Shown piece by piece: positions 1-64,000 of a stretch of 64,000 bases of DNA. Source of the DNA: Candidatus Woesebacteria bacterium (GTDB lineage: Bacteria; Patescibacteriota; Microgenomatia; UBA8517); contig CP055308.1 in NCBI GenBank assembly GCA_013374855.1, forward strand, positions 178,277-242,276, written 5' to 3'. Below the pieces are notes generated by a model that was not told the origin of the DNA, did not search any database, and saw nothing but the letters and a program-made list of their open reading frames with translations. The position numbers and the translations under genes were made by a program. Every line of letters begins with the position of its first letter. Position 1 is the first letter of the stretch.

Positions 1-410
1 CCATAAATTCCGGAGAATTTTTTTGTTTCCCCTCTAAAGTTCGCTATTATTTCCTTTGACCTTTCCTCAACAAAACCAAATCTTTGTTTTAATCTTTCGT
101 TAGTTTTGTCTTTTTCTAAAATTATTGTTTGTTTACCCAAAAGACTTGATATAAACCCTTTCCCCGGAAGTTTAATCTCCGGCAAACCAGGCAGCTTCCA
201 AGCACGCGCAGAAAAAGCCAAAAAAGAAGAAACAAGAGCTGTTGTAAGAAATATTGTTAGAACCAGATATCTTTCCTTGCTTGTCCAAGGAACAACCTTC
301 TCTTTCAATTTGATTTTTGTCTGTTTCCAACGCGGAATCAATCTTTTATCCCTTCTCTTCTCAAACTGCAAATCCTCATCAAATTCCTCTTCATCCTCAA
401 AATTTCTCAT
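1..410 (-). CDS. Partial (3'-truncated by the window edge) hypothetical membrane protein. The start ATG is at 408-410 on the minus strand, followed by an acidic N-terminus and one TM helix.
   Basis: Manual minus-strand translation gives a clean ORF (MRNFEDEEEFDEDLQFEKRRDKRLIPRWKQTKIKLKEKVVPWTSKERYLVLTIFLTTALVSSFLAFSA...) that runs off the window. The listed plus-strand ORF 106..417 lies antisense to it and looks non-coding. Confidence 0.4.
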   Translation of the reverse strand, partial: MRNFEDEEEFDEDLQFEKRRDKRLIPRWKQTKIKLKEKVVPWTSKERYLVLTIFLTTALVSSFLAFSARAWKLPGLPEIKLPGKGFISSLLGKQTIILEKDKTNERLKQRFGFVEERSKEIIANFRGETKKFSGIY

Positions 411-413
411 AAC

Positions 414-887
414 TTGATTTTATCATCTTTTAATGCAAAAATGAGTTGTATGGAGGATAAGGAAAAACAATTTCCCACACAGAAAAATCCGCAAAATAAT
501 TTACCCTCTCAACCCAACAATCCTCAAGCCCAAGAACCAATCATTGCAGAAGTTCCTGAAGAATCCCAAGCAATACCACAAAAATCAATTGTCATATTCC
601 CCACAGTAGTTCTTCTCATTATAGTTTCAACCTTCACCGGATATCTACTTTACCAAAATATACAGCTAAAAAAAGCACTTAAGATAAGCAGTTTTGACGA
701 CTGTGCACAAGAAAAAGGGATAATTCAAGAATCATATCCCAGAGTCTGTATCACCAAAGATGGAAGGAGATTCACTGAAGGGATAAAGGAAACAATTACC
801 ACACCAATACCGGAAAATAGTATAAACCCAGAGGAAAAGGATGAAGATACAAACTTACCAGACACCAGAGAAGGCAATCAATTGTAG
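414..887 (+). CDS. Hypothetical membrane-anchored protein (Q/P-rich N-terminus, one TM helix, extracytoplasmic SFDDC...C.T.DGR.F motif). Paralogous to 4808..5479.
   Basis: ORF track. A TM segment (IVIFPTVVLLIIVSTFTGYLLY) is followed by a motif shared with the 4808..5479 product. Confidence 0.45.
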   Translation: MILSSFNAKMSCMEDKEKQFPTQKNPQNNLPSQPNNPQAQEPIIAEVPEESQAIPQKSIVIFPTVVLLIIVSTFTGYLLYQNIQLKKALKISSFDDCAQEKGIIQESYPRVCITKDGRRFTEGIKETITTPIPENSINPEEKDEDTNLPDTREGNQL

Positions 888-890
888 TTT

Positions 891-1847
891 TTAGACCTTG
901 TTTACAACTTCCTTACCAGAAAAAAAATCAAGAATCGCAGAAACTGCCAATTCTGTCATCTTAAGCCTGGCTTCAATAGTTGATGAGGCAATGTGAGGAG
1001 TTAAAATTACATTCTCCATCGCCAAAAGCTCGGGATTTATGTTGGGCTCATTTTCAAAAACATCCAACGCCGCGCCGGATAGTATTCCGGTCCGCAAGGC
1101 TTCCGCTAAATCCTGTTCACGCACCACAGGCCCCCGCGCAGTATTTACAAGAAAACTACCTCTTTTCATTTTCTCAAACGCACTTTTGTCTATCATCCCT
1201 CTTGTCTCCTCAGTTAAAGGGACATGAAGAGAGACAAAATCGGAAGTAGCAAGAAGTTCATCCAAACTTACAAACACAACCCCCAATTCCTTTTCTGCCT
1301 GCAAATCTTGAGTCCTTTTATTGTAAACAATCTTCATCTCATAACCTGCGGCTCGCCGCGCTACCATCGACCCTATGTTTCCAAGTCCTATTATTCCCAA
1401 AGTCTTGCCAACCAAAGATCTGCCCAAAAACACATCAGGATCCCAACTATGATAACCTCCCCTTCTAACCGATTCATCCGATTCAACTATTCTTCTGCTT
1501 AGAGCCAAAATCAAAGCCCAAGTGTGTTCTGCCACAGCCTCGTTTACCTCCTTGCAAGGAGTGTTTGCGACCACAATTTCCCTCTTTTTTGCCTCATCAA
1601 CATCAATATTATCAAAACCAACAGCATAATTTGAAACTATCTTTAGACTTGCACCTGCCCTCTCAAACACTTCGCTGTCTATTCTTTCCGTTAAAAGACA
1701 AAGAAGGGCATCAACACCAACCACTCTTTCCAAAAATACTTCTCGCGGCATTGGCCGATCTTCTTTCCACAAATCAACTTCAAAACCCGCAGATTCAAAC
1801 TTATCTACATAATCCCCAGGAATTTGCCTTGTTATTAGAACCTTCAT
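891..1847 (-). CDS. D-isomer-specific 2-hydroxyacid dehydrogenase family (glyoxylate/hydroxypyruvate reductase or phosphoglycerate dehydrogenase-like), NAD-binding.
   Basis: GxGxxG Rossmann motif (GIIGLGNIGSMVARRAAGYEMKIVY). Catalytic region typical of the family (HVPLTEETRGMI, NTARGPVV, DV...EP). Confidence 0.85.
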   Translation of the reverse strand: MKVLITRQIPGDYVDKFESAGFEVDLWKEDRPMPREVFLERVVGVDALLCLLTERIDSEVFERAGASLKIVSNYAVGFDNIDVDEAKKREIVVANTPCKEVNEAVAEHTWALILALSRRIVESDESVRRGGYHSWDPDVFLGRSLVGKTLGIIGLGNIGSMVARRAAGYEMKIVYNKRTQDLQAEKELGVVFVSLDELLATSDFVSLHVPLTEETRGMIDKSAFEKMKRGSFLVNTARGPVVREQDLAEALRTGILSGAALDVFENEPNINPELLAMENVILTPHIASSTIEARLKMTELAVSAILDFFSGKEVVNKV

Positions 1848-1851
1848 CTTC

Positions 1852-2841
1852 TCAAAATTCCTCCACTAACACTTTACTACTTTTTGCTCTCTCAAGCCAA
1901 ATATCAATCTCATCTTCTTTTAAAAGGCCTCTTTGACTGCCAACATAACCAATAACAGAAGCTGCATTAACTGTCCCCCACAAAAGAGCTTCTTCCATAC
2001 TTTTGCCTTTAATCAAAGCAGAAAGACAACCCGAACCAAAAGCATCCCCCGCACCAGTTCGCTCATAAGCGTCAACTGGTAAAACCCCACATCTTAGGTA
2101 ACGTTTTCCATCAAAAACAAAAGAGCCGTTTCCTCCATCGGTGATTATTGGAATTCTTACTCCCAATTTGATTAAAGCACCAAGCAAATCCTTTTCCCTA
2201 TTATGAGAATCACCAAAGTTGGTAATTTTTTCCGCTTCCTCACGATTAACATAAAGAATATAAGATAAAGAGACAACATCTGCAATTTCGCGAAAATCAG
2301 CTCTTAACTGACGGCTTCCGGGATTAAAGGCAAGCCTAACCTGAGGATTAAGTCTAAGCCATTCGACCAAATGATTGAAAAAAGGACGAAAACTATCACC
2401 CATTGAGGTTAAATAAACCCAAGGAACAGAAGGTAACTTGACTGGAAATTCATAGCTAATAGGCGCCTTATAGCTTAAGATTGTCCTTTCCCCGCCATAA
2501 GTAATTATTGTTGAGTAATTGGAAGAACTTGCAGGCTGTACAATTGCAAAGGTTGTATCAACACCCTCGTTTTCAAGACACTCAAGTATTTGTTCTCCAA
2601 CACTATCCCCACCCAAAGTTGTAACAATCGCTGACCTTACCCCCAATCTTCTTGCTCCAACTGCGTTATTTGCCGCATTACCCCCTATTGTAAATTCCAT
2701 CCTCTTAACAGGAATTTTTTCCCCATAGGAAAAGGAAATAAAACACTCCTTATTGTCAAGTCGACAAAAAGCCTCCGACTCCTCAGGAGTCAGAAAAACA
2801 TCCAAAGATGTGTCTCCTATTGATAAAAGATCAAGATTCAT
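1852..2841 (-). CDS. PfkB-family carbohydrate kinase (ribokinase-like sugar kinase). The likely start is the internal Met (MNLDLLSIGD...) rather than the upstream Met at 2910.
   Basis: PfkB signature GAGDAFGSGCLSALIKGKS near the C-terminus and an N-terminal GG di-glycine region (TIGGNAANNAVGARRLGV). Starting at 2841 reduces the overlap with the upstream aldolase gene to 4 nt. Confidence 0.8.
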   Translation of the reverse strand: MNLDLLSIGDTSLDVFLTPEESEAFCRLDNKECFISFSYGEKIPVKRMEFTIGGNAANNAVGARRLGVRSAIVTTLGGDSVGEQILECLENEGVDTTFAIVQPASSSNYSTIITYGGERTILSYKAPISYEFPVKLPSVPWVYLTSMGDSFRPFFNHLVEWLRLNPQVRLAFNPGSRQLRADFREIADVVSLSYILYVNREEAEKITNFGDSHNREKDLLGALIKLGVRIPIITDGGNGSFVFDGKRYLRCGVLPVDAYERTGAGDAFGSGCLSALIKGKSMEEALLWGTVNAASVIGYVGSQRGLLKEDEIDIWLERAKSSKVLVEEF

Positions 2842-3827
2842 AGTTTTCCTTGCCTTGCCAAAGAACAAAGACGAGCGTTCTCTAGAAGTTTCTCTTGAGA
2901 CATCTTCCAATTTTCATCATGTCCCCTCCACATTTCAAGAACAGTCTCCTGCAGGGCTCTGGCAAAGGAAAAGGTAACCTGCCACAAACCTGGCTTTAGC
3001 ATTTTCTCAATTTCATTCAAATTAGCTGATGCCTCCTCTAGGGTCTGTCCACCAGACAAAAACGCAATTGTAGGTACATCAACAGGAACCACCTTTTCAA
3101 AAACAGATAAAGTTGCAGAAGCCACATCAGAAGGAATGCTTTTAGACCCACTTTCCTTTCCAGGCAGAACCATACTTGGTTTTAATAAAATTTTCTTTCT
3201 GTCAACCTTAAAATCCGACAATTTTTGAAACAAACGTGTCAAAACTTCCTCTGTTTTAACCGCACACTGCTCTAAAGAATGAGATCCATCCATTAAAACG
3301 TCCGGTTCTATAATAGGTAAAATATCCACTTCAAGACAAAAAAGAGAATAAATAGCAAGAAGAGTAGAATTTGCATCAATTATCTCTCTTGCCGGTTTAC
3401 TATCGCCTATAAAATAAGCAGCTCGCCACTTGGCAAAAACAGCGCCTAAATTTTTATACTCAAGCAACCTTCTCCTTATATTGTCAAGGCCGAAGGTTAT
3501 CTGCTCTGGAGAAAAACCAGGTAATTCTTCCTGACCAATGTCAAGCCTGACACCAGACAAAATCCCTTTTTCCTTCAAAACTTCTGTAAAAAGAACCCCA
3601 TCATCTGTTTTCTGTTTTATTGTTTCCTCATGAAGAATTACAGCACTTATATAGTTTTCCAGCCCTTCGGTCGTAAAAAGAAGCTGTCTGTATTTCCTTC
3701 GTGTTTCCCCGTCTGTCGGAATAGAAAATTTCTCAAATTTTTTAGTAGCAGTCCCTACACTCCAATCGGCTGCCAAAATACCCTTTTGGGGGTGACCTAT
3801 TTGTTTTGCAATATCTTCTGGATCCAT
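2838..3827 (-). CDS. fba: Fructose-bisphosphate aldolase, class I (Schiff-base type).
   Basis: Class I aldolase motif ILLKPSMVLPGKESG (compare LLKPNMVT.G) and downstream AFLSGGQTLEEASANLNEI (compare FLSGGQSEEEAT.NLNAIN). Confidence 0.8.
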   Translation of the reverse strand: MDPEDIAKQIGHPQKGILAADWSVGTATKKFEKFSIPTDGETRRKYRQLLFTTEGLENYISAVILHEETIKQKTDDGVLFTEVLKEKGILSGVRLDIGQEELPGFSPEQITFGLDNIRRRLLEYKNLGAVFAKWRAAYFIGDSKPAREIIDANSTLLAIYSLFCLEVDILPIIEPDVLMDGSHSLEQCAVKTEEVLTRLFQKLSDFKVDRKKILLKPSMVLPGKESGSKSIPSDVASATLSVFEKVVPVDVPTIAFLSGGQTLEEASANLNEIEKMLKPGLWQVTFSFARALQETVLEMWRGHDENWKMSQEKLLENARLCSLARQGKL

Positions 3828-4037
3828 ATCTATTCTAGACTAGCAAAAGGAAAGCTGTGTAGCAAGAAGCATTTGGATAACCTTTGTTTAATCTAATGAC
3901 AAATCCAAAATCCAACTCACTTTGAAAACAATTAATAAAATGAGAAACTAATCAAGTTCTTCTTAGACTTCAAGATTGATAACAATTTTAATTCGGCCAA
4001 ACAGGGTTAATAAAACAAATCCAAACCTAAAAAATAC

Positions 4038-4226
4038 TTATAATCTAGTTTTTGTGCGTGAAATTTCTTCTGAAAGCTCTTGAGTTTTCCTCTCTAATTC
4101 TTGTCTATACTTATCCATAATTCTGTCCAAACAAAAAACAATTATCAAAAGAGGAGTCGCAATTCTCCAATTAACCATAAAAAGGTAAATAAAAGAAATT
4201 ACAATTAAGACCAAATACATAATCAA
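4038..4226 (-). CDS. Small hypothetical membrane protein (62 aa).
   Basis: ORF with one hydrophobic helix and a coiled-coil-like C-terminus. No recognisable domain. Confidence 0.3.
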   Translation of the reverse strand: MIMYLVLIVISFIYLFMVNWRIATPLLIIVFCLDRIMDKYRQELERKTQELSEEISRTKTRL

Positions 4227-4457
4227 GCAATTGTTATTTCCTTACTTTAGTTACATCTCAAAAAACATTCCGCTTATGTAGAAACTATTACTAAATCCAC
4301 AAGTCCCAACCAGCCTTTACTTAAATAGTTGGCTAAACAGCTAAATTAGAAACTTGATACTAGTTATATAATTATAATACAACTTTTAATTTAACTTTCC
4401 AAATAAAATTTTGCTCCTTCGCTGCTTCTTATATTATTCGTGCTATAATGGCTTAAG

Positions 4458-4811
4458 ATGTCTAAAAAAGATAAGCTCTCTTCAAACAAAAGCATTATTG
4501 AGACAACAAGAATTATATTTCTTGCCTCTTGCACTTTAATCTTCATCTTTACAATCTTTATTGCAGCAATCGCAAATTCAAAGCCAAAAAAAGAAAAAAC
4601 GAAAAACACAAACACAGAAAAATGCGTAATTTCAGGGTGTAATGGAGAAGTCTGCCAAGGAAAAGAAGAAGAACCAACTATGACAATCTGTCTCTACAAT
4701 CCTGAGTACGATTGTTACAAAAAGGCTATTTGTGAGGTTCAAGAAGATGGCTCTTGTGGTTGGACAGAAACAGAAGAATATCAAGAATGTATAAATAATC
4801 TTTCAAGATGA
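4458..4811 (+). CDS. Small Cys-rich secreted/membrane-anchored protein (117 aa).
   Basis: TATAAT-like -10 box 11 bp upstream. An N-terminal TM/signal segment is followed by a C-rich domain (CVISGCNGEVCQG...CLYNPEYDCYKKAICEVQEDGSCGW). Confidence 0.45.
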   Translation: MSKKDKLSSNKSIIETTRIIFLASCTLIFIFTIFIAAIANSKPKKEKTKNTNTEKCVISGCNGEVCQGKEEEPTMTICLYNPEYDCYKKAICEVQEDGSCGWTETEEYQECINNLSR

Positions 4812-5479
4812 TCTCTGATAAAAAAATAAATCTCAATCTCTTACTTGCAATATCCACTATTGTTTCTGTTGCAATATCATTTTTTCTATTTTGGCAAAAC
4901 AAGAAAGCAGCAGAACTTCTTTCGATAAGAACATTTGAAGATTGTCAGAAATCAAAAAATGCAAAGTTAGAAAATCATATTTGCACAACTCAAGATGGAA
5001 GAGAATTTAAGAAAGAAAAAGAAGTTGAAAAAGAAGAAAACGCTATAAGCAACACAATTGAATTCACAAATGAATTCTTTTCCTTGAAATACTCCAAAGA
5101 CTCAAAATTAGAGGAGGATGAAGAAAACAACAGCGTGCGCATTCTGTTTTTAGGGAAATCCCAAAAAGAAAATACAGAGTTGTATGATGGCTACTCTCTC
5201 TCAATCTCACTTCTAAAAGAAAATTTGACCTTAAAGCAAATAGCACAAAAGGAACAAAAGCAAAGTGTTGGTCTTTGTGAAGAAACATCAGATACAACAG
5301 AATATAAATCAGAAAAAATAGAGGGTTATCAATACACTGCCAACTGTTTTGGATACAGTCAAAACATATACACCCAGAAAGGCAACAAAAAATTCAGAAT
5401 AAGCCTAGTCTGGAATGGAAAAGAAGAATATAAAAAAGAAGTTGAGGAGATTCTCTCAAGCATTACTTTTCAAGAATAA
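4808..5479 (+). CDS. Hypothetical membrane-anchored protein, paralogous to 414..887 (TFEDC...C.T.DGREF motif).
   Basis: ORF overlaps the upstream gene by 4 nt (operon). A TM helix is followed by the shared Cys motif. Confidence 0.5.
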   Translation: MISDKKINLNLLLAISTIVSVAISFFLFWQNKKAAELLSIRTFEDCQKSKNAKLENHICTTQDGREFKKEKEVEKEENAISNTIEFTNEFFSLKYSKDSKLEEDEENNSVRILFLGKSQKENTELYDGYSLSISLLKENLTLKQIAQKEQKQSVGLCEETSDTTEYKSEKIEGYQYTANCFGYSQNIYTQKGNKKFRISLVWNGKEEYKKEVEEILSSITFQE

Positions 5480-5972
5480 AACGCCATTTCTTTTTTGCCC
5501 AAGACCCAGAATAAGCAACACCCACTCTTTCAAGTTTTTTAATTTTGAAATTCTCCAATTCTCCATCTTCCAACCAAATGCGATTGCTTTTGGTTAAATC
5601 TTCTCCATAAAAACTCTTATCTAAAGCAAGCCATTTTCCCAGCCGACCCGGGCCTTCTACACCCTCAACGCTTCTTACCAAAACCGCCTGAGGTTTTCCT
5701 CTTTTCCCTGTTGTTATATTAAACATCCAATACATACCATAAACAAAATAAACATACACCAAGCCTCCCCTTTCCCACATTACTTTATTTCTCAAAGTCT
5801 TACCAAACCTTGCATGACTTGCCAAGTCTTCTTGCCCACCATATGCTTCAACTTCTGTAATTTTTCTTTTTTCCAACCTTCCGTCTTCAAATCTTCTTAC
5901 CAAAAATTTGCCAAGCAACAAAGGAGCAATCTCCAAAACATCCTTTTGATAAAAATCTTTCCCAATCCTCAT
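5463..5972 (-). CDS. mpg: DNA-3-methyladenine glycosylase (AAG/Mpg family).
   Basis: Family-typical sequence (YQKDVLEIAPLLLGKFLVRR ... EVEAYGGQEDLASHARFGKTLRNKVMWERGGLVYVYFVYGMYWMFNI). Confidence 0.85.
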   Translation of the reverse strand: MRIGKDFYQKDVLEIAPLLLGKFLVRRFEDGRLEKRKITEVEAYGGQEDLASHARFGKTLRNKVMWERGGLVYVYFVYGMYWMFNITTGKRGKPQAVLVRSVEGVEGPGRLGKWLALDKSFYGEDLTKSNRIWLEDGELENFKIKKLERVGVAYSGSWAKKKWRFILEK

Positions 5973-6034
5973 AAATCTATTTTAACACCAAAAAATAAAT
6001 AGATATTTTTATGGCTTTAATATGAAGCAATAAA

Positions 6035-7006
6035 TCAATACTGATTAATAAAATTATTCTTTTTTCTTATTAACTCAATTGCCTTCTTCCTTATGTCTTT
6101 TGCGGTTAAACCGTGTTTTTCCCGCAATTCATTTTGAGCACCTGATTCTCCAAATCTATCATCTACTGCCACCACCCCAACAGGAATAGGATAATTCTCA
6201 GAGACAACCTGCGAGACAACAGATCCAAGACCCCCAACTTTCTGATGCTCTTCAACAACAAGCAAACAACCTGAAAGTTTCGCCAAAGACAAAATAGTAA
6301 AAGTATCCAAAGGCTTTAAAGAATAGCAATTAAGAACTGATGATTCTATCCCCTCTTTCTCAAGCAAAGAAGCTGCTTCAAGTGCTTCAGAAAGAATTGA
6401 ACCATAACCCAAAATTACAACCTCTGGATTTTTAGCCTTCTTCAAAAACAAAGACCCTCCAATTCTGAATTCCGAATTCTCATTTGTCAGAAGCGGAGTA
6501 TTCTCCCTCTCAAGTCTTATATAAAAGGGCTTTTTTTCTTTCGACGCAACAATAATAGATTTTCGCGCCTGCCAAAAATCACAAGGAACAAGAACGCTAA
6601 AATTAGGGAGAGCCTGCATAATGGATATGTCTTCAAGTGCCTGATGTGTCGCACCATCTGCACCCGCTGAAAAACCCCCATGTGAACCAATCAAAATAAC
6701 AGACAAATTGTTTATAGCAATTGTAGTCCTTATCTGTTCCACTGCTCTTCCTGGAACAAAGACCCCAAAAGAGGTTGCCACTGCAGTTTTTCCATAGTTG
6801 GCAAGCCCTGAAGCAATGGTTACCAAAGCCTGCTCTGCAACTCCCACTTCAAAAAAGCGGTCAGGAAACTCCTTAGCAAAAAGATGCACCCTTGTCGATT
6901 CCTCCAAGTCTGCTGTCAAAACAACCAACTCTTTGTTTAACTTCCCCGATTCAAGCAGACCTTCCCCAAATCCGTCTCTAATAGATTTTTTAACAATATC
7001 TCCCAT
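6035..7006 (-). CDS. Transketolase, C-terminal (pyrimidine-binding/C-terminal domain) subunit of a split transketolase.
   Basis: Pyr-binding domain motifs (FEVGVAEQALVTIASGLA, IGSHGGFSAGADGATHQALEDI), located directly downstream of the N-terminal subunit gene. Confidence 0.9.
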   Translation of the reverse strand: MGDIVKKSIRDGFGEGLLESGKLNKELVVLTADLEESTRVHLFAKEFPDRFFEVGVAEQALVTIASGLANYGKTAVATSFGVFVPGRAVEQIRTTIAINNLSVILIGSHGGFSAGADGATHQALEDISIMQALPNFSVLVPCDFWQARKSIIVASKEKKPFYIRLERENTPLLTNENSEFRIGGSLFLKKAKNPEVVILGYGSILSEALEAASLLEKEGIESSVLNCYSLKPLDTFTILSLAKLSGCLLVVEEHQKVGGLGSVVSQVVSENYPIPVGVVAVDDRFGESGAQNELREKHGLTAKDIRKKAIELIRKKNNFINQY

Positions 7007-7023
7007 AATTTAAGTCAAGCAAC

Positions 7024-7857
7024 CTAGACCTTCAAATCCTCTATTGCTCTTTTGAATTCCTCCTCATTTGGTGCCTTACCATGCCACTGCCACTTGCCTT
7101 CCATAAAAGAAACCCCCCTACCCGCAATAGTTTCCGCAATAATTACCACAGGCTTTTCTTTTTCTTCTTTCGCTTTTTCAAAAGCTCCAATTAACTGATC
7201 AAAATTATGCCCATTTACAGAAAAAACAGAAAAACCAAAAGCTCTATATTTCTCCTCAAGCGACCCAAGTGGCATAATATCATCAGTTTTACCACTCAGC
7301 TGTATCCCATTCTTATCAACAATAACAACAAGATTGGAAAGCTTGTATTTTGATGCAACCATCACAGCTTCCCAATGATTGCCACTATTCTGCTCCCCAT
7401 CACTTGTTAAGCAGTAAACTCTGAAATTCTTCCCATCAATCCGCCCACCAAGGGCAATACCTACAGCTTGGGCAAGACCAGATCCCAAAGGTCCCGATGT
7501 TGTTTCTATTCCGGGAAGTTTCCCTCTTTGAGGGTGACCCTGCAGACGGCCTCCAATCTTTCTTAAACTAAAAAGCTCGTTTTCTGTAAAATAGCCACTC
7601 AAAGCAAGAACAGCATAAAGCGCAGGACAAACATGCCCGTTTGATAAAACAAAGCGATCCCTTTCTTCCCAGTTGGGGTTTTTGGGATCGTGTTTTAGAA
7701 TCTTAAAATACAAAGCAGTCAAAATATCAGCTGAGCTTAAAGAACCCGCAGGATGACCAGATCCGGCAGTGGCAATTGATTCAAGAGAAAGTCTTCTTAC
7801 TTTTTTGGCTATTTTCTCAAGATTGGAAAAAGAATCCATTATTTTCTGAAAGCACAC
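7024..7857 (-). CDS. Transketolase, N-terminal (thiamine-diphosphate-binding) subunit.
   Basis: TPP-binding motifs (GSGHPAGSLSSADILTALYF, CLTSDGEQNSGNHWEA). Confidence 0.9.
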   Translation of the reverse strand: MCFQKIMDSFSNLEKIAKKVRRLSLESIATAGSGHPAGSLSSADILTALYFKILKHDPKNPNWEERDRFVLSNGHVCPALYAVLALSGYFTENELFSLRKIGGRLQGHPQRGKLPGIETTSGPLGSGLAQAVGIALGGRIDGKNFRVYCLTSDGEQNSGNHWEAVMVASKYKLSNLVVIVDKNGIQLSGKTDDIMPLGSLEEKYRAFGFSVFSVNGHNFDQLIGAFEKAKEEKEKPVVIIAETIAGRGVSFMEGKWQWHGKAPNEEEFKRAIEDLKV

Positions 7858-8474
7858 TCCTTGCCATCACAAACAAGGCATCTGGAATGATCAAATTCCT
7901 CAAGTTTTCTGTGGAGTCTTTTAATGGCAGGTAAAACAGAATCAATAGTTTCGCAAATTTCAAAAACAGAAAGCTCATGTTTGTCTAAATTCATATTCTT
8001 ACGTAGCACATCAATTATAGGTATCCAATGATTTCCAAAAAGAATAAAAGGCTTGTGATGTCCATAATAAAGTTTAGCTAGCACCCACGCCGTTCCAAGC
8101 TCAGACAATGTACCTGTTCCACCTTTGAATATAATAAAAATATCCGCGTGTTCTATTAGCTTAAACATCCTCTCTATATAATTTGTAGTTTTTATCTCCT
8201 CATCTGTCACATTGCCAACATACCTTCCTTCAAAGCCGGGTGCGTCTTTAGGATTAAAGGTTACAGAAAGAGTCTCTCCTCCAACACTTTGGGCACCTTT
8301 TGTAGAAGCATCCATCACACCGGGCCCCCCACCATTAACTATGGTAAAGCCACGAGAAGCCAGCAGCCTTGCCACTTCAAAAGCCTGCTTATATTCCTTA
8401 CTTTCTGGAGGAACTTCAGCGTCCCCAAAAAAAGCTACATTTTTAAAATCAATATGTCCTATGCCAGGATTCAT
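7839..8474 (-). CDS. LOG-family (TIGR00730, lysine-decarboxylase-like) Rossmann-fold nucleotide-binding protein with a C-terminal CxxC pair.
   Basis: LOG motifs NGGGPGVMDA and KGGTGTLSE; C-terminal CLVCDGKEC. Confidence 0.75.
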   Translation of the reverse strand: MNPGIGHIDFKNVAFFGDAEVPPESKEYKQAFEVARLLASRGFTIVNGGGPGVMDASTKGAQSVGGETLSVTFNPKDAPGFEGRYVGNVTDEEIKTTNYIERMFKLIEHADIFIIFKGGTGTLSELGTAWVLAKLYYGHHKPFILFGNHWIPIIDVLRKNMNLDKHELSVFEICETIDSVLPAIKRLHRKLEEFDHSRCLVCDGKECAFRK

Positions 8475-9112
8475 GTTATCCTATCTTCCAATCTTTTAAT
8501 ATTAACCGACAAATCTCCATCAAACAAGCGCCTCCCTACAGCAACTTCATCAACTCCAAGCGAGTAAAGCTTAAAAATATTGTCTTCCCAAACACCCCCG
8601 TCCACGCAAATCTTAAAAGGAGAAACATCATTCTTTCTCATCTGAATCAACTCTTGTACTTTCACAAAAACTGACTCATTAAACTGTTGTCCACCTTTAC
8701 CAGCAGGATATCCCATCAAAAGAACAGCATCTAAATCCCCCAAAACCAGCGGGTCCAACAAACCCACAGGGGTGTCAACATCCAAGGCAAGACCAATTTT
8801 TAGCCCTCTAAGTTGACACTCTTTTACAAAAGAAGTCTGGCTTGACATAACCTCAATATGAGCAAGCACCCGATCTCCCCCAAGGTGAGCACACCTCTCA
8901 AGCCAATGAATAGGTTCCTTAACCATTAAATGGAAATCAAAATATATGTTGTTATCAAGATATGGCATTTCTTCAGGTAAAAAACTCTTCTCTCCCAAAA
9001 AACTACCATCATTAACATCTATCTGCACCCGATCAACTACACCATCACAAACACTAAGAAGCCGTTCAAAATCCTTAGGATTATTTGTCAATATGGCAGG
9101 AATAATAAGCAT
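8471..9112 (-). CDS. rpe: Ribulose-phosphate 3-epimerase-like TIM-barrel protein.
   Basis: IDVNDGSF (compare DVMDGHFVPN), FDFHLMV, and a C-terminal DGG motif. Context with transketolase and RpiB. Confidence 0.65.
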   Translation of the reverse strand: MLIIPAILTNNPKDFERLLSVCDGVVDRVQIDVNDGSFLGEKSFLPEEMPYLDNNIYFDFHLMVKEPIHWLERCAHLGGDRVLAHIEVMSSQTSFVKECQLRGLKIGLALDVDTPVGLLDPLVLGDLDAVLLMGYPAGKGGQQFNESVFVKVQELIQMRKNDVSPFKICVDGGVWEDNIFKLYSLGVDEVAVGRRLFDGDLSVNIKRLEDRIT

Positions 9113-9220
9113 AAAAACAATTTCAGTTTACGACAGAGCGAAATAATAATTCAATAGCAGAATACCAACTACAAACACCCACCACCCAAAAACTGCTCAA
9201 CATCAAGGTTTTCCCAGACA

Positions 9221-9499
9221 CTAACCTATTGGGCAAATATGATTTGGCTCACAAGGTTGACAATCTGGCCTACACCTAGGTTTACAAGGACTACAATAAT
9301 CATTTGGTCTACACTCCGGCGAGCAACTTGGAGAACAATTTGGATAACAAAGGGGTGGCCAGCAAGTCGGTGGTTCACAATGTGCCGGATCACAATCTGG
9401 CGGAAAACAATCGGGGCCGCAACTGAAATCACGCGTTTTGGTAACCAACTTTATTTCCGGCTTATCAACAACTCCACGCTTACACACCTCTTTCATCAT
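9221..9499 (-). CDS. Cys/Pro-rich small protein (92 aa, 15 Cys in the last ~65 residues with a 4-5 residue C-x-P periodicity). Candidate RiPP precursor peptide.
   Basis: Sequence ...DFSCGPDCFPPDCDPAHCEPPTCWPPLCYPNCSPSCSPECRPNDYCSPCKPRCRPDCQPCEPNHICPIG. Overlaps the 3' end of the upstream rSAM/SPASM gene by 20 nt on the same strand. Confidence 0.5.
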   Translation of the reverse strand: MMKEVCKRGVVDKPEIKLVTKTRDFSCGPDCFPPDCDPAHCEPPTCWPPLCYPNCSPSCSPECRPNDYCSPCKPRCRPDCQPCEPNHICPIG

Positions 9500-10916
9500 T
9501 TTTCACCCCCTTTCTAAATATCTCCACAAAACGATCAATTGGAAAATACTGAACCTGACCGTCAACAAATTTCCATACTCCCTTACCCCACTCACCAGTG
9601 TAAGGATTGTAAGTACACCTGGGTTGGGGAAAATCCCATCTGGCCTCGTCTTTATCTCCCGACGTCATAGCCAACGGTCTACAATCATAACATGCATATC
9701 TATATTCACAATCTTTGCATACTAGGACATCGTCAAGAGTCTGTCTCCATATTTTTTGTGTATCTTCAGAAAAAACAATATCAGAAAGTTCTGTCTCTCT
9801 AACATTCCCCAAAACAATATTTCTAGCAAAAATACAGGGAATAACATCCCCATTGGCAGTTACTGCCAGTTTCCCCGCCAAACAGGGATTTAAATTCATA
9901 TTTCTTATAAATCCTTCCTTATCCACAGAAAAATCAGGCTCCATTCTTAACGAATATTTCACAATCGCATCAACTGACGGGAGCAAATAATTATCTCTGC
10001 CAGAACCCATAGGTCTTACCACATCTGGGGAAACACGCCCAATCCCCCAAGAAGAGACAACTCTAAGAGTCTCCTCCAGAGTCTCTTCATTTATAGACAT
10101 ACCAATAATAGCTATACGAAACGGCACACCATATTCCTGCAAAAGTTTTATCGTTTCCATTGTCTTTTTGTAACTCCCTAGACATCCCGTGACCTTGTCA
10201 TGAACCTCTGAATCCACAGAGTATAGGGATAAAGCAAAATGTAAACCCAATTCCTTGGCTTCTTTTACCTGAGGCTCGGTAATGAGTGTGCCATTAGTAA
10301 ATACTTCTACAAACTCAAAACCTCTACCAATCGCGTAATTAGCAAGATCAAGAAAACCCTTTCCTCTACTACGAAAAATCGCGGGTTCACCACCAATCAA
10401 CTGAACTCTTCGTGTTCCGCCAATATACGCTTGGTCAATCACATCCACCCATTCTTCATAACTAAGCAGGTCAGATTTTTCTAAAAACGAATTCTGTCCA
10501 AAACTACCATAACAATGAGCACACTTCAAATTACACTTGCCTGTTATCTCCAACCACAAGAAAGAAACAAAACCTGTTTCTAAATTTTCCGAATCTTCAG
10601 ACTTCTCCAAAATACTAACCTTTTTAGATTCCTCTGGTAAAATCCCTAGAGGTCTAACGTCTGAAATAAATTTTTCATCACCTCCAAACAATAAAACTTC
10701 TGCACCTTTATCGTTAAGAGAGTATACTAACCCGCGATTTGTATCATACACAGCAGCTCTGGAAGCCCCACGCACAAGATAAACTCCTTCCCTAAGTAGA
10801 AAAACTTTATCTGTCTCTCTTCTATTACTTACTGAGTGTTCTACACCCATTATAAAGTGGGCATGCCAATTATAATAATTGTGCACCAACAAGTCAACCT
10901 TAAACGCCAAAATCAC
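9480..10916 (-). CDS. Radical SAM enzyme with a C-terminal SPASM domain and an N-terminal PqqD/RRE-like region. Putative RiPP maturase. The true start may be the internal Met (MGVEHS...) at about 10850.
   Basis: CxxxCxxC (CNLKCAHCYG); Cys-rich C-terminus (CIFARN...CKDCEYRYACYDC); N-terminal YDTNRGLVYSLNDKGAEVLLF resembles PqqD-type recognition elements. Confidence 0.8.
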   Translation of the reverse strand: MILAFKVDLLVHNYYNWHAHFIMGVEHSVSNRRETDKVFLLREGVYLVRGASRAAVYDTNRGLVYSLNDKGAEVLLFGGDEKFISDVRPLGILPEESKKVSILEKSEDSENLETGFVSFLWLEITGKCNLKCAHCYGSFGQNSFLEKSDLLSYEEWVDVIDQAYIGGTRRVQLIGGEPAIFRSRGKGFLDLANYAIGRGFEFVEVFTNGTLITEPQVKEAKELGLHFALSLYSVDSEVHDKVTGCLGSYKKTMETIKLLQEYGVPFRIAIIGMSINEETLEETLRVVSSWGIGRVSPDVVRPMGSGRDNYLLPSVDAIVKYSLRMEPDFSVDKEGFIRNMNLNPCLAGKLAVTANGDVIPCIFARNIVLGNVRETELSDIVFSEDTQKIWRQTLDDVLVCKDCEYRYACYDCRPLAMTSGDKDEARWDFPQPRCTYNPYTGEWGKGVWKFVDGQVQYFPIDRFVEIFRKGVKNDERGV

Positions 10917-10950
10917 TTAAAATTAAAATGATAGATCACCCCAAATCCTG

Positions 10951-12066
<1,116 letters not shown>

Positions 12067-12090
12067 TCATTATACAACATTCAAACAGAT

Positions 12091-12119
12091 GTAAAAGGAC
12101 AGGGTCGGACCCTGTCCGC
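12091..12119 (-). terminator. Intrinsic terminator-like hairpin immediately after the pgk stop (10-bp perfect stem ggacagggtc/gaccctgtcc followed by TTTTAC on the minus strand).
   Basis: Perfect inverted repeat at 12097-12117 with a T-run on the coding (minus) strand. Confidence 0.55.
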
Positions 12120-13172
12120 TTACTTTAGAACCTTCAATCCCACAATTGTTCCTTTGGCTAAAAACTCAAGCGTTGCCCCACCACCAACCGAGACCCAATC
12201 AAACTTTTTCATAAGACCAAACATCTCAATCGCCTTTATTGTATCCCCCCCACCTGCCATTTTAAAACCAGAAGAGCTGGCAACTGCCTCAAAAATTCGC
12301 TTCGTTCCAAGACGATGTCCTTGATCTTCATATCTTCCTATGGGTCCAATAAGAGCAATGGTCTTCGCTCTTCTTATCTCTCTCTCAAACGCCTCAATTG
12401 AACGAATTGTTATATCTTCTTTATCGGGGTTTAATCTTGCCACCAGAAAACGATTGTCTAATCTATATTTTGAATTATCAGGCAAATATTCTGGAAACCT
12501 ACCTCCTATTAAAATCATATCAAAAACACAAGCCAGATCATCAAGATAGGAAAGTTTATCTTTCTTGGTGCCGCTTATGATAAGAATTGATGGTCTTTGA
12601 GGGTTCTCCAAAAGCATGGAAAGATTCTTTACTTCTTTAACAAACCAGTCCCCAAAAGCAAACGGGAGTTTTCGTGGCAAAAGAGTAATTGAGGCGTGAT
12701 CTCTGTGAGATGAGGCAAAAGCCTCATTCACATAAAAAGACCCAAAAGAGCAAAGCTGTTCTGCAAAAGATATGTCTTTTTTCTCCTCCCCTTGCCAAAA
12801 ACGAAGATTTTCAAGAAGAAAGATACCATCAGAGGATAACTCTAGCGTCTTCTTAATTTCTTCAAAACTAAGACTTTTGATAAAAACAATCTTTTTCTTC
12901 AAAACATTCTCAAGTGGAGAAACCAAAGGAGACAAACTTAAATTCTCATCAAATTTTCCAGCAGGCCTACCCCGGTGAGCAAGCAAAAGCAAAGACAAAG
13001 CCCCCTTTTCAAAAAGAAGATCAACCGTAGGCTTAATTACTTGAAGCCTCAAGTTTTTCTCAGGTGGAGTGGGGTTGTTCCCATCTTCTTCCAAAACAGC
13101 GTCAAGATCCACTCTCACAAGTCCTCTTTTACCTTTTACATCAATGTCATCAATCGTAGGCAGATTCAACAT
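12120..13172 (-). CDS. pgk: Phosphoglycerate kinase.
   Basis: ENLRFWQGEE, AFASSHRDHASI, GGGDT, GGGATLEFL. Confidence 0.85.
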   Translation of the reverse strand: MLNLPTIDDIDVKGKRGLVRVDLDAVLEEDGNNPTPPEKNLRLQVIKPTVDLLFEKGALSLLLLAHRGRPAGKFDENLSLSPLVSPLENVLKKKIVFIKSLSFEEIKKTLELSSDGIFLLENLRFWQGEEKKDISFAEQLCSFGSFYVNEAFASSHRDHASITLLPRKLPFAFGDWFVKEVKNLSMLLENPQRPSILIISGTKKDKLSYLDDLACVFDMILIGGRFPEYLPDNSKYRLDNRFLVARLNPDKEDITIRSIEAFEREIRRAKTIALIGPIGRYEDQGHRLGTKRIFEAVASSSGFKMAGGGDTIKAIEMFGLMKKFDWVSVGGGATLEFLAKGTIVGLKVLK

Positions 13173-13640
13173 TTAATTATTGGCTTCTATTTCTTTAATT
13201 TCCTCAATTCTTCTTTTGTGTCTTTCCTTACCAGAAAAGGGCGTTTCAAGAAAAGCTTCAACAATAGAAAGAAGTTCTTTCTCATCAACAAAATCACAAG
13301 CAACAGAAAGAATATTAATATCATCATCCCTTCGTGCAGCCTTAACCTGAAGTTCGTTTATTCCAAGACCACAACGAATATTGTCAAATTTGTTGGCAAC
13401 TATATCCATACCCACCCCTGATCCGCAAAACAATATACCCCTACTTTCTGAATCATAAGCTACCATCGAGGCAACCTTTTCAGCAAAGAAAGGATAATCA
13501 TCATCAGGATTATAGGAATCAGCTCCCATATCCTCAAAAGTGTAGCCTTTCTCAAAAAGAAACCTAGCAACCCTTTCTTTTAGTTTGTAACCCCTATGAT
13601 CCGCTCCTAAATAAATTTTCATAGAGTCAGTAAAAACCAC
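13173..13640 (-). CDS. rpiB: Ribose-5-phosphate isomerase B.
   Basis: MKIYLGADHRGYKLKE ... CGSGVGMDIVANKF..IRCGL. Confidence 0.85.
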   Translation of the reverse strand: MVFTDSMKIYLGADHRGYKLKERVARFLFEKGYTFEDMGADSYNPDDDYPFFAEKVASMVAYDSESRGILFCGSGVGMDIVANKFDNIRCGLGINELQVKAARRDDDINILSVACDFVDEKELLSIVEAFLETPFSGKERHKRRIEEIKEIEANN

Positions 13641-14322
13641 CTGCCAACTCTTTTAATTTTTCAAAAGGATTATCTGCTAAAACAACACTTGAGGCAACAG
13701 CAACCCCAACAGCACCAAGCTCAAGGCTCTTTTTAACATCCAAGACATCAGAAATACCTGCTCCAACAATAAGAGGAATCCTAAATTTTTTAAGCAAAGA
13801 TACTGCTTGGCTAATAATTTCTGGTTTTGCCCTTGCCACAGAAGTTTCTTTGTTGCCTATAAGCTCTGGTGGTTCATAGGCAACAAAATCAGGATAAAAC
13901 GAAGCAAACTTTTCAAGGTCCTCTATACTCCCTGCAAAGACAAGGGTCTTAAGTCCAACTTCCTTTGCTCTTAACACCGCCTTTTCCAAATCAGAATCAC
14001 TTTCAAAACGAGCTTCTGAATGATTAAGAAAAACACCCGAAGCACCATCCTCTTTAACTGACTCAGCCAAAACAGCGCCTGTATGCGCACCAAACGAGAC
14101 CGGATCAATTTTTTGAGCCCACACCTCAAGTCCTATTGAATCCTTTATCTCACGAATATCTGATACCTGAACAACTGGGATAATTGCAACCTTTGTCGCA
14201 TCAGAAGCCCTTTTTATCTGATCTGCTAAGACCAATGCCCACTTTCCCGTAGATTGCCTGTAAGTCTTGAAATTAACAAAAATCATCGGAATTAGACTAA
14301 CATAAGAACATAGCAACAACAA
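13627..14322 (-). CDS. tpiA: Triosephosphate isomerase, archaeal-type (short ~230 aa form).
   Basis: IFVNFKTY start, FLNHSEAR, AYEPPELIG and GAGIS motifs match the archaeal TIM pattern rather than bacterial NWKMN/AYEPVWAIGTG. Confidence 0.8.
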   Translation of the reverse strand: MLLLCSYVSLIPMIFVNFKTYRQSTGKWALVLADQIKRASDATKVAIIPVVQVSDIREIKDSIGLEVWAQKIDPVSFGAHTGAVLAESVKEDGASGVFLNHSEARFESDSDLEKAVLRAKEVGLKTLVFAGSIEDLEKFASFYPDFVAYEPPELIGNKETSVARAKPEIISQAVSLLKKFRIPLIVGAGISDVLDVKKSLELGAVGVAVASSVVLADNPFEKLKELAGGFY

Positions 14323-14346
14323 GTGCCACTACCACAAAAGATATCA

Positions 14347-14601
14347 TTATCCTACCAACCCAAGCACCGAATCAATTTTACCCTTATCAAAACCGATAAT
14401 CATTTCCTTCGTGCCGTCATCTTTCTCTATCACCAAAAAAGGAACACCCAAGAAGCCTCCAGAAACACTTGCCATTTCCTGCCGTGCCGATTCATCCTGA
14501 TCTACCAATTTTTCCTCAAAGGCAATCTGCTTTTCCGATAAGTAATCTTTTGCCATCTTGCAATAAGGACAGGTTGTAGTCGAATAAATAATAACTTTCA
14601 A
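14347..14601 (-). CDS. Glutaredoxin-like (NrdH/Grx family) small redox protein. The start is re-assigned to a TTG preceded by AAGGAGGTG.
   Basis: CPYC active site (IIYSTTTCPYCKMAKDYL). A strong SD (aaggaggtg) lies 6 nt before the TTG at 14599-14601. The longer ATG-start ORF (to 14652) would overlap the upstream gene by 34 nt. Confidence 0.7.
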   Translation of the reverse strand: MKVIIYSTTTCPYCKMAKDYLSEKQIAFEEKLVDQDESARQEMASVSGGFLGVPFLVIEKDDGTKEMIIGFDKGKIDSVLGLVG

Positions 14602-14618
14602 GAATCTCACCTCCTTTT

Positions 14619-15335
14619 TTATGTCAAAAAAATTGCCAATAACTTTAACCACAAAGGCTCCTCAACCGCAACCACCTCTCCGGTTGAAGCTGAAACTTTG
14701 GCAACAATACTCGTGTCAAGATTGTAAAAATTAAAAATATTGATTGTCTTTTTACCAAAAATCCGATAAACAATATCTTTATTTTCCTCTGCCAATTCAA
14801 AAGGGGCTTCATCCAATTTGCTCAAAGACTTTGAACGAAGCGTAATTAAAGCAGCTTCAAGAGGCAATACCACCAAATATTTATCTCCATATGGAGTCTC
14901 CACTTGGAATCTCTTTTGTTTAGGGTTTATTTTTATAGGAAAAGGAATGTTTGCCTTAACCCCTGCCTGAACCAATGCAAACTCTCCATTTTCAAGTACA
15001 ACTTCTGCTTTTTTATTTTCTTCTTTTTCTTCTATCTGAACAACAGATTCTTTCCAATTGGTAATATCAAGAGAACTATTTTCATCAAAATAGAGGTTAT
15101 ATTTTTCCCCCTCCCTCTTTAAAACAATCTCAGCCCCCTCCGGCATTCTGTTTACCACTTTTTTAATTTCCAAGGCGCTTCCTGTCGGCAAATTAAGAGC
15201 CAGTTGAGATTGTGCCGACAAAACATTTACTGTCAAATTTCCATCGCTATCAATTCGCACAAGAGAAGAAGCAAAAACAGAAGACTGAGAAAGAAAAAAC
15301 AATATCAGAAACAAAACCAAAATTCCCTTTCGCAT
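14619..15335 (-). CDS. Hypothetical secreted protein (signal peptide).
   Basis: N-terminal signal-like segment (MRKGILVLFLILFFLSQSSVFASS). Confidence 0.5.
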   Translation of the reverse strand: MRKGILVLFLILFFLSQSSVFASSLVRIDSDGNLTVNVLSAQSQLALNLPTGSALEIKKVVNRMPEGAEIVLKREGEKYNLYFDENSSLDITNWKESVVQIEEKEENKKAEVVLENGEFALVQAGVKANIPFPIKINPKQKRFQVETPYGDKYLVVLPLEAALITLRSKSLSKLDEAPFELAEENKDIVYRIFGKKTINIFNFYNLDTSIVAKVSASTGEVVAVEEPLWLKLLAIFLT

Positions 15336-15367
15336 AAATCTAATTTATCAGTTTGAAGACTAAAAAT

Positions 15368-15862
15368 CTAGAAGGAGCCCTCAAGAACACGCTTTTCCAT
15401 TTTTGTATCATCCTTCTCCTCCAAGGTCACCAAAACTTGGTTGTAAGATGTGTAATCGGTTGATGATTCAAACTCAAGAAGATACCCTCCTTTGGCAACT
15501 CTTAAATTCCCAAGCTTTACATAAGAAAAACCAACCTCTCCTTCCTTTCCTTTTGCAAGCCAAGCCTGATAAGAACCTTCAGATGAGTCCTCAATGTCAG
15601 CTAACACAACAAGTTCAAATTTGCCATTCTCATATTTTCTGGTTGCAATACCACCAAAGCCAGATCCTGTTATATCTTTCAAATCTATCTTTTCGACACC
15701 CTCGGGTATTTCGTAGTTAAAAACCTGTTCTATTTTAGGAGAAGGAGTTGGGGTTGGAACTTCGATTGGAGTAACACGAGGCTTTTTTGTCCAAAAGATA
15801 ATACCAGCAACTATTGCAAAGATTACAAAGCCGATTACTATATCGCGCTTGTTCATTAACAA
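15368..15862 (-). CDS. Hypothetical membrane-anchored protein.
   Basis: N-terminal TM helix followed by a Pro/Thr linker. Confidence 0.5.
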   Translation of the reverse strand: MLMNKRDIVIGFVIFAIVAGIIFWTKKPRVTPIEVPTPTPSPKIEQVFNYEIPEGVEKIDLKDITGSGFGGIATRKYENGKFELVVLADIEDSSEGSYQAWLAKGKEGEVGFSYVKLGNLRVAKGGYLLEFESSTDYTSYNQVLVTLEEKDDTKMEKRVLEGSF

Positions 15863-16177
15863 TAGAATAGCAGATTAAATACTATATGTCAAATCACAAG
15901 AAAATGGCCAAATAACAACAAGACCAAAAAAAACAACAAATCTCCTACTCTTTTATAACAATTTTGATAATTTTTTCAAAACCTTCGCTTCTTTATTTTT
16001 TGTATTAATTTATTAATAAAAACTGAATTAAAAATCTTCGATTTTATTTGCTTTTCTACCCTAACCCCCATTATTTCAATTCTAAATTGAAAGCTAGAAC
16101 AACCACTCCTTTTTCTTTTTTCCCTTCACATTCAATTCCCGCATATTTAACGCAATTTTTCCGCAACGCTCAAAAAA

Positions 16178-16363
16178 CTATTCTTCAGGCTTAAAATAAA
16201 CACCAAAAAGTGCCAAGACAGCTGCCACCAAAAGCCACTGAGTTGAGGCAAGCCAAATATCAGTTCCCAGATAACCAATCGCAGACAAAACCACAGCCAA
16301 AGCTGATGATACCATCAACACAGAAGATAACATTTTCTTGTCTTTTTTCTTCACTTCTCTCAC
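16178..16363 (-). CDS. Small hypothetical membrane protein (61 aa, two TM helices).
   Basis: ORF is strongly hydrophobic. Confidence 0.3.
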   Translation of the reverse strand: MREVKKKDKKMLSSVLMVSSALAVVLSAIGYLGTDIWLASTQWLLVAAVLALFGVYFKPEE

Positions 16364-16456
16364 CCCCTTTTAATCATAATACCACAAAAAGATTATTGAC
16401 TTTAAAAAAATAAAATATAACCTTAAACTTAAAGGTCTTGTGTTCCCTATCAGGGT

Positions 16457-17371
16457 GTGGGTTTAGAACCCACAAAGGAACCTTGTGTAAATCAAGGGCT
16501 GTGCCGCAACCGTGATCCACCTAGAATGGAAAGCCGGAAAACTAGCAAGACTTTAAATCCCGAGCAGGAAAAAATGATAGAAAAACAAATTATAGACATT
16601 CTAACCTACCCGCAAAGACCCAACGCAAAAATAGCAGAAATAACCTCCGCGCTTGCCGAAAGTCAAAGAGGAACTGATGTTTACTACTATTGCCTTAGAG
16701 ACGGTGTACTCTTCTCCCCCACGCACAGGATTCCAGTAATAGATTCAACAGCCTCACCAAAAGATAAAAGACTAATAGAACAAATACAATCCTGGGCTAC
16801 AAATAACCATGAAGGAACTTCAATTTGGATTAGTCCTCCAACTGAGGCTGGCGAAACTGGTGCCAAAATAACAGTCCTTGAAATTGCCGGCAGAGAAAGA
16901 AAAACGATAAAAAACACTTCTGTACTGGTTAACCTGTCTCCCAAAGAACTACAAGAATTAATAGACTACACCATTTCTTTTTCAATTAACCCACTTGAAA
17001 AGCTAGACCCAGAAGAAGCAAGATACAGGTTAATAATTCTAAAAGAAAAAACAATTCCTCAAAATATAGAACATCTTCTCAATGGCGGATGGGAAGAACA
17101 AAAAGAAAGAATAAGAAAAGCTGTGGAAATAGTAAGGATTCAAAGAGAAAAATCCCATATCGCTGGTGTTATTTTCGCAAATTGCGCAGGAAGTTTTCCT
17201 TTAAGCTGCCCAACTATCGGTGTGAGACACTTTCCTAACAGATCAACTGAGATAGGAGCAAGGTTCCTTGAGTGCACCTGCCCATTCTGCCATCTAAAAG
17301 TTAAAGCCAGAGTAGAGGCAGGCAAGATCCACTGCCCAGTGTGCCAAAGAAGTGCCGACTACCATTGTTGA
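16457..17371 (+). CDS. Hypothetical protein with a C-terminal zinc-ribbon (CTCPFC...CPVC). The start is uncertain; internal Met candidates exist.
   Basis: C-terminal Cys4 arrangement. Confidence 0.45.
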   Translation: MGLEPTKEPCVNQGLCRNRDPPRMESRKTSKTLNPEQEKMIEKQIIDILTYPQRPNAKIAEITSALAESQRGTDVYYYCLRDGVLFSPTHRIPVIDSTASPKDKRLIEQIQSWATNNHEGTSIWISPPTEAGETGAKITVLEIAGRERKTIKNTSVLVNLSPKELQELIDYTISFSINPLEKLDPEEARYRLIILKEKTIPQNIEHLLNGGWEEQKERIRKAVEIVRIQREKSHIAGVIFANCAGSFPLSCPTIGVRHFPNRSTEIGARFLECTCPFCHLKVKARVEAGKIHCPVCQRSADYHC

Positions 17372-18549
17372 CCCCAAGAGTTTATACTAAATTCACAAAA
17401 GTGGAAAAAATCAAAAAATACCTCAAAAATAAAACTCTTATTCTTGTTTTTTCATATATAATTCTCCTTGTTGTCTCTTTTCTCTTCTCCTACTTCTTTC
17501 TTGGCAAAATAATTTTTCCCCAAGCAGAAGAAAAAGAAAAGGTATATGCCCCACCCAAAACTCCCATTGTCTACTTTGGAGAAACCCAAAGAGAAGAAAA
17601 TTCAAAAAATATTCTTCTTATCGGCTATGGCGGCGCAGGACATAGTGGAGGTTTTCTCGCTGATTCCATCATTCTTTTGCATCTTAATAAAGAAACCAAA
17701 AAAGCTTTCCTAATCTCTATTCCAAGAGATATTTGGATTAAGCTTCCCCTTGATTGGGAAAATCTTAAATGGGCAAAAATAAACGAAGCTTATGCTATTG
17801 GAATAGACGATCTTAAATACCCAAACAAAAAGCCAGAATTTAGGGGAAAGACAGGAGGAGGAAATATGGTCAAATATGCTGTAACTCAACTTACAGGTCT
17901 TGCTGTGGATTACTTTGCCGCCGTATCTTTTGATGAAATTGTAAAAATTATAGACGCATTAGGTGGAATTGAAGTTGATGTACCTGTATCATTTACTGAC
18001 GAATACTACCCAATAAAAGGCTTGGAAAACGAAACCTGTGGTAAAACACCAGAGGAAATGGAGGCTTTAAAACAAAAATACTCTGGTTTTGACCTTGAAA
18101 AGCAGTATAAATGCCGATACGAGACAATAACTTTTGAAAAAGGAAAAACAAAAATGGACGGGGCTGTAGCTCTAAAATTCGCAAGGTCTCGCCATTCAGC
18201 TACTTATGGCGGAGACTTTGCAAGATCTGAAAGACAGATGGCAATTCTTCTTGGAATAAAAGATAAACTTTTCTCACTTGATGCTCTAAGAAAGATAGAT
18301 GAACTTTTCCCCCATCTTGCATCACTTCTGACAACCGATCTTGATCTTCCCACAACTAAAGATTTGGCAAGCTTCATTGGGAATCCAAGAGAATACTTTG
18401 TTGAAAAAATCAACCTTACAACAGGAAATATACTTTCATCCTCCAAAGGCCCGCAAGGGCAATTTATTCTTGTTCCAAAAGCAGGGCCTGACAACTGGGA
18501 AGAAACAAAAAAATTTATAAGCAAATCAATAGGAAAAGAGCTAGAATAA
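17341..18549 (+). CDS. LytR-CpsA-Psr (LCP) family protein (cell-envelope polymer phosphotransferase/attenuator).
   Basis: N-terminal TM helix and an LCP core (ILLIGYGGAGHSGGFLADSIILLHL ... RDIWIKLP ... GGIEVDVP ... KFARSRH). Confidence 0.7.
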   Translation: MPKKCRLPLLTPRVYTKFTKVEKIKKYLKNKTLILVFSYIILLVVSFLFSYFFLGKIIFPQAEEKEKVYAPPKTPIVYFGETQREENSKNILLIGYGGAGHSGGFLADSIILLHLNKETKKAFLISIPRDIWIKLPLDWENLKWAKINEAYAIGIDDLKYPNKKPEFRGKTGGGNMVKYAVTQLTGLAVDYFAAVSFDEIVKIIDALGGIEVDVPVSFTDEYYPIKGLENETCGKTPEEMEALKQKYSGFDLEKQYKCRYETITFEKGKTKMDGAVALKFARSRHSATYGGDFARSERQMAILLGIKDKLFSLDALRKIDELFPHLASLLTTDLDLPTTKDLASFIGNPREYFVEKINLTTGNILSSSKGPQGQFILVPKAGPDNWEETKKFISKSIGKELE

Positions 18550-18553
18550 AAGA

Positions 18554-19327
18554 GTGCTAAACCAGATAATTACAAGCTTAATAACTATTTTTTTCATTCA
18601 AGCACTTTTTGCCTCTTGGGCAATAAGCACCAGAAGTGATAAATTAACCGATCTTTCTTATGGATTAACTTTTGTTATTACAGCCATCTCTGCTGTTTTT
18701 ATAAACTCGTCTCCCAAACTTCCACAATATGTTGTTCTTGGTGCCATAATAATTTGGGGAGCAAGGTTATCAGGCTACCTTTTCATTCGGATTCTAAAGA
18801 CTAAAAGAGACAAAAGGTTTGACAAAATAAGAGAAAACCCACTCCGTTTTGCCCAATTCTGGCTTTTTCAAGCCATCTCTATCTGGATAATTATGCTTCC
18901 TTCAATTGCTATTCTCTCGGATAAAAAAACACCTGATAACTACTATCTTTTCTTGACTGGGATAATTGTATTTCTTGTCGGACTTATCTTTGAAACAATT
19001 GCAGACTTGCAAAAATATCGCTTTAAATCAAATCCAAAAAACAAGGATAAATGGATTGAAAGCGGACTCTGGAAATATTCTCGCCACCCAAATTACTTTG
19101 GAGAAATGATTGTTTGGTGGGGACTATATATAGCAAGCATTCCCTTTGTCCAAAAGTTAAGTCCTGTTTTTGCCATAGGCCCTCTTTATATAAGCTGGCT
19201 TCTAATCAAAGTATCAGGCATTCCACTTTTGGAAAAAGAACATATGAAAAAATATAAGAACAACCCTAAATATTTAAGCTATATTAAAAGAACAAGTATT
19301 CTTATACCCTTACCTCAAAAGAGATGA
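18554..19327 (+). CDS. DUF1295 / steroid-5-alpha-reductase / ICMT-like polytopic membrane protein.
   Basis: Conserved YSRHPNYFGEMIVWWGLY motif and multiple TM helices; GTG start. Confidence 0.7.
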   Translation: MLNQIITSLITIFFIQALFASWAISTRSDKLTDLSYGLTFVITAISAVFINSSPKLPQYVVLGAIIIWGARLSGYLFIRILKTKRDKRFDKIRENPLRFAQFWLFQAISIWIIMLPSIAILSDKKTPDNYYLFLTGIIVFLVGLIFETIADLQKYRFKSNPKNKDKWIESGLWKYSRHPNYFGEMIVWWGLYIASIPFVQKLSPVFAIGPLYISWLLIKVSGIPLLEKEHMKKYKNNPKYLSYIKRTSILIPLPQKR

Positions 19328-20211
19328 TAAATTTTAATAAAAAGGAATTAGGAAAACTTTACAAACCAAGCCAGTTTTCTTCCAAGGAAGACAATGGCCA
19401 AATTACCATAATTGGGGGGTCTTCCCTCTTCCATGGAGCGCCACTTCTTGCACTAAAGGCCGCCTCAAGACTTGTAGATATTGTCTTTTTTACTTCCCCT
19501 GAAAAGAGTCTTGAAAAAACAGCATCTGCAATAAAATCAAAGCTTTTTTCTTTTATATGGATACCATGGAATGAGACAGAAGAATATATTAAAAAATCAG
19601 ACGCCATTCTAATCGGACCGGGATTCTTAAGATACAAAAAAGAAAGTCAAAAAAGGCTTTGCGAGGAAAAGGGATTGTGTGGGCAAGAAGGAGAAAAAAC
19701 AAGAAAAATAACACTTTCCCTCTTGAAAAAATTTCCCAATAAAAAGTGGGTAATTGATGCAGGAAGCTTGCAAACAATAAAAGCAAAGGATCTGCCAAAA
19801 AACACAATTATCACCCCAAACATAAAAGAATTTAATCTTTTGTTTGGACAAGAAGCAAAAATCTCAAGAGAAACAAGCAATAAAGAAAAAGCCAAAATTC
19901 TTCTTTCTCTTTCGCAAAAATACAAGATTTTCATTGCTTTAAAGGGTGCTTTAGCTCTTGTTTCATCACCAGAGAAGGTTGTGGCAATAAAAGGAGGAAA
20001 CGCAGGGCTTACAAAAGGTGGAACAGGAGATGTTCAGGCTGGAATAACAACAGCCCTATACGCTAAAAACGACGGCTTTCTCTCCGCCTGTGCTGGAGTT
20101 TATTTTGTTAAAAAAGCAGCAGAAACTCTCTACCAAGAAAAAGGTTTTGCCTATAACGCTGACGATGTGGCAGAAAAGACAGCAAAGATTGCCGGAAAAT
20201 ATATAAGATAA
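19324..20211 (+). CDS. nnr: ADP/ATP-dependent NAD(P)H-hydrate dehydratase (YjeF C-terminal domain).
   Basis: GGTGDVQAGITTAL motif and the overall carbohydrate-kinase YjeF-C pattern. Confidence 0.75.
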   Translation: MINFNKKELGKLYKPSQFSSKEDNGQITIIGGSSLFHGAPLLALKAASRLVDIVFFTSPEKSLEKTASAIKSKLFSFIWIPWNETEEYIKKSDAILIGPGFLRYKKESQKRLCEEKGLCGQEGEKTRKITLSLLKKFPNKKWVIDAGSLQTIKAKDLPKNTIITPNIKEFNLLFGQEAKISRETSNKEKAKILLSLSQKYKIFIALKGALALVSSPEKVVAIKGGNAGLTKGGTGDVQAGITTALYAKNDGFLSACAGVYFVKKAAETLYQEKGFAYNADDVAEKTAKIAGKYIR

Positions 20212-20322
20212 ATACAAAGAAAAAAGTAGCAACAAGCATCTGCTAGCAACTGATAAGCAAAGGGCAGTCAACAACAACAAACAGGTCTGACCCTGTTCAA
20301 ATAAACAAGCCACTAACAAAAA

Positions 20323-21021
20323 TTACCTAGCAAACAATTTAAACAACCAACCAAACAGGCTTGTTGATTTCTCTTCAAGATTGATTCTATCCTGAAGCGC
20401 AGTATTCTGATCCATCAAAGCTTGAATTACCTCTTGCAGTTTATCTATCTCACTTTGATTTGTCAATTGGTTCTTTAATTGAGTCAGCTCCTGAATACGC
20501 AGCTGATTTTCCTCTACAACTTTCTGCATACTACCAAGAGCCTTGAAATCAGGACCAACAATAAATTTCAAAACACCACTGCGGCTCTCAATCTTCTGAA
20601 AATGAGACTGAATCTGCTGCTGGGCCTCTTTTTGTTCTTGAGCGACTTTTCTTACCCGCTCTCCAATACCACCACTTGCTATATCAGTAGTCAAAAGTTC
20701 TTCAACTTTGGCAGCGACTGCACTCATGTGTTCACGGGCATTTTCGCTTCTGGGCACAATATTATTTTCTTGATTTTCCTGCAAACCATCTTCGGATTCC
20801 TGCTCACGATTTTCCACCTGAATTTGAACTTCTTCACCTTTGTTTTGGGTTTTTACCTGGTTTTGATTTTGTGTAGCATTTCCCGAAGGCTGTGGAGAAA
20901 AAAGCTTTTGCTGCACCCTTTCGCTTGTTCCTTGACCTAAATTACTACCCTGCCCAAACACAACCCCATCAACAACTAAAAAGAAAGAGAAAAATAGCAA
21001 CAAAACAACAACCTTCTTCAT
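20323..21021 (-). CDS. Secreted Q/E-rich coiled-coil protein.
   Basis: Signal peptide and low-complexity Q/N/E-rich coiled-coil. Confidence 0.45.
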   Translation of the reverse strand: MKKVVVLLLFFSFFLVVDGVVFGQGSNLGQGTSERVQQKLFSPQPSGNATQNQNQVKTQNKGEEVQIQVENREQESEDGLQENQENNIVPRSENAREHMSAVAAKVEELLTTDIASGGIGERVRKVAQEQKEAQQQIQSHFQKIESRSGVLKFIVGPDFKALGSMQKVVEENQLRIQELTQLKNQLTNQSEIDKLQEVIQALMDQNTALQDRINLEEKSTSLFGWLFKLFAR

Positions 21022-21077
21022 TGTTTAATCACCCCCTTTTTTAACTTATTTAATATATCACCCATGAAATCAAAGTT

Positions 21078-21599
21078 CTATCTACATCTTCTACCCCGGC
21101 ACATCTGACCAAAAGGCCTGTCTTCATTATTTCTTTCTATTTGCTGATAAAACCTCCTCATTGGTCCGTGTCTAGACCAAGTTTCATTAATGCCAAAATA
21201 ATCAATCACCCAAGCAGCCAAAAAAATTGAGGCGATGAAAATTAAAACGACTAACCAAAAATTCTTTTTATAGGAAAAATCATATCTTTTCAAAAGAAGC
21301 ACAGCAACCAGGATGCTTACAATGGCCAAAAAAACCACCCACCAAGGAAATGTTGAAAACATCATCTCAAGCCTAACAATTCCCGGACCACGCTTCCTAA
21401 ATAGGAAAAAGACAATGTTAATCAAAAATATTGCCAAAATACTCAATCCAACCAAACCAATAAACGCCATAAAAGAACCAACCACAAAATACCATTTGGG
21501 TTTCATCTTTATTTTTCCCTCTCTTATCCTCTTCATAACATCCTCTTGGAGTCGGTCTAAATTTTTTTTATTTTTTATCATCTTTTTGATTCTTGGCAT
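21078..21599 (-). CDS. Membrane protein downstream of, and overlapping, the ECF sigma factor gene. Putative anti-sigma factor.
   Basis: 22-nt overlap with the sigma gene, several TM helices and a C-terminal Cys cluster (CRGRRCR). Assignment rests on position only. Confidence 0.4.
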   Translation of the reverse strand: MPRIKKMIKNKKNLDRLQEDVMKRIREGKIKMKPKWYFVVGSFMAFIGLVGLSILAIFLINIVFFLFRKRGPGIVRLEMMFSTFPWWVVFLAIVSILVAVLLLKRYDFSYKKNFWLVVLIFIASIFLAAWVIDYFGINETWSRHGPMRRFYQQIERNNEDRPFGQMCRGRRCR

Positions 21600-22123
21600 A
21601 TCTTTCTCATTAAGACCTTGGCACGATTAATTCTAGTTCCAACTGTGCCAACAGGTATTCTTAAGACATCACTTATTTCCTCATAAGATTTCTCATCAAA
21701 AAAATAAAGGATTAGCGGCTCTCTATAAATTACAGGCAATCTTTTTAGACAATAACGTGCCTTATCTTTTAATTCTTTCTCCACTAATTCATTTTCTAAA
21801 TCCACGCCACTGTCAAAATCAACATCCCCGTTTAAGACCGCTTGCTTCTTTTCATTCAAGACATTCATTGCCTCATTATGGGCAATACGATAAATCCAAT
21901 TGGAAAATTTCTTTCTGGTATCAAAACCATTTAAATTAACATAAGCCTTTATAAAAGACTCTTGCACAACATCTTCAGCTTTATCCTCATCTTCAGTAAG
22001 ATATAATGCATATCTTAATAATTTGTCTTTATATCTTCTAATAACTTCTGCATAAGATTCCTTGTCTTTCTTTCTAACATAATCCACTAGCTCCTCGTCT
22101 GATAAATTTTTTATTCCTTCCAT
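21578..22123 (-). CDS. ECF-type sigma-70 family RNA polymerase sigma factor.
   Basis: Region 2 (FSNWIYRIAHNEAMN) and region 4 HTH (SYEEISDVLRIPVGTVGTRINRAKVLMR). Confidence 0.8.
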   Translation of the reverse strand: MEGIKNLSDEELVDYVRKKDKESYAEVIRRYKDKLLRYALYLTEDEDKAEDVVQESFIKAYVNLNGFDTRKKFSNWIYRIAHNEAMNVLNEKKQAVLNGDVDFDSGVDLENELVEKELKDKARYCLKRLPVIYREPLILYFFDEKSYEEISDVLRIPVGTVGTRINRAKVLMRKICQESKR

Positions 22124-22219
22124 TCTTAACTATTCTACACAAGATTAAACCAAAGATACTCATTTTTTTACCAAAAGCCAAGCCCCGCCTAGAAAAGCGG
22201 GGACATGGCTTCTAGTAAA

Positions 22220-22639
22220 TTAACGAGCGTATCTACCGTAACCTTTTCCTTGGCCATAACCGGTGCCGTTTCTTACACCTAGTCCAAGTTCGGCTCTGAT
22301 TTGATCAGCTTCTTGAGTTTTGCCCTCAAGTCTTAGCTTGACCATTTCGGCAAACCGAGCAAAATTCTGTTCGTTAATCTTTCTTGTTACTCCTCTGCCA
22401 TCCATAAGCTTCTTCCAAGTGTTGTAATCCTTGTTTTTGATAGCAGATTGAACAGCCTCATGTTGCTCGGCAGTACAATTCGGCCCCAAAGTGTTTGGGT
22501 CACCTCTATAAGCAAAAGTATCAGATGCTGACAACAGCCAAGCACTTAAGATTAAAGTAAATATCACTAAAGTAGTTCTTTTCATTTTTATCACCCCCTT
22601 TCTACTTCTAATACCAAAATTCAGGTAATTTTCTTTCAA
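22220..22639 (-). CDS. Hypothetical secreted protein.
   Basis: Signal peptide (TTLVIFTLILSAWLLSASDTFA). Confidence 0.45.
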   Translation of the reverse strand: MKENYLNFGIRSRKGVIKMKRTTLVIFTLILSAWLLSASDTFAYRGDPNTLGPNCTAEQHEAVQSAIKNKDYNTWKKLMDGRGVTRKINEQNFARFAEMVKLRLEGKTQEADQIRAELGLGVRNGTGYGQGKGYGRYAR

Positions 22640-22717
22640 GCAACATTAACCGGAGAAAAAAATGAAAAAGAATAGCAAGTCTTTCGATTTTGGATTATAA
22701 TTCAAGAAATTAAAACT

Positions 22718-24022
22718 ATGGCAAAAAATCAAGGTCCCCTTTCAGGTTTTCGAGACATACTAGCTCCTGAGATGCTCTCACGGCAGGAAATGATTAACAC
22801 AATTAAAAAAGTCTATGAAAGCTATGGCTATACCCCACTTGAAACACCAGCTATAGAGCGATACGAAACACTACAAGGAAAATATGGTGAAGAAGGAGAG
22901 AAGCTTATGTATAAATTTACTGACCATGGAGGCAGAAAAATAGCTCTTAGGTACGATTTAACTGTTCCTCTTGCAAGAGTTGTTGCTCAACACAAAGAAG
23001 AAATTCCTCTACCCTACAAAAGGTATCAAATTGGCAATGTTTGGCGAGGAGAAAGCCCACAAGCTGGAAGATACAGAGAGTTTCTTCAGTTTGACGCAGA
23101 TATTGTAGGAACAAGTAGTCTACTTGCCGATGCTGAAGTGATAATGATGATGAGTGATGCAATGAGAGCATTGGGGGTAAATGCAGTTATTAGAGTAAAC
23201 AACAGAAAAATTCTTGACGGGCTTGCTCAAAAAGCAGGAATCAAGGACGCAAGTAGAGCAAGAAAGTTTTTCTCAATAATAGACAAAACAGAAAAAATAG
23301 GAATAAAAAAGACTATTGAGGAAATTCAGTTAAGTTTTGGTAAAAAAGAAGCAAAACTTATAGGAGAATTTTTGGAAGTAGATGGCACAACAAACGCCAG
23401 AATCAAGAAAATTAAAAAGATAATCGAAAATCAAAATCCCAACGATGGAATCTTGGAAATTGTGCAAGTATTTAAAATACTCGAAAGTGCAGGATATAGC
23501 GAATCTGAAGTGATCTTTGACCAGACCATTGCACGAGGGCTTGACTACTATACAGGCACAATATACGAGACAACACTGCTTGACTTTCCTCAAATAGGAA
23601 GTGTCTGCAGTGGCGGAAGGTATGACAATCTTATAGCCACACTTTCTGACAACAAAGTTGACCTTCCTGCAGTTGGAACATCAGTTGGGGTCGATAGACT
23701 ATTTACTGCACTAACCAAGCTTAAAAGAATCAAGCCAATTAAAACCAAATCTCAAGTTTTAATTACAAACTTTGACCAAAAAGACTGGGGTATTTATGTA
23801 AAACTGGCAAAACAACTTCGTCAAGAGAGGGTAGCAACTGAAATCTACTACGAGAATAGCAAACTAGACAAACAACTAAAATACGCCGATAAAATAGGAA
23901 TTCCTTGGATATTGTTTGCAGGGCCTGATGAAATTGCAAAAGGAGTAGTTAAGGTTAAAAATATGCAAAGTGGAGAACAAAAAACAATAACACTAAAAGA
24001 GTTTACCAAACTTCTTGTTTAA
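22718..24022 (+). CDS. hisS: Histidine--tRNA ligase.
   Basis: Class II motifs (RYDLTVPLAR, FQFDADIVG, GGRYDNL). Confidence 0.9.
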   Translation: MAKNQGPLSGFRDILAPEMLSRQEMINTIKKVYESYGYTPLETPAIERYETLQGKYGEEGEKLMYKFTDHGGRKIALRYDLTVPLARVVAQHKEEIPLPYKRYQIGNVWRGESPQAGRYREFLQFDADIVGTSSLLADAEVIMMMSDAMRALGVNAVIRVNNRKILDGLAQKAGIKDASRARKFFSIIDKTEKIGIKKTIEEIQLSFGKKEAKLIGEFLEVDGTTNARIKKIKKIIENQNPNDGILEIVQVFKILESAGYSESEVIFDQTIARGLDYYTGTIYETTLLDFPQIGSVCSGGRYDNLIATLSDNKVDLPAVGTSVGVDRLFTALTKLKRIKPIKTKSQVLITNFDQKDWGIYVKLAKQLRQERVATEIYYENSKLDKQLKYADKIGIPWILFAGPDEIAKGVVKVKNMQSGEQKTITLKEFTKLLV

Positions 24023-24033
24023 ATTGATAATCA

Positions 24034-24058
24034 CTTGACAAGGTCCGTCCTTGTCAAG
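24034..24058 (+). terminator. Perfect 10-bp stem hairpin (cttgacaagg/ccttgtcaag) immediately after the hisS stop.
   Basis: Inverted repeat read directly from the sequence. The downstream tract is A/T-rich but not a clean U-run. Confidence 0.45.
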
Positions 24059-24125
24059 AAACATTCTTCTCAAAAATAAAACTTTACTTTATGTTATAAT
24101 TTTATCAAAAGTAACCATTAATTTA

Positions 24126-26393
24126 ATGGAAACAGATTTTCTGCAAAATCAAGAAGGGGAAAAAACAGCAAACTACACTAGCCAAAACAGTACAAAAGGA
24201 AAAGTCGTAAATACCTTTCTGGAACAATTAGCAAGAACAGGAAGCGGACTAAAGAGCAAACTTAAAAATACCAAATATGTTATTATCCCTTTAACAATCT
24301 TCATAATATCTTCAGTTATACTAGTAATAGTACTTATCTACCGCCCCAAGAATAACTACCAACCTTCCAAATTCACAAAAACTGCGCCTCAGGACAATTG
24401 TGATAACATCTGTGACGAATTTGAAAAAAGACACCCTGAAAGCCCTTGTCACAAAACAGACTGTTTGGGTATAAGAGAAGAAATTTCTGTAAAAGCAACA
24501 GACTCAAGCTACAAAGCAGTTTCGTATAAACCTTCTGGTTGGTTTAAGAACTTACAGAATGCTGATTTAATGCTTTCTGGGTTTGGTTTTAATAATGCTG
24601 GAGGCCCTCTAATGTTTAACCATCAAGGAGGAATAACAAGCGATGGTAAGCGCCTTATACTTGCTGACAGGAACAATAATCGCGTCCTGATATGGAATTC
24701 ACTCCCAGAAGGCAACAAAGAGCCAGATATTGTACTTGGACAACCTGATTTCATAAGCAACAATCCAGGCACAGGACTAAATAATCTTAATTGGCCAGTC
24801 TCTGTTGCGACTGACGGGCAACATTTATTTGTTGCAGATACTTACAATAACAGAATTTTGATATGGAACAATTTCCCAACAAAGAATAATCAATCCGCAG
24901 ATATATATTTACAGGGTTCCGATCCGCCCAACCCAAACAAAAGAGGAAACATAATATGGCCTTGGGCTGTATGGACAAATGGTAGAAAACTAATTGTAAC
25001 AAGCACTATGGACAGTTCAATCCTTATCTGGAATAACATCCCAATCAAAAATAATCAAGACCCTGATATAGTAATAAAACTAGATGATTTTGGAACACCA
25101 AGAACAATAGGCAGCGATGGAACAAATCTTATAATAGGAGACCATAACGCTTTCAAAAAAGACAGAGGAAACTTCTTCTGGAAAAGTTTCCCAACCAAAG
25201 ACAATCAAAAATACGATTTCTTTATGAGAAATGCACCATCAGGATCAGATAGCAACACTTATGGAGAAATAATGTGGGGTCCAACTTTCACAGAAGATGG
25301 AAAGTTAATCCTACTGAGCGATAAACTTTACATATGGAACAAATTCCCTGAAACCCAAAATGATACTCCAGATATTGCTGTTGGTTCCTCTTTTGCTTCT
25401 AATCAAGGCTATGATTTCAGTGGATCACAAAGTGGAGATGGTTCTGGAATTGCTTACGCCAATGGTAAGTTATATATCTCCCTATCAAATGGAAACAAGA
25501 TTGTTGTTTATAATAGTATTCCGACAAAACCCGACCAAAAACCAGATTTTGCAATAGGCGCCCCGAATATTTATACAAATACACTAGAAACGGAGTTTAT
25601 CATAAGCAACCCAGTCCCAGCAACTGATGGAAAAAGTCTGTTCGTATCTTCTGATTTTGACCGTAAACTTTATGTTTGGAAAAAGCTGCCAGATGAAAAC
25701 AGAGCAAAACCTGACTATGTATACAGCAATTTGGACGCTCCGTGGGATAATGTAATAAACAAAGAAAAGCTAGTTCTTGCCGGGAAACAAACCGTTTACG
25801 TGTGGGACAAACTTCCTTTGAATGGAGAAATGCCAAACAAAATTTTTAGAAGCAGAATAGGAAGCATATCTTTCAAAGAATTAAGAGGTGTGGCAATGGA
25901 TGACAAATATTTTTATCTGGCCGACGAGTTAGCCAATAAAATCTATGTCTGGAAAGGGATTCCAGATGAGAATTCAGATCCTATTTTTAGCATAAATGTT
26001 GAAGCTCCGCTTAGATTATCCAGCGATGGAAAACATCTCGCCGTGTTATCTGCACCCGGCAGTAAAGTACTCATTTTTGAAGTAGAAAAACTTCCCAATA
26101 ACCAACCTAAATATCTGCAAGAGATGTTTAATCTTCCCCAAGGAGTGCTTGTTTATGATAATCATCTATTTGTCGCTGACACAAACTTCAACACAGTTCA
26201 TATTTGGACAAGCATAGAAGATGCAAAAGTCGGAAAAACAGCTGATATCTTCCTTGGTGTAAAAGGCAGAACTCCAGAAATAGGAGTAAACAAACTCTTT
26301 TGGCCCGCAGCACTAACATTTGATGGGAATTATCTCTGGGTAGGAGAATTCAAGTTTTCTGAAAGATTACTTAGATTTAGTGTCAAACAGTAA
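24126..26393 (+). CDS. Large membrane-anchored/secreted NHL-like beta-propeller repeat protein. The start is set at ATG 24126, because the listed TTG start at 24051 lies inside the hisS terminator hairpin.
   Basis: About nine repeats of the form NNR(V/I)LIWN..P / KLY(I/V)W(K/N)K(F/L)P spaced about 45-55 aa apart, with an N-terminal TM helix. Confidence 0.6.
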   Translation: METDFLQNQEGEKTANYTSQNSTKGKVVNTFLEQLARTGSGLKSKLKNTKYVIIPLTIFIISSVILVIVLIYRPKNNYQPSKFTKTAPQDNCDNICDEFEKRHPESPCHKTDCLGIREEISVKATDSSYKAVSYKPSGWFKNLQNADLMLSGFGFNNAGGPLMFNHQGGITSDGKRLILADRNNNRVLIWNSLPEGNKEPDIVLGQPDFISNNPGTGLNNLNWPVSVATDGQHLFVADTYNNRILIWNNFPTKNNQSADIYLQGSDPPNPNKRGNIIWPWAVWTNGRKLIVTSTMDSSILIWNNIPIKNNQDPDIVIKLDDFGTPRTIGSDGTNLIIGDHNAFKKDRGNFFWKSFPTKDNQKYDFFMRNAPSGSDSNTYGEIMWGPTFTEDGKLILLSDKLYIWNKFPETQNDTPDIAVGSSFASNQGYDFSGSQSGDGSGIAYANGKLYISLSNGNKIVVYNSIPTKPDQKPDFAIGAPNIYTNTLETEFIISNPVPATDGKSLFVSSDFDRKLYVWKKLPDENRAKPDYVYSNLDAPWDNVINKEKLVLAGKQTVYVWDKLPLNGEMPNKIFRSRIGSISFKELRGVAMDDKYFYLADELANKIYVWKGIPDENSDPIFSINVEAPLRLSSDGKHLAVLSAPGSKVLIFEVEKLPNNQPKYLQEMFNLPQGVLVYDNHLFVADTNFNTVHIWTSIEDAKVGKTADIFLGVKGRTPEIGVNKLFWPAALTFDGNYLWVGEFKFSERLLRFSVKQ

Positions 26394-26775
26394 AACCCAA
26401 AGAAACTAGTTGTGTTTCCCTCTATCAAACATTCTTTTCTTTTTTGATAAAATGTTCCGACAGCGCCAATACATCTTCAATTATCTTCTGCAGAAAAATT
26501 CCCTATAATTAAATAGACATTACTTAATTACACTCTTTCACCAAATAACCAGGTTCCCCCAAAACCTTGCATATGAGTATTAACACATAGACACAATAAC
26601 AAATCACCCAATTTACGACCATCAAACATAAAACCATGTAACTCTCTCTTTTTGTTAGTAAAAATTAATCCCTCAATCAGTTAAAATGGATAAATCTACA
26701 GTATTCTTAGAAGAAAAAGAATTCTGAAAAAAACAAAAAACGATTTCCCAAAAAAAATAAAATCAGGTACTAAAA

Positions 26776-27927
26776 TCACCTTTTCCCACTACCCGAAAAA
26801 GCCAAAGAGGCTATTGCTGTAGTAACAGGAACTGCCAAAATAAGACCAATACTCCCAACTAAAGTCCTAATAATCTCCTCAGCAACCACTTCCAGATTGA
26901 TTATTTCTGAAAAGGAGCGACTGCTATCAATAAAAAGAATAAGCAAGGGAAGAGAAGCGCCCGCATAAACCAAAACGAGTGTGTTAACCATTGAGGCAAT
27001 GTGGTCCTTCCCCACAGCCATTGCTTTAGCGTAAATTTCAGTCGGTTTAAGTTTTGGGTTTGCTGTCTTTAGCTGCTCAACAATTGCAGATTGCGAAACT
27101 GTAATATCATCCAATACTCCAAAAACACCAATAATAATTCCTGCTATAAGCAATCCTTTAACGTTTATTAAATCACCTTTGTATGTCTGCAAAAAACCAG
27201 CCTCCTCTGATGCAAAACCAGTAAGCTTAGAGGCACCCACAAAAAGACTGGTCAAAAGACCAGTGAAAACTATAGAAATAAGCGTTCCCAAAATCGCCAC
27301 AATGGTTTTTTTATTAAAACCATGAGAAAGAACAAATGTAAGAGGAATTATCATTAAAGATCCAAATACTGCTACTTGAACTGGATCCTTACCTCTGGAT
27401 ATCTCAGGAAGAATAAACTTCAAAATAACCAAAAAGGAAAAAGCCATACCAAACAAGGAAGACACTCCTTGAAAACGACCAACCAAAACAACCATAAATA
27501 CAAAAGTCAAAAACGCAAAAAGTAAAGGTTTTCGCCTAACATAATCTGTAATATAAAAATTATCTTTACCCTCAATATTCTTAGTGTAGCTTATAACCAG
27601 TTCGTCACCTACCTTATATCTTTGCAAGCCACTGATAGATAAAATTCCGTTTTCTATAATTATTTTATTACCCTTTAAAGATCCATTTGTTATCAATATT
27701 TCAAGCTTTTGATAAATCTGCGGCTCCTTTGCGCCAGCTGGGACTATTTGTTTTTCTTCCAAAACATTCAAAACTTTTCCCTCTAAAGTCTCTTCTTTAT
27801 ACTCGGTAGCAAGCGATTGACTATCCAAATTAGCTTGTTCTTGAAAGATTTCATCTTGAGCTATAACCTTTGATGAAAAAAACAACAAAAACAAAAAGGA
27901 TACCAAAATAAATTTTTTGTTTAACAT
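26776..27927 (-). CDS. Polytopic membrane protein with a signal peptide and an N-terminal extracytoplasmic domain (YibE/F-like architecture).
   Basis: Signal peptide, a ~110 aa soluble domain, then about seven TM helices. The family assignment is tentative. Confidence 0.45.
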   Translation of the reverse strand: MLNKKFILVSFLFLLFFSSKVIAQDEIFQEQANLDSQSLATEYKEETLEGKVLNVLEEKQIVPAGAKEPQIYQKLEILITNGSLKGNKIIIENGILSISGLQRYKVGDELVISYTKNIEGKDNFYITDYVRRKPLLFAFLTFVFMVVLVGRFQGVSSLFGMAFSFLVILKFILPEISRGKDPVQVAVFGSLMIIPLTFVLSHGFNKKTIVAILGTLISIVFTGLLTSLFVGASKLTGFASEEAGFLQTYKGDLINVKGLLIAGIIIGVFGVLDDITVSQSAIVEQLKTANPKLKPTEIYAKAMAVGKDHIASMVNTLVLVYAGASLPLLILFIDSSRSFSEIINLEVVAEEIIRTLVGSIGLILAVPVTTAIASLAFSGSGKR

Positions 27928-27974
27928 AAAGAAACAACCAAAAAATAATTTATTTGATTATTACAAAAACTCAC

Positions 27975-28955
27975 TCACAAGACTATATTAAAGATATAAC
28001 CCATAATCATAATGCCAACAACCGTAATCCCAAAAAACAAAGCCAAAAGCTGCCATCTCATAACTTTTTTTAAGATCATTGCTTGGGGAAAAGAAATTGT
28101 CACAACCGCTGTCATAAAAGCAAGTGCCGTCCCCAATGGCACTCCCTTAAGAACTAAAGCCTCCATAACAGGAACAACACTAACCGAGTTAGCATAAAGA
28201 GGAGAACCAAAAAGAGTTGCCAAAGGAACTGCCCACCAAGTTTTAGCTGCCAAGTATTGTTCTACTAAGTGAGCCGGCACAAAACCATGAATTAAAGCTC
28301 CAATACCTACTCCCAAAACCACATAGGGAAATACTTCTTTAGTAATCGTCATGCCATCCTTCCAAAAGTAAACTAAAAGTTCCTTTAAAGGCAATGCTAT
28401 CCCTCCGTATTCCTCCTCTACTTGTTTCCTTGATTTAAATCTTAAAAGTTCTTTTTTAACATATTTCTCAACCCGCAACTTATGAATTAACATTCCTCCC
28501 AAGATTGAAACAGCAATACCAATAAGATTATACAAAACAGTTACTTTTGCCCCAAACATGGCAGGAAAAAGATAAAGAGACGACTCATTAACAAGTGGGG
28601 AGCTAATCAGAAAAGCAAAGGTTACACCCAGAGGAATCCCTGCCCCCAAAAAACCAATAAAAAGAGGAATGGAAGAACAAGAGCAAAACGGAGTAATTAC
28701 TCCAAGAACAGCGGCAAACAAGTAATCCAAACCAAACCAACGTCTTTTTGTGAGTATGTTTCGCACTTTTTCCATTGGAAAATAATAGCGGGTAATTGCC
28801 ATAAAATAGTTAATAACTACCAAAAGTAATCCAATTTTCAAGACATCATAGACAAAAAAATTAACAGCACTACCCAGATAAGACTGCCTATCCAAATTAA
28901 GCCAATTATAAGCAACCAAGTCAGCAAAAATTTGTAAAGGCTTAAAAATATCCAT
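27975..28955 (-). CDS. Predicted permease (DUF318/ArsP-like family) with a CxC motif.
   Basis: ITPFCSCSSIPLF motif characteristic of the family; 8-9 TM helices. Confidence 0.7.
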   Translation of the reverse strand: MDIFKPLQIFADLVAYNWLNLDRQSYLGSAVNFFVYDVLKIGLLLVVINYFMAITRYYFPMEKVRNILTKRRWFGLDYLFAAVLGVITPFCSCSSIPLFIGFLGAGIPLGVTFAFLISSPLVNESSLYLFPAMFGAKVTVLYNLIGIAVSILGGMLIHKLRVEKYVKKELLRFKSRKQVEEEYGGIALPLKELLVYFWKDGMTITKEVFPYVVLGVGIGALIHGFVPAHLVEQYLAAKTWWAVPLATLFGSPLYANSVSVVPVMEALVLKGVPLGTALAFMTAVVTISFPQAMILKKVMRWQLLALFFGITVVGIMIMGYIFNIVL

Positions 28956-28958
28956 AAA

Positions 28959-29201
28959 TCACTTCTGTGCCTCCTTAATAAGACTCTTAATTTTTTCTAC
29001 ATCAGGCAGAAAGCCAACCATCACAGGTCTCCCATTAACTGCAAGCACTGGGCTTGACACAACACCCATCTCAATAATTTTGGAAACATCAGTAATATAT
29101 TCAACCTCATCTTTGAGACCCAATTCTTTGACTGCCTGCTGAGTTAGCTCATACAATTTTTTACAAGTGGGACAACCAGAACCCAAAACCTGGATTTTCA
29201 T
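28959..29201 (-). CDS. Thioredoxin-fold small protein (redox-active disulfide protein 2-like).
   Basis: GSGCPTCKKL active site. Typical partner of DUF318 permeases. Confidence 0.75.
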   Translation of the reverse strand: MKIQVLGSGCPTCKKLYELTQQAVKELGLKDEVEYITDVSKIIEMGVVSSPVLAVNGRPVMVGFLPDVEKIKSLIKEAQK

Positions 29202-29557
29202 AGTTTCACCTCCTTTGGAATTCGAAATATTAAATTAGTAACTTTTCTACCTTTTTCAGTTAGTGAGTAATACACTCGCAAACCTTTCTTTTCATCTGCC
29301 ACAACACCCATATCTTTTAGGTCTTTAAGGTGATGGGAAATTAAACTCTGAGACATATTTAAACACTCTACAATCTCACAAACACAATGCTTTCCTCCAC
29401 GAAGAACATAGAGAATCTTCAATCGACTTTCCTCAGATATTAGCTTAAGAAGATAGGATAAAGACTTAGTCTGCTTCATTTCTCGCCCTGATAGCAAACA
29501 ACAACTATATGAACACATATTCATATATAATATTTGTTTATTTTTATTTGTCAACAA
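29198..29557 (-). CDS. ArsR/SmtB-family metalloregulatory transcriptional repressor.
   Basis: HTH CVCEIVECLNMSQSLISHHLKDLKDMGVV; overlaps the downstream gene by 4 nt (operon). Confidence 0.8.
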   Translation of the reverse strand: MLTNKNKQILYMNMCSYSCCLLSGREMKQTKSLSYLLKLISEESRLKILYVLRGGKHCVCEIVECLNMSQSLISHHLKDLKDMGVVADEKKGLRVYYSLTEKGRKVTNLIFRIPKEVKL

Positions 29558-29602
29558 GAAGTTAAAATAATACCAATTAACACTTCAGAAACTAGAGCTA
29601 AA

Positions 29603-29669
29603 GGACAAAATAATCCGATATACCTTAACAAAACCCTTTGGAATTATCCTTAATTTTGCCGATATCAAC
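29603..29669 (+). mobile_element. Remnant copy 1 of the 3' end of a serine-recombinase-type gene (one of three near-identical tails at 29.6, 41.2 and 46.0 kb).
   Basis: About 65-bp match to 41239-41305 and 46002-46066 (...aatagtccgatataccttgataaaacc.tt.gacac.atcct.aattttgc.gatagtcaa). Confidence 0.5.
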
Positions 29670-29676
29670 TTTTTGG

Positions 29677-29765
29677 CTCAAACGATGGGATGATTATAGA
29701 ACAATTGACTGGGCAAATGAACTGGAATACCCAGAATTTACAACCAAGGAGGTAAATCGTTCTCT
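29677..29765 (+). repeat. About 88-bp direct repeat, copy 1 (copy 2 at 31355-31443). Encodes the peptide fragment LKRWD(D/H)YRTIDW(A/P)NELEYPEFT.
   Basis: Near-identical stretches read directly from the sequence. Confidence 0.7.
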
Positions 29766-30712
29766 CCAGCTTAAACAGTATCTTCAAACTTCACCTACCA
29801 GACCTTTTTCATAGAGAAACCAACTATCATCATAGTCCTCTTTATGCTTCCTGGGTATTTTCCCATTTATTTTTTGATCTCGTTACTTAAAACATGATAA
29901 CGCGCTATTGCATGAGGAAGAGAGGAAAAAGGTGAGACGATAAAAAGTTCTTCCAAAAGATACAAGAGTTTATCTTTTTGTTTAGCCTCTAAAAAACAGC
30001 GATTAAAACTCTGGGCATAAAGTTTACTTAAATCCTGATAAGGATTTTGGTCTTAAAGAGAACAAATTTTTGGATTAGGGAGTTAAGAATAGCTTTTTCT
30101 TGCTTTCGTTACAGCCCTTTTGGCTAAATTCTGGAGACCGGTTAATCTTATCTCACCGAAGTGGATAACAGCTCTTGCCCTTTTAAATCGGCAATAGTAT
30201 TCTGTGCAGAGGTCTTGAAATTTTTTGGCTAGCATAACCTTTTTTATTTTAATTTTAAATAAAAATGGAGAGAATTCAGTTGTTTAGATCTTACTTGCCG
30301 GTAAGTTTGCTAGGGTCCTGGTTGCACCCGCAGCTTGCCCCTCTACTATAGTCTGGCTCGATTCTTTGGTTGGCCTCTAGTGCCTTGACAGGGTCAAAGT
30401 AGGCAAGACCATCAGGGCCTTCGTAGTAGGTTTGGTAACCGAAGGTTTTTAGCGGGTCTGAACCAAACTTACGAGAAAGTTTGAGGTCTCAAAGTATGAT
30501 TTTTCAAAAGTAAATATTGGACTTTTTGGGCAAATTTTAAAAGAAAATGGAACAGAAATAAAAGAGCTTTTAAAAATTTAAGAAGTTTTGTCTTTGAGAA
30601 ATATTTGGGTTTTTACTAACATAAAAAAAGGAAGGATAGAACTTTAAGTTTCTTTTGTTGTGACCAGACGCTTTATCTCCTTTTTGGAGTACCCTTCCTT
30701 AAATTTGATTAC

Positions 30713-31051
30713 TTATTCAATTTTTGGTTGCAAATTTTTGACAAGTTTTTTGATTGACTTTAATTCTGTTTGAAACTCTTTGCTGTCATAGGGCAAAATT
30801 CCATGAAGAGAGAAGCAACGTTGGAGAAGTTCTTCGATTTCTGGCGAAAAAATCTTTTTCTCTAATTGAATTTTAAAAAGATTTAAAAACCTATCGCTAG
30901 CCTGCCCAATCTCAGAACCTACAAGAATCTTATTCTCAATTTGATCAAGCAAAAGAAAAGCTGCTTGAGGAATTTTTTCTTGAGCCTCTGCAAACTTATT
31001 TTCTTTGATAGACTGCTCTATATTTTTGAGGAGTGTTGCTAATTCTTGCAT
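30713..31051 (-). CDS. Hypothetical alpha-helical protein (112 aa).
   Basis: ORF only; no recognisable domain. Confidence 0.35.
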   Translation of the reverse strand: MQELATLLKNIEQSIKENKFAEAQEKIPQAAFLLLDQIENKILVGSEIGQASDRFLNLFKIQLEKKIFSPEIEELLQRCFSLHGILPYDSKEFQTELKSIKKLVKNLQPKIE

Positions 31052-31115
31052 AAATATTAATTGTTAGTTCATTATAATCCAAAATTATTATTAAAATTAA
31101 AAAGATGAAATTGTC

Positions 31116-31307
31116 ATGAACAAAAGGAGTGGATTAACCTTCGAGACAGGGAACGCTAGAGACTTGGCTAAGCAAATTATTTGGGCAATTCAAAACCCAG
31201 TCGAGCTAAAAAAGCTAGCAGAAAATGGTTTTAATTGGCAGAAAGATAAATTCCTGATTGAGGACATGGCAAGAAAACATATGGAGTTCTATAAGACTCT
31301 TCTTTAG
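31116..31307 (+). pseudogene. C-terminal fragment of a family-1 (GT-B) glycosyltransferase; gene remnant.
   Basis: 63-aa ORF with a GT1 C-terminal-like tail (...QNPVELKKLAENGFNWQKDKFLIEDMARKHMEFYKTLL). Nothing upstream in frame. Confidence 0.4.
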
Positions 31308-31354
31308 ACCCTGGTTTTTCGAGGATCGTTCTATCCAACAGGGTTTCTGGGATG

Positions 31355-31443
31355 CTCAAACGATGGGATCATTATAGAACAATTGACTGGCCAAATGAAC
31401 TGGAATACCCAGAATTTACGAACGAGAAAGTAAACCGATTTCT
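31355..31443 (+). repeat. About 88-bp direct repeat, copy 2 (see 29677-29765).
   Basis: Sequence identity with copy 1. Confidence 0.7.
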
Positions 31444-31471
31444 AAGTCTTGCCTCTCTCTATTAAAAATGA

Positions 31472-32782
31472 TTACTGGCAATCGCTGTCACAAGCTATAC
31501 CATCTCCATCTGCATCCCTTGCTTTACAACCACAAACATTTAGTTGATATTGAGCCTCATCACAAGATGACATTTGAGAACAAGTTTTTGAACAATCGCA
31601 GGTATAACTTCCTGATATTTGACTAGATGGTTGGGATTGGGCGAAAGGAACCACCTGGTTAGTGGTTGATTGGGTATTTTGAGTCGATGTTGTAGTCTGT
31701 TGCTGACTTTGTTGAGAAGCTTGAGTTGGTTGAGCATTGCAAACATCTCCCCACAATCCCCTCTTCTCTTCCCTAGCTTGCCTTTGGGCTTCTAAAAATC
31801 TATTTTGATATTTTACATCTGGTGGATAACTGCTTGACTGGGCATAACCCTCCCTAACCAAGTATTCGTTTACAAGCATATCACCGAGCCAGACATACCT
31901 TAAAAGCCTCCCATACTTATCAGTTTCAGAAACATCTTTTTCTAACTTAACCTCTTTTCCCTCCACCAACTCCCTGTTTTTATCGGAAGCCTCTTTGCCG
32001 TAGCACTGGACTGGTTTACTGGGATGAGTCGTTTCGGGAGTATCGATCCCAATATACCTAACTACCTGACCGCCCTCAATTTTAATGGTGTCACCATCAA
32101 TAACATTGATTACTCTCGCTTTATATTTGGAAGGGTTAAAGTTCACAGAAACTTCGTTAACCGCACTCTCATTACCAACAGCATCAACCGCTTTAACACT
32201 GATAGTATTAGTACCCAAGACCAAACCTGTTTTAATCTCAAATTCGCCTTTGTCGTTAGTAATAGTTGCTGGCAATTTGTTACCCTGAACAGAAACTATA
32301 ATTTTTGTACTGGGCTCGGATATACCTTTAATAGAAATTTCTTCTTCACTGTCATCTGGTAATTTATCCGGTAAAACAATTATTGGTTTAGTGGGCGGAG
32401 TCCGATCTACACTAATAATGATATTTTCATTTCTACATTTATCTTTCTTCTCCGAACTGCACACCTCAACAGTATAGGTATAGTTACCATCTTTCAGGTC
32501 GTTCAGGACAAAGTAGAACTTACCACTGGAGTCTGACTTGGTCGACTGAACAATCTCATTGTCTTTCAAGAGATACACTGGCTTACCTGAGTAAGTTTTA
32601 CCACCAATAGAGATAGAACTTTTATTTGTGGAGTCAACTTTCTCTAAAGCAAGTGTGGGAGCAGTAGGAAACAAAATAGCTAATATCGTTAAAAAAGCAA
32701 ATAAGTAAAACCCTGAAGCGATTAAAACCTTCCACCATTTACCCGATCGAAAACCAGGTATTCTTCTCAGGAACGAAAACAT
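31472..32782 (-). CDS. Secreted/membrane-anchored nuclease: N-terminal TM, Ig-like (Big) domains, staphylococcal-nuclease (thermonuclease) domain and a C-terminal Excalibur Ca-binding domain.
   Basis: SNase core (VIDGDTIKIEGGQVVRYIGIDTPET...YGRLLRYVW...RGLWG) and Excalibur motif (DADGDGIACDSDC). Confidence 0.8.
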   Translation of the reverse strand: MFSFLRRIPGFRSGKWWKVLIASGFYLFAFLTILAILFPTAPTLALEKVDSTNKSSISIGGKTYSGKPVYLLKDNEIVQSTKSDSSGKFYFVLNDLKDGNYTYTVEVCSSEKKDKCRNENIIISVDRTPPTKPIIVLPDKLPDDSEEEISIKGISEPSTKIIVSVQGNKLPATITNDKGEFEIKTGLVLGTNTISVKAVDAVGNESAVNEVSVNFNPSKYKARVINVIDGDTIKIEGGQVVRYIGIDTPETTHPSKPVQCYGKEASDKNRELVEGKEVKLEKDVSETDKYGRLLRYVWLGDMLVNEYLVREGYAQSSSYPPDVKYQNRFLEAQRQAREEKRGLWGDVCNAQPTQASQQSQQQTTTSTQNTQSTTNQVVPFAQSQPSSQISGSYTCDCSKTCSQMSSCDEAQYQLNVCGCKARDADGDGIACDSDCQ

Positions 32783-32825
32783 TAATCATTATAGCATCTT
32801 GTCAGGAGGATTTGCATAGTTTAGT

Positions 32826-33010
32826 TGAGGTATGCCAGAAAAAGAAGCGGGCTACCAACGCTACTAACCATTAAACAAGCTGCCAAGGTGTTAAATTTGC
32901 ATGAATAGGCTTTGCGCAAGTGGGGTAAAAGCGGGAGATTAAAAGCTATTAGAGTTAATAAAGTGGACAACAAGCGCTATGATCCCAAAGACACCAAGAC
33001 AACACCACAT
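32826..33010 (+). pseudogene. Excisionase-family HTH DNA-binding protein gene interrupted by an in-frame TAG.
   Basis: Translation ...LTIKQAAKVLNLHE*ALRKWGKSGRLKAIRVNKVDNKRYDPKD matches excisionase/MerR-type HTH (compare the intact paralog at 42379..42591). TAG is used as a genuine stop by neighbouring genes. Confidence 0.45.
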
Positions 33011-33130
33011 TTTCACCCTCCTTTACAGATAAGGTGGATGGTTCCAGCATCCTCCCAATTTGACTGAATAAAACCGTTTGACAACAAAATAGCCAATTTA
33101 GCCTCTCGTCAATCTGGCTCCCCCCAAAGT

Positions 33131-33165
33131 ACTTGTTCTGCAACCACAAACTAGAGTTTGATATA
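33131..33165 (+). repeat. 35-bp direct repeat R2, copy a (acttgttctgcaaccacaaactagagtttgatata); copy b at 41317-41351. Candidate attachment/junction site of an integrated element.
   Basis: Exact 35/35 match. Related partial motif caagattgtgtttggaaa at 33181 and 40458. Confidence 0.65.
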
Positions 33166-33243
33166 ACCCTTAGCGACTTCAAGATTGTGTTTGGAAACCT
33201 GGGTCTTACCTAACCCAAGCCCGTATTTGTTACCTTGTAGCAT

Positions 33244-33981
33244 TTACTTTAAGCCCATTATTACCACACCATAGCCCTCGTTAGCATAAGCGCAACCATC
33301 AGTCCACCTGGGGTTTTCTAATTGTATTTTGTGCCCTGGACTGCCAGACCAAAAAGCAATTGCCTCTGCAGGTGTTGATGCTCGTATGTACAACTCCGCG
33401 ACCTCTTTGTAACCATACTCTGTTTGAATACCCTCTTGTTTTATCCAATCCTCAAATCCCTCATGTTGTCGTCCCTCCTTAACAGCCCGCCACCGAGACA
33501 CTAGATTATCACCCAAACCTTCGCTTAATTTAACTTCTTGTATTCCCAATGATCTTCTGTGTTCATTAACCGCATTAAACAAATCTTCACCATCATAACC
33601 CCTACCCCACCTAACAGCATTCCCTCTAAACAAAGCAAAAACATAAATTCCAGAAATAAATATTACCAAAAATGTAGCAAATCCAACCTTCCAAGAGCCA
33701 ATACCAAGCGGTGGTTTCCACTTTTCAGCTTTTAGTATTAACCTTAAAAATCCTGCAGAAACTGCTAGTCCAAAAAAGAATAATCCAGCAAATAAAGAAG
33801 AAAGCATCGGTAGTAAATAAGAATGTTCTGAACACTCCTCTCCATAACAAGGATCAATAGTAAAACCTTTTGTAGATAAAAAAATTATAGTAATAAAAGT
33901 AACTGTAGTTACAAACCAAAGGTAAGAGCTGATAACACCAATTTTTGATAATAAAGTAGAGGTTCTTAGCTTTTGAAACAC
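33244..33981 (-). CDS. CAP/SCP (PR-1-like) domain protein with an N-terminal membrane region.
   Basis: CAP motifs (HRRSLG, FWSGSPGHKIQL, WTDGCA). Three N-terminal TM helices. Confidence 0.65.
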   Translation of the reverse strand: MFQKLRTSTLLSKIGVISSYLWFVTTVTFITIIFLSTKGFTIDPCYGEECSEHSYLLPMLSSLFAGLFFFGLAVSAGFLRLILKAEKWKPPLGIGSWKVGFATFLVIFISGIYVFALFRGNAVRWGRGYDGEDLFNAVNEHRRSLGIQEVKLSEGLGDNLVSRWRAVKEGRQHEGFEDWIKQEGIQTEYGYKEVAELYIRASTPAEAIAFWSGSPGHKIQLENPRWTDGCAYANEGYGVVIMGLK

Positions 33982-33987
33982 AGATGT

Positions 33988-34257
33988 TTAAAGATTAATT
34001 CCGAAAATTTTAATAATTAAAAAATTAAAAATTAAAGAAAAGGGCAGAGTAATTAAAATAGCAATAAACCAATTTTTCTTCTTAGCAATAAGTCGGGTTA
34101 CATTAATCCAAGAACCCAACCACAATAATCCACTTATAAGATAAAATGTAGTTCTCAAAGCAGATATGTTTCCACCTATAAACATTGGTCTACCAATCCA
34201 AACATTAAGAATATTGAGTATGATATACCAGATGAGATTATAAACTCTTGCTTCCAA
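33988..34257 (-). CDS. Small hypothetical membrane protein (89 aa).
   Basis: ORF is hydrophobic throughout. Confidence 0.35.
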   Translation of the reverse strand: MEARVYNLIWYIILNILNVWIGRPMFIGGNISALRTTFYLISGLLWLGSWINVTRLIAKKKNWFIAILITLPFSLIFNFLIIKIFGINL

Positions 34258-34674
34258 GACAATTCACTAGACATAGTAAAACTATTTTACTAAAAATTTT
34301 CAATAACAAAAAAATTAATCGAATTTCAGTAGAGGAATGTCATAAAATCAGGATATTTGATCTGGGTCCAATCAGCGGGAACTTGGTTTGGTTGGGTTCG
34401 CAAAGAGTGGGTTTAACAAAAACTGCCTGCAATTACGGTGGTTTTAGGTATTGGTTTGTGTGCTCTAACTGCGAGCGGAGAGTTGGGGTGGTATATTGTA
34501 GGCCTTGTCAGAGCTGTTCCTGTGTCGAACTTGCCAAAACTTAACCTATGATTTGAGAAGATTCTATCAGGATAAAATCGAGTTTACAATTAGGAATAAA
34601 AAGAAGATCGGAAAGATGTTTACAGAGTAATCTTTGTACCCTATAGAACGTAAATATGCTATAATTGGCTCTCA

Positions 34675-35643
34675 ATGATGGATTTGGATAACGGATTCGA
34701 TCAAGATTATTTATCAGGCCTAGAAGAGAGGTTGGTTGAGGTTTGCACTAAAATCACTAAGTCAAAGGAATTTGTGGCTAGTAAGTTAGTGATAGAGAAT
34801 AATATTTGCCACAAGAAGGAACCCGTTTCAGACCATTCAACCCATGTTTTTATGCGATTCCAGGAGCTGTTGAATTTCGACTTTGTTGACTCTGATGAGC
34901 TTAGGAAATTGGCAAAAAGCTATTTTTCTCAGAAAATTGGTAATTGGACTAGGGCGGAGTTATTCTTGATTTCAGCCTTATTGCATGATTTGGGTAAAGT
35001 TGAAACTTTGGTCACAGACGATAAAGGTGAGACCAAGGCTCCAGGCCATGAAGCTAAGAGCGTTCAGATTGCTGAGATAATGCTCAGGCAACTGGGATTT
35101 GTGGGTGTTGAGATTGATTACGTTTTAAATGTGATCAGAGTTCATTCTGGTTATGTTTTGAGATTTTTGGATTTTATTAATGGATTGTCAGAGTCTCAGA
35201 TTAAAAGTGCTTTTGGTTCAGTCCAATTGCTTCCTGAAGTCTTTCTCTACATGATTGCCGATAATGAGAATGCTTCAACTTTTGGTGAATACAAAAAGAT
35301 GATTGAAGAAAGATTTTTACAATACACAGAAATTTATCAAACTGACGATTCCTTTAAAGGGGTAGACGATATTGGCAAGTTGGTTGAGAAGATTTTGATC
35401 TCTTTGAAGAATAATTCTAAGCCTTGGCCAATTGAGACCAGGTTATTTCATCTAAGCGAAGAGGTTGGGGAGTTACATGACATCTATCTTCAATATGTTG
35501 GTGCAAAGGATCGAGAACAAACCATTGTTGACATTCAAAATGCTCTTAATGATGTTTTGGTAGAGACATTGGCTTTGTATGACATTTTCGGGATTGATAT
35601 TAAAAGTTCATTAGAAAAGGTCATAAAAGAAGATGAAAAGTAG
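34675..35643 (+). CDS. Fusion of an HD-domain phosphohydrolase and a MazG-like nucleotide pyrophosphohydrolase.
   Basis: HD motif (ALLHDLGK) in the N-terminal half. MazG-type EExxE helix (SEEVGELHDIYLQYVG...ALNDVLVETLALYDIFGID) at the C-terminus. Confidence 0.6.
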   Translation: MMDLDNGFDQDYLSGLEERLVEVCTKITKSKEFVASKLVIENNICHKKEPVSDHSTHVFMRFQELLNFDFVDSDELRKLAKSYFSQKIGNWTRAELFLISALLHDLGKVETLVTDDKGETKAPGHEAKSVQIAEIMLRQLGFVGVEIDYVLNVIRVHSGYVLRFLDFINGLSESQIKSAFGSVQLLPEVFLYMIADNENASTFGEYKKMIEERFLQYTEIYQTDDSFKGVDDIGKLVEKILISLKNNSKPWPIETRLFHLSEEVGELHDIYLQYVGAKDREQTIVDIQNALNDVLVETLALYDIFGIDIKSSLEKVIKEDEK

Positions 35644-36433
35644 TTTCGTCAAAGCCTACAAAGAAATCGAGTCAAAGATTTTATCTGATAAAGAATTGAG
35701 TAAAAATGTGGAATTGATCGCCCTATTAGGTAGTGTTGCTGACAAAGAGGAGTCGAGTAATTGGAGCGATCTAGATGTCTTAGTGGTTCTTAAAAGCGAC
35801 CGGTTGGGGAATATATTGTTAAAAGATTTGGATCGTCTTCGAGAGATATGTGTGGAAGTATCGAGGCAATACTCATTTCCTATATCTATTTTGAGTCACA
35901 CTATGAATGACTTCGAAAGCTACGTGAGCTTTGAGTATTTGAAGCATTATTCTATGGGAAAATGCTCGTACCCCAATCCAAGTTTTCTAAAACACAAAAT
36001 TGACAGAATTTTGATAAAAAGAAAAGTCGATGACAAAGTACGACAGGCTTATTGTGCTTATCACATGAGACATATCAGATTCAATCTTTTGCGGAAATAT
36101 GTGTCTTTGAATGAGTCAAACTCGGTTAATTGGATAAAAGAATTTGTGAAGCTGTTGATTGACAAGATGATTAAAGTTACTGATCTGGCTTTGAATTTCA
36201 AAAATTTATGGCCTGAATCAAAACAAGAGATTTTAGATACTGCTAGGACTGAATTGAAAGTTGATGTTGGACCCTTGTTAATGGCTTTAGAGATTAGGAA
36301 GGGTTGGTCAAATGTGGCTGATGCAGAGCTTAGTGATTTCATACCGAAAGGTTTGGAATATCTCTTCGACGTAATTAATCTGGTTCTTGGTGAATATGTC
36401 GAGCCGACTCCAGAAGAAAGGATGTTTACATGA
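35633..36433 (+). CDS. Pol-beta-superfamily nucleotidyltransferase domain protein.
   Basis: GS...D.D motif (LLGSVADKEESSNWSDLDVLVVL); overlaps the upstream gene by 11 nt. Confidence 0.55.
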   Translation: MKSSFVKAYKEIESKILSDKELSKNVELIALLGSVADKEESSNWSDLDVLVVLKSDRLGNILLKDLDRLREICVEVSRQYSFPISILSHTMNDFESYVSFEYLKHYSMGKCSYPNPSFLKHKIDRILIKRKVDDKVRQAYCAYHMRHIRFNLLRKYVSLNESNSVNWIKEFVKLLIDKMIKVTDLALNFKNLWPESKQEILDTARTELKVDVGPLLMALEIRKGWSNVADAELSDFIPKGLEYLFDVINLVLGEYVEPTPEERMFT

Positions 36434-37509
36434 GAATACTTTTAGTTTCTAGATTTTTTCCATATATCGGTGGCCGCGAAGTGCTAGTAATGCTATTGGC
36501 ACAAAAATTGAGTGAGAATCATGAAGTAGTAATTGCCACGCCAGATATAGGTAGAGTATCAAAGGACTTCCAAATCATTTCTAATGACACGGAATCTTTA
36601 ACGAGATGTTTTAAGGACTTTAAACCTGAGGTAATAAATTCACACACATTTTATTTGACGCCGGAGCTAATTAAACTTGGTAAAAAATTTAATACCCCGG
36701 TCGTACTCACTATTCATGGCGATATTTTTGGGTATGGTTCTGATCCTGATAAAGAGTTGTTTAAGGCGATGATTCCAGAATTGGATTCAATTGTGACAGT
36801 TTGCGATCATGGTAAAGAGCAGATGTTGAAAAACGGGGTTAGTGAGAGTAAGTTGACGAGAATCTATTCTGGCATAGACACAGATATTTTTGACGGAGCT
36901 GAGGATAAGTCTTTATTTCGTAAATCTTTTCAATTACCGGAAGATAAGTTCATCTTTATTACTCCGGCCAGAATGACAAAATACAAAGGAATCGAGACAC
37001 TTATTGATGCCATTCATGGACTTAAGAAAGACATCCGTTCTAAATGTTTATTTTGGATTACAACTCCTGCCACAAGATATCGGGAAGACGAGCTGGAATA
37101 TACGAAGAAAATATTTGAGAAAGTAAGCTTGTTGGGGATTAAAGAGAATATTATGGTGAGCTTTAACGACTTCGTTTCAATGCCATTTGCATATCGAGCC
37201 GCGAATGCGTTTGTATTACCTTCATTAACTGAGCAGTTCCCGGTAACAATTTTAGAAGCTATGGCTAGCAGATTGCCGGTTATAGCTACGAACGTGGGAG
37301 GAGTGGGTGAGGTTGTGAATGAAGAAACAGGCAACTTGATCAGTCCTGATAACGCGGGAGTGTTGGCAGAAGCCTTGGTAAAAGTGTTTGAGTCTAAGGA
37401 TTTAGCTAAAGCCAATAAGGCTTATAATGTAGTGAGAGCTAAATTCAACCTGAACCATATGGTGGAGGGGTATTTGAAGTTATATAACAATTTGAAAAAT
37501 GGAAAGTAA
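36430..37509 (+). CDS. Glycosyltransferase family 4 (GT-B, group 1).
   Basis: EAMASRLPVIATNVGGVGEVV (E-X7-E region) and the overall GT4 pattern. Confidence 0.8.
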   Translation: MRILLVSRFFPYIGGREVLVMLLAQKLSENHEVVIATPDIGRVSKDFQIISNDTESLTRCFKDFKPEVINSHTFYLTPELIKLGKKFNTPVVLTIHGDIFGYGSDPDKELFKAMIPELDSIVTVCDHGKEQMLKNGVSESKLTRIYSGIDTDIFDGAEDKSLFRKSFQLPEDKFIFITPARMTKYKGIETLIDAIHGLKKDIRSKCLFWITTPATRYREDELEYTKKIFEKVSLLGIKENIMVSFNDFVSMPFAYRAANAFVLPSLTEQFPVTILEAMASRLPVIATNVGGVGEVVNEETGNLISPDNAGVLAEALVKVFESKDLAKANKAYNVVRAKFNLNHMVEGYLKLYNNLKNGK

Positions 37510-38080
37510 CAATAAATTTACAGTAATATTTATAAAACCAGATGCTGTTAAAGATGGTCTGGTTGATCAGATAGTGGAGGATTTTATGGAGGCAGGTTTG
37601 ACACCAGTTTTCACAAAGTCGATTGAGCTTACTTTGGATCAAGCAATGATGATTTATCGCGATCATGTGGGTAATCCAAATTACGAGTTTGCTGTCAAAA
37701 GTTTAGTACAGGAAGATGAGTGTAAAACGACTGTATTTTTACTGTTGAAAAGTAACGGCGGTGATGCTTTGACTTTGGCTCAAGAGATAAAAGGAAGAGC
37801 TGATATAAACGGCATACGAGCAAAATACAGACGTTACTCTTGGACTGATCTGAAAGAAAAGGGAATAGAAGGTGATAAGTTAATGGCAATGTTGTCAAGA
37901 AATCGTGTTCATGTTCCTGATTCAGATGATCATGTTCGCGAGATTATTGGTGTTTTGTTGAATGAGACAGAACTTAGAGAGATTATCGAAGACGACCCTG
38001 AATTAATAGAATTTATAGAGGGTAGTAAGAATGGAGGAGATGAATGTGAGGGTATACATGGAGACAAAGAAAGGTTATAA
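37499..38080 (+). CDS. Nucleoside-diphosphate-kinase-like protein (divergent NDK fold).
   Basis: FTVIFIKPDAVKDGLVDQIVEDFMEAGL (compare NDK FIAIKPDGVQRGLVGEII.RFE.KGF) and NRVHVPDSDDHVREI (compare NIIHGSDSVESAEKEI, with the catalytic His). Paralog of 59220..59903. Confidence 0.55.
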   Translation: MESNNKFTVIFIKPDAVKDGLVDQIVEDFMEAGLTPVFTKSIELTLDQAMMIYRDHVGNPNYEFAVKSLVQEDECKTTVFLLLKSNGGDALTLAQEIKGRADINGIRAKYRRYSWTDLKEKGIEGDKLMAMLSRNRVHVPDSDDHVREIIGVLLNETELREIIEDDPELIEFIEGSKNGGDECEGIHGDKERL

Positions 38081-38089
38081 TCTGAGGTT

Positions 38090-38560
38090 ATGAATAACAC
38101 TAACAATAAAGACGTAACAGTTTACCAACTTTATCAAGAAATCTCTGCCGGAGGTGTACCAATTATTGTGGAAGACGGGGTGCCTAAGTTTGTGGCAATT
38201 GATCGTGTTATGATTAAGGACACCTCTTTGCCTAAAGGGCATCAAGAGCCAGGTGAGAGTCTTCAGCAAACTGCTATTAGAGAAGTTGAAGAAGAAACGG
38301 GTTTTAAAGCAAAGCCTGTGGAATATCTGGGTGAATTTACTTACGAAGTCAAAAATGAAGTTCATAAAAAGATAACGATGGTTACTGTCCATTGGTTTTT
38401 AATGATGGTTGAGTCAGGTAAAGCTAGAGAGGCAAATGATGAGACTAAGCAAGTGAGATTGATTCCCCTTGACTCTGACTTGTCCATTCTGACCTACGAG
38501 AATCACAGGATGTTTGTAGAAAAGGCTAGAGAAGTAATTAGTAAGCATTTACCTACGTAA
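38090..38560 (+). CDS. NUDIX hydrolase.
   Basis: Nudix box GHQEPGESLQQTAIREVEEETGF. Confidence 0.75.
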   Translation: MNNTNNKDVTVYQLYQEISAGGVPIIVEDGVPKFVAIDRVMIKDTSLPKGHQEPGESLQQTAIREVEEETGFKAKPVEYLGEFTYEVKNEVHKKITMVTVHWFLMMVESGKAREANDETKQVRLIPLDSDLSILTYENHRMFVEKAREVISKHLPT

Positions 38561-38583
38561 GCTCGTGCCCCGGCCTCGTCATT

Positions 38584-39339
38584 ATGAACAAAGAGAGATT
38601 TCCAAACGTCGAGTTATTTTCACCTGAGGTAGTAAAGTCCATTAAAGTATGGAGCAAAATAGCTTATGAGAGTGATACGCCTATTTATATTAAAGGGGGA
38701 GCGATAAGAGACTCTTTGATCAATCTGATCCATGGAGCGAACCTGAAGGTTAAGGATCTAGACTTGGTTGTTCCTGCTGGGCTATTTCGAGTGGTCCAAG
38801 TTGCTCAAAAGTACGGTTTCACGATAGAGAGGAGAGGGAAAAGGAAAAAGTTACCCATGTATCATATGTCTGGAGATACTGGCTTAGATGTTGATTTGAG
38901 TTATTTACTATCAAGTCCAAATGATAAAAATGTTTCTGAATCTGAGATTTTGAAGCAGGATGCTTTACTGTCTGATTTGGACATAAATACTATTTCATAT
39001 AATCTTTTAACTGGCGAGATTCATGATCTGTTGGGAGCCATGAAATCGATTGCTTCTAGACAAATAAGTTTGGTTTCCGAGAGGAGCTTATTCTTGAATC
39101 CGGCTACTATTTTTAAGTGTCTCAAAATAGCCGCTAAGACAGGCTTTGATGTTTCTCCTACGTCTTTGGAGATGATTCGAAAAAATGCCGGTATAGTATT
39201 GAGATTGGAAGGTTGGTTTTTGAGGAGAAGTATTGATGAAGTTCTGGAATTTGCATCCGCTGAAGAATTGTTAGCTGCTTTTGATAGATTAGGTTTGTTG
39301 GAAATTCGACCAGAAATTGTTGACTATTTAACGCCATGA
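38584..39339 (+). CDS. Nucleotidyltransferase with a poly(A)-polymerase/CCA-adding-enzyme head domain.
   Basis: IYIKGGAIRDSLINLIHGANLKVKDLDLVV (compare PF01743 vylVGGaVRDlLLg..kDiDlvt). Confidence 0.55.
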   Translation: MNKERFPNVELFSPEVVKSIKVWSKIAYESDTPIYIKGGAIRDSLINLIHGANLKVKDLDLVVPAGLFRVVQVAQKYGFTIERRGKRKKLPMYHMSGDTGLDVDLSYLLSSPNDKNVSESEILKQDALLSDLDINTISYNLLTGEIHDLLGAMKSIASRQISLVSERSLFLNPATIFKCLKIAAKTGFDVSPTSLEMIRKNAGIVLRLEGWFLRRSIDEVLEFASAEELLAAFDRLGLLEIRPEIVDYLTP

Positions 39340-40307
39340 CCAATCGTGAAGTCACTATCATAATTACTACTTGGAACTCTTTGGAATATCTCAAGTTGTG
39401 CTTGGAGGCTTTGGAGAAGTATACAAAGCAACCATACGAAATAATTATCTTGGATAATGGTTCTGCTGATGGGACGAAGGAATATGTTTCTGAGTTGTCT
39501 GACGTTTGCTATCTTAGGTCAGAAAGGAATTTGGGGACTATAAGGGCTCTAAAGAGGGCTGAGAGATTTATTAAGACGAAATTTGTAGTTTTATTGGATA
39601 GTGACTCAATAGTTTCGCCCAATTGGCTGAACACCTTTCTTACAATCTATGAAGAGAATCCCCAGGTGAAGGCAATTGGTCCGATAAAACCAAGCTCACA
39701 GCTTTCATATCCATATGTGAAAGGCAAAAATAGTAGGCAGGTCTGGGATGAGATTAAGGTTGGCAATGAAGGCAAGAGCCCCAAAAAACTTTTGGAGATT
39801 TACTGTAGGGGGAAGAGTTACGAAAGGTTCGTAAGTGACTTCTTAGCTAAGAATGAGGTTGGCAATGTCACTTTGTTATGTCCTCCAGAGTTTCTAAGTG
39901 GGTGCTGCATTTTCTTGGACTACGATTTCATCAAGCCACTTGGTGGATTAACAAACACTGCTTTCAAAAAATATGGCGTAGAAGACGTCGATAGATGTTG
40001 GAGGATCGCCAAGGGTGGTGGCTTGGTGATGAAAACTAGTAGGGTATATGTGCACCATTTTGAGGGGAGCAGTTTGAAAAAGAACAAGCTAAATTATCGA
40101 CCTTTGCTTTATAAGAACAATCGTATTTTACTAGATCTATGGAAAGATGAATTTTGGAAATTTATCGATTCTTCTAATCTGAGTTTGAAGGAATTGACTA
40201 GGAAGTATTGGTTAGTAAGAGAGTTGTTGTTATCTGCTAGGGAAGACCAAATTCCGAAAAAACTTAAACCGGAAATAGAAACTTTAAGCCTGGTGAGTAG
40301 TGTTTAG
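39336..40307 (+). CDS. Glycosyltransferase family 2.
   Basis: IIITTWNSLEYL...EIIILDNGSADGT and DSD motif (LLDSDSIV). Confidence 0.75.
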   Translation: MTNREVTIIITTWNSLEYLKLCLEALEKYTKQPYEIIILDNGSADGTKEYVSELSDVCYLRSERNLGTIRALKRAERFIKTKFVVLLDSDSIVSPNWLNTFLTIYEENPQVKAIGPIKPSSQLSYPYVKGKNSRQVWDEIKVGNEGKSPKKLLEIYCRGKSYERFVSDFLAKNEVGNVTLLCPPEFLSGCCIFLDYDFIKPLGGLTNTAFKKYGVEDVDRCWRIAKGGGLVMKTSRVYVHHFEGSSLKKNKLNYRPLLYKNNRILLDLWKDEFWKFIDSSNLSLKELTRKYWLVRELLLSAREDQIPKKLKPEIETLSLVSSV

Positions 40308-40519
40308 AGAAGCCGCAAGTATAATTAGCTCATGAGTAAGATTGATCAGATTGATATTATGATATTAAGGGATTGCTTAATAGTGCAGCAAGGCAATTAA
40401 GAGCTGAGTTTGAGGAAATAAAATACAAATTGCCAGGCACAAGCCTTATTGACCTCAAGATTGTGTTTGGAAATCTTAAATTAAGCTCAAAAAAACTGTA
40501 TTATTCTATATTCTATAAA

Positions 40520-40850
40520 TTTCTTATAAACCTGCCTTACTAACAACATCGCATAATCAATATTCTCATCTCTCTCAATCATAAAATCGGTAACGTGCTT
40601 GTTGTAATATCGAAAACTATTTTTCTAATATTTTGTCCGCTTTTCTGGGTCTCTCAAATCTTCTGGTTTAACCCTTAGAATCTGTAATAGTAATTTAGAT
40701 TTCCTAACCTGAATAGCAATAACATTTTTATTCTCAATATTAACCCAATGTATACTTAACAGGATGTATCTCAAAGCGAAGGTCAAGTTCCAAAACTATC
40801 TGAGAAAACTCATCAAATGTTCTTAATACCAATCTATCTGAAGTCTATCT
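40520..40850 (-). pseudogene. Decayed partial duplicate of the 3' part of the 41416..42339 gene.
   Basis: Nucleotide similarity between 40520-40850 and 41416-41760 (for example ...cataatcaata...ctcaaagcgaaggtcaagttccaaaactatctgagaaaactcatcaaa...). The reading frame is broken. Confidence 0.45.
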
Positions 40851-41039
40851 GAAGTTTTTTCTTAGTAAAGGAAAATCCCATAAAAATTGCTTTGCCTTAA
40901 GAGATAAAATTGACAATGAAAGTAAAAAATTTTTGTTTTTTAGATAAAACATTAGAACAACTTAAAAAACTATTAATCTCTGTTAAAGATGCTTTGAAAA
41001 ATAGAAAAATGGATATATCAGTAATTAAAATTAATATGA

Positions 41040-41310
41040 CAAATTAGACAAACATTTTACAGAAAATATCGATGAAATTGACAATAAATTAGCTAACCTT
41101 AAAAAGGCTAAAAATAATTATTATTTAACTGTAGATACCTTCTTTAACTTACAAATAGAGCTTATGATTTATTTCTTAGTTCTGAAATAGAAGAAAGGTA
41201 ACTCTTGAAACTTTTACTTGAGAACCTTGAAGTCAGATGGCAAAATAGTCCGATATACCTTGATAAAACCATTCGACACAATCCTTAATTTTGCTGATAG
41301 TCAACTCCCC
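41040..41310 (+). mobile_element. Remnant copy 2 of a serine-recombinase-type gene (about 270 bp of the 3' region, ...IDEIDNKLANLKKAKNNYYLTVDTFFNLQIELMIYFLV... then the DGKIVRYTLIKPFDTILNFADSQLP tail), adjacent to repeat R2.
   Basis: Nucleotide and peptide similarity to 45790-46075 and 29603-29669. Frames are interrupted. Confidence 0.5.
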
Positions 41311-41316
41311 TAAAAG

Positions 41317-41351
41317 ACTTGTTCTGCAACCACAAACTAGAGTTTGATATA
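41317..41351 (+). repeat. 35-bp direct repeat R2, copy b.
   Basis: Exact match to 33131-33165. Confidence 0.65.
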
Positions 41352-41415
41352 GGCCTCAGCAACCCTAAAGTTTCATTTGAAAAACCAGGACTAAAACAAA
41401 CAAAGCTCGTTTTTG

Positions 41416-42339
41416 CTACCCTGTAAAGCTCTTATAAACCTGCTTTACCAGCGACATCGCATAATCAATATCGTCTTCATCTTTAATATCGAATTCAGAT
41501 ATGTGAACATTGTAATATTTATAACTATTTTCTGAATATCTAACCCTTTTTTCTGGATCTTTTAGATCTTCAGGTTTTACTCTAAGAAGTGATAATAAAA
41601 GCTTTAACTTTCTTATTTGAACTGTAACAAGGTTTTTATTTCCAATGTTAAAACCTATGTAATATTTTACCGGTTTAATCTTTATTTGAGGGTCGATCTC
41701 CAAAACTCTCTGAGAAAACTCATCAAACAACTCCTTCGCCTTAGTCCAATTGGGTCTAATGTGATCTTCAATGGAATACTGCTTAATTTCCCTAGACACT
41801 CGCTCAATGTCTTTGTTCTTAGTAACGGTTCTTATACTCTCACTCTTTTCAGAAGCCCTAACCTGATTAAAAGAAACTAAATTCTCGTCATATTTCTTTA
41901 CTTCCCAAAGCTCAATCGGCAAATCTTGAAACCCAATAGCTTCCTGTTGATATTTAGTAAAAGATTGAGCAATAAAAATTACTCTGGATTGAGACCAGTC
42001 AATATCATCTTTTTTTAGATTTTTCTTAGTTTTTTCATTATATTCAAGAACAAAATCAGCTTTATTGTTTAACAGTAGAGCAAGGTAAGCATATCCCTGG
42101 TCAATTACACTAAAATTTTTATCTCGCTTATACTCAATAACCACAAATGCTTTAGCTTCTTCATCAAAAGCCAATGTATCAATCCGCAGATTATTCAAGA
42201 AAAACTCCGTAGCAACAAAACTCAAACCAAAAACCTCACTCAAATTGGCTTCAACTAAACTTTGTAAGGTTTTTTCCAACTCTACCTTCTTTTCTTTGAT
42301 AGGAACGAGTTTATTATCAATCTGCTTATAAATCGGCAT
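41416..42339 (-). CDS. PD-(D/E)xK nuclease-like protein (restriction-endonuclease-like fold).
   Basis: D ... E-Y-K arrangement (RIDTLAFDEEAKAFVVIEYKRDK) typical of PD-(D/E)xK cores. The exact family is unassigned. Confidence 0.45.
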   Translation of the reverse strand: MPIYKQIDNKLVPIKEKKVELEKTLQSLVEANLSEVFGLSFVATEFFLNNLRIDTLAFDEEAKAFVVIEYKRDKNFSVIDQGYAYLALLLNNKADFVLEYNEKTKKNLKKDDIDWSQSRVIFIAQSFTKYQQEAIGFQDLPIELWEVKKYDENLVSFNQVRASEKSESIRTVTKNKDIERVSREIKQYSIEDHIRPNWTKAKELFDEFSQRVLEIDPQIKIKPVKYYIGFNIGNKNLVTVQIRKLKLLLSLLRVKPEDLKDPEKRVRYSENSYKYYNVHISEFDIKDEDDIDYAMSLVKQVYKSFTG

Positions 42340-42378
42340 AACAAGACCATTGTAGCAAAAATTGATAAAATATGATAA

Positions 42379-42591
42379 ATGGAGTTAAATGTAATTGGCA
42401 TGGTAGAAGATAGATACTACAGCATTGAAGAAGTGGCTAAAATGTTAAAAGTTGTCTATTTGACAGTTTATCGCTGGATACAATCAGGTAAGTTAGTAGC
42501 TTATAAAGCTGGGAAACAATATAGAATTAAAAATAAAGACCTTGAAAATTTTATAGGGAAGAAAAAATCTAAGAAAACATTATTGATATGA
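42379..42591 (+). CDS. Excisionase-family helix-turn-helix DNA-binding protein.
   Basis: YYSIEEVAKMLKVVYLTVYRWIQSGKLVAYKAGKQYRI matches the excisionase/MerR-type HTH. Confidence 0.75.
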   Translation: MELNVIGMVEDRYYSIEEVAKMLKVVYLTVYRWIQSGKLVAYKAGKQYRIKNKDLENFIGKKKSKKTLLI

Positions 42592-43717
42592 AAAATAAAG
42601 ATCTTAACATTGCTAAAAAACTAAAAAACGATGAATTTTATACGCAATATCAAGATATTCAAAAAGAAATTGAGGCATATCTTGAGTTCAACCCAGATAC
42701 TTTTATGGATAAGGTAGTATATTGCAATTGTGATGACCCGTATGAAAGCAATTTCTTTCGATACTTTGTTCTTAACTTCCGAAAGCTTGGACTTAAAAAA
42801 CTCATTACGACAAGCTATAGCCCTTCTCCCATTGCTGGTACACAACTTAATTTGTTTGATGTAAACAACGCAGACCGTATTATTCAACATTCTCCCCCAA
42901 AAAAGGCTGTCAAATTTGTTATTCAAGAAGTAGGTGACATTGATGGAGATGGCGAATTTAATTTAAAGGATATCGCAAAACAGCTGAAAGAAAACAGGCA
43001 CAATGAGTGGTCACTCCTTAATGGCAACGGTGATTTTAGAAGTGAAGAATGTATAGAACTTCTTAAGCAGTCGGATATTGTAGTAACCAATCCACCTTTC
43101 TCGCTTTTTCGTGAATATGTCAAACAACTTTTTGATTACAATAAGAAGTTTTTGATTATAGGAAGCATGAACGCAATTACATACAAAGAAATATTTCCTC
43201 TCATAAAGCAAAATATAATATGGTTAGGCCCTAGTATTACAAGTGGCGATAGAGAATTTCAGGTACCAGATTATTATCCACTTAAAGCTGCAGGCTTTAG
43301 AGTAGATGAACAAGGTCGAAAGTTTTCAGAATAAAAGGGGTAAGATGGTTTACAAACCTTGATCATGGTCGCCGCCACAAAGTTATTCCCCTTATGACAA
43401 TGGCAGATAACTTAAAATTTAATAAAAAAATTCAAAACAATCCCGACAGCTACAAAAAATATGACAACTACAACGCTATTGAAGTACCCTATACCGAAGC
43501 CATCCCGAGTGATTATAGTGGTGTAATGGGTGTTCCTGTAAGTTTCTTGGACAGACACAATCCTGAGCAGTTTGAAATTCTAGGTAGCGATTACAATATC
43601 AAAGAAGGACTACTTCCAGATTTAGTCAATCCTGAATGGAAAGGTAAGTTAGATAGAGGGTATATCAATGGTAAAAGGCTTTTTACACGTATCCTTATAA
43701 AACACAAGATAAAATAA
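42588..43717 (+). pseudogene. N6-adenine DNA methyltransferase of the EcoRI-methylase-like family, split by a -1 frameshift at about 43310-43335 into ORFs 42588..43334 and 43394..43717.
   Basis: N-terminal DEFYTQY and catalytic NPPFS in the first ORF. The family-conserved ...WFTNLDHGRRH... reads in the second ORF's frame starting upstream of its ATG (frame open from 43310). MGVPVSFL is in the second ORF. An A4G4 run lies at 43333-43340. Confidence 0.65.
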
Positions 43718-43718
43718 T

Positions 43719-44888
43719 ATGATCACTACACTACGAACAGACATTACTGTGAAGGATATTTGCGAAGGGTTTGTCTACAGCGATCTTGAAGGCAAAGGAT
43801 TATTCGGATGGGGCGGTAAATTAGTAATCCAACCAGAGTACCAACGCAATTACATTTATGCATCCGATGGTGGAAGAAGAGAAATAGCAGTTATCGAATC
43901 AGTACTAAAAGGCTATCCCTTGGGACTTATTTACTTTACCAAAGTTGCGGAAGATAAATTTGAAGTCTTAGACGGCCAACAACGAATCACCAGTCTTGGT
44001 AGATTTATAACTGACAAGTTTGCTATTAAAGATGAGAATGGGCTTGAGCAGTACTTTAGCGGAATGGCAGTAAATAAAAAACAAAAGATTTTGGAAACAA
44101 AGCTTTTGATTTACATTTGCGAAGGAACAGAAAGCGAAATAAAAGAATGGTTTAAGACAATTAACATCGTAGGTATACCTCTTAATGAACAAGAACTCCT
44201 TAATTCTGTATATTCTGGTCCTTTTGTTACTCTTGGGAAAGCAGAGTTTAGTAACAGCCAAAATCCCCATATCAAAAAATGGAGCGCCTACATAAAAGGA
44301 AGTGCTAACAGGCAAGATTTTTGGGCAACAGCTCTCAAGTGGGTAAGCAAGAACAATGTTGGTGACTATATGAGCCGTCATAGATATGATACCAATATTG
44401 ATGAAGTAAAAACATACTTTAATAGTGTCATTGATTGGGTATCAAGCGTGTTTATTGATGTTAAAAAGGAAATGTGTGGACTTGAGTGGGGTAGATTATA
44501 CGAGCAGTATCACAATACTCCCTACAATCCTCAGGAGGTTTCCGAACTGGTGGAGAGACTTTATAATGATCCTTATATCAAAAACCGAAGAGGAATTTTT
44601 GAATATATTTTAGGAGGCTGTCAAACTCCAAATCTTCTTGATATTAGAGTATTTGACGAGGCAACAAAAAGAATAGTGTACAAAAAACAAACCGATGAGG
44701 CGCAAGAAAAACAAATCTCAAACTGTCCTTTGTGCGCAGTTTCAAACACCGCAAACAAAAGTAAAATATGGAAATTTGATGAGATGGAAGCCGATCATGT
44801 TAGTGCGTGGAGCAAAGGTGGAGTGAGCGATATAAACAATTGTCAAATGCTTTGCATAACTCATAACAGAGCAAAAGGAAATAAGTAA
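43719..44888 (+). CDS. DUF262 (ParB-like nuclease, DGQQR motif) plus C-terminal HNH endonuclease domain protein; GmrSD-like.
   Basis: N-terminal ...GYPLGLIYF...DGQQRITS; C-terminal CPLC...[11 protein letters not shown]...[10 protein letters not shown] (HNH). Confidence 0.7.
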
Positions 44889-44898
44889 GTATGAATGT

Positions 44899-45606
44899 AT
44901 GGACAAAACTCTTTTTCTTTTTATTGACGAATCAGGTAATTTTGACTTCAGTCCGGAGGGAACAAAATACTTTGTACTTACTTGCTTAAGCACTTTTCAA
45001 CCAGTTACTGACAGAGAATTGTTATTAAAACTAAAATATGATCTGCTAACCGATGGTATTGACCAAGAATTTTTTCACGCAACGGAAGATAAACAAATAG
45101 TTAGAGATAAAATTTTTGAGATCATAAGAAACTTAAAAGATGATATAGAAGTACACGCAGTAATCGCACAAAAAAACAAAGCTAATCCTGTATTATATCG
45201 TGAAGAGTATTACAAGAATGGAAGGAAAATAGTAAGAAACACAGGTGCAGAATTTTATCAGCGAATATGTCGGACCCTATTACAATATGTATTCCGTCGA
45301 TCAAATTTTTTGGGAACTAATAAAATCGTAGTTGTTCTTGGTGCAGTTTTTACAAGAGACAAACAGTCAATAATTTTAAAAACACTAAAAGAATACCTAA
45401 AGGAAAATTTTTCAATACCTTTTGAAATTTATTTCCATGCTTCAAAAGCAGATTTAAACTGTCAACTAGCAGACTATTTCGGTTGGTCCATTTACATAAA
45501 ATGGGAAAGGGGTGAAGAACGCCCTTATAACTTGGTAAAAGATAAAATAAAAAGCTCTTTTGAAATATTTAGAACAGGCACAAAAACTTACTATGAGTAT
45601 AAATAA
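44899..45606 (+). CDS. DUF3800-family protein.
   Basis: N-terminal LFLFIDESGNF motif typical of DUF3800. Confidence 0.5.
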   Translation: MDKTLFLFIDESGNFDFSPEGTKYFVLTCLSTFQPVTDRELLLKLKYDLLTDGIDQEFFHATEDKQIVRDKIFEIIRNLKDDIEVHAVIAQKNKANPVLYREEYYKNGRKIVRNTGAEFYQRICRTLLQYVFRRSNFLGTNKIVVVLGAVFTRDKQSIILKTLKEYLKENFSIPFEIYFHASKADLNCQLADYFGWSIYIKWERGEERPYNLVKDKIKSSFEIFRTGTKTYYEYK

Positions 45607-45611
45607 AACGA

Positions 45612-45663
45612 CCAACCCATCTATCCTTGCGGAAGAGCCCGAGGGCTCTTATCAATGGGTTGG
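45612..45663 (+). repeat. Nested inverted repeats (outer ccaacccat/atgggttgg; inner aagagccc gag gggctctt) between the DUF3800 gene and the recombinase remnant. Terminator-like or recombination-site-like.
   Basis: Read directly from the sequence. No U-tract follows. Confidence 0.4.
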
Positions 45664-45716
45664 AACCTTTAGAGGTATTGTAACATAAACTGATAAATTT
45701 TTGTCAAGGGGAATTT

Positions 45717-46075
45717 ATGAAAGCCATAATTTTAGCCAGAGTATCAACTGAAGAACAATTAAAAGAGGGACATCACCACCGATGAATATAACAGATTATA
45801 TAAGCGGTTTAGAGAAAAGATTGATGAAATTGATATTAAGTTAAGTTAGCCAACCTCCAGAAAGCCGAGGATAACTATTATTGTTTGACCGTAAATTATC
45901 TACTCCAAGTCGCAAATCGAGTTTATGATTTGTTCATAAGCTCTGAAATATAAGAAAAACAACAACTTTTAAGACTTTGGCTTCAGAACTTGAAGATTGA
46001 TGGTAAAATAGTCGATATACCTTGATAAAACCCTTTGACACCATCCTCAATTTTGCCGATAGTCAAGCCTGGCTC
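45717..46075 (+). mobile_element. Remnant copy 3 of the serine-recombinase gene. The N-terminus MKAIILARVSTEEQLKEG is followed by a premature stop, then frame-broken internal and C-terminal pieces (...YKRFREKIDEIDIKLS..., ...DGKIVDIPLIKPFDTILNFADSQ).
   Basis: Resolvase/invertase-type N-terminal signature (ARVST.EQ). Tail identical to copies at 29.6 and 41.2 kb. Confidence 0.55.
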
Positions 46076-46262
46076 CACTAAGACCTATTCTTTAGTTACA
46101 AGAGAACTTTAATACGAGCTTAGCGATTTAAAAATCCTCTTTAAAGCTATGATTAAAGAAAAATAATTATTTCCAGGCTTAACTATTTATCAGTTTTTTG
46201 CAACGGACTTTTGCTTTTCTTTGCTTTTTGTTTTAAAATAAAAAGCATAATAATATACTCAA

Positions 46263-47324
46263 ATGCGGAGAACAGAAGAAGAGCTTCTTTGTGCCCTGCC
46301 TCTTGACCTCGAAACTTTCATATTTCTTGCCCAAAAGCGAATTCGTGAACCTGTTGTCGGAAGCTTATATGCCGAATTCATCAATAACGGAACAGCTGAG
46401 ATTTTGAAGGGAATACTCTATAACGTTCCTCCTGAACATCGTCTTCCAATCTTATATACCCTTGTTACCCATGTAACCAAAGAAAAGCCTGTTTTTGTTT
46501 ATGGCATAGGACGTTCTGTCGATTGTATCGATGAAGGGAGGGCAAAATTTGTTGCTGCAAGCACAGATTTGCTTTGGTGTTTATCCCTAATGGTTGATGA
46601 TATCATCGACGAAGACCATTTTCGAGCGGGCAGGAAAACCGCCTGGACAACTTATGGCAAATGGGAAACTTATACATCAGCAGGTGTCGCTTTCGGAATT
46701 CTCCAAGATCTAACCGCACAGACTCTATCTCCAGAAGCAAGGCAATTATTTATTGAAACTGTTCAAGATGGTCTCGAATCCTTAAAAGATCCTTTAATAA
46801 AAGATGTGGACTCTAATATTGAAGCTATCTTAAAAAACATAGATCGTCGAGCACGCTTTCATGTTGAATACCCCGTTAGGGCTTTATTTGCTGACACTGG
46901 AGACGAAGAACTAATTCAAGCAGCCACAAACGCTCTCTCTTGCGTTAATAGAGCGGGCCAAATTCTAAATGATGTTAAAGATCTCGTCCCATCTCAAATC
47001 TACGGAAGAAACTTGTTTTCAGATATCCGAGGTGGCACTGTTACTGTACCTTTTATTATGTTGCAAAACGCCTCAACGCCTAATGAAAAACAGGGATTAA
47101 GAGAGTGTTTTAATTGCCCCCATTTAACGTTGGAGCAAATAGATTGGCTGCAAAGACTTGTTCGTAGAAGGCTTCCAGGGCAACAAATATATGAATTGGT
47201 TTTAAGGAATTACGAAATATTTTTAGAAACGATGAGGGGAATAGTGGCGCCTAAATATTTTGCTTTGTGCCAAGAGTGGGTTAATTATAAAATGGACCAA
47301 GCTAGCAAATTATTATCAAATTAA
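46263..47324 (+). CDS. Isoprenoid-synthase-fold protein (polyprenyl diphosphate synthase- or terpene-synthase-like) with two Asp-rich motifs.
   Basis: First motif LMVDDIIDEDHFRAGRKTAW (compare DDxxD...RRG); second motif GQILNDVKDLV. Confidence 0.5.
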   Translation: MRRTEEELLCALPLDLETFIFLAQKRIREPVVGSLYAEFINNGTAEILKGILYNVPPEHRLPILYTLVTHVTKEKPVFVYGIGRSVDCIDEGRAKFVAASTDLLWCLSLMVDDIIDEDHFRAGRKTAWTTYGKWETYTSAGVAFGILQDLTAQTLSPEARQLFIETVQDGLESLKDPLIKDVDSNIEAILKNIDRRARFHVEYPVRALFADTGDEELIQAATNALSCVNRAGQILNDVKDLVPSQIYGRNLFSDIRGGTVTVPFIMLQNASTPNEKQGLRECFNCPHLTLEQIDWLQRLVRRRLPGQQIYELVLRNYEIFLETMRGIVAPKYFALCQEWVNYKMDQASKLLSN

Positions 47325-47334
47325 AAAAATAGTA

Positions 47335-48513
47335 ATGTTAACTTGTGCAAAACAGAGAAAATCTTCTTTAGAAGATATACCGCCTCAAGTCGCAATTAGA
47401 AATTATTTAGAAAAATATGGCTTTAATGGTCAATTGTTGAAAGAAGATTTGGATTCAAAAACAAAAGTAAGTGTTGTGATTCCTGTCTATAATGAGGCAG
47501 GTGTAATTACTAGATGTTTACAAGCCCTTAACGAACAATTTTATAATGCTTTTGAAGTAGTAGTTGTTGACAACGGAAGCACTGATGAGACCTTAAAAGA
47601 GATAGAAAATTTTAGTAGGCAAGCTAGTTATCCTTTATACGTAATTGAAGAACACACCCCGGGCGTTGCCGCGGCAAGGAAAAGGGGTATGGACGAGGTT
47701 TTATCAAGACTTCTAAAAAGGGGTAGGGAATTTCATCATGTTTTAGTAGTAACAGACGCAGATGTCATTCCCCCAAAAGAATGGCTAGAAAAAATCATTG
47801 TAGGTTTAGGTTGTCATCGACATGGTGGATTGGCGGGTACTCATAAGGCTTCAGAAGAGGTGGAAGAAAAAATCCATAAAGCTACGGGGATAAGAAATTA
47901 TTTTAATATTATTCCATCACTAATAGAGTTTATAGAGAAAAGAGGCGTCGGGGAAATAAAAATGTCTGGCCCAAATAGTGCTTTTACTGCAGTATCCTAC
48001 GCTTTGGGAGGAGGAATAAAACAAGAATTTAGTTCTGATGGGAAACCTAAATTAAGTGAGGTAAATAATTTAGGGAACAGAATTAGACAATGTGGTTATG
48101 AGATAATTCCCATGTGGTGTCAAGTAGTAAAAAACAGAAGAAGAGAATTGTTTGAAATTATAAACAACTGCGAAGACTCTTATTTTCCTAAAAGCTTTTC
48201 CTCAAGTGGAAGGTTTAATGTCATAAGAGAAAATGAGGTAGAATTATTAAGTTTCGCCTGTAATAATGTTTCAAAAGAAACCTGGGAATATTATCGATAT
48301 AAAATGATTTACAAAGTGCTTTGGAATTTCGTTCTTCAGCCGTTTGCTTTAGGTAAAAAAACAGAAGAGCAGGTTCGAGAGATTTTAACAGTAAAGGAAA
48401 TTGATACTTTATTATCTTCCTATTCTCCTCTTACCAATTTTCCAAATAATCAATACACCCACGAATTTTTTAGAGATCTTTTGTCTCGTCTGGAGAGGGT
48501 ATTGCAATTATAA
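47335..48513 (+). CDS. Glycosyltransferase family 2. The start is moved to ATG 47335 to avoid a 65-nt overlap with the upstream gene.
   Basis: VSVVIPVYNEAGVITRCLQALNEQ...EVVVVDNGSTDET; DAD motif (VVTDADVIP). Confidence 0.7.
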   Translation: MLTCAKQRKSSLEDIPPQVAIRNYLEKYGFNGQLLKEDLDSKTKVSVVIPVYNEAGVITRCLQALNEQFYNAFEVVVVDNGSTDETLKEIENFSRQASYPLYVIEEHTPGVAAARKRGMDEVLSRLLKRGREFHHVLVVTDADVIPPKEWLEKIIVGLGCHRHGGLAGTHKASEEVEEKIHKATGIRNYFNIIPSLIEFIEKRGVGEIKMSGPNSAFTAVSYALGGGIKQEFSSDGKPKLSEVNNLGNRIRQCGYEIIPMWCQVVKNRRRELFEIINNCEDSYFPKSFSSSGRFNVIRENEVELLSFACNNVSKETWEYYRYKMIYKVLWNFVLQPFALGKKTEEQVREILTVKEIDTLLSSYSPLTNFPNNQYTHEFFRDLLSRLERVLQL

Positions 48514-48515
48514 TC

Positions 48516-49169
48516 ATGGTACACAGAGAGATAGAAAGCTTGGCTCAAAAATTAGTTTTAGAAGGATTAAGCGCTCAAGAAATACGGGGTATTGCCCTAG
48601 AACATCTCACCGAGGAGGAATTAAACGAAATTTGGAGTATTCCCCGAAGAAATATCTATAGATTCGTGACTAATTGGTTTGATAATTTTGACTGCAAACC
48701 TCCTTTTCTTGATCTTGGTTGCGGAAGAAGAAGTTATAAACCAGAAGTTAAAGAAAGATTTGGGGCACATACACTATTTATTGCTTTAGACTACTACCTA
48801 CCAGACGACAAAGCGATTCCCGAAAGGTTGCCAAATTTGCTCGCTGATGCCTGTCGCTTACCACTTCCGTCTTCATCAATTAACACAGTAATTTGCACAG
48901 AATTATTAGAACACATAGAAGATGACAATTTGGCTGTGGCAGAAATATCGAGGGTTACTAAAAAAGGAGGGTTGTTAATTCTTACTCTGCCAGGAAAACA
49001 CATACCGAAACACGAAAAACCACCATATCAGATAGATTACAGAAGATACAGCAAAGAAGGTATAAACAGGTTGCTCGCAGAGCATGGTTTTAACATTTTA
49101 CATTTTGAAAGTAAAAGTCTATTTGATCTAGAGATAAATTTATTTGCGGTTGCCCAAAAAAGAAAATGA
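48516..49169 (+). CDS. Class I SAM-dependent methyltransferase.
   Basis: Motif I LDLGCGRR; motif post-I/II ...ADACRLPLP...; motif III (GGLLILTLP). Confidence 0.7.
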   Translation: MVHREIESLAQKLVLEGLSAQEIRGIALEHLTEEELNEIWSIPRRNIYRFVTNWFDNFDCKPPFLDLGCGRRSYKPEVKERFGAHTLFIALDYYLPDDKAIPERLPNLLADACRLPLPSSSINTVICTELLEHIEDDNLAVAEISRVTKKGGLLILTLPGKHIPKHEKPPYQIDYRRYSKEGINRLLAEHGFNILHFESKSLFDLEINLFAVAQKRK

Positions 49170-49657
49170 AAAGGATCTTCAACTTAATATCAAACATCTG
49201 CTTTCTTGTTAAAAAGAAAAGCCTCCCAGGATCTTTAGTAATTGTTTGTAGAAAAAACCGAGGCAGGCAAATGTTTTTGCTTATCAAATCTTCTCATAGT
49301 AGGGCAATAACCTTTCCTAGTGGCAATTTAAATCCTTTAGAAGATTTTTTTGAGGCCGCCACCAGAGAACTTTTAGAAGAAACTGGTTTAAAAGCAGAAA
49401 AAGACGATCTGTTTTTGACACCATTAATCCATAAATTTAGATATAAAAACCTTCCTTTCCAAATAAAAAGTCACCAGAAAGTGTTCATTCTATTGTCTGC
49501 TGCTAAAACAAATTGTTTTGATCCACAAGACAAAGATATAGAATGGGTTCGCTGGTATGATCTAGACAGAGTCCTATCCTTATTAAGCTATCCTGAGCTA
49601 AAGACTACTTTTAAAAAGGCAACTAAATATTTAGAAAAATATGAGAAAAGAAGTTGA
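49166..49657 (+). CDS. NUDIX hydrolase.
   Basis: Nudix box (SGNLNPLEDFFEAATRELLEETGL). Confidence 0.7.
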   Translation: MKRIFNLISNICFLVKKKSLPGSLVIVCRKNRGRQMFLLIKSSHSRAITFPSGNLNPLEDFFEAATRELLEETGLKAEKDDLFLTPLIHKFRYKNLPFQIKSHQKVFILLSAAKTNCFDPQDKDIEWVRWYDLDRVLSLLSYPELKTTFKKATKYLEKYEKRS

Positions 49658-50495
49658 TATTATCAACGCAATCAGAAATTATTATCTTGAATCAGAATAT
49701 GCATATAGAAATTGGGGTAAAGATGAGAGAAGAGAGGAAGTTTATGCTTTACATGGAGGATTTACCGTCGAAGGCAAAAAGCTATCTCATTATGAAGAAG
49801 TGAAAGAGCTTGCAAGACAGTTAATTAGGTTTGCCCAAATACCCAAAAACTCAATTGTCTTAGACGCGGGCTGTGGGGCTGGAATGTTGACTTTTGAAAT
49901 AGCGGAAATCTATTGTCCTGACGCAAGAGTTGTTGGGGTTAATATTTCAAACAATCAATTAGTTTCTGCAGAAAATTATCGTCGAAAAGCGGCTCTGAAC
50001 AATGTTTTTTTTAGTAATCAAGACTATCATCGTCTTGCTTTTCCAGATGAAAGCTTTGATGTAGTTATCTTTTGCGAAAGCTATATCCATTCATATGACA
50101 AAAGACAACTCGCACGAGAGGCTTATCGTGTTTTAAAACCTCAAGGGAAAATTGTTATTAGTGATACTTTTCTAGAGAGGGTTCCAGCTGGTAATCATGA
50201 AAGGGTGGTCTTACAGCACTTGAAAGAAGGATGGTGTCTTCCTGGCATTCTTAACACCGAAGAACTAGAACAAATTTGGCGAGAAGCAGGTTTCTATGAA
50301 ATTTGTTTTAAAAATCAAACCCAAAATATAATTGACTCCTCAAGAAGAATGAGAGAACACGCAGAACTGCGGATTACCCAAGGTAATCAGGGTTCACAAA
50401 TTCTAAGACTAAGTCGAAGAGCTGCAATTGCGTGCAATGAAGCTTTTGAAAGAGGTCTTACTGGATATTATTTTGCTAAGGGTCATAAGCCTTAA
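49641..50495 (+). CDS. Class I SAM-dependent methyltransferase (CFA-synthase/small-molecule MTase-like).
   Basis: VLDAGCGAGMLTF motif I; N-terminal NYYLESEYAYRNWG typical of this subfamily. Confidence 0.75.
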   Translation: MRKEVDIINAIRNYYLESEYAYRNWGKDERREEVYALHGGFTVEGKKLSHYEEVKELARQLIRFAQIPKNSIVLDAGCGAGMLTFEIAEIYCPDARVVGVNISNNQLVSAENYRRKAALNNVFFSNQDYHRLAFPDESFDVVIFCESYIHSYDKRQLAREAYRVLKPQGKIVISDTFLERVPAGNHERVVLQHLKEGWCLPGILNTEELEQIWREAGFYEICFKNQTQNIIDSSRRMREHAELRITQGNQGSQILRLSRRAAIACNEAFERGLTGYYFAKGHKP

Positions 50496-50545
50496 CGGGC
50501 TGCCGCCAAGTTCTAAAATCGTTATCAAAAACAGATTCTGAAATG

Positions 50546-50617
50546 CTCCCCGGGTAGGATTCGAACCTACGACCTTAGAGTTAACAGCTCTCCGCTCTAC
50601 CACTGAGCTACCGGGGA
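50546..50617 (-). tRNA. tRNA-Asn (anticodon GUU).
   Basis: Cloverleaf with acceptor UCCCCGG/CCGGGGA, D-arm GCUCAGUGGUAGAGC, anticodon loop CUGUUAA, T-arm GGUUCGAAUCC. The overlapping ORF 50409..50603 translates the T-arm (VGSNPT) and is spurious. Confidence 0.85.
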
Positions 50618-50742
50618 TTGTAATCTTTATTCAGTCTACAATGAAATCTAATTAATACTTTAATACTTTAGTCAAATAAATTTTACCATTTTGTAATGGA
50701 AATTCCACTCTCAAATCTGATATAGTATTAAAACCAAAGGAG

Positions 50743-51279
50743 GTGATTAAAATTAAGAAATATATACCCATTCTTACGATAATTATTGTAATTATTATTT
50801 TTGCCGGAATAATACTAGGCAAGAAAAGCACTACCTCACCTCAAACAGTAAACCAAGCAGTTGAAAAGTCAGCTGAAAAAACAGAAGAAACACTAAAAGG
50901 TAGCATCAAAGAAATGGCAGAGAAAGGAATTCCTCTAAAATGCACCTATAAACAAGGAGAAAATGAGTTCGAAGGTCTTCTGAAAGGAAACTCTTGGCGA
51001 GGAAAGATGAAAACCAAAGATGGTCAAGTGGCAGAGGTCATTCTTAAAGACAACTGTATGTGGAGCTGGAATCCCACCGACAAAATAAAACAAGGTGCAA
51101 AAATATGCTTTGAAGAAAAAGAATCAACAACCGGAGAAAAAACAGCTGATGTTTGGGATCAAAGCCAAGTTGATAACCCTGATATACAATACACCTGTCT
51201 ACCAGCAACAGTATCTGATTCTGACTTTGAGCCACCAAAAGATATCCAGTTTATGGACCTAAACCAGATAAAATACTAG
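50743..51279 (+). CDS. Hypothetical secreted/membrane-anchored protein.
   Basis: N-terminal TM/signal segment (IPILTIIIVIIIFAGIILG); four Cys. Confidence 0.45.
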   Translation: MIKIKKYIPILTIIIVIIIFAGIILGKKSTTSPQTVNQAVEKSAEKTEETLKGSIKEMAEKGIPLKCTYKQGENEFEGLLKGNSWRGKMKTKDGQVAEVILKDNCMWSWNPTDKIKQGAKICFEEKESTTGEKTADVWDQSQVDNPDIQYTCLPATVSDSDFEPPKDIQFMDLNQIKY

Positions 51280-51680
51280 GACTGCTGGTTGTGATAAGCA
51301 GCCTCGTAGGCTTCTGCATCAGCTTTTGTGTGGTGGATTGTCCCATCAGGATGGTTTGGTGGACTGTAAATAGTATAAAGTTTTAATGGCTTATCGCTTG
51401 ATGTATTAATAACATTGTGCCTTGCTCCTGCAGGAACAACCACAGCAAAACCTTCATAAACAGTACTTTCCTGACCATCGATTATTACTTTACCCTCACC
51501 TTCTTCTATTCTGAAAAACTGGTCAACATCAGGGTGTACCTCTTCACCTATATCCTCACCCGGCTTCAAACTCATAACAACCAACTGGCTGTGAGAAGCC
51601 GTAAAAACAACTTGCCTAAAGTTCTCGTTCTTTTCTGTTAATTCCTCAATATTACCAACATAACCTGTCATAACTCTCAC
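51276..51680 (-). CDS. Cupin-domain protein.
   Basis: GEEVHPDVDQFFRIEEGEGKVIIDGQESTVYEGFAVVVPAGARHNVINT (cupin_2 motifs). Confidence 0.7.
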   Translation of the reverse strand: MRVMTGYVGNIEELTEKNENFRQVVFTASHSQLVVMSLKPGEDIGEEVHPDVDQFFRIEEGEGKVIIDGQESTVYEGFAVVVPAGARHNVINTSSDKPLKLYTIYSPPNHPDGTIHHTKADAEAYEAAYHNQQS

Positions 51681-51707
51681 CCCCTTTCTTCTTAAAGTAT
51701 AGCAATT

Positions 51708-52787
51708 TTAATCCAAATAATCTTGAAGTTTTTTCCTTCTTGATGGATGCTTGAGTTTGCGCAATGCTTTTGCTTCAATCTGCCTTATTCTCTCGCGTGT
51801 AACTCCAAAAACCTTTCCCACCTCCTCAAGAGTCATTTGCTTTGTACCATCTAATCCAAAACGAAGCTTTAAAACTTTTGCCTCCCGATCAGAAAGAGTT
51901 GAGAGAACCTCGTCCAAATGATCTTTCAAAAGCTGTTTTGAAGCCTGATCCACCGGGGAAAGAGATTGCTCATCTGGGATAAAGTCGCCCAATATACTAT
52001 CTTTATCTTCCCCAACTGGTGCCTCAAGCGAAGTTGTGTCTTGAGCAATTTTATAAATTTCTCTGATTCGCGCCGGTTCCATTTCTAACTCTTCTCCAAT
52101 CTCCTCTGGGGTTGGTTCCCTTCCAAGCTCCTGCATTAGCTTTCTTGAAGTCCTGTAAATCTTGTTAATTGTTTCAACCATATGAACAGGAATCCTTATT
52201 GTTCGCGCCTGGTCAGCAATTGCCCTTGTTATTGCCTGCCTGATCCACCAAGTTGCATAAGTGGAGAACTTAAAACCTCTTCGCCAATCATATTTCTCAA
52301 CCGCCCGAATAAGTCCCTGATTTCCTTCTTGAATTAAATCCAAGAGAGAAAGACCTCTGCCTATATACTTCTTGGCAATAGAGACAACCAACCTTAAATT
52401 GGATTCTGTAAGCAAATCCTTCGCTTTTTTGTCTCCTCTTTCATAAGCCTTAGCAAGCTCTATTTCGTCTTCTGCATAAAGAAGCGGAACCTTGCCAATT
52501 TCCCTTAAATATTGTCTAACAGGATCAGTTGACTCCAAACCCTCAAGCTTAGTTAGAAGCTCAATCTCCCTTTCTATCTTCTCACGAGCCTTTTCTTCAG
52601 AATCAGCCTCTTCAAAAGCAACAGACTCAAAAACATCAATATTTTCAGCCAGAAGTTTCTCATAAAGCTCATCTAGTTCCTCAATGTGGTTCTCCGCATC
52701 GGGGAAAGCTTCCAAGACCTCGTCTTGAGTCAAAAACCCCTGATCACGACCTTTTTTGATAAGCTCAACAACTATCTTTTTTTCCAT
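51708..52787 (-). CDS. rpoD: RNA polymerase primary-type sigma-70 factor (RpoD-like, regions 1.2-4).
   Basis: Region 2 ([37 protein letters not shown]), region 3 and region 4 HTH ([27 protein letters not shown]). Confidence 0.9.
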
Positions 52788-52805
52788 AGAAAGAAGGATA
52801 ACCGA

Positions 52806-54587
52806 TTATACTACAACATCTGCGCCATTTAAAGCCGATAGCTCTTCTGTTTTTTGAGCAAATTCCCTTTTAAGAGAAGCAAGAGCTTCTTTGTCTTTAT
52901 TTTTTTCTGCCTCTTTCATCTTTCTTACCAAACTCTCCAAATTTTCCTTCACAATCTCCTTTTTAAGATCAACAACCAAAGCTTCTATCTCTTTTTTAAC
53001 AACCTCTTTATCTTCAGGTGGAATATCTATCTCGTACAAAAATATAGCTGAAAATGCTTGAGAAAGTTCCGGTGGAAGTCTCTTAAAGAATAATCTTAAG
53101 TCAAAATTTTTCCCTTCCTTGTTGTAAGCACAAAAGCTTTCTATTAACTTTTTATAAGGGCGGCTTATAAACAAACTAGTTATTGATTCATCAAATAAAA
53201 GTTCAGGGGTTCTTTGTAAAACAAAGGCTAAAAGTTTTTCTTCCAAAAGAACTCTTCTTGATAGCTTTTTAAGCAAAACAGAAGTTTTCTGAACTTGAAC
53301 TGTTGTTTTTGATTCCTCTTTACCCAACTCCTCAAAAACAGCACTAACCGGTACAGAAAGTTTTTCAGCAACAAGCCTTGCATAATGTGCCTGAACTATT
53401 TTATCTTCAATTCTTGCAAGAACAGGCTTTAGTTCTTTACTTATTTTAGCCTTCCCCTCCCCGGTTGAAGGATTGTTTTGCCTAAAAACCAAGTCAATCA
53501 AGAAATCCCAAATCGAGACTGCTCCAAAAACTGCTTCTTTGAATCTTTTGGGGTTTGATCGTGCCATATCATCGGGGTCTTTATACTCTCCAAGAACAGC
53601 CGCTTTCAAAACTGCGCCCAATTTTTGGGCAACAACCGCACCTCTTTTTACTGCAGTAACACCAGCGCTGTCTGTGTCATAAGCAAAAACAAAATTTTCT
53701 GTAAATCTTAAAAGAAGTTTGGCTTGATCTTCCGTCAAAGCCGAACCCTTTACCGCAACTGTGTTTTTAACTCCGGCTTGGTATGAAGATATCATATCAA
53801 GCTCACCCTCCGTAATAACAACAAATCCCTCTCTTTTAATGTGTTCCTTGGCAAAATTAAGCCCATACAAAATGTGAGATTTCTTATAAACCAAAGTCTC
53901 AGGAGAGTTTATATATTTGGCCAAGTCTTTCCTCTCATCATCCGGCAATATCCTACCACCAAAAGCAACAACATTGTCCCTATGATCATAAATAGGAAAA
54001 ATAACACGACCTGCAAATCGATCAAAAAGAGCGTTTCCTTTGGGGTAAAAAGTCCCCGATTCCAAAAGCTCCTCTTTGGTAAAACCTTTCTTCTTGATTA
54101 AAAAATTAAAAAGAGCAGAACTCTCTCTAGGAGAAAAACCCAAGTTAAACTTTTTAATCGTATCAAGTTTCAAGCCTCTTTTTTCCAAAAGATAAGAAAG
54201 AGCGCCTTTCCCTGTCTTATGCTCAAGAAGAACATAATTGTAAAATCGAGAAGTTAGCTGATTAAGCTCATATAACCTTACTTTTTTGTCAGATTTGGCT
54301 AGATTTATACTTTTTAGCTTTATCCCCAACCTTTCCGCCAAATAAGAAAGAGCCTCAAAAAAACTCATTCCTTCATATTTTTCAAGAAAAGAAAAAACAT
54401 CTCCACTCTCCCCACAACCAAAGCACTTATAGATCTGAAGGTCTGGCGACACCATAAAAGAAGGAGTTTTTTCCTGATGAAAAGGGCAAAGCGCTTTAAA
54501 ATTCTTGCCCGCTTTTTTAAGCTCAATCCGCTCCCCAATTATATCTACTATATTTACTCTCTCCTTTATTTCCTCAACCTGATCCAT
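52806..54587 (-). CDS. dnaG: DNA primase.
   Basis: Zinc-ribbon (CPFHQEKTPSFMVSPDLQIYKCFGCGESGD), RNA-polymerase domain and TOPRIM (VVITEGELDMIS ... AYDTDSAG). Confidence 0.9.
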   Translation of the reverse strand: MDQVEEIKERVNIVDIIGERIELKKAGKNFKALCPFHQEKTPSFMVSPDLQIYKCFGCGESGDVFSFLEKYEGMSFFEALSYLAERLGIKLKSINLAKSDKKVRLYELNQLTSRFYNYVLLEHKTGKGALSYLLEKRGLKLDTIKKFNLGFSPRESSALFNFLIKKKGFTKEELLESGTFYPKGNALFDRFAGRVIFPIYDHRDNVVAFGGRILPDDERKDLAKYINSPETLVYKKSHILYGLNFAKEHIKREGFVVITEGELDMISSYQAGVKNTVAVKGSALTEDQAKLLLRFTENFVFAYDTDSAGVTAVKRGAVVAQKLGAVLKAAVLGEYKDPDDMARSNPKRFKEAVFGAVSIWDFLIDLVFRQNNPSTGEGKAKISKELKPVLARIEDKIVQAHYARLVAEKLSVPVSAVFEELGKEESKTTVQVQKTSVLLKKLSRRVLLEEKLLAFVLQRTPELLFDESITSLFISRPYKKLIESFCAYNKEGKNFDLRLFFKRLPPELSQAFSAIFLYEIDIPPEDKEVVKKEIEALVVDLKKEIVKENLESLVRKMKEAEKNKDKEALASLKREFAQKTEELSALNGADVVV

Positions 54588-54704
54588 AATTATCTAATTC
54601 AGAATAAAAATCACAACAAACAAATTATAAGAAACAAGCAATGTCAATTTAAAACTTAAAAATCAAAACTTTAATAAATTCTAGCTTTCGAATATTTTAA
54701 AGTG

Positions 54705-54776
54705 TGCCCCCGGGAGGAATTGAACCTCCAATTAAGGCTCCGGAAGCCTTTGTTTTGTCCATTAAACTACGAGGGC
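54705..54776 (-). tRNA. tRNA-Arg (anticodon CCG).
   Basis: Acceptor GCCCUCG/CGGGGGC, anticodon stem AAGGC/GCCUU with loop UUCCGGA, T-arm GAGGUUCAAUUCCUC. Confidence 0.85.
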
Positions 54777-54782
54777 AGGAGG

Positions 54783-54866
54783 CGGAGGGTAGAGGATTCG
54801 AACCTCTGAGGGATTTCTCCCACAGGTTTTCAAGACCTGCGCCATAAACCACTCGGCCAACCCTCC
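54783..54866 (-). tRNA. tRNA-Ser (anticodon UGA), type II with a long variable arm.
   Basis: Acceptor GGAGGGU/ACCCUCC, anticodon stem CAGGU/ACCUG with loop CUUGAAA, variable stem GGGAG/CUCCC, T-arm AGAGGUUCGAAUCCUCU. The overlapping ORF 54697..54891 is spurious. Confidence 0.85.
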
Positions 54867-54944
54867 ATCTCTTAAAACAAACCCTTAGCAAACCAAAAAC
54901 TAAAACTTAGGAATCAAAAAGCAGGTATATATATTCTACCAAAT

Positions 54945-55340
54945 TTAGAAAGCAAACAGAAAAAACCTAAATCTTTCTGCTATCATAAGCCCAGTGAAGA
55001 AGAGCCTATCTTTGGGGTTAAAGCCAGGCGATAAATCAACAGAAAGTCGTAAGTAGTGCTTTTGCAGCTTACCTCCAATTTTTAACAGTTTCGCTACCCT
55101 CTTAAAATCATTTTTTGCAAGCAACACCTCTCGTCTAAGTTCTGTAAACTCGTGCTCCTCTGAAAAAATTTTTGTCAAGTACCCATTTTGTTGCACACTC
55201 TTTCTAAACGGGCAGGTTACATATTTCTGTTTGAACTTTGCTGGTGGCATTTTGAGTTTTGTGTGAATCCTTTGGTTGCTGTAAGGAAAGATGGTCCGGT
55301 GAATGGTCTCGATAAACCCCTGGTGTTTCAAATCTCTCAA
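54945..55340 (-). pseudogene. Chimeric ORF. Residues matching the N-terminal part of the CYTH protein (AKNDFKRVAKLLKIGGKLQKHYLRLSVDLSPGFNPK, duplicated from 60842-60949) are fused to unrelated flanking sequence; not a functional gene.
   Basis: The shared 107-bp nucleotide block B1 (55012-55118) equals B2 (60842-60949). The rest of the ORF crosses the tRNA-Ser upstream region. Confidence 0.4.
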
Positions 55341-56260
55341 ACTCCAGTCCTATATCAGTTTTGAAGTTGTCATAAGAGCTTTCTTGATAGCCATTCTCCT
55401 ATGAACTGGCTTTTGGTGAATGGCTCACTTTAACCCCTAAACTTTCCACTAGATTGATAATATTTGATTTGTATTCACTGCCTTGGTCTGTACGTGCTAC
55501 CTTAGGTATTCCAAAATTGCTGGCTACGACCATAAAAACCTCAACAATGAACTCTGTTGTATGTTTAGTTGATATACTCCAATCCACAACAATTTCCCTG
55601 GTATAAAGATCCATGTAGGTTGCCAGGTAGATAATCTTTTGACTCCAGGCAAGCCTGGTAAAATCCCATGCCCTAAATATATTTGGTTTAATTGGGCAAC
55701 TGCCTTTAATAAGACTGGGATACCCTGATGGTTACTGGCTCCAGTCTTTTTTCTTTGCCCATCTAGCTTTCCTTTTGTAAAGTGGTTTGATCCCAAAGAG
55801 ATTCATAACCCTCCTGGCTCTGTTCTTGCCACAACCAAGTTCAATCCCAATCCTCCTGTGACCATAACTTGGATTTAACTGAAGCATCTTTAGAACCTAA
55901 TCCTTGACGAGTAGCAAATCTTTTTGATTTAGTTTGTTATCTTGATTGCAGAGATTTCTTCTTGATACCTTTAAATAGGAATATGTTTAGCCTTAAAACT
56001 AATTACTTCACTGACCTCTCTTTTTTGACTTTTCCACCTCCAAGGTAAGTATCCCAATTATTTCCTTTAATTGTTGTTTCTCTCTTCTTTTGAATCTAAT
56101 ATGTTCCATCCAGCTCACCCTGTTAGTAGCTCTTCCTCTCAACCAATTATAAATTGCCTTGTCAGATACCCCATATTGTCTGGATAAAGATATAACACTT
56201 TCACCAGCCTTAACTTTGGCCAATATTTCCTCCTTAACTTCCTTTGCAATTGCATTTTTC
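55130..56260 (-). mobile_element. Degraded IS3-family insertion sequence. orfA (HTH, 56008..56223) is followed by a frame-broken rve/integrase-core orfB (fragments in ORFs 55399..55614 and 55524..55796).
   Basis: OrfA MAKVKAGESVISLSRQYGVSDKAIYNW...KQQLKE...LEVEKS (IS3/IS911 HTH plus leucine zipper); orfB DLYTREIVVDWSIS...ARTDQGSEYKS...HSPKAS (DDE/rve), interrupted by stops. Confidence 0.6.
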
Positions 56261-56535
56261 TGAACTTAGTTTCACCTCCATACTTTGTCCCTCATTAAAA
56301 CTGTGTGCATTTCAATGGGCACCTGTCCCGGGTGAGAAAAATAATTACGAGGCACTCTGTGCCGAAGTATACAAATAAGCAGAACTTGCCAGCTTCGCTG
56401 GTAGCGTAGCGGCTGGGTGGGAGCAGCCGACCCCACTTAAACAACCTCTGCCTTGAAATGAGTTCGAATGGTACAATACACAGTGCACAACAAAGGAGTC
56501 GTTGGTTTTGCACCAGAGACGTTGTATGCCTCGTT

Positions 56536-56566
56536 TCAAAAAGTCGGCTCTTTTCGTTTTTTTTCT
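56536..56566 (+). terminator. Hairpin (AAAAG-UCGGC-CUUUU) followed by CGUUUUUUUU at the end of a GC-rich non-coding block.
   Basis: Read directly from the sequence; resembles a rho-independent terminator on the plus strand. Confidence 0.4.
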
Positions 56567-56641
56567 GAAAGAAATAATCGCAAAATTTCTAAAATCTTAT
56601 AGTATTTACAGCGCTAAGTAAAGGATGATATAATTAGTCAC

Positions 56642-56992
56642 ATGTCAAAACAGATACAAAAACCGTATTTCAAGCATTTTGTTGTCGAAATTAACTGCCA
56701 ATTTGACTCTGGTAACTCAGTAGAATGGTTAGAAGCTAGGACAATTCCTCTTATTGAGAGTTTGAGAGTTGGTATAGTAGCAAAAACGAAACATATTTTT
56801 AAGCCGCAGGGGATAACCTTGATTTATATCCTTACCAGCTCACATATGGCTGTCCATTCTTGGCCAGAAAATGATTTTCTCCACATAGACTTGATTATTT
56901 GCTCGGAGAAAATCACGTTCGATGTTTTTAAAACCTCCATTAAGAAAACTTTTCCAGGGATGAAACATAAAATAACCGAGTTGAAATACTAA
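56642..56992 (+). CDS. S-adenosylmethionine decarboxylase proenzyme-like protein (SpeH/AdoMetDC small type, pyruvoyl-dependent).
   Basis: Signature ILTSSHMAVHSWPENDFLHIDLIIC (compare LLxESH(I/L)S(I/V)HT(W/Y)PE...D.F.C) and size (116 aa). Confidence 0.65.
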   Translation: MSKQIQKPYFKHFVVEINCQFDSGNSVEWLEARTIPLIESLRVGIVAKTKHIFKPQGITLIYILTSSHMAVHSWPENDFLHIDLIICSEKITFDVFKTSIKKTFPGMKHKITELKY

Positions 56993-57031
56993 ACTGTGAA
57001 TCCGATCGAAATAGTGACATAATACTTACTT

Positions 57032-58033
57032 ATGACAGTAGAATTTGACCAACAAATCGGCAAACAGGAAGCCGCAAAACAACCTCAACGTTTTGTAGTC
57101 GACTTCTGGATGACCGGCCGTTGCGATATGGAGTGTCCTTTTTGCTACGGCGCTGATGTCCCAACTGCTTCCCGAATTGAAATTGACAATAGTGGTAAAG
57201 ATCAAAAAGTGTATTTGTATGATACGACAGAAGAGACAAGAGCAATTACAGGCAAAGGTGGTGCAAGGCCAGAAATGACTTTAACTCAGATGCAAGAAAT
57301 AGTTGCAAAACTTAAAGATATAGGTGTCACAACCTTAACCATTGCAGGAGGTGAACCATTGCTTCGTCCCGAAACCCCAAAGATTATCAAATTTGCTCAT
57401 GATGCCGGTTTGGAGGTTTATCTATCTTCAAATGGCACCTTTTTTAAGAGACATTATAATCAAGTAAAAGATTATATATCCGTTCTAGGACTACCATTGG
57501 ATGGAAGCACCCCTAATATGAATGTCTTAATGGGTCGTCGAGAATATCTCTATAAAAACATACAAGGTATTTTGTCTTATCTCGGTGCCAACCCACCACA
57601 ACATAAGGTAAAAGTGGGTACTGTAGTTTCAAGAATAAACATTGCTGATATTGAACAAATTGGCCAGTTCCTTTATCGATCTCCAGGTCAATGCCAACCA
57701 GATACTTGGAGATTGTATCAATTTGAGCCTCTTAAGAAGGGTGCTAAGAACCGAGAACTTTACGAAATTAGTGATAGTGAATTTGATGATGTGGTTTCAA
57801 GGCTACAATTAGTGTTTCCAGAAGCACAAATCAGTGCCAGATCAAATAATGATCATATGAATGCATATTTTTTTGTAACACCAGATGGAATGCTACAGAC
57901 AGTTGATATCAAGCACAGAAGTGTGGCTGACCTATTAAGTACAAGTACCGAAGATTTGAAATCTATTGTTGGGAGTTATAGAGATACACAAATTAGAGCA
58001 AGCAAAAATAGGGAATGGTTAAATAGCCAATAA
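57032..58033 (+). CDS. Viperin-like radical SAM enzyme (prokaryotic viperin, pVip-like).
   Basis: CxxxCxxC (GRCDMECPFCYG), GGEP, SSNG. Collinear similarity to viperin beyond the rSAM core: DGSTPNMNVLMGRRE (compare DSFDEEVNVLIGRG), KVGTVVSRINIADIEQ (compare KINSVINRFNVEED), DTWRLYQFEPLKKG (compare VRWKVFQCLLIEGEN). Confidence 0.7.
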   Translation: MTVEFDQQIGKQEAAKQPQRFVVDFWMTGRCDMECPFCYGADVPTASRIEIDNSGKDQKVYLYDTTEETRAITGKGGARPEMTLTQMQEIVAKLKDIGVTTLTIAGGEPLLRPETPKIIKFAHDAGLEVYLSSNGTFFKRHYNQVKDYISVLGLPLDGSTPNMNVLMGRREYLYKNIQGILSYLGANPPQHKVKVGTVVSRINIADIEQIGQFLYRSPGQCQPDTWRLYQFEPLKKGAKNRELYEISDSEFDDVVSRLQLVFPEAQISARSNNDHMNAYFFVTPDGMLQTVDIKHRSVADLLSTSTEDLKSIVGSYRDTQIRASKNREWLNSQ

Positions 58034-58063
58034 GAACCATATCCAAACTCTTACCCTCAGCTT

Positions 58064-59233
58064 ATGAATAAAAAAGATTACACAAGTCAGATAGATTTCA
58101 GTAAGGTCATGGAGAGTGGTGATAACCTAGCGTTTTATATTGAGATTACAAATAATATTATTGATTACATACGAAATAACAAGAGTGCTACCTTCCAGGA
58201 GATAACAAAATATGTTGGGGGTAGCGATAGGAGAGTAATAAGACTACTAGATCAACTTGTTGAACTAAAAATACTTCGTTTTTACCGCAAAAGATTCTTT
58301 CTACGAGACACTTTATCTTTCACTAACTTCAGGATTTCTGATGTCCGTTGTAATTTTTGCGATTCTAAAATAGTAAATATTGATGGAAAGCTGAAATCAG
58401 TACGGAGTTTCGTGGAGGGTGCTTTAATGAAACGCCCAACACCAACTTTCATTTTTGACCAACGCCCAGTTAACGCTGACACAATCGTGCGCAGAGTCGC
58501 TTATTTGCTATTAAAAGGTGATGCGCAAGATAAAAAAATCGCATTGATTGGAGACGACGATCTAACTTGTGTGGCCCTTGCAAAAACTGGGGTAGCCAGA
58601 GAAGTTGTTGTTTTTGATATAGACGAAAGAGTCTTAGAATCAATCGAGTCAATTTCCCAGAAATATAAATTGGGGATAAAAGTTGTTAAACAAGATTTAC
58701 TCAAAAACACACCTAAAAAATTCCATGGTTATTTTGATGTATTTATTACTGATCCAACTCCAACACTCAAACCTCTCGTGCTATTTACCAACAGGGGTCT
58801 GGAGATGCTCAAAAAAGGAAGTGGAAAAATTGGCTACATTTCTCTATATCCTTCGCACATGGAGAAAACAATTGACTTCCAAAAAGTGTTAGGGGAAATG
58901 AATGTGCTTATTACTGATCTTATACCAGCTTTTAATCAATATGATTTTTTAGAATTTACTTACACCCCATCCGACTTGAAACTACTTAAAAAGTATGCAG
59001 CAAATGAAGCAAAAATATCATTTTTTGAACACCTGATGAGGATCGAAACTACAGATGCTTCTAAACCCATAAAGATGGAGATATCACGGCTGGACCTTGT
59101 GGGAAGGGCTACAAGAAGGATATTAGATGATCCTAGCAAAGATCCTGTCTTGGTTGACAAACAGAAGCACAAGTCAATTCAAAAGGCAGCGTCTACCATC
59201 CAAAAATTAATAAAGCAAAATGAAAGAAATTGA
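58064..59233 (+). CDS. DUF43-family (BpsA-like branched-chain polyamine synthase / aminopropyltransferase fold) protein with an N-terminal winged-helix-like region.
   Basis: IALIGDDDLTCVALAK...VVVFDIDERVLESI...FDVFITDPTPTLKPLVLFTNRGLEMLKKGSGKIGYISL...ITDLIPAFNQY matches DUF43/BpsA signatures (GDDDLT, DPPxT-like, NxY). Confidence 0.7.
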   Translation: MNKKDYTSQIDFSKVMESGDNLAFYIEITNNIIDYIRNNKSATFQEITKYVGGSDRRVIRLLDQLVELKILRFYRKRFFLRDTLSFTNFRISDVRCNFCDSKIVNIDGKLKSVRSFVEGALMKRPTPTFIFDQRPVNADTIVRRVAYLLLKGDAQDKKIALIGDDDLTCVALAKTGVAREVVVFDIDERVLESIESISQKYKLGIKVVKQDLLKNTPKKFHGYFDVFITDPTPTLKPLVLFTNRGLEMLKKGSGKIGYISLYPSHMEKTIDFQKVLGEMNVLITDLIPAFNQYDFLEFTYTPSDLKLLKKYAANEAKISFFEHLMRIETTDASKPIKMEISRLDLVGRATRRILDDPSKDPVLVDKQKHKSIQKAASTIQKLIKQNERN

Positions 59234-59903
59234 AAGAAATCTACCATTCGTAATTGCTAAACCTTATTCAGGACAATATCTTGAATTGCTATTGGAAACA
59301 ATATCGAAGAACGGATTACAACCTCACAGTATTTATGGAACTGATAGATGGGGAGATGTTGCAAGGCAAATTTATCAAAAAAATGTTGATAGAATCGGTC
59401 GTAAGTTTAAAGTTGGGTTGGAAGGGCATATTAGACTAGTAAATTTTCTTTTTGGTAATCGTGCTGTAGTGCTGTTCCTTGAAGGTAGCGGCAATACTAA
59501 TATGGATTTGCAAGAAGCATTATCCCTAACACAAGAGGTAAAGCGGAATTTACGAACACAAGCGCCAGGTGGAGAAAGACTAGAAGATATTATTGTATTT
59601 ATGAATCTAAAACAAGTAGATATAGGTTGTGACCCAGAAGGAATTTGCCCAACAGGAATTATTGGGATTAAAAACGACAGTGGGGAGTTTAAGGCAATCT
59701 CAAAAACATCCGGTACGTGGGATTTCTACTATTTTAAATATGTGCACGTGCCCGACAACATAGAGGATCTTCACGAAGAATTAACTACGCTAGACAAAAT
59801 GGGAGTACTTGATCCCAAAAATGAGATAGCGGTTCAAGATTTTTTGGTTATGGCGAAACTTCAAACATTGGTACCGCTGGACTTGATCAGAAAAGCTCCT
59901 TAA
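59220..59903 (+). CDS. Divergent nucleoside-diphosphate-kinase-like protein (paralog of 37499..38080), overlapping the upstream gene by 14 nt.
   Basis: FVIAKPYSGQYLELLLETISKNGL (compare NDK IKPDG...) and KYVHVPDNIEDLHEEL, closely mirroring NRVHVPDSDDHVREI of the 37.5-kb paralog. There are large insertions relative to canonical NDK. Confidence 0.4.
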   Translation: MKEIERNLPFVIAKPYSGQYLELLLETISKNGLQPHSIYGTDRWGDVARQIYQKNVDRIGRKFKVGLEGHIRLVNFLFGNRAVVLFLEGSGNTNMDLQEALSLTQEVKRNLRTQAPGGERLEDIIVFMNLKQVDIGCDPEGICPTGIIGIKNDSGEFKAISKTSGTWDFYYFKYVHVPDNIEDLHEELTTLDKMGVLDPKNEIAVQDFLVMAKLQTLVPLDLIRKAP

Positions 59904-60387
59904 TTACAATTGTTATTTCGCCAAACTCCACTTTGTCACCAGCAGATCTTCCTATAATTGCCCTAGCTAATGGTGCTTTTTCAGACAGAAGTCGGCAGCC
60001 CGCGAATTCGCCACCACCGCTTGGAGTGATTACTACTGTTTCTTCAAATGATTTTTCGTGTTCAGGGTCTTGCATCTCCCAAATCAACACACTTCCTACC
60101 CCGACTCTGTCGCAATTTTGATAACTATTTGCTAGTAGCGCATTTATCTCGTAGCTTTTTTCTCGATAATTGGCAGCTTGTTCTTGATAAATTCTTGCCT
60201 GAAGTTCAATCCTAATCATTTCATCTGGTTGCTTTGATTGCCATGGACCATCAACTTCAGCTTTAGACTTCATTGTTTCAACTGCTTTTTTTTGTGCTTC
60301 GTTTGCGCTTCTTTGAAGCTCAGAGGCAATTGCAACTAAAATAGCAGTTCTTCTATCAGTTATACCTTCCTTTTTTTCATTTGCCAT
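59887..60387 (-). CDS. GreA/GreB-family transcription elongation factor homolog.
   Basis: N-terminal coiled coil and C-terminal FKBP-like domain (VGVGSVLIWEMQDPEHEKSFEETVVITPSGGGEFAGCRLLSEKAPLARAIIGRSAGDKVEFGEITIVIKEL). Confidence 0.65.
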   Translation of the reverse strand: MANEKKEGITDRRTAILVAIASELQRSANEAQKKAVETMKSKAEVDGPWQSKQPDEMIRIELQARIYQEQAANYREKSYEINALLANSYQNCDRVGVGSVLIWEMQDPEHEKSFEETVVITPSGGGEFAGCRLLSEKAPLARAIIGRSAGDKVEFGEITIVIKELF

Positions 60388-60988
60388 ATATTAAATGTTG
60401 TTTAATGTTGTTTAGTAAATTTTTAACTAATTTTTTCTCATACAGCTTGTGGATGTGTCTATTCTCCCAATTTATGGCCCTATCATACTCTTTTTTAGAA
60501 TAAGGTTTGAGTCCTAAAGTCTCAGCCAGTATGTGTGGATCCAAATTTTCCTCTTGTGCTTCTATTTCCCATGTATAGTAGCTTTCAGTATATTTTGACA
60601 GTTTAACCTGAAAATTTTGATAACCATATTCCCAACTTTCCCAGAAATAAATCATGCCCTTGTCAAATCCTAAAATTTCAAGTAGTTCGAGTGCATTCAG
60701 AAATTGTCCCTCTTTTATTTCAACCTCCACTTCCCGTCTCTTTTTGAGGTGAAATTGTCCAACCTTTAGACTAATTTTTTCGTCATTCCCTGATTTTTTT
60801 AATCTCAAATCGAATTCGGAACCATTTTCCCAGTTTCTGGTTTTGGGATTAAAGCCAGGCGATAAATCAACAGAAAGTCGTAAGTAGTGCTTTTGCAGCT
60901 TACCTCCAATTTTTAACAGTTTCGCTACCCTCTTAAAATCATTTTTTGCGAGTTTTCCCCTTATTTCTACTTCTAGGTTTTTAGTCAT
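60377..60988 (-). CDS. CYTH-domain (triphosphate tunnel metalloenzyme / class IV adenylyl-cyclase-like) protein.
   Basis: N-terminal NLEVEIRGKL (ExExK) and alternating charged beta-strands (EVEVEIKEG ... YTWEIEAQE). Confidence 0.6.
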   Translation of the reverse strand: MTKNLEVEIRGKLAKNDFKRVAKLLKIGGKLQKHYLRLSVDLSPGFNPKTRNWENGSEFDLRLKKSGNDEKISLKVGQFHLKKRREVEVEIKEGQFLNALELLEILGFDKGMIYFWESWEYGYQNFQVKLSKYTESYYTWEIEAQEENLDPHILAETLGLKPYSKKEYDRAINWENRHIHKLYEKKLVKNLLNNIKQHLIYGK

Positions 60989-61149
60989 AATGCTATGAAT
61001 TTTATTATAAATTTACTACTAAATACAAGTTGTTATGGGACACACACCTTTCAGAAAATTAAATGAGCTCCTGTATGTATGCTAATGGCGGCTTTATTTT
61101 CAAAGATTGATTGTGGTATTTTGGTATTATACCAGATTAGATATTTGGT

Positions 61150-61330
61150 AAGTTTCTCGCTGAACCTCTACTCTTGAATATCAAGTTTATGCTTGTAGAT
61201 AAATTCTTCCTTGAAGGTTCGGTTGAATTTTTCAATGTAACCTTTGGTTTTGGGTGAGCTTGGATATATAAATTCATGATTGATTCCTAGTTTTGCCAGA
61301 TACTGGTTGATTTCTCACAAAATTCACCAC
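61150..61330 (-). mobile_element. Fragment of a DDE transposase (rve integrase-core C-terminal part).
   Basis: Minus-strand translation EINQYLAKLGINHEFIYPSSPKTKGYIEKFNRTFKEEFIYKHKL (compare ...P..NG.VERFNRTLKEE...). No intact ORF. Confidence 0.5.
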
Positions 61331-61409
61331 CATTACCTATTTAAACCACGCTTTTCATGGTTTATGAGAAAAAGCTAGGGTCGCCTTTTGTTATAAAGAC
61401 CCCAGCCTG

Positions 61410-61733
61410 TTAATCGAATCGCAAGGCCTTCCTAACTTCGCTAAGAGTTTCAATAGCATTTGGTCTTGCCACCTCATTTCCCTCTTGCAGAACGAAAGAA
61501 ATGTACGACGGATCCCGCATGATCTCGGCTCTTTTGGCCTGAAACTCCTCGATGAAATTCTGAACAATGCGAGTCAGAAGTTGCTTAAACTGACCCATTA
61601 CTGGCTTGCCAATCTTGTGCATCTTAATGATGGTATCTATCTCAGATGTACGTGAAGCCCCTTGGAACTTGCAACTACCCAACCTCTTCTGTGTATAATA
61701 TCTTCCCCAACAAAAAGCATTTCCTGCCCACAC
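61410..61733 (-). pseudogene. trpS: C-terminal fragment of a tryptophan--tRNA ligase gene.
   Basis: ...GQFKQLLTRIVQNFIEEFQAKRAEIMRDPSYISFVLQEGNEVARPNAIETLSEVRKALRF resembles the TrpS C-terminal helical region. The N-terminal 35 aa of the ORF are unrelated. Confidence 0.5.
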
Positions 61734-61798
61734 ATAGTTTCCTTTTTCGATTGCAATAATCGTCCAAGATCCTAATTTTGAAAATTAACGGTGGGGGT

Positions 61799-61872
61799 GG
61801 GATTCGAACCTCTGAGGGATTTCTCCCACAGGTTTTCAAGACCTGCGCCATAAACCACTCGGCCAACCCTCC
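61799..61872 (-). pseudogene. Truncated copy of tRNA-Ser(UGA): the 5' part through the T-loop is identical to 54794-54866, but the 3' T-stem/acceptor strand is replaced and cannot pair.
   Basis: Block A2 (61799-62013) is about 99% identical to A1 (54794-55007). Downstream of the T-loop it reads CCCACCCCCACCG instead of CCUCUACCCUCCG. Confidence 0.7.
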
Positions 61873-61972
61873 ATCTCTTAAAACAAACCCTTAGCAAACC
61901 AAAAACTAAAACTTAAGAATCAAAAAGCAGGTATATATATTCTATCAAATTTAGAAAGCAAACAGAAAAAAC

Positions 61973-62476
61973 CTAAATCTTTCTGCTATCATAAGCCCAG
62001 TGAAGAAGAGCCTGCCTTTGTTTCTTCCTGCAATTTAAATCACCAGGTTGACAATGTTTCCTAATCTGAGCAATATGTCTTTTCATTGCCTTCCACCTCT
62101 TAATCTGCCTTTTGTCGTCTGGATGCCTTCTGCCCATATAATAGCGACAGTACCACTGAAACCATCCTCTTGGATCATCTGGATGAATCCAACCTTTTTT
62201 CCGCCAAACAGACAATGGCTGGCTTGCATTAACTCCAAAAAAATTAAGATTAGGATCGTGTTTTTCAGAACATAATTTTGCCTTCAAAAACCAATCCTTA
62301 GGAAATTCATCTTGGCAATCAGTCATATATTTTCCACCAAAAACGCCAAGTTCCAACATTTCCTTGGGTGTCAGCTCAGGCTTGAACTCTGGATCAAAAT
62401 TATGTCCAGGTTTTTCAGTAAGATAATAAACATAATTCTTTTGCATTTTGTCATTTACTACAACTTTTTTTCTCAT
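61973..62476 (-). CDS. Hypothetical conserved basic/Trp-rich protein (167 aa).
   Basis: ORF only. The C-terminal 13 codons lie in the duplicated block A2. Confidence 0.4.
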   Translation of the reverse strand: MRKKVVVNDKMQKNYVYYLTEKPGHNFDPEFKPELTPKEMLELGVFGGKYMTDCQDEFPKDWFLKAKLCSEKHDPNLNFFGVNASQPLSVWRKKGWIHPDDPRGWFQWYCRYYMGRRHPDDKRQIKRWKAMKRHIAQIRKHCQPGDLNCRKKQRQALLHWAYDSRKI

Positions 62477-62565
62477 AATCTTATATTATTAGCGCAATTT
62501 TTCTTGCAAAAATTCATAAATGATAATAACCAAGCTAGTCAAAGAAGAAAAACGAAGACCTTAAG

Positions 62566-62651
62566 CGGTGGGTGTGGGATTCGAACCCACGGTAGCCTTA
62601 CGGCTACACACGCTCTCCAAGCGTGCGCACTAGTCCACTATGCGAACCCAC
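62566..62651 (-). tRNA. tRNA-Ser (anticodon GGA), type II.
   Basis: Acceptor GGUGGGU/ACCCACC, 3-bp D-stem, anticodon stem CACGC/GCGUG with loop UUGGAGA, variable arm GUAGCC-GUAA-GGCUAC, T-arm GUGGGUUCGAAUCCCAC. Confidence 0.8.
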
Positions 62652-62663
62652 CAAACAAACAAA

Positions 62664-63122
62664 TTAAGATGTCTTTTTGGCTTTCCTTTTTTCTAACCAA
62701 TTCTCAAGCTGTTTCTTGGCTTTCTTAAAAACTTCTTTTTCCCTAGCTAACCCCAACTTTCTTAAACCCGAAGAGAAATCAACCCAGGCAAATTCCTCAA
62801 ACCCCAGGACCTCTCCAGCTGATTTTTCAATAACAAGATAATAGACAATCCTCCTTGGTGATTTTTTACCATTATAATCCACTTCGTCTTCAATTCTATC
62901 GACCTCGTCTATAATCTTGCAATTCATACCCCCCTGTTCTCCCATTACCCTCAAAACTGTTCTAACTGAAGACTCACCTTTCCTAACTAAGGATTTAGGC
63001 AATTCCCACCTTTTGTTCTGAGGATCCTTTATCAAAAACCAAGAAACCCTGCCGTTTTTGGCTTTCCTAAAAACGACAGATCCAGCAACAAGTATTAAGT
63101 TATGGCTATTTAGATTAAACAT
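62664..63122 (-). CDS. NUDIX-fold protein with a degenerate Nudix box. The start is set at the internal Met (MFNLN...), because the listed N-terminus translates the tRNA-Ser(GCU) T-arm.
   Basis: ...WFLIKDPQNKRWELPKSLVRKGESSVRTVLRVMGEQGG... follows the Nudix pattern loosely (G.E....R.V.GE.GG). Confidence 0.4.
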   Translation of the reverse strand: MFNLNSHNLILVAGSVVFRKAKNGRVSWFLIKDPQNKRWELPKSLVRKGESSVRTVLRVMGEQGGMNCKIIDEVDRIEDEVDYNGKKSPRRIVYYLVIEKSAGEVLGFEEFAWVDFSSGLRKLGLAREKEVFKKAKKQLENWLEKRKAKKTS

Positions 63123-63130
63123 AACAAAAG

Positions 63131-63216
63131 CGGAGGTGGTGGGATTCGAACCCACGTGACCCTATCCGGGTCGAGGTTTAGCAAACCTCTGCCATCGACC
63201 ACTAGGCGACACCTCC
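63131..63216 (-). tRNA. tRNA-Ser (anticodon GCU), type II.
   Basis: Acceptor GGAGGUG/CACCUCC, anticodon stem GAGGU/ACCUC with loop UUGCUAA, long variable arm, T-arm GUGGGUUCGAAUCCCAC. Confidence 0.8.
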
Positions 63217-63277
63217 AACAAGTTAATTATACCAAAAGCTTTCACTTTTATTAAGAAGATTTGGTATAATCTTACAA

Positions 63278-63790
63278 GTGGAAAGCCCTGTCCCAGAAAA
63301 AATAATACAAAAACCTGTACAAGAAAAGGTTCTCTTTTCTTGGAAAGCCCATATAAGGCACTTTGAAAAGAAAAGCAAAGAATTTTACATAAACGCACTG
63401 GCTATTTTTTCAGTAATTGCGCTTATTATCTTTATTGCTGAAGGCTGGGTGCCTGTGATCTTACTGATCTCGCTTGGATTTTTGTACTTTGTTATGCATT
63501 CTGTTGAGCCAGAAATTGTTGATTATCAGATAACCAATCTTGGAATAAGAATAAAAGACAAACTAATAGATTGGGGTCAAATTACAAACTTTTGGATAAC
63601 AGAAAAGGAAGGTAGTGCAAAACTAAACCTTGGAATAACAACTATTCCCGGAAAAATAGAAATTGTTATAGAGCCAAAAGACAAAGAAAAAATAAAAAAC
63701 ACCCTTCAGGAATACCTACCTGAAGTAGAAATTCCTCCATCGTCTCTTGATAAATTGGCAAATTGGTTTTCAGCCAAAATAGAAAAATAG
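63278..63790 (+). CDS. Hypothetical membrane protein (two TM helices plus a C-terminal soluble domain); GTG start as listed.
   Basis: TM helices (ALAIFSVIALIIFIAEGWVPVILLISLGFLYFV). Confidence 0.45.
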   Translation: MESPVPEKIIQKPVQEKVLFSWKAHIRHFEKKSKEFYINALAIFSVIALIIFIAEGWVPVILLISLGFLYFVMHSVEPEIVDYQITNLGIRIKDKLIDWGQITNFWITEKEGSAKLNLGITTIPGKIEIVIEPKDKEKIKNTLQEYLPEVEIPPSSLDKLANWFSAKIEK

Positions 63791-63796
63791 CTTCTT

Positions 63797-63869
63797 GCAC
63801 CCGTAGTTCAACGGACAGAACGTTTGGTTGCGGACCAAAAGGTTGGAGGTTCAATTCCTCCCGGGTGCA
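63797..63869 (+). tRNA. tRNA-Arg (anticodon GCG).
   Basis: Acceptor GCACCCG/CGGGUGC, D-arm GUAGUUCAACGGACAGAAC, anticodon stem UUUGG/CCAAA with loop UUGCGGA, T-arm GAGGUUCAAUUCCUC (same backbone as tRNA-Arg(CCG) at 54.7 kb). The ORF 63666..63872 is spurious. Confidence 0.75.
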
Positions 63870-64000
63870 CACTTTAATCTTATAAATACATATTCTGCAA
63901 AATAGCTTTGTCTACCTCTTGCAATTGGAGTTTGCCCTCAAAGAAAGTAGCACTTGCTGTCTACTTGGTGTTCAGAAGGCAGATGTTGTAAAATTTGCCT

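Follow-up and report, generated by a model that had tools for sequence, protein, structure and literature searches.

What might be made by a gene cluster in which a viperin-like radical SAM (rSAM) enzyme, g2, is encoded between an AdoMet decarboxylase (AdoMetDC)-type protein, g1, and a BpsA-fold aminopropyltransferase-like protein, g3? This is the arrangement in the 64 000-nucleotide stretch of DNA analysed here (the window), from a small patescibacterium, and the cluster points to a tailored nucleotide analogue that has yet to be described. The first-pass annotation held that such a pairing was not a described arrangement for prokaryotic viperins (pVips), and we likewise found no description of it, or of the cluster, in the literature searched.

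Organization and boundaries of the cluster

The locus had been reported as a unit of four co-directional, closely spaced or overlapping genes. The open reading frames confirm this: g1–g4 lie on the forward strand, with 39 nt between g1 and g2, 30 nt between g2 and g3, and an overlap of 14 nt between g3 and g4. The expected co-conservation of the four genes in related genomes was also found, in at least seven gene orders, but the functional unit is larger, adding a Gre-factor paralogue (g5) and a CYTH-like protein (g6) on the reverse strand; this six-gene cluster is conserved in Patescibacteria. The g5 gene is convergent with g4, overlapping it by 17 nt, and g6 overlaps the start of g5 by 11 nt. 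The features of the region are as follows.

54783..55121, no strand: left boundary scar, a copy of the tRNA-Ser(TGA) region (54783-55014) plus 111 nt from the interior of the CYTH gene (55011-55121)
55399..56223, reverse strand: fragmented IS3-type transposase remnants (rve core fragment, E 2.7e-9; weak HTH_21 and HTH_Tnp_1)
56605..56634, forward strand: promoter-like site TTTACA-18 nt-TATAAT with TG extension (11/12 matches, the top site of the region)
56642..56992, forward strand: g1, small pyruvoyl-type decarboxylase of AdoMetDC (SpeH/class 1) fold, 116 aa (PF02675)
57032..58033, forward strand: g2, rSAM enzyme of a viperin-related family, not viperin sensu stricto, 333 aa
58064..59233, forward strand: g3, BpsA-fold aminopropyltransferase-like protein, 389 aa (BpsA_C, 5xnc)
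59220..59903, forward strand: g4, NDK-fold protein with an insertion of ~45 aa, 227 aa (by structure prediction only)
59887..60387, reverse strand: g5, Gre-factor paralogue with a coiled coil and a globular domain at the C-terminus (weak GreA_GreB; AF2 fold)
60377..60988, reverse strand: g6, CYTH/triphosphate-tunnel metalloenzyme-like, N-terminal EVEIRGK motif (TIGR00318, structure matches)
61789..62020, no strand: right-hand 232-nt direct repeat, its tRNA-Ser(TGA) at 61788-61873

The 232-nt direct repeats (54783-55014 and 61789-62020) are 96% identical, each contains a whole tRNA-Ser(TGA), and they bracket a segment of ~7 kb whose right edge is the 61789-62020 copy. At the left scar, the tRNA-Ser(TGA) copy and the CYTH gene fragment meet at a CTTTGG microhomology. 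The duplicated tRNA-Ser repeats and IS remnants previously placed at the flanks are thus both real, although the IS remnants occur on the left side only. The end of the promoter-like site lies 8 nt ahead of the g1 start codon (ATG), and the leader may therefore be short or absent; such sites are no more numerous in the region than expected from shuffling, and assignment of this one as a promoter is only suggestive.

The viperin-related radical SAM enzyme

At the level of fold, the family calls made for g1–g4 hold, although none of the four passed the strict tests for its named family; library profiles matched g1 (AdoMet_dc), g2 (viperin family) and g3 (BpsA_C), as had been predicted, but not g4. 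The CxxxCxxC motif of g2 lies at C31/C35/C38, followed in its long-form subgroup by an insertion of ~45 aa. The top curated family was viperin_w_prok (111.4 bits, E 4e-32; runner-up family 57 bits), and the PADLOC pVip models scored 118.7 and 110.8 bits. The likeness to viperin beyond the rSAM core proved to be real, because positions 8-254 of the 287 in the g2-family profile align to solved viperins, including the WRLYQF/RWKVFQ block and an invariant Tyr. The description of g2 as viperin-like is therefore sound in that no other characterised family lies as close to it as viperin, but g2 falls below the curated viperin cut-offs (111 versus 180 bits; 28 versus 450 bits). A neighbour-joining (NJ) tree gave 63-68% bootstrap support to a grouping of g2 with other prokaryotic viperin-like clades, likewise uncharacterised, and only 2% to a grouping with viperins, contrary to the expected position within the viperin/pVip clade. 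Judged by sequence comparison, the closest characterised relatives of g2 are viperins, and neither the curated thresholds nor the NJ tree would make g2 a viperin proper.

The g2 family keeps the Tyr aligned to viperin Y302, the equivalents of R194, K220 and K247, and roughly half of the basic residues with which viperin binds phosphate. N77 is replaced by Asp, K120 by Thr and N222 by Gly, while H79 and R245 are variable. We take these five positions to be phosphate/ribose contacts in viperin, and their alteration means that the substrate of g2 could differ.

These results bear on the possibility that the locus is an ordinary pVip with its kinase, producing plain ddhNTP for anti-phage defence with the other genes as bystanders. 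The matches to the PADLOC pVip models, the well-known pairing of viperins with kinases, and the repeats and IS remnants bracketing the segment all agree with it. The system also resembles pVips in the core and collinear C-terminal extension, the linkage (sometimes fusion) to a nucleotide phosphotransferase, and the island-like location. However, g2 and all tested relatives reach 72-111 bits where the curated cut-off is 180, the associated kinase has an NDK fold rather than being of the CMPK2/NMP-kinase type, the cluster has an obligate-looking CYTH, frequent Gre-like partners and variable tailoring modules, and the supposed bystanders are co-conserved in dozens of loci, some of them mutually fused. 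We consider this explanation very improbable.

The decarboxylase and the BpsA-fold protein

The annotation of g1 as a small pyruvoyl-type AdoMet decarboxylase was confirmed at the level of fold and family by matches to Pfam AdoMet_dc PF02675 (56.3 bits, E 4.6e-15) and to the Thermotoga maritima AdoMetDC structure 1tlu (E 1.7e-9); the score against TIGR03330 (60.7 bits) lies under the 75.65 cut-off. The SSHMAVHSWPE motif is present, and the cluster-linked g1 family keeps the Ser-His processing site, the second His, WPE and a Cys. We presume that g1 is the source of decarboxylated SAM.

The g3 protein matches Pfam BpsA_C (168 bits, E 2.5e-49) and BpsA of Thermococcus kodakarensis (5xnc; E 9.5e-34), with GDDDLT kept. 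The family conserves the N-terminal winged-helix-like domain, a CxxC pair and the GDDDLT motif. With residue roles in BpsA (N4-bis(aminopropyl)spermidine synthase, EC 2.5.1.128) taken from PMC12979288, g3 resembles that enzyme in its full-length architecture, in the dcSAM-binding GDDD motif and D225 and Y290 equivalents, and in the pairing of its gene with that for a small pyruvoyl AdoMetDC-type decarboxylase. It differs in lacking two of the four acceptor-activating residues (E259 is absent and Y316 is replaced by Phe), and in having a conserved basic C-terminus, D-x-x-G-x-A-T-x-R, in place of the acidic lid that carries the aminopropyl group. The tree places the cluster-linked g3 proteins, which occur in mesophilic Patescibacteria and are linked to nucleotide enzymes, in a separate clade from the polyamine-branching BpsA. 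The earlier DUF43/BpsA-like assignment is thus upheld for the fold and GDDD motif, but not for the acceptor site, the lid or the phylogenetic position.

The NDK-fold protein

No match to g4 was found in Pfam, NCBIfam, PADLOC or PHROG. The AlphaFold (AF2) model has a pLDDT of 81.6, and its best 50 PDB fold matches are all nucleoside diphosphate kinases, so that the proposal of a divergent NDK-like protein is supported as a predicted structure. Y52, K108, R112 and H176 are invariant in the family alignment, and K14 and E187 nearly so. Similar domains are elsewhere fused to rSAM, P-loop nucleoside/nucleotide kinase or methyltransferase domains; the rSAM::NDK-like fusions of other organisms bear out the suggested functional pairing of the two proteins. 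The family is rare, with 126 representatives among 1.84 billion.

Conservation and exchange of modules

Across ~70 related loci, the core consists of the rSAM, NDK-like and CYTH genes, often with a Gre-like gene, in at least seven orders with tight or overlapping junctions and with rSAM::NDK-like and P-loop kinase::NDK-like fusions. The commonest accessory module is the AdoMetDC/BpsA-like pair. Of the 16 rSAM-anchored loci, 10 carry the BpsA-like module and one more a truncated version of it; the core lacks the pair in five and carries a carbamoyltransferase and a GT2 instead in four. Conversely, of the 17 BpsA-like loci flanked on both sides by 3 kb or more, 12 carry an rSAM gene. In four loci of the same layout, a MoaA-like rSAM replaces the viperin-like one, and the pair, the NDK-like gene and the CYTH remain. 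The pair also stands alone in subclade L033-L037 (5-6 kb flanks), which is sister to the clade of this window, and is adjacent without rSAM in all true-BpsA and intermediate-clade loci (L081-L112). The aminopropyl pair is therefore a separable, exchangeable module: it can function without rSAM, because it occurs alone in L033-L037 and beside true BpsA genes, and the aminopropyl step is not intrinsic to the rSAM core, because the core works with quite different accessory modules.

Such separability is what would be expected of two independent systems in one neighbourhood, a polyamine pathway (g1 and g3) and a viperin-like system (g2, g4, g5 and g6). The former would make a long or branched polyamine that stabilises nucleic acids, and adjacency would reflect operon packing and mobility in tiny genomes. 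The retained GDDD, D225 and Y290 of g3 are consistent with this. On the other hand, the cluster-linked g3 clade seems to have been linked to the core ancestrally, with a single derived subclade standing alone; E259 and the acidic lid, which define the BpsA mechanism, have gone from g3; and linkage, with its interleaved gene order and overlaps, has outlasted at least seven rearrangements as well as the exchange of the rSAM for a MoaA-like enzyme. We regard two systems as unlikely, but as deserving serious consideration.

The recurrent neighbours are CYTH, Ham1 NTP pyrophosphatase, NUDIX, HAD phosphatases, thymidylate-kinase-like proteins, PRK and PfkB kinases; recombinase or integrase genes adjoin some loci, and the cluster often includes a class I SAM methyltransferase. 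The methyltransferase might instead suggest hypermodification of a base in tRNA or rRNA, such as (pseudo)uridine, with aminopropyl replacing the acp group of acp3U/m1acp3-pseudouridine, in addition to methylation and rSAM chemistry. TruD-like pseudouridine synthase genes next to the pair or the rSAM (~8 loci), a tRNA-modifying-type PP-loop ATPase domain fused to the decarboxylase in many loci, and the winged-helix-like domain of g3 would fit such a role. Nevertheless, free nucleotides rather than RNA are the substrates of the NDK-fold, P-loop NMP kinase, CYTH, Ham1, NUDIX and HAD phosphatase partners, the cluster in this window has no TruD-like, methyltransferase or PP-loop gene, and a Gre-factor partner has no place in the scheme, which we find improbable.

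The Gre-like and CYTH-like proteins

The match of g5 to Pfam GreA_GreB is weak (E 3e-4), and orthologues in other loci carry PF01272. The AF2 model (pLDDT 85.6) has GreA, Gfh1, GreB and the HelD N-terminus as its leading PDB matches, and g5 resembles the Gre-family factors (GreA, GreB, Gfh1 and Rnk) in its predicted coiled coil and C-terminal domain and in an S..SP..GK..GD signature. As in those factors, the coiled-coil tip, DGPWQSKQPDEM, is the most conserved part, here invariant in the family alignment; it differs in lacking the canonical DxxE spacing of GreA, and g5 is an accessory paralogue that belongs to a putative nucleotide-modifying cluster. Gre-like genes adjoin the rSAM in both module types. 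The g6 protein scores below the cut-off against TIGR00318 cyaB (E 1.9e-6), but its family profile matches CYTH structures (PH1819, E 7.9e-15; TTM Saci_0718, 5.9e-9; class IV adenylate cyclases, 9e-5), and its orthologues carry PF01928.

The co-conservation of a Gre-fold paralogue with the rSAM, together with its invariant tip, the presence of nucleotide cyclases among CYTH enzymes, and the LysR and histidine-kinase genes adjoining some loci, could suggest an alarmone-like system. Much as ppGpp and DksA work in the secondary channel, a signalling nucleotide produced by the rSAM, NDK-like and CYTH proteins would target RNA polymerase together with the Gre-family factor. We hold out little hope for this explanation, since the variable tailoring modules, island-like location and recombinase/integrase neighbours fit an accessory or defence trait better, the NDK-like family is so rare, and we know of no precedent for an alarmone made by a radical SAM enzyme.

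A proposed pathway to a tailored nucleotide

The reading that we prefer, although only tentatively, is that the cluster makes a tailored NTP analogue with RNA polymerase as its target, with participation of the aminopropyl module; an aminopropyl-modified nucleotide is a possible product. The analysis shows that the genes are present, what folds and family relationships they have, that they are co-conserved and in places fused, and that modules are exchanged. From homology and gene context we infer the enzymatic steps, and likewise which NTP is used, where the aminopropyl group goes, what the Gre-like protein does and that the purpose is antiviral or antimetabolite. The NDK-fold g4 would supply or regenerate the NTP, after a P-loop NMP kinase in some genomes, and g2 would transform its ribose by 5'-deoxyadenosyl-radical chemistry, most likely a viperin-type 3'-deoxy-3',4'-didehydro dehydration because of the Y302-aligned Tyr and the phosphate-binding residues that are kept. 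Aminopropyl from the decarboxylated SAM made by g1 would be transferred by g3, probably to a nucleotide or close derivative; given its basic C-terminus and the loss of the acidic acceptor site and lid, g3 presumably does not use the polycationic acceptor of true BpsA. The CYTH g6 might process or detoxify the triphosphate of substrate or product, and g5 might link the product to RNA polymerase, either by removing an incorporated terminator from the host enzyme (immunity) or as a secondary-channel co-factor.

Nucleotide chemistry is suggested by the NTP-dehydrating viperins, the nearest solved and curated relatives of g2 over almost its full length, by the substituting MoaA-like rSAM, from another NTP-acting family, and by the g4 fold, its rSAM and kinase fusions and the nucleotide-enzyme neighbours. 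The counts of loci in which the BpsA-like module and an rSAM occur together, the many gene orders through which linkage persists, the place of g2 between g1 and g3 in this window, the separate g3 clade and its altered acceptor site argue for aminopropyl coupling, and the Gre fold and tip of g5, with Gre-like genes beside the rSAM, for a link to RNA polymerase. Against the proposal stand the position of g2 below both viperin cut-offs and outside the viperins, its altered phosphate and ribose contacts, the pair alone in L033-L037, the core with other modules, and the missing DxxE spacing of g5. In addition, to our knowledge, ddhNTP offers no nucleophilic amine as an obvious aminopropyl acceptor.

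The only precedent that we found linking viperin products with the methionine/SAM branch is the extended human viperin pathway, in which ddhCTP gives rise to ddhC-5'-Met, ddhC-5'Hcy and ddhC-5'MeS (PMC10913068). There a viperin product, as ddhC-5'-Met, is drawn into SAM-type sulfonium chemistry, but by the host MAT2A, as a metabolic side route with no dedicated decarboxylase or aminopropyltransferase, whereas MetK genes are absent from all loci examined here. With regard to g6, a triphosphatase/cyclase domain is fused to some eukaryotic viperins. The Gre-like protein Rnk has been named as a regulator of NDK, a curious parallel to g5 and its NDK-fold neighbour, g4.

Organization of the gene cluster

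The first-pass annotation had described a four-gene viperin/aminopropyl operon at 56642-59903, and ORF calling placed all four reading frames exactly at those positions on the plus strand. The four genes are present as described, but the unit proved to be larger, with two further genes on the opposite strand, convergent with g4:

g1, 56642-56992, plus strand, 116 residues: AdoMetDC-type decarboxylase
g2, 57032-58033, plus strand, 333 residues: viperin-like radical SAM enzyme
g3, 58064-59233, plus strand, 389 residues: BpsA-fold protein
g4, 59220-59903, plus strand, 227 residues: NDK-fold protein
g5, 59887-60387, minus strand: Gre-factor paralogue
g6, 60377-60988, minus strand: CYTH family enzyme

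Gaps of 39 nt and 30 nt separate g1 from g2 and g2 from g3, and g3 overlaps g4 by 14 nt. A strong promoter-like site (TTTACA, 18 nt, TG-TATAAT) ends 8 nt upstream of the g1 start but is only suggestive, as comparable sites are no more numerous in the region than expected by chance. The GC content of the window, about 37%, is of low-GC Patescibacteria character, and homologues of the cluster proteins carry the names Shapirobacteria, Vogelbacteria, Saccharibacteria or 'Patescibacteria group'. We tentatively favour the reading that these genes form a pathway for a tailored NTP analogue, aminopropylation being this lineage's decoration, and hold it to be somewhat short of probable; every catalytic step is inferred, as are the NTP involved, the acceptor and what the Gre-like protein does.

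A viperin-related radical SAM enzyme

The three cysteines of the CxxxCxxC cluster motif of g2 (C31, C35 and C38) are conserved in a 59-sequence family alignment, and the protein matched Pfam Radical_SAM with an E-value of 5e-16. Its best curated family was viperin_w_prok (NF038283), at 111.4 bits against a cut-off of 180, the runner-up scoring 57 bits; the PADLOC pVip models gave 119 and 111 bits, and TIGR04278 gave 27.9 bits (cut-off 450). Ten more distant homologues were viperin-like in the same sub-threshold manner, at 72-108 bits relative to the curated cut-off of 180. With the 59-sequence profile as query, viperins were the top-ranking structures (9dfu at 88.8 bits and mouse viperin at 84.7 bits), aligned over profile positions 8-254 of 287 and, in the mouse chain, residues 30-276; MoaA and the lipid synthase GDGT-MAS aligned to the core only.

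The claim that g2 is collinear with viperin through the C-terminal region was borne out by the profile alignment, in which the invariant Y279 corresponds to viperin Y302, and W226-R227 to W246-K247. The tyrosine equivalent to Y302 has been proposed as the proton/electron donor of viperin (PMC9642334). The g2 family retains the equivalents of mouse viperin R194, K220, K247 (as Arg), W246 and Y302, carries Asp, Thr and Gly in place of N77, K120 and N222, respectively, and shows no conservation of H79, R245 or the base-binding beta-8 loop (C314/K319 or Asn). In mouse viperin, N77, H79, K120, R194, K220, N222, R245 and K247 are NTP-binding residues, the phosphate ligands among them. The roles of the beta-8 loop residues are described in the preprint by Shomar.

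Placement of g2 inside the viperin clade, which had been anticipated, was not recovered. In a bootstrapped neighbour-joining tree rooted on MoaA-like sequences, in which the viperins were three eukaryote-type PDB sequences and characterised pVips were absent, these three formed a 100% clade, the g2 family grouped with other uncharacterised prokaryotic clades at 63-68%, and an exclusive group of the g2 family plus viperins appeared in 2% of replicates. Identity of the family was 22% to the viperins, compared with 18% to MoaA-like proteins. We provisionally regard the g2 family as sister to the viperins, on a tree without characterised pVips. The description of g2 as viperin-like stands as regards the best curated family, the collinear C-terminus and the tyrosine; its score, which lies below the cut-off, and its position in the tree set it apart from viperin itself. 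A second, unrelated radical SAM reading frame lies on the minus strand of the window at 9480-10916 and matched the g2-family profile weakly, at 40-63 bits.

The decarboxylase and the BpsA-fold protein

The g1 product matched Pfam AdoMet_dc (PF02675) at 56.3 bits and E 4.6e-15 (Pfam cut-off 25) and the T. maritima AdoMetDC at E 1.7e-9, and scored 60.7 bits against the NCBIfam equivalog TIGR03330, below its cut-off of 75.65. Its x-S-H site, second His, WPE and Cys align with S63, H68, E72 and C83 of the T. maritima enzyme; the self-processing Ser-His, second His, WPE and Cys are kept in all cluster-linked g1 homologues, the residue preceding the self-processing Ser varying among E, S, A, N, T and F. 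The earlier AdoMetDC-like assignment is upheld at the level of the fold: the pyruvoyl-precursor Ser, catalytic His and Cys are all present, and the score lies above the Pfam cut-off but below that of the equivalog. Because neofunctionalised SpeD-like decarboxylases that act on other substrates exist, the substrate of g1 cannot be read from the fold alone.

The g3 product has the full-length BpsA architecture, with matches to Pfam BpsA_C (PF01861; 168 bits, E 2.5e-49) and to T. kodakarensis BpsA (5xnc; E 9.5e-34), and the GDDD motif that positions dcSAM is invariant in the family alignment (G163-D164-D165-D166). In BpsA, the acceptor is activated by D225, E259, Y290 and Y316 (Tk-BpsA numbering), and an acidic C-terminal lid carries the aminopropyl group (PMC12979288, a 2026 review). 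The equivalents of D225 and Y290 are kept in g3 as D230 and Y293, E259 has no counterpart, and Y316 is replaced by a phenylalanine, F320, that is invariant in every member of the g3 clade. The last 60 residues have a net charge of +6 in g3 and are mostly positive throughout the g3 clade, compared with -2 to -6 in true BpsA-like proteins, and a conserved D-x-x-G-x-A-T-x-R motif takes the place of the acidic aminopropyl-carrier lid. True BpsA-like sequences from the same scan retained all four acceptor residues and the acidic tail, and the tree placed the g3 clade apart from both BpsA proper and an intermediate clade. What had been called a DUF43/BpsA-like protein is accordingly one by its significant domain match and its GDDD motif, but it belongs to a separate clade that lacks E259, Y316 and the acidic lid. 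These differences touch on the main rival to a tailored NTP analogue, namely that g1 and g3 constitute an independent polyamine module, which we judge to be rather unlikely.

Two variants of the decarboxylase were observed. AdoMetDC-like genes beside the intermediate BpsA-like clade carry E-T-H in place of the pyruvoyl-forming E-S-H (related loci L081-L090, L096-L100, L102, L105, L106, L110 and L111); because, to our knowledge, a threonine at this position cannot yield a pyruvoyl group, these homologues may differ in their chemistry. One large subgroup has the AdoMetDC-like domain preceded by a PP-loop ATPase domain within a single fused protein of 389-411 residues (L004:3608-4843, L014:35-1246, L041, L043-L046, L049 and L067). 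Protein length was the basis for calling these fusions: the methyltransferase and PP-loop HMMs, once iterated, strayed to BpsA-like and AdoMetDC sequences, so that no reliance was placed on their counts. The PP-loop part gave weak matches to tRNA_Me_trans, QueC and DUF7411. Enzymes of the PP-loop type usually activate their substrate, a nucleobase carbonyl or a carboxylate, by adenylation, after which an amine or sulfur attacks.

The NDK-fold, Gre-like and CYTH proteins

The g4 sequence matched nothing in four HMM libraries, Pfam and NCBIfam among them. Its AlphaFold model (pLDDT 81.6) nevertheless returned NDKs as all of its top 50 Foldseek matches in the PDB, with probability 1.0 and target-normalised TM-scores of 0.5-0.6. 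The g4 profile gave N-terminal NDK matches only, at E about 0.05, and hhalign against human NME1 aligned the N-terminal half (E 0.042). In a 22-sequence alignment Y52, K108, R112 and H176 are invariant and K14 and E187 nearly so, the 11-residue spacing from His to Glu equalling that between H118 and E129 of NDK; this residue pattern, rather than an alignment, suggests that the C-terminal half is also equivalent to that of NDK. The proposal that g4 is NDK-like thus holds for the predicted fold but not for the family match to PF00334, which was found in neither Pfam nor NCBIfam. Members of the family are few, with 126 representatives at E <= 1e-3 among 1.84 billion, and include fusions to radical SAM enzymes (P0227, P0258 and P0259), P-loop kinases (P0246 and P0247) and a SAM methyltransferase (P0143).

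Viperin-plus-kinase systems are those that the cluster works most like. In strict family terms g2 departs from viperin in score and clade, g3 from BpsA in its acceptor residues and acidic lid, and g4 from NDK in its HMM match. A plain pVip-plus-kinase system is one of the rival explanations; we rank it below the polyamine module and give it only a very slim chance.

The AF2 model of g5 (pLDDT 85.6) matched GreA, Gfh1 and GreB best in the PDB, over about 160 columns, and also the Gre-like N-terminus of HelD; the score against Pfam PF01272 was 21.2, under the cut-off of 26.9. The acidic DxxE tip of GreA and GreB is needed for transcript cleavage. In g5 the coiled-coil tip, DGPWQSKQPDEM, has its acidic residues in another arrangement than DxxE and does not vary across twelve homologues whose identity to g5 is otherwise 39-79%. 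We note that NDK-fold g4 (59220-59903) adjoins Gre-family g5 (59887-60387), and that the Gre-like protein Rnk of E. coli is named 'regulator of nucleoside diphosphate kinase'; g5 matched the NCBIfam Rnk model faintly (E 0.04), and the parallel may be coincidence or a clue to direct interaction between the Gre-like and NDK-like proteins.

The g6 family profile matched CYTH/triphosphate-tunnel structures (PH1819, E 7.9e-15; Saci_0718, 5.9e-9) and, at 9e-5, class IV adenylate cyclases. The N-terminal EVEIRGK is an ExExK-type motif in which R replaces the motif K, and g6 alone scored under the NCBIfam cut-off. Orthologues of g5 and g6 adjoin the radical SAM gene in many other loci, with Pfam GreA_GreB and CYTH matches. 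Both the cyclase match and the Gre-type partner may be set beside a further rival, that the cluster is an alarmone-like regulatory system; it is improbable in our view and ranks below the polyamine module.

Comparison of related loci

Related loci were anchored on the radical SAM enzyme and on the BpsA-like protein, and annotated with our own HMMs and Pfam spot-checks. Ten of the 16 distinct radical SAM-anchored loci carry the BpsA-like/AdoMetDC pair and one more a truncated form; four have a carbamoyltransferase instead, accompanied three times by GT2 and once by PfkB, and one has neither. The aminopropyl pair is modular, and the core of radical SAM, NDK-like and CYTH genes can do without it. 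Among the 17 g3-clade-anchored loci that extend at least 3 kb to either side, an AdoMetDC-like gene is present in 16, an NDK-like gene in 12 and a CYTH gene in 12; the viperin-like radical SAM gene is found in eight, a MoaA-like radical SAM gene occupies the same slot in four, and five have no radical SAM gene.

At least seven gene orders were seen, with reading frames usually overlapping or near-abutting, and the radical SAM gene lies between the decarboxylase and BpsA-like genes in the window and its nearest relatives. Co-conservation of the four genes, on which the proposed operon depended, is a recurrent feature of the related loci. The aminopropyl pair appears to be functionally coupled to the core, because g3 falls in a specialised clade with a changed acceptor site and the linkage has survived rearrangements. 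An independent polyamine module would be in keeping with the loci that have the pair alone; however, four of the five loci without a radical SAM gene belong to one subclade (L033-L037) that branches inside the g3 tree, where its sister is the g3 group of the window, so that the absence there looks like secondary loss or relocation. A 178-residue conserved neighbour in this stand-alone subclade was considered as a diverged Gre-like or NDK-like protein and rejected (hhalign probability about 0.1%).

The MoaA-like enzymes (L060:6412-7317, L061:8433-9365, L062:8395-9330 and L076:8352-9287) scored 117-145 bits against MoaA models, short of the model cut-offs; against the viperin-like family profile they reached only 44-57 bits. 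Their loci are laid out as AdoMetDC, BpsA-like, methyltransferase (in three of the four), NDK-like, radical SAM and CYTH genes, and we read the exchange as non-orthologous, a radical SAM enzyme of a different NTP-acting family having taken over the slot.

Recurrent neighbours comprise a class I SAM methyltransferase, a TruD-like pseudouridine synthase, the PP-loop ATPase in fusion with the decarboxylase, Ham1 and NUDIX proteins, HAD phosphatases, thymidylate-kinase-like, PRK and PfkB kinases, and DHH and metallophosphoesterases. The TruD-like gene directly adjoins the AdoMetDC/BpsA-like pair or the radical SAM gene in about eight loci (among them L037:4925-5998, L043:1173-2378, L044:3559-4812, L056:2813-3997, L060:2488-3684, L073:2695-3885 and L016:13450-14514), including one stand-alone pair and one carbamoyltransferase-type locus; the window has none. 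Such neighbours hint at pseudouridine nucleotides or RNA as the substrate. An RNA-modification pathway would accommodate the second of these, beside which stand the nucleotide-handling neighbours; we give it a small chance and rank it, too, below the polyamine module.

We also considered a MetK that makes a SAM analogue from the radical SAM product, but the recurring reading frame of about 400 residues upstream of the decarboxylase is the TruD-like protein, and no GAGDQG or GHPDK motif of MetK was found in any locus surveyed. A PHROGs search gave nothing past generic radical SAM and AdoMetDC matches. At one locus (L013:5256-6149) a radical SAM enzyme of the family occurs without its usual partners, among AEP-primase-like, SUKH/SMI1 immunity-type and DprA-like genes, surroundings that resemble a mobile or defence island.

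A possible pathway to a tailored nucleotide

Three lines of evidence converge on free nucleotide chemistry: the radical SAM enzyme is viperin-like or MoaA-like, and both families act on NTPs; the NDK-fold protein occurs fused to radical SAM enzymes or P-loop kinases; and the neighbours are triphosphate- or nucleotide-handling enzymes. RNA polymerase, where the products of viperin also act, is suggested as the site of action by the Gre-fold partner. A broader proposition, speculative and on present evidence unlikely, is that Patescibacteria encode a family of modular 'tailored terminator' systems. In these the viperin-related (or MoaA-like) radical SAM enzyme would make an altered NTP, exchangeable modules would decorate it, with aminopropyl from dcSAM here and carbamoyl/glycosyl or methyl groups elsewhere, and the dedicated Gre-factor paralogue would protect, or redirect, the cell's own RNA polymerase.

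The nearest precedents for the unusual features of the cluster are the human route in which ddhCTP is converted to a SAM analogue (PMC10913068) and the fusion of some eukaryotic viperins to a triphosphatase/cyclase domain. Literature searches gave nothing relevant on viperin with aminopropyl, CYTH, Patescibacteria or GreA, on viperin-like enzymes with AdoMetDC, or on radical SAM with BpsA, in agreement with the statement of the first-pass annotation that such a pairing is not a described pVip arrangement. If the 'tailored terminator' proposition is correct, a nucleotide would for the first time be aminopropylated from dcSAM, and a Gre-type protein would for the first time serve as immunity factor for a nucleotide antimetabolite. 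Viperin-type chemistry would then reach past plain ddhNTPs; its diversification by exchangeable tailoring enzymes would open the way to new nucleotide analogues directed against viruses or bacteria, and the BpsA fold and decarboxylated SAM would gain a role outside polyamine synthesis. The dedicated Gre-family factor would be a testable answer to how a terminator-making cell spares its own RNA polymerase, and a function would be assigned to several 'hypothetical' genes in the small, poorly understood genomes of Patescibacteria.

Flanking sequences

The duplicated tRNA-Ser flanks noticed earlier are 232-nt direct repeats, 96% identical, at 54783-55014 and 61789-62020; each contains a complete tRNA-Ser(TGA), and together they bracket a segment of about 7 kb. 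The left repeat is part of a chimera (54783-55121): at a CTTTGG microhomology the tRNA-Ser region runs into 111 nt from the interior of the CYTH gene, which have their counterpart at 60842-60952, and the junction bears the signature of illegitimate recombination or duplication and not of a simple att site. The IS remnants that had been reported are also present, as fragmented IS3-type transposase reading frames after the left copy. The repeats, the chimeric junction and these remnants support rearrangement or acquisition at this site. A general tRNA-gene insertion site for the cluster was rejected, as most related loci have no adjacent tRNA; integrase or recombinase genes are neighbours at several of them.

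To the right of the island lies a dense tRNA cluster (61788-63870) with tRNA-Ser(TGA), Ser(GGA), Ser(GCT) and Arg(GCG). Within it are a 167-residue reading frame (61973-62476), which had no Pfam match and whose 3' end falls inside the 232-nt repeat, and a NUDIX gene at 62664-63155.
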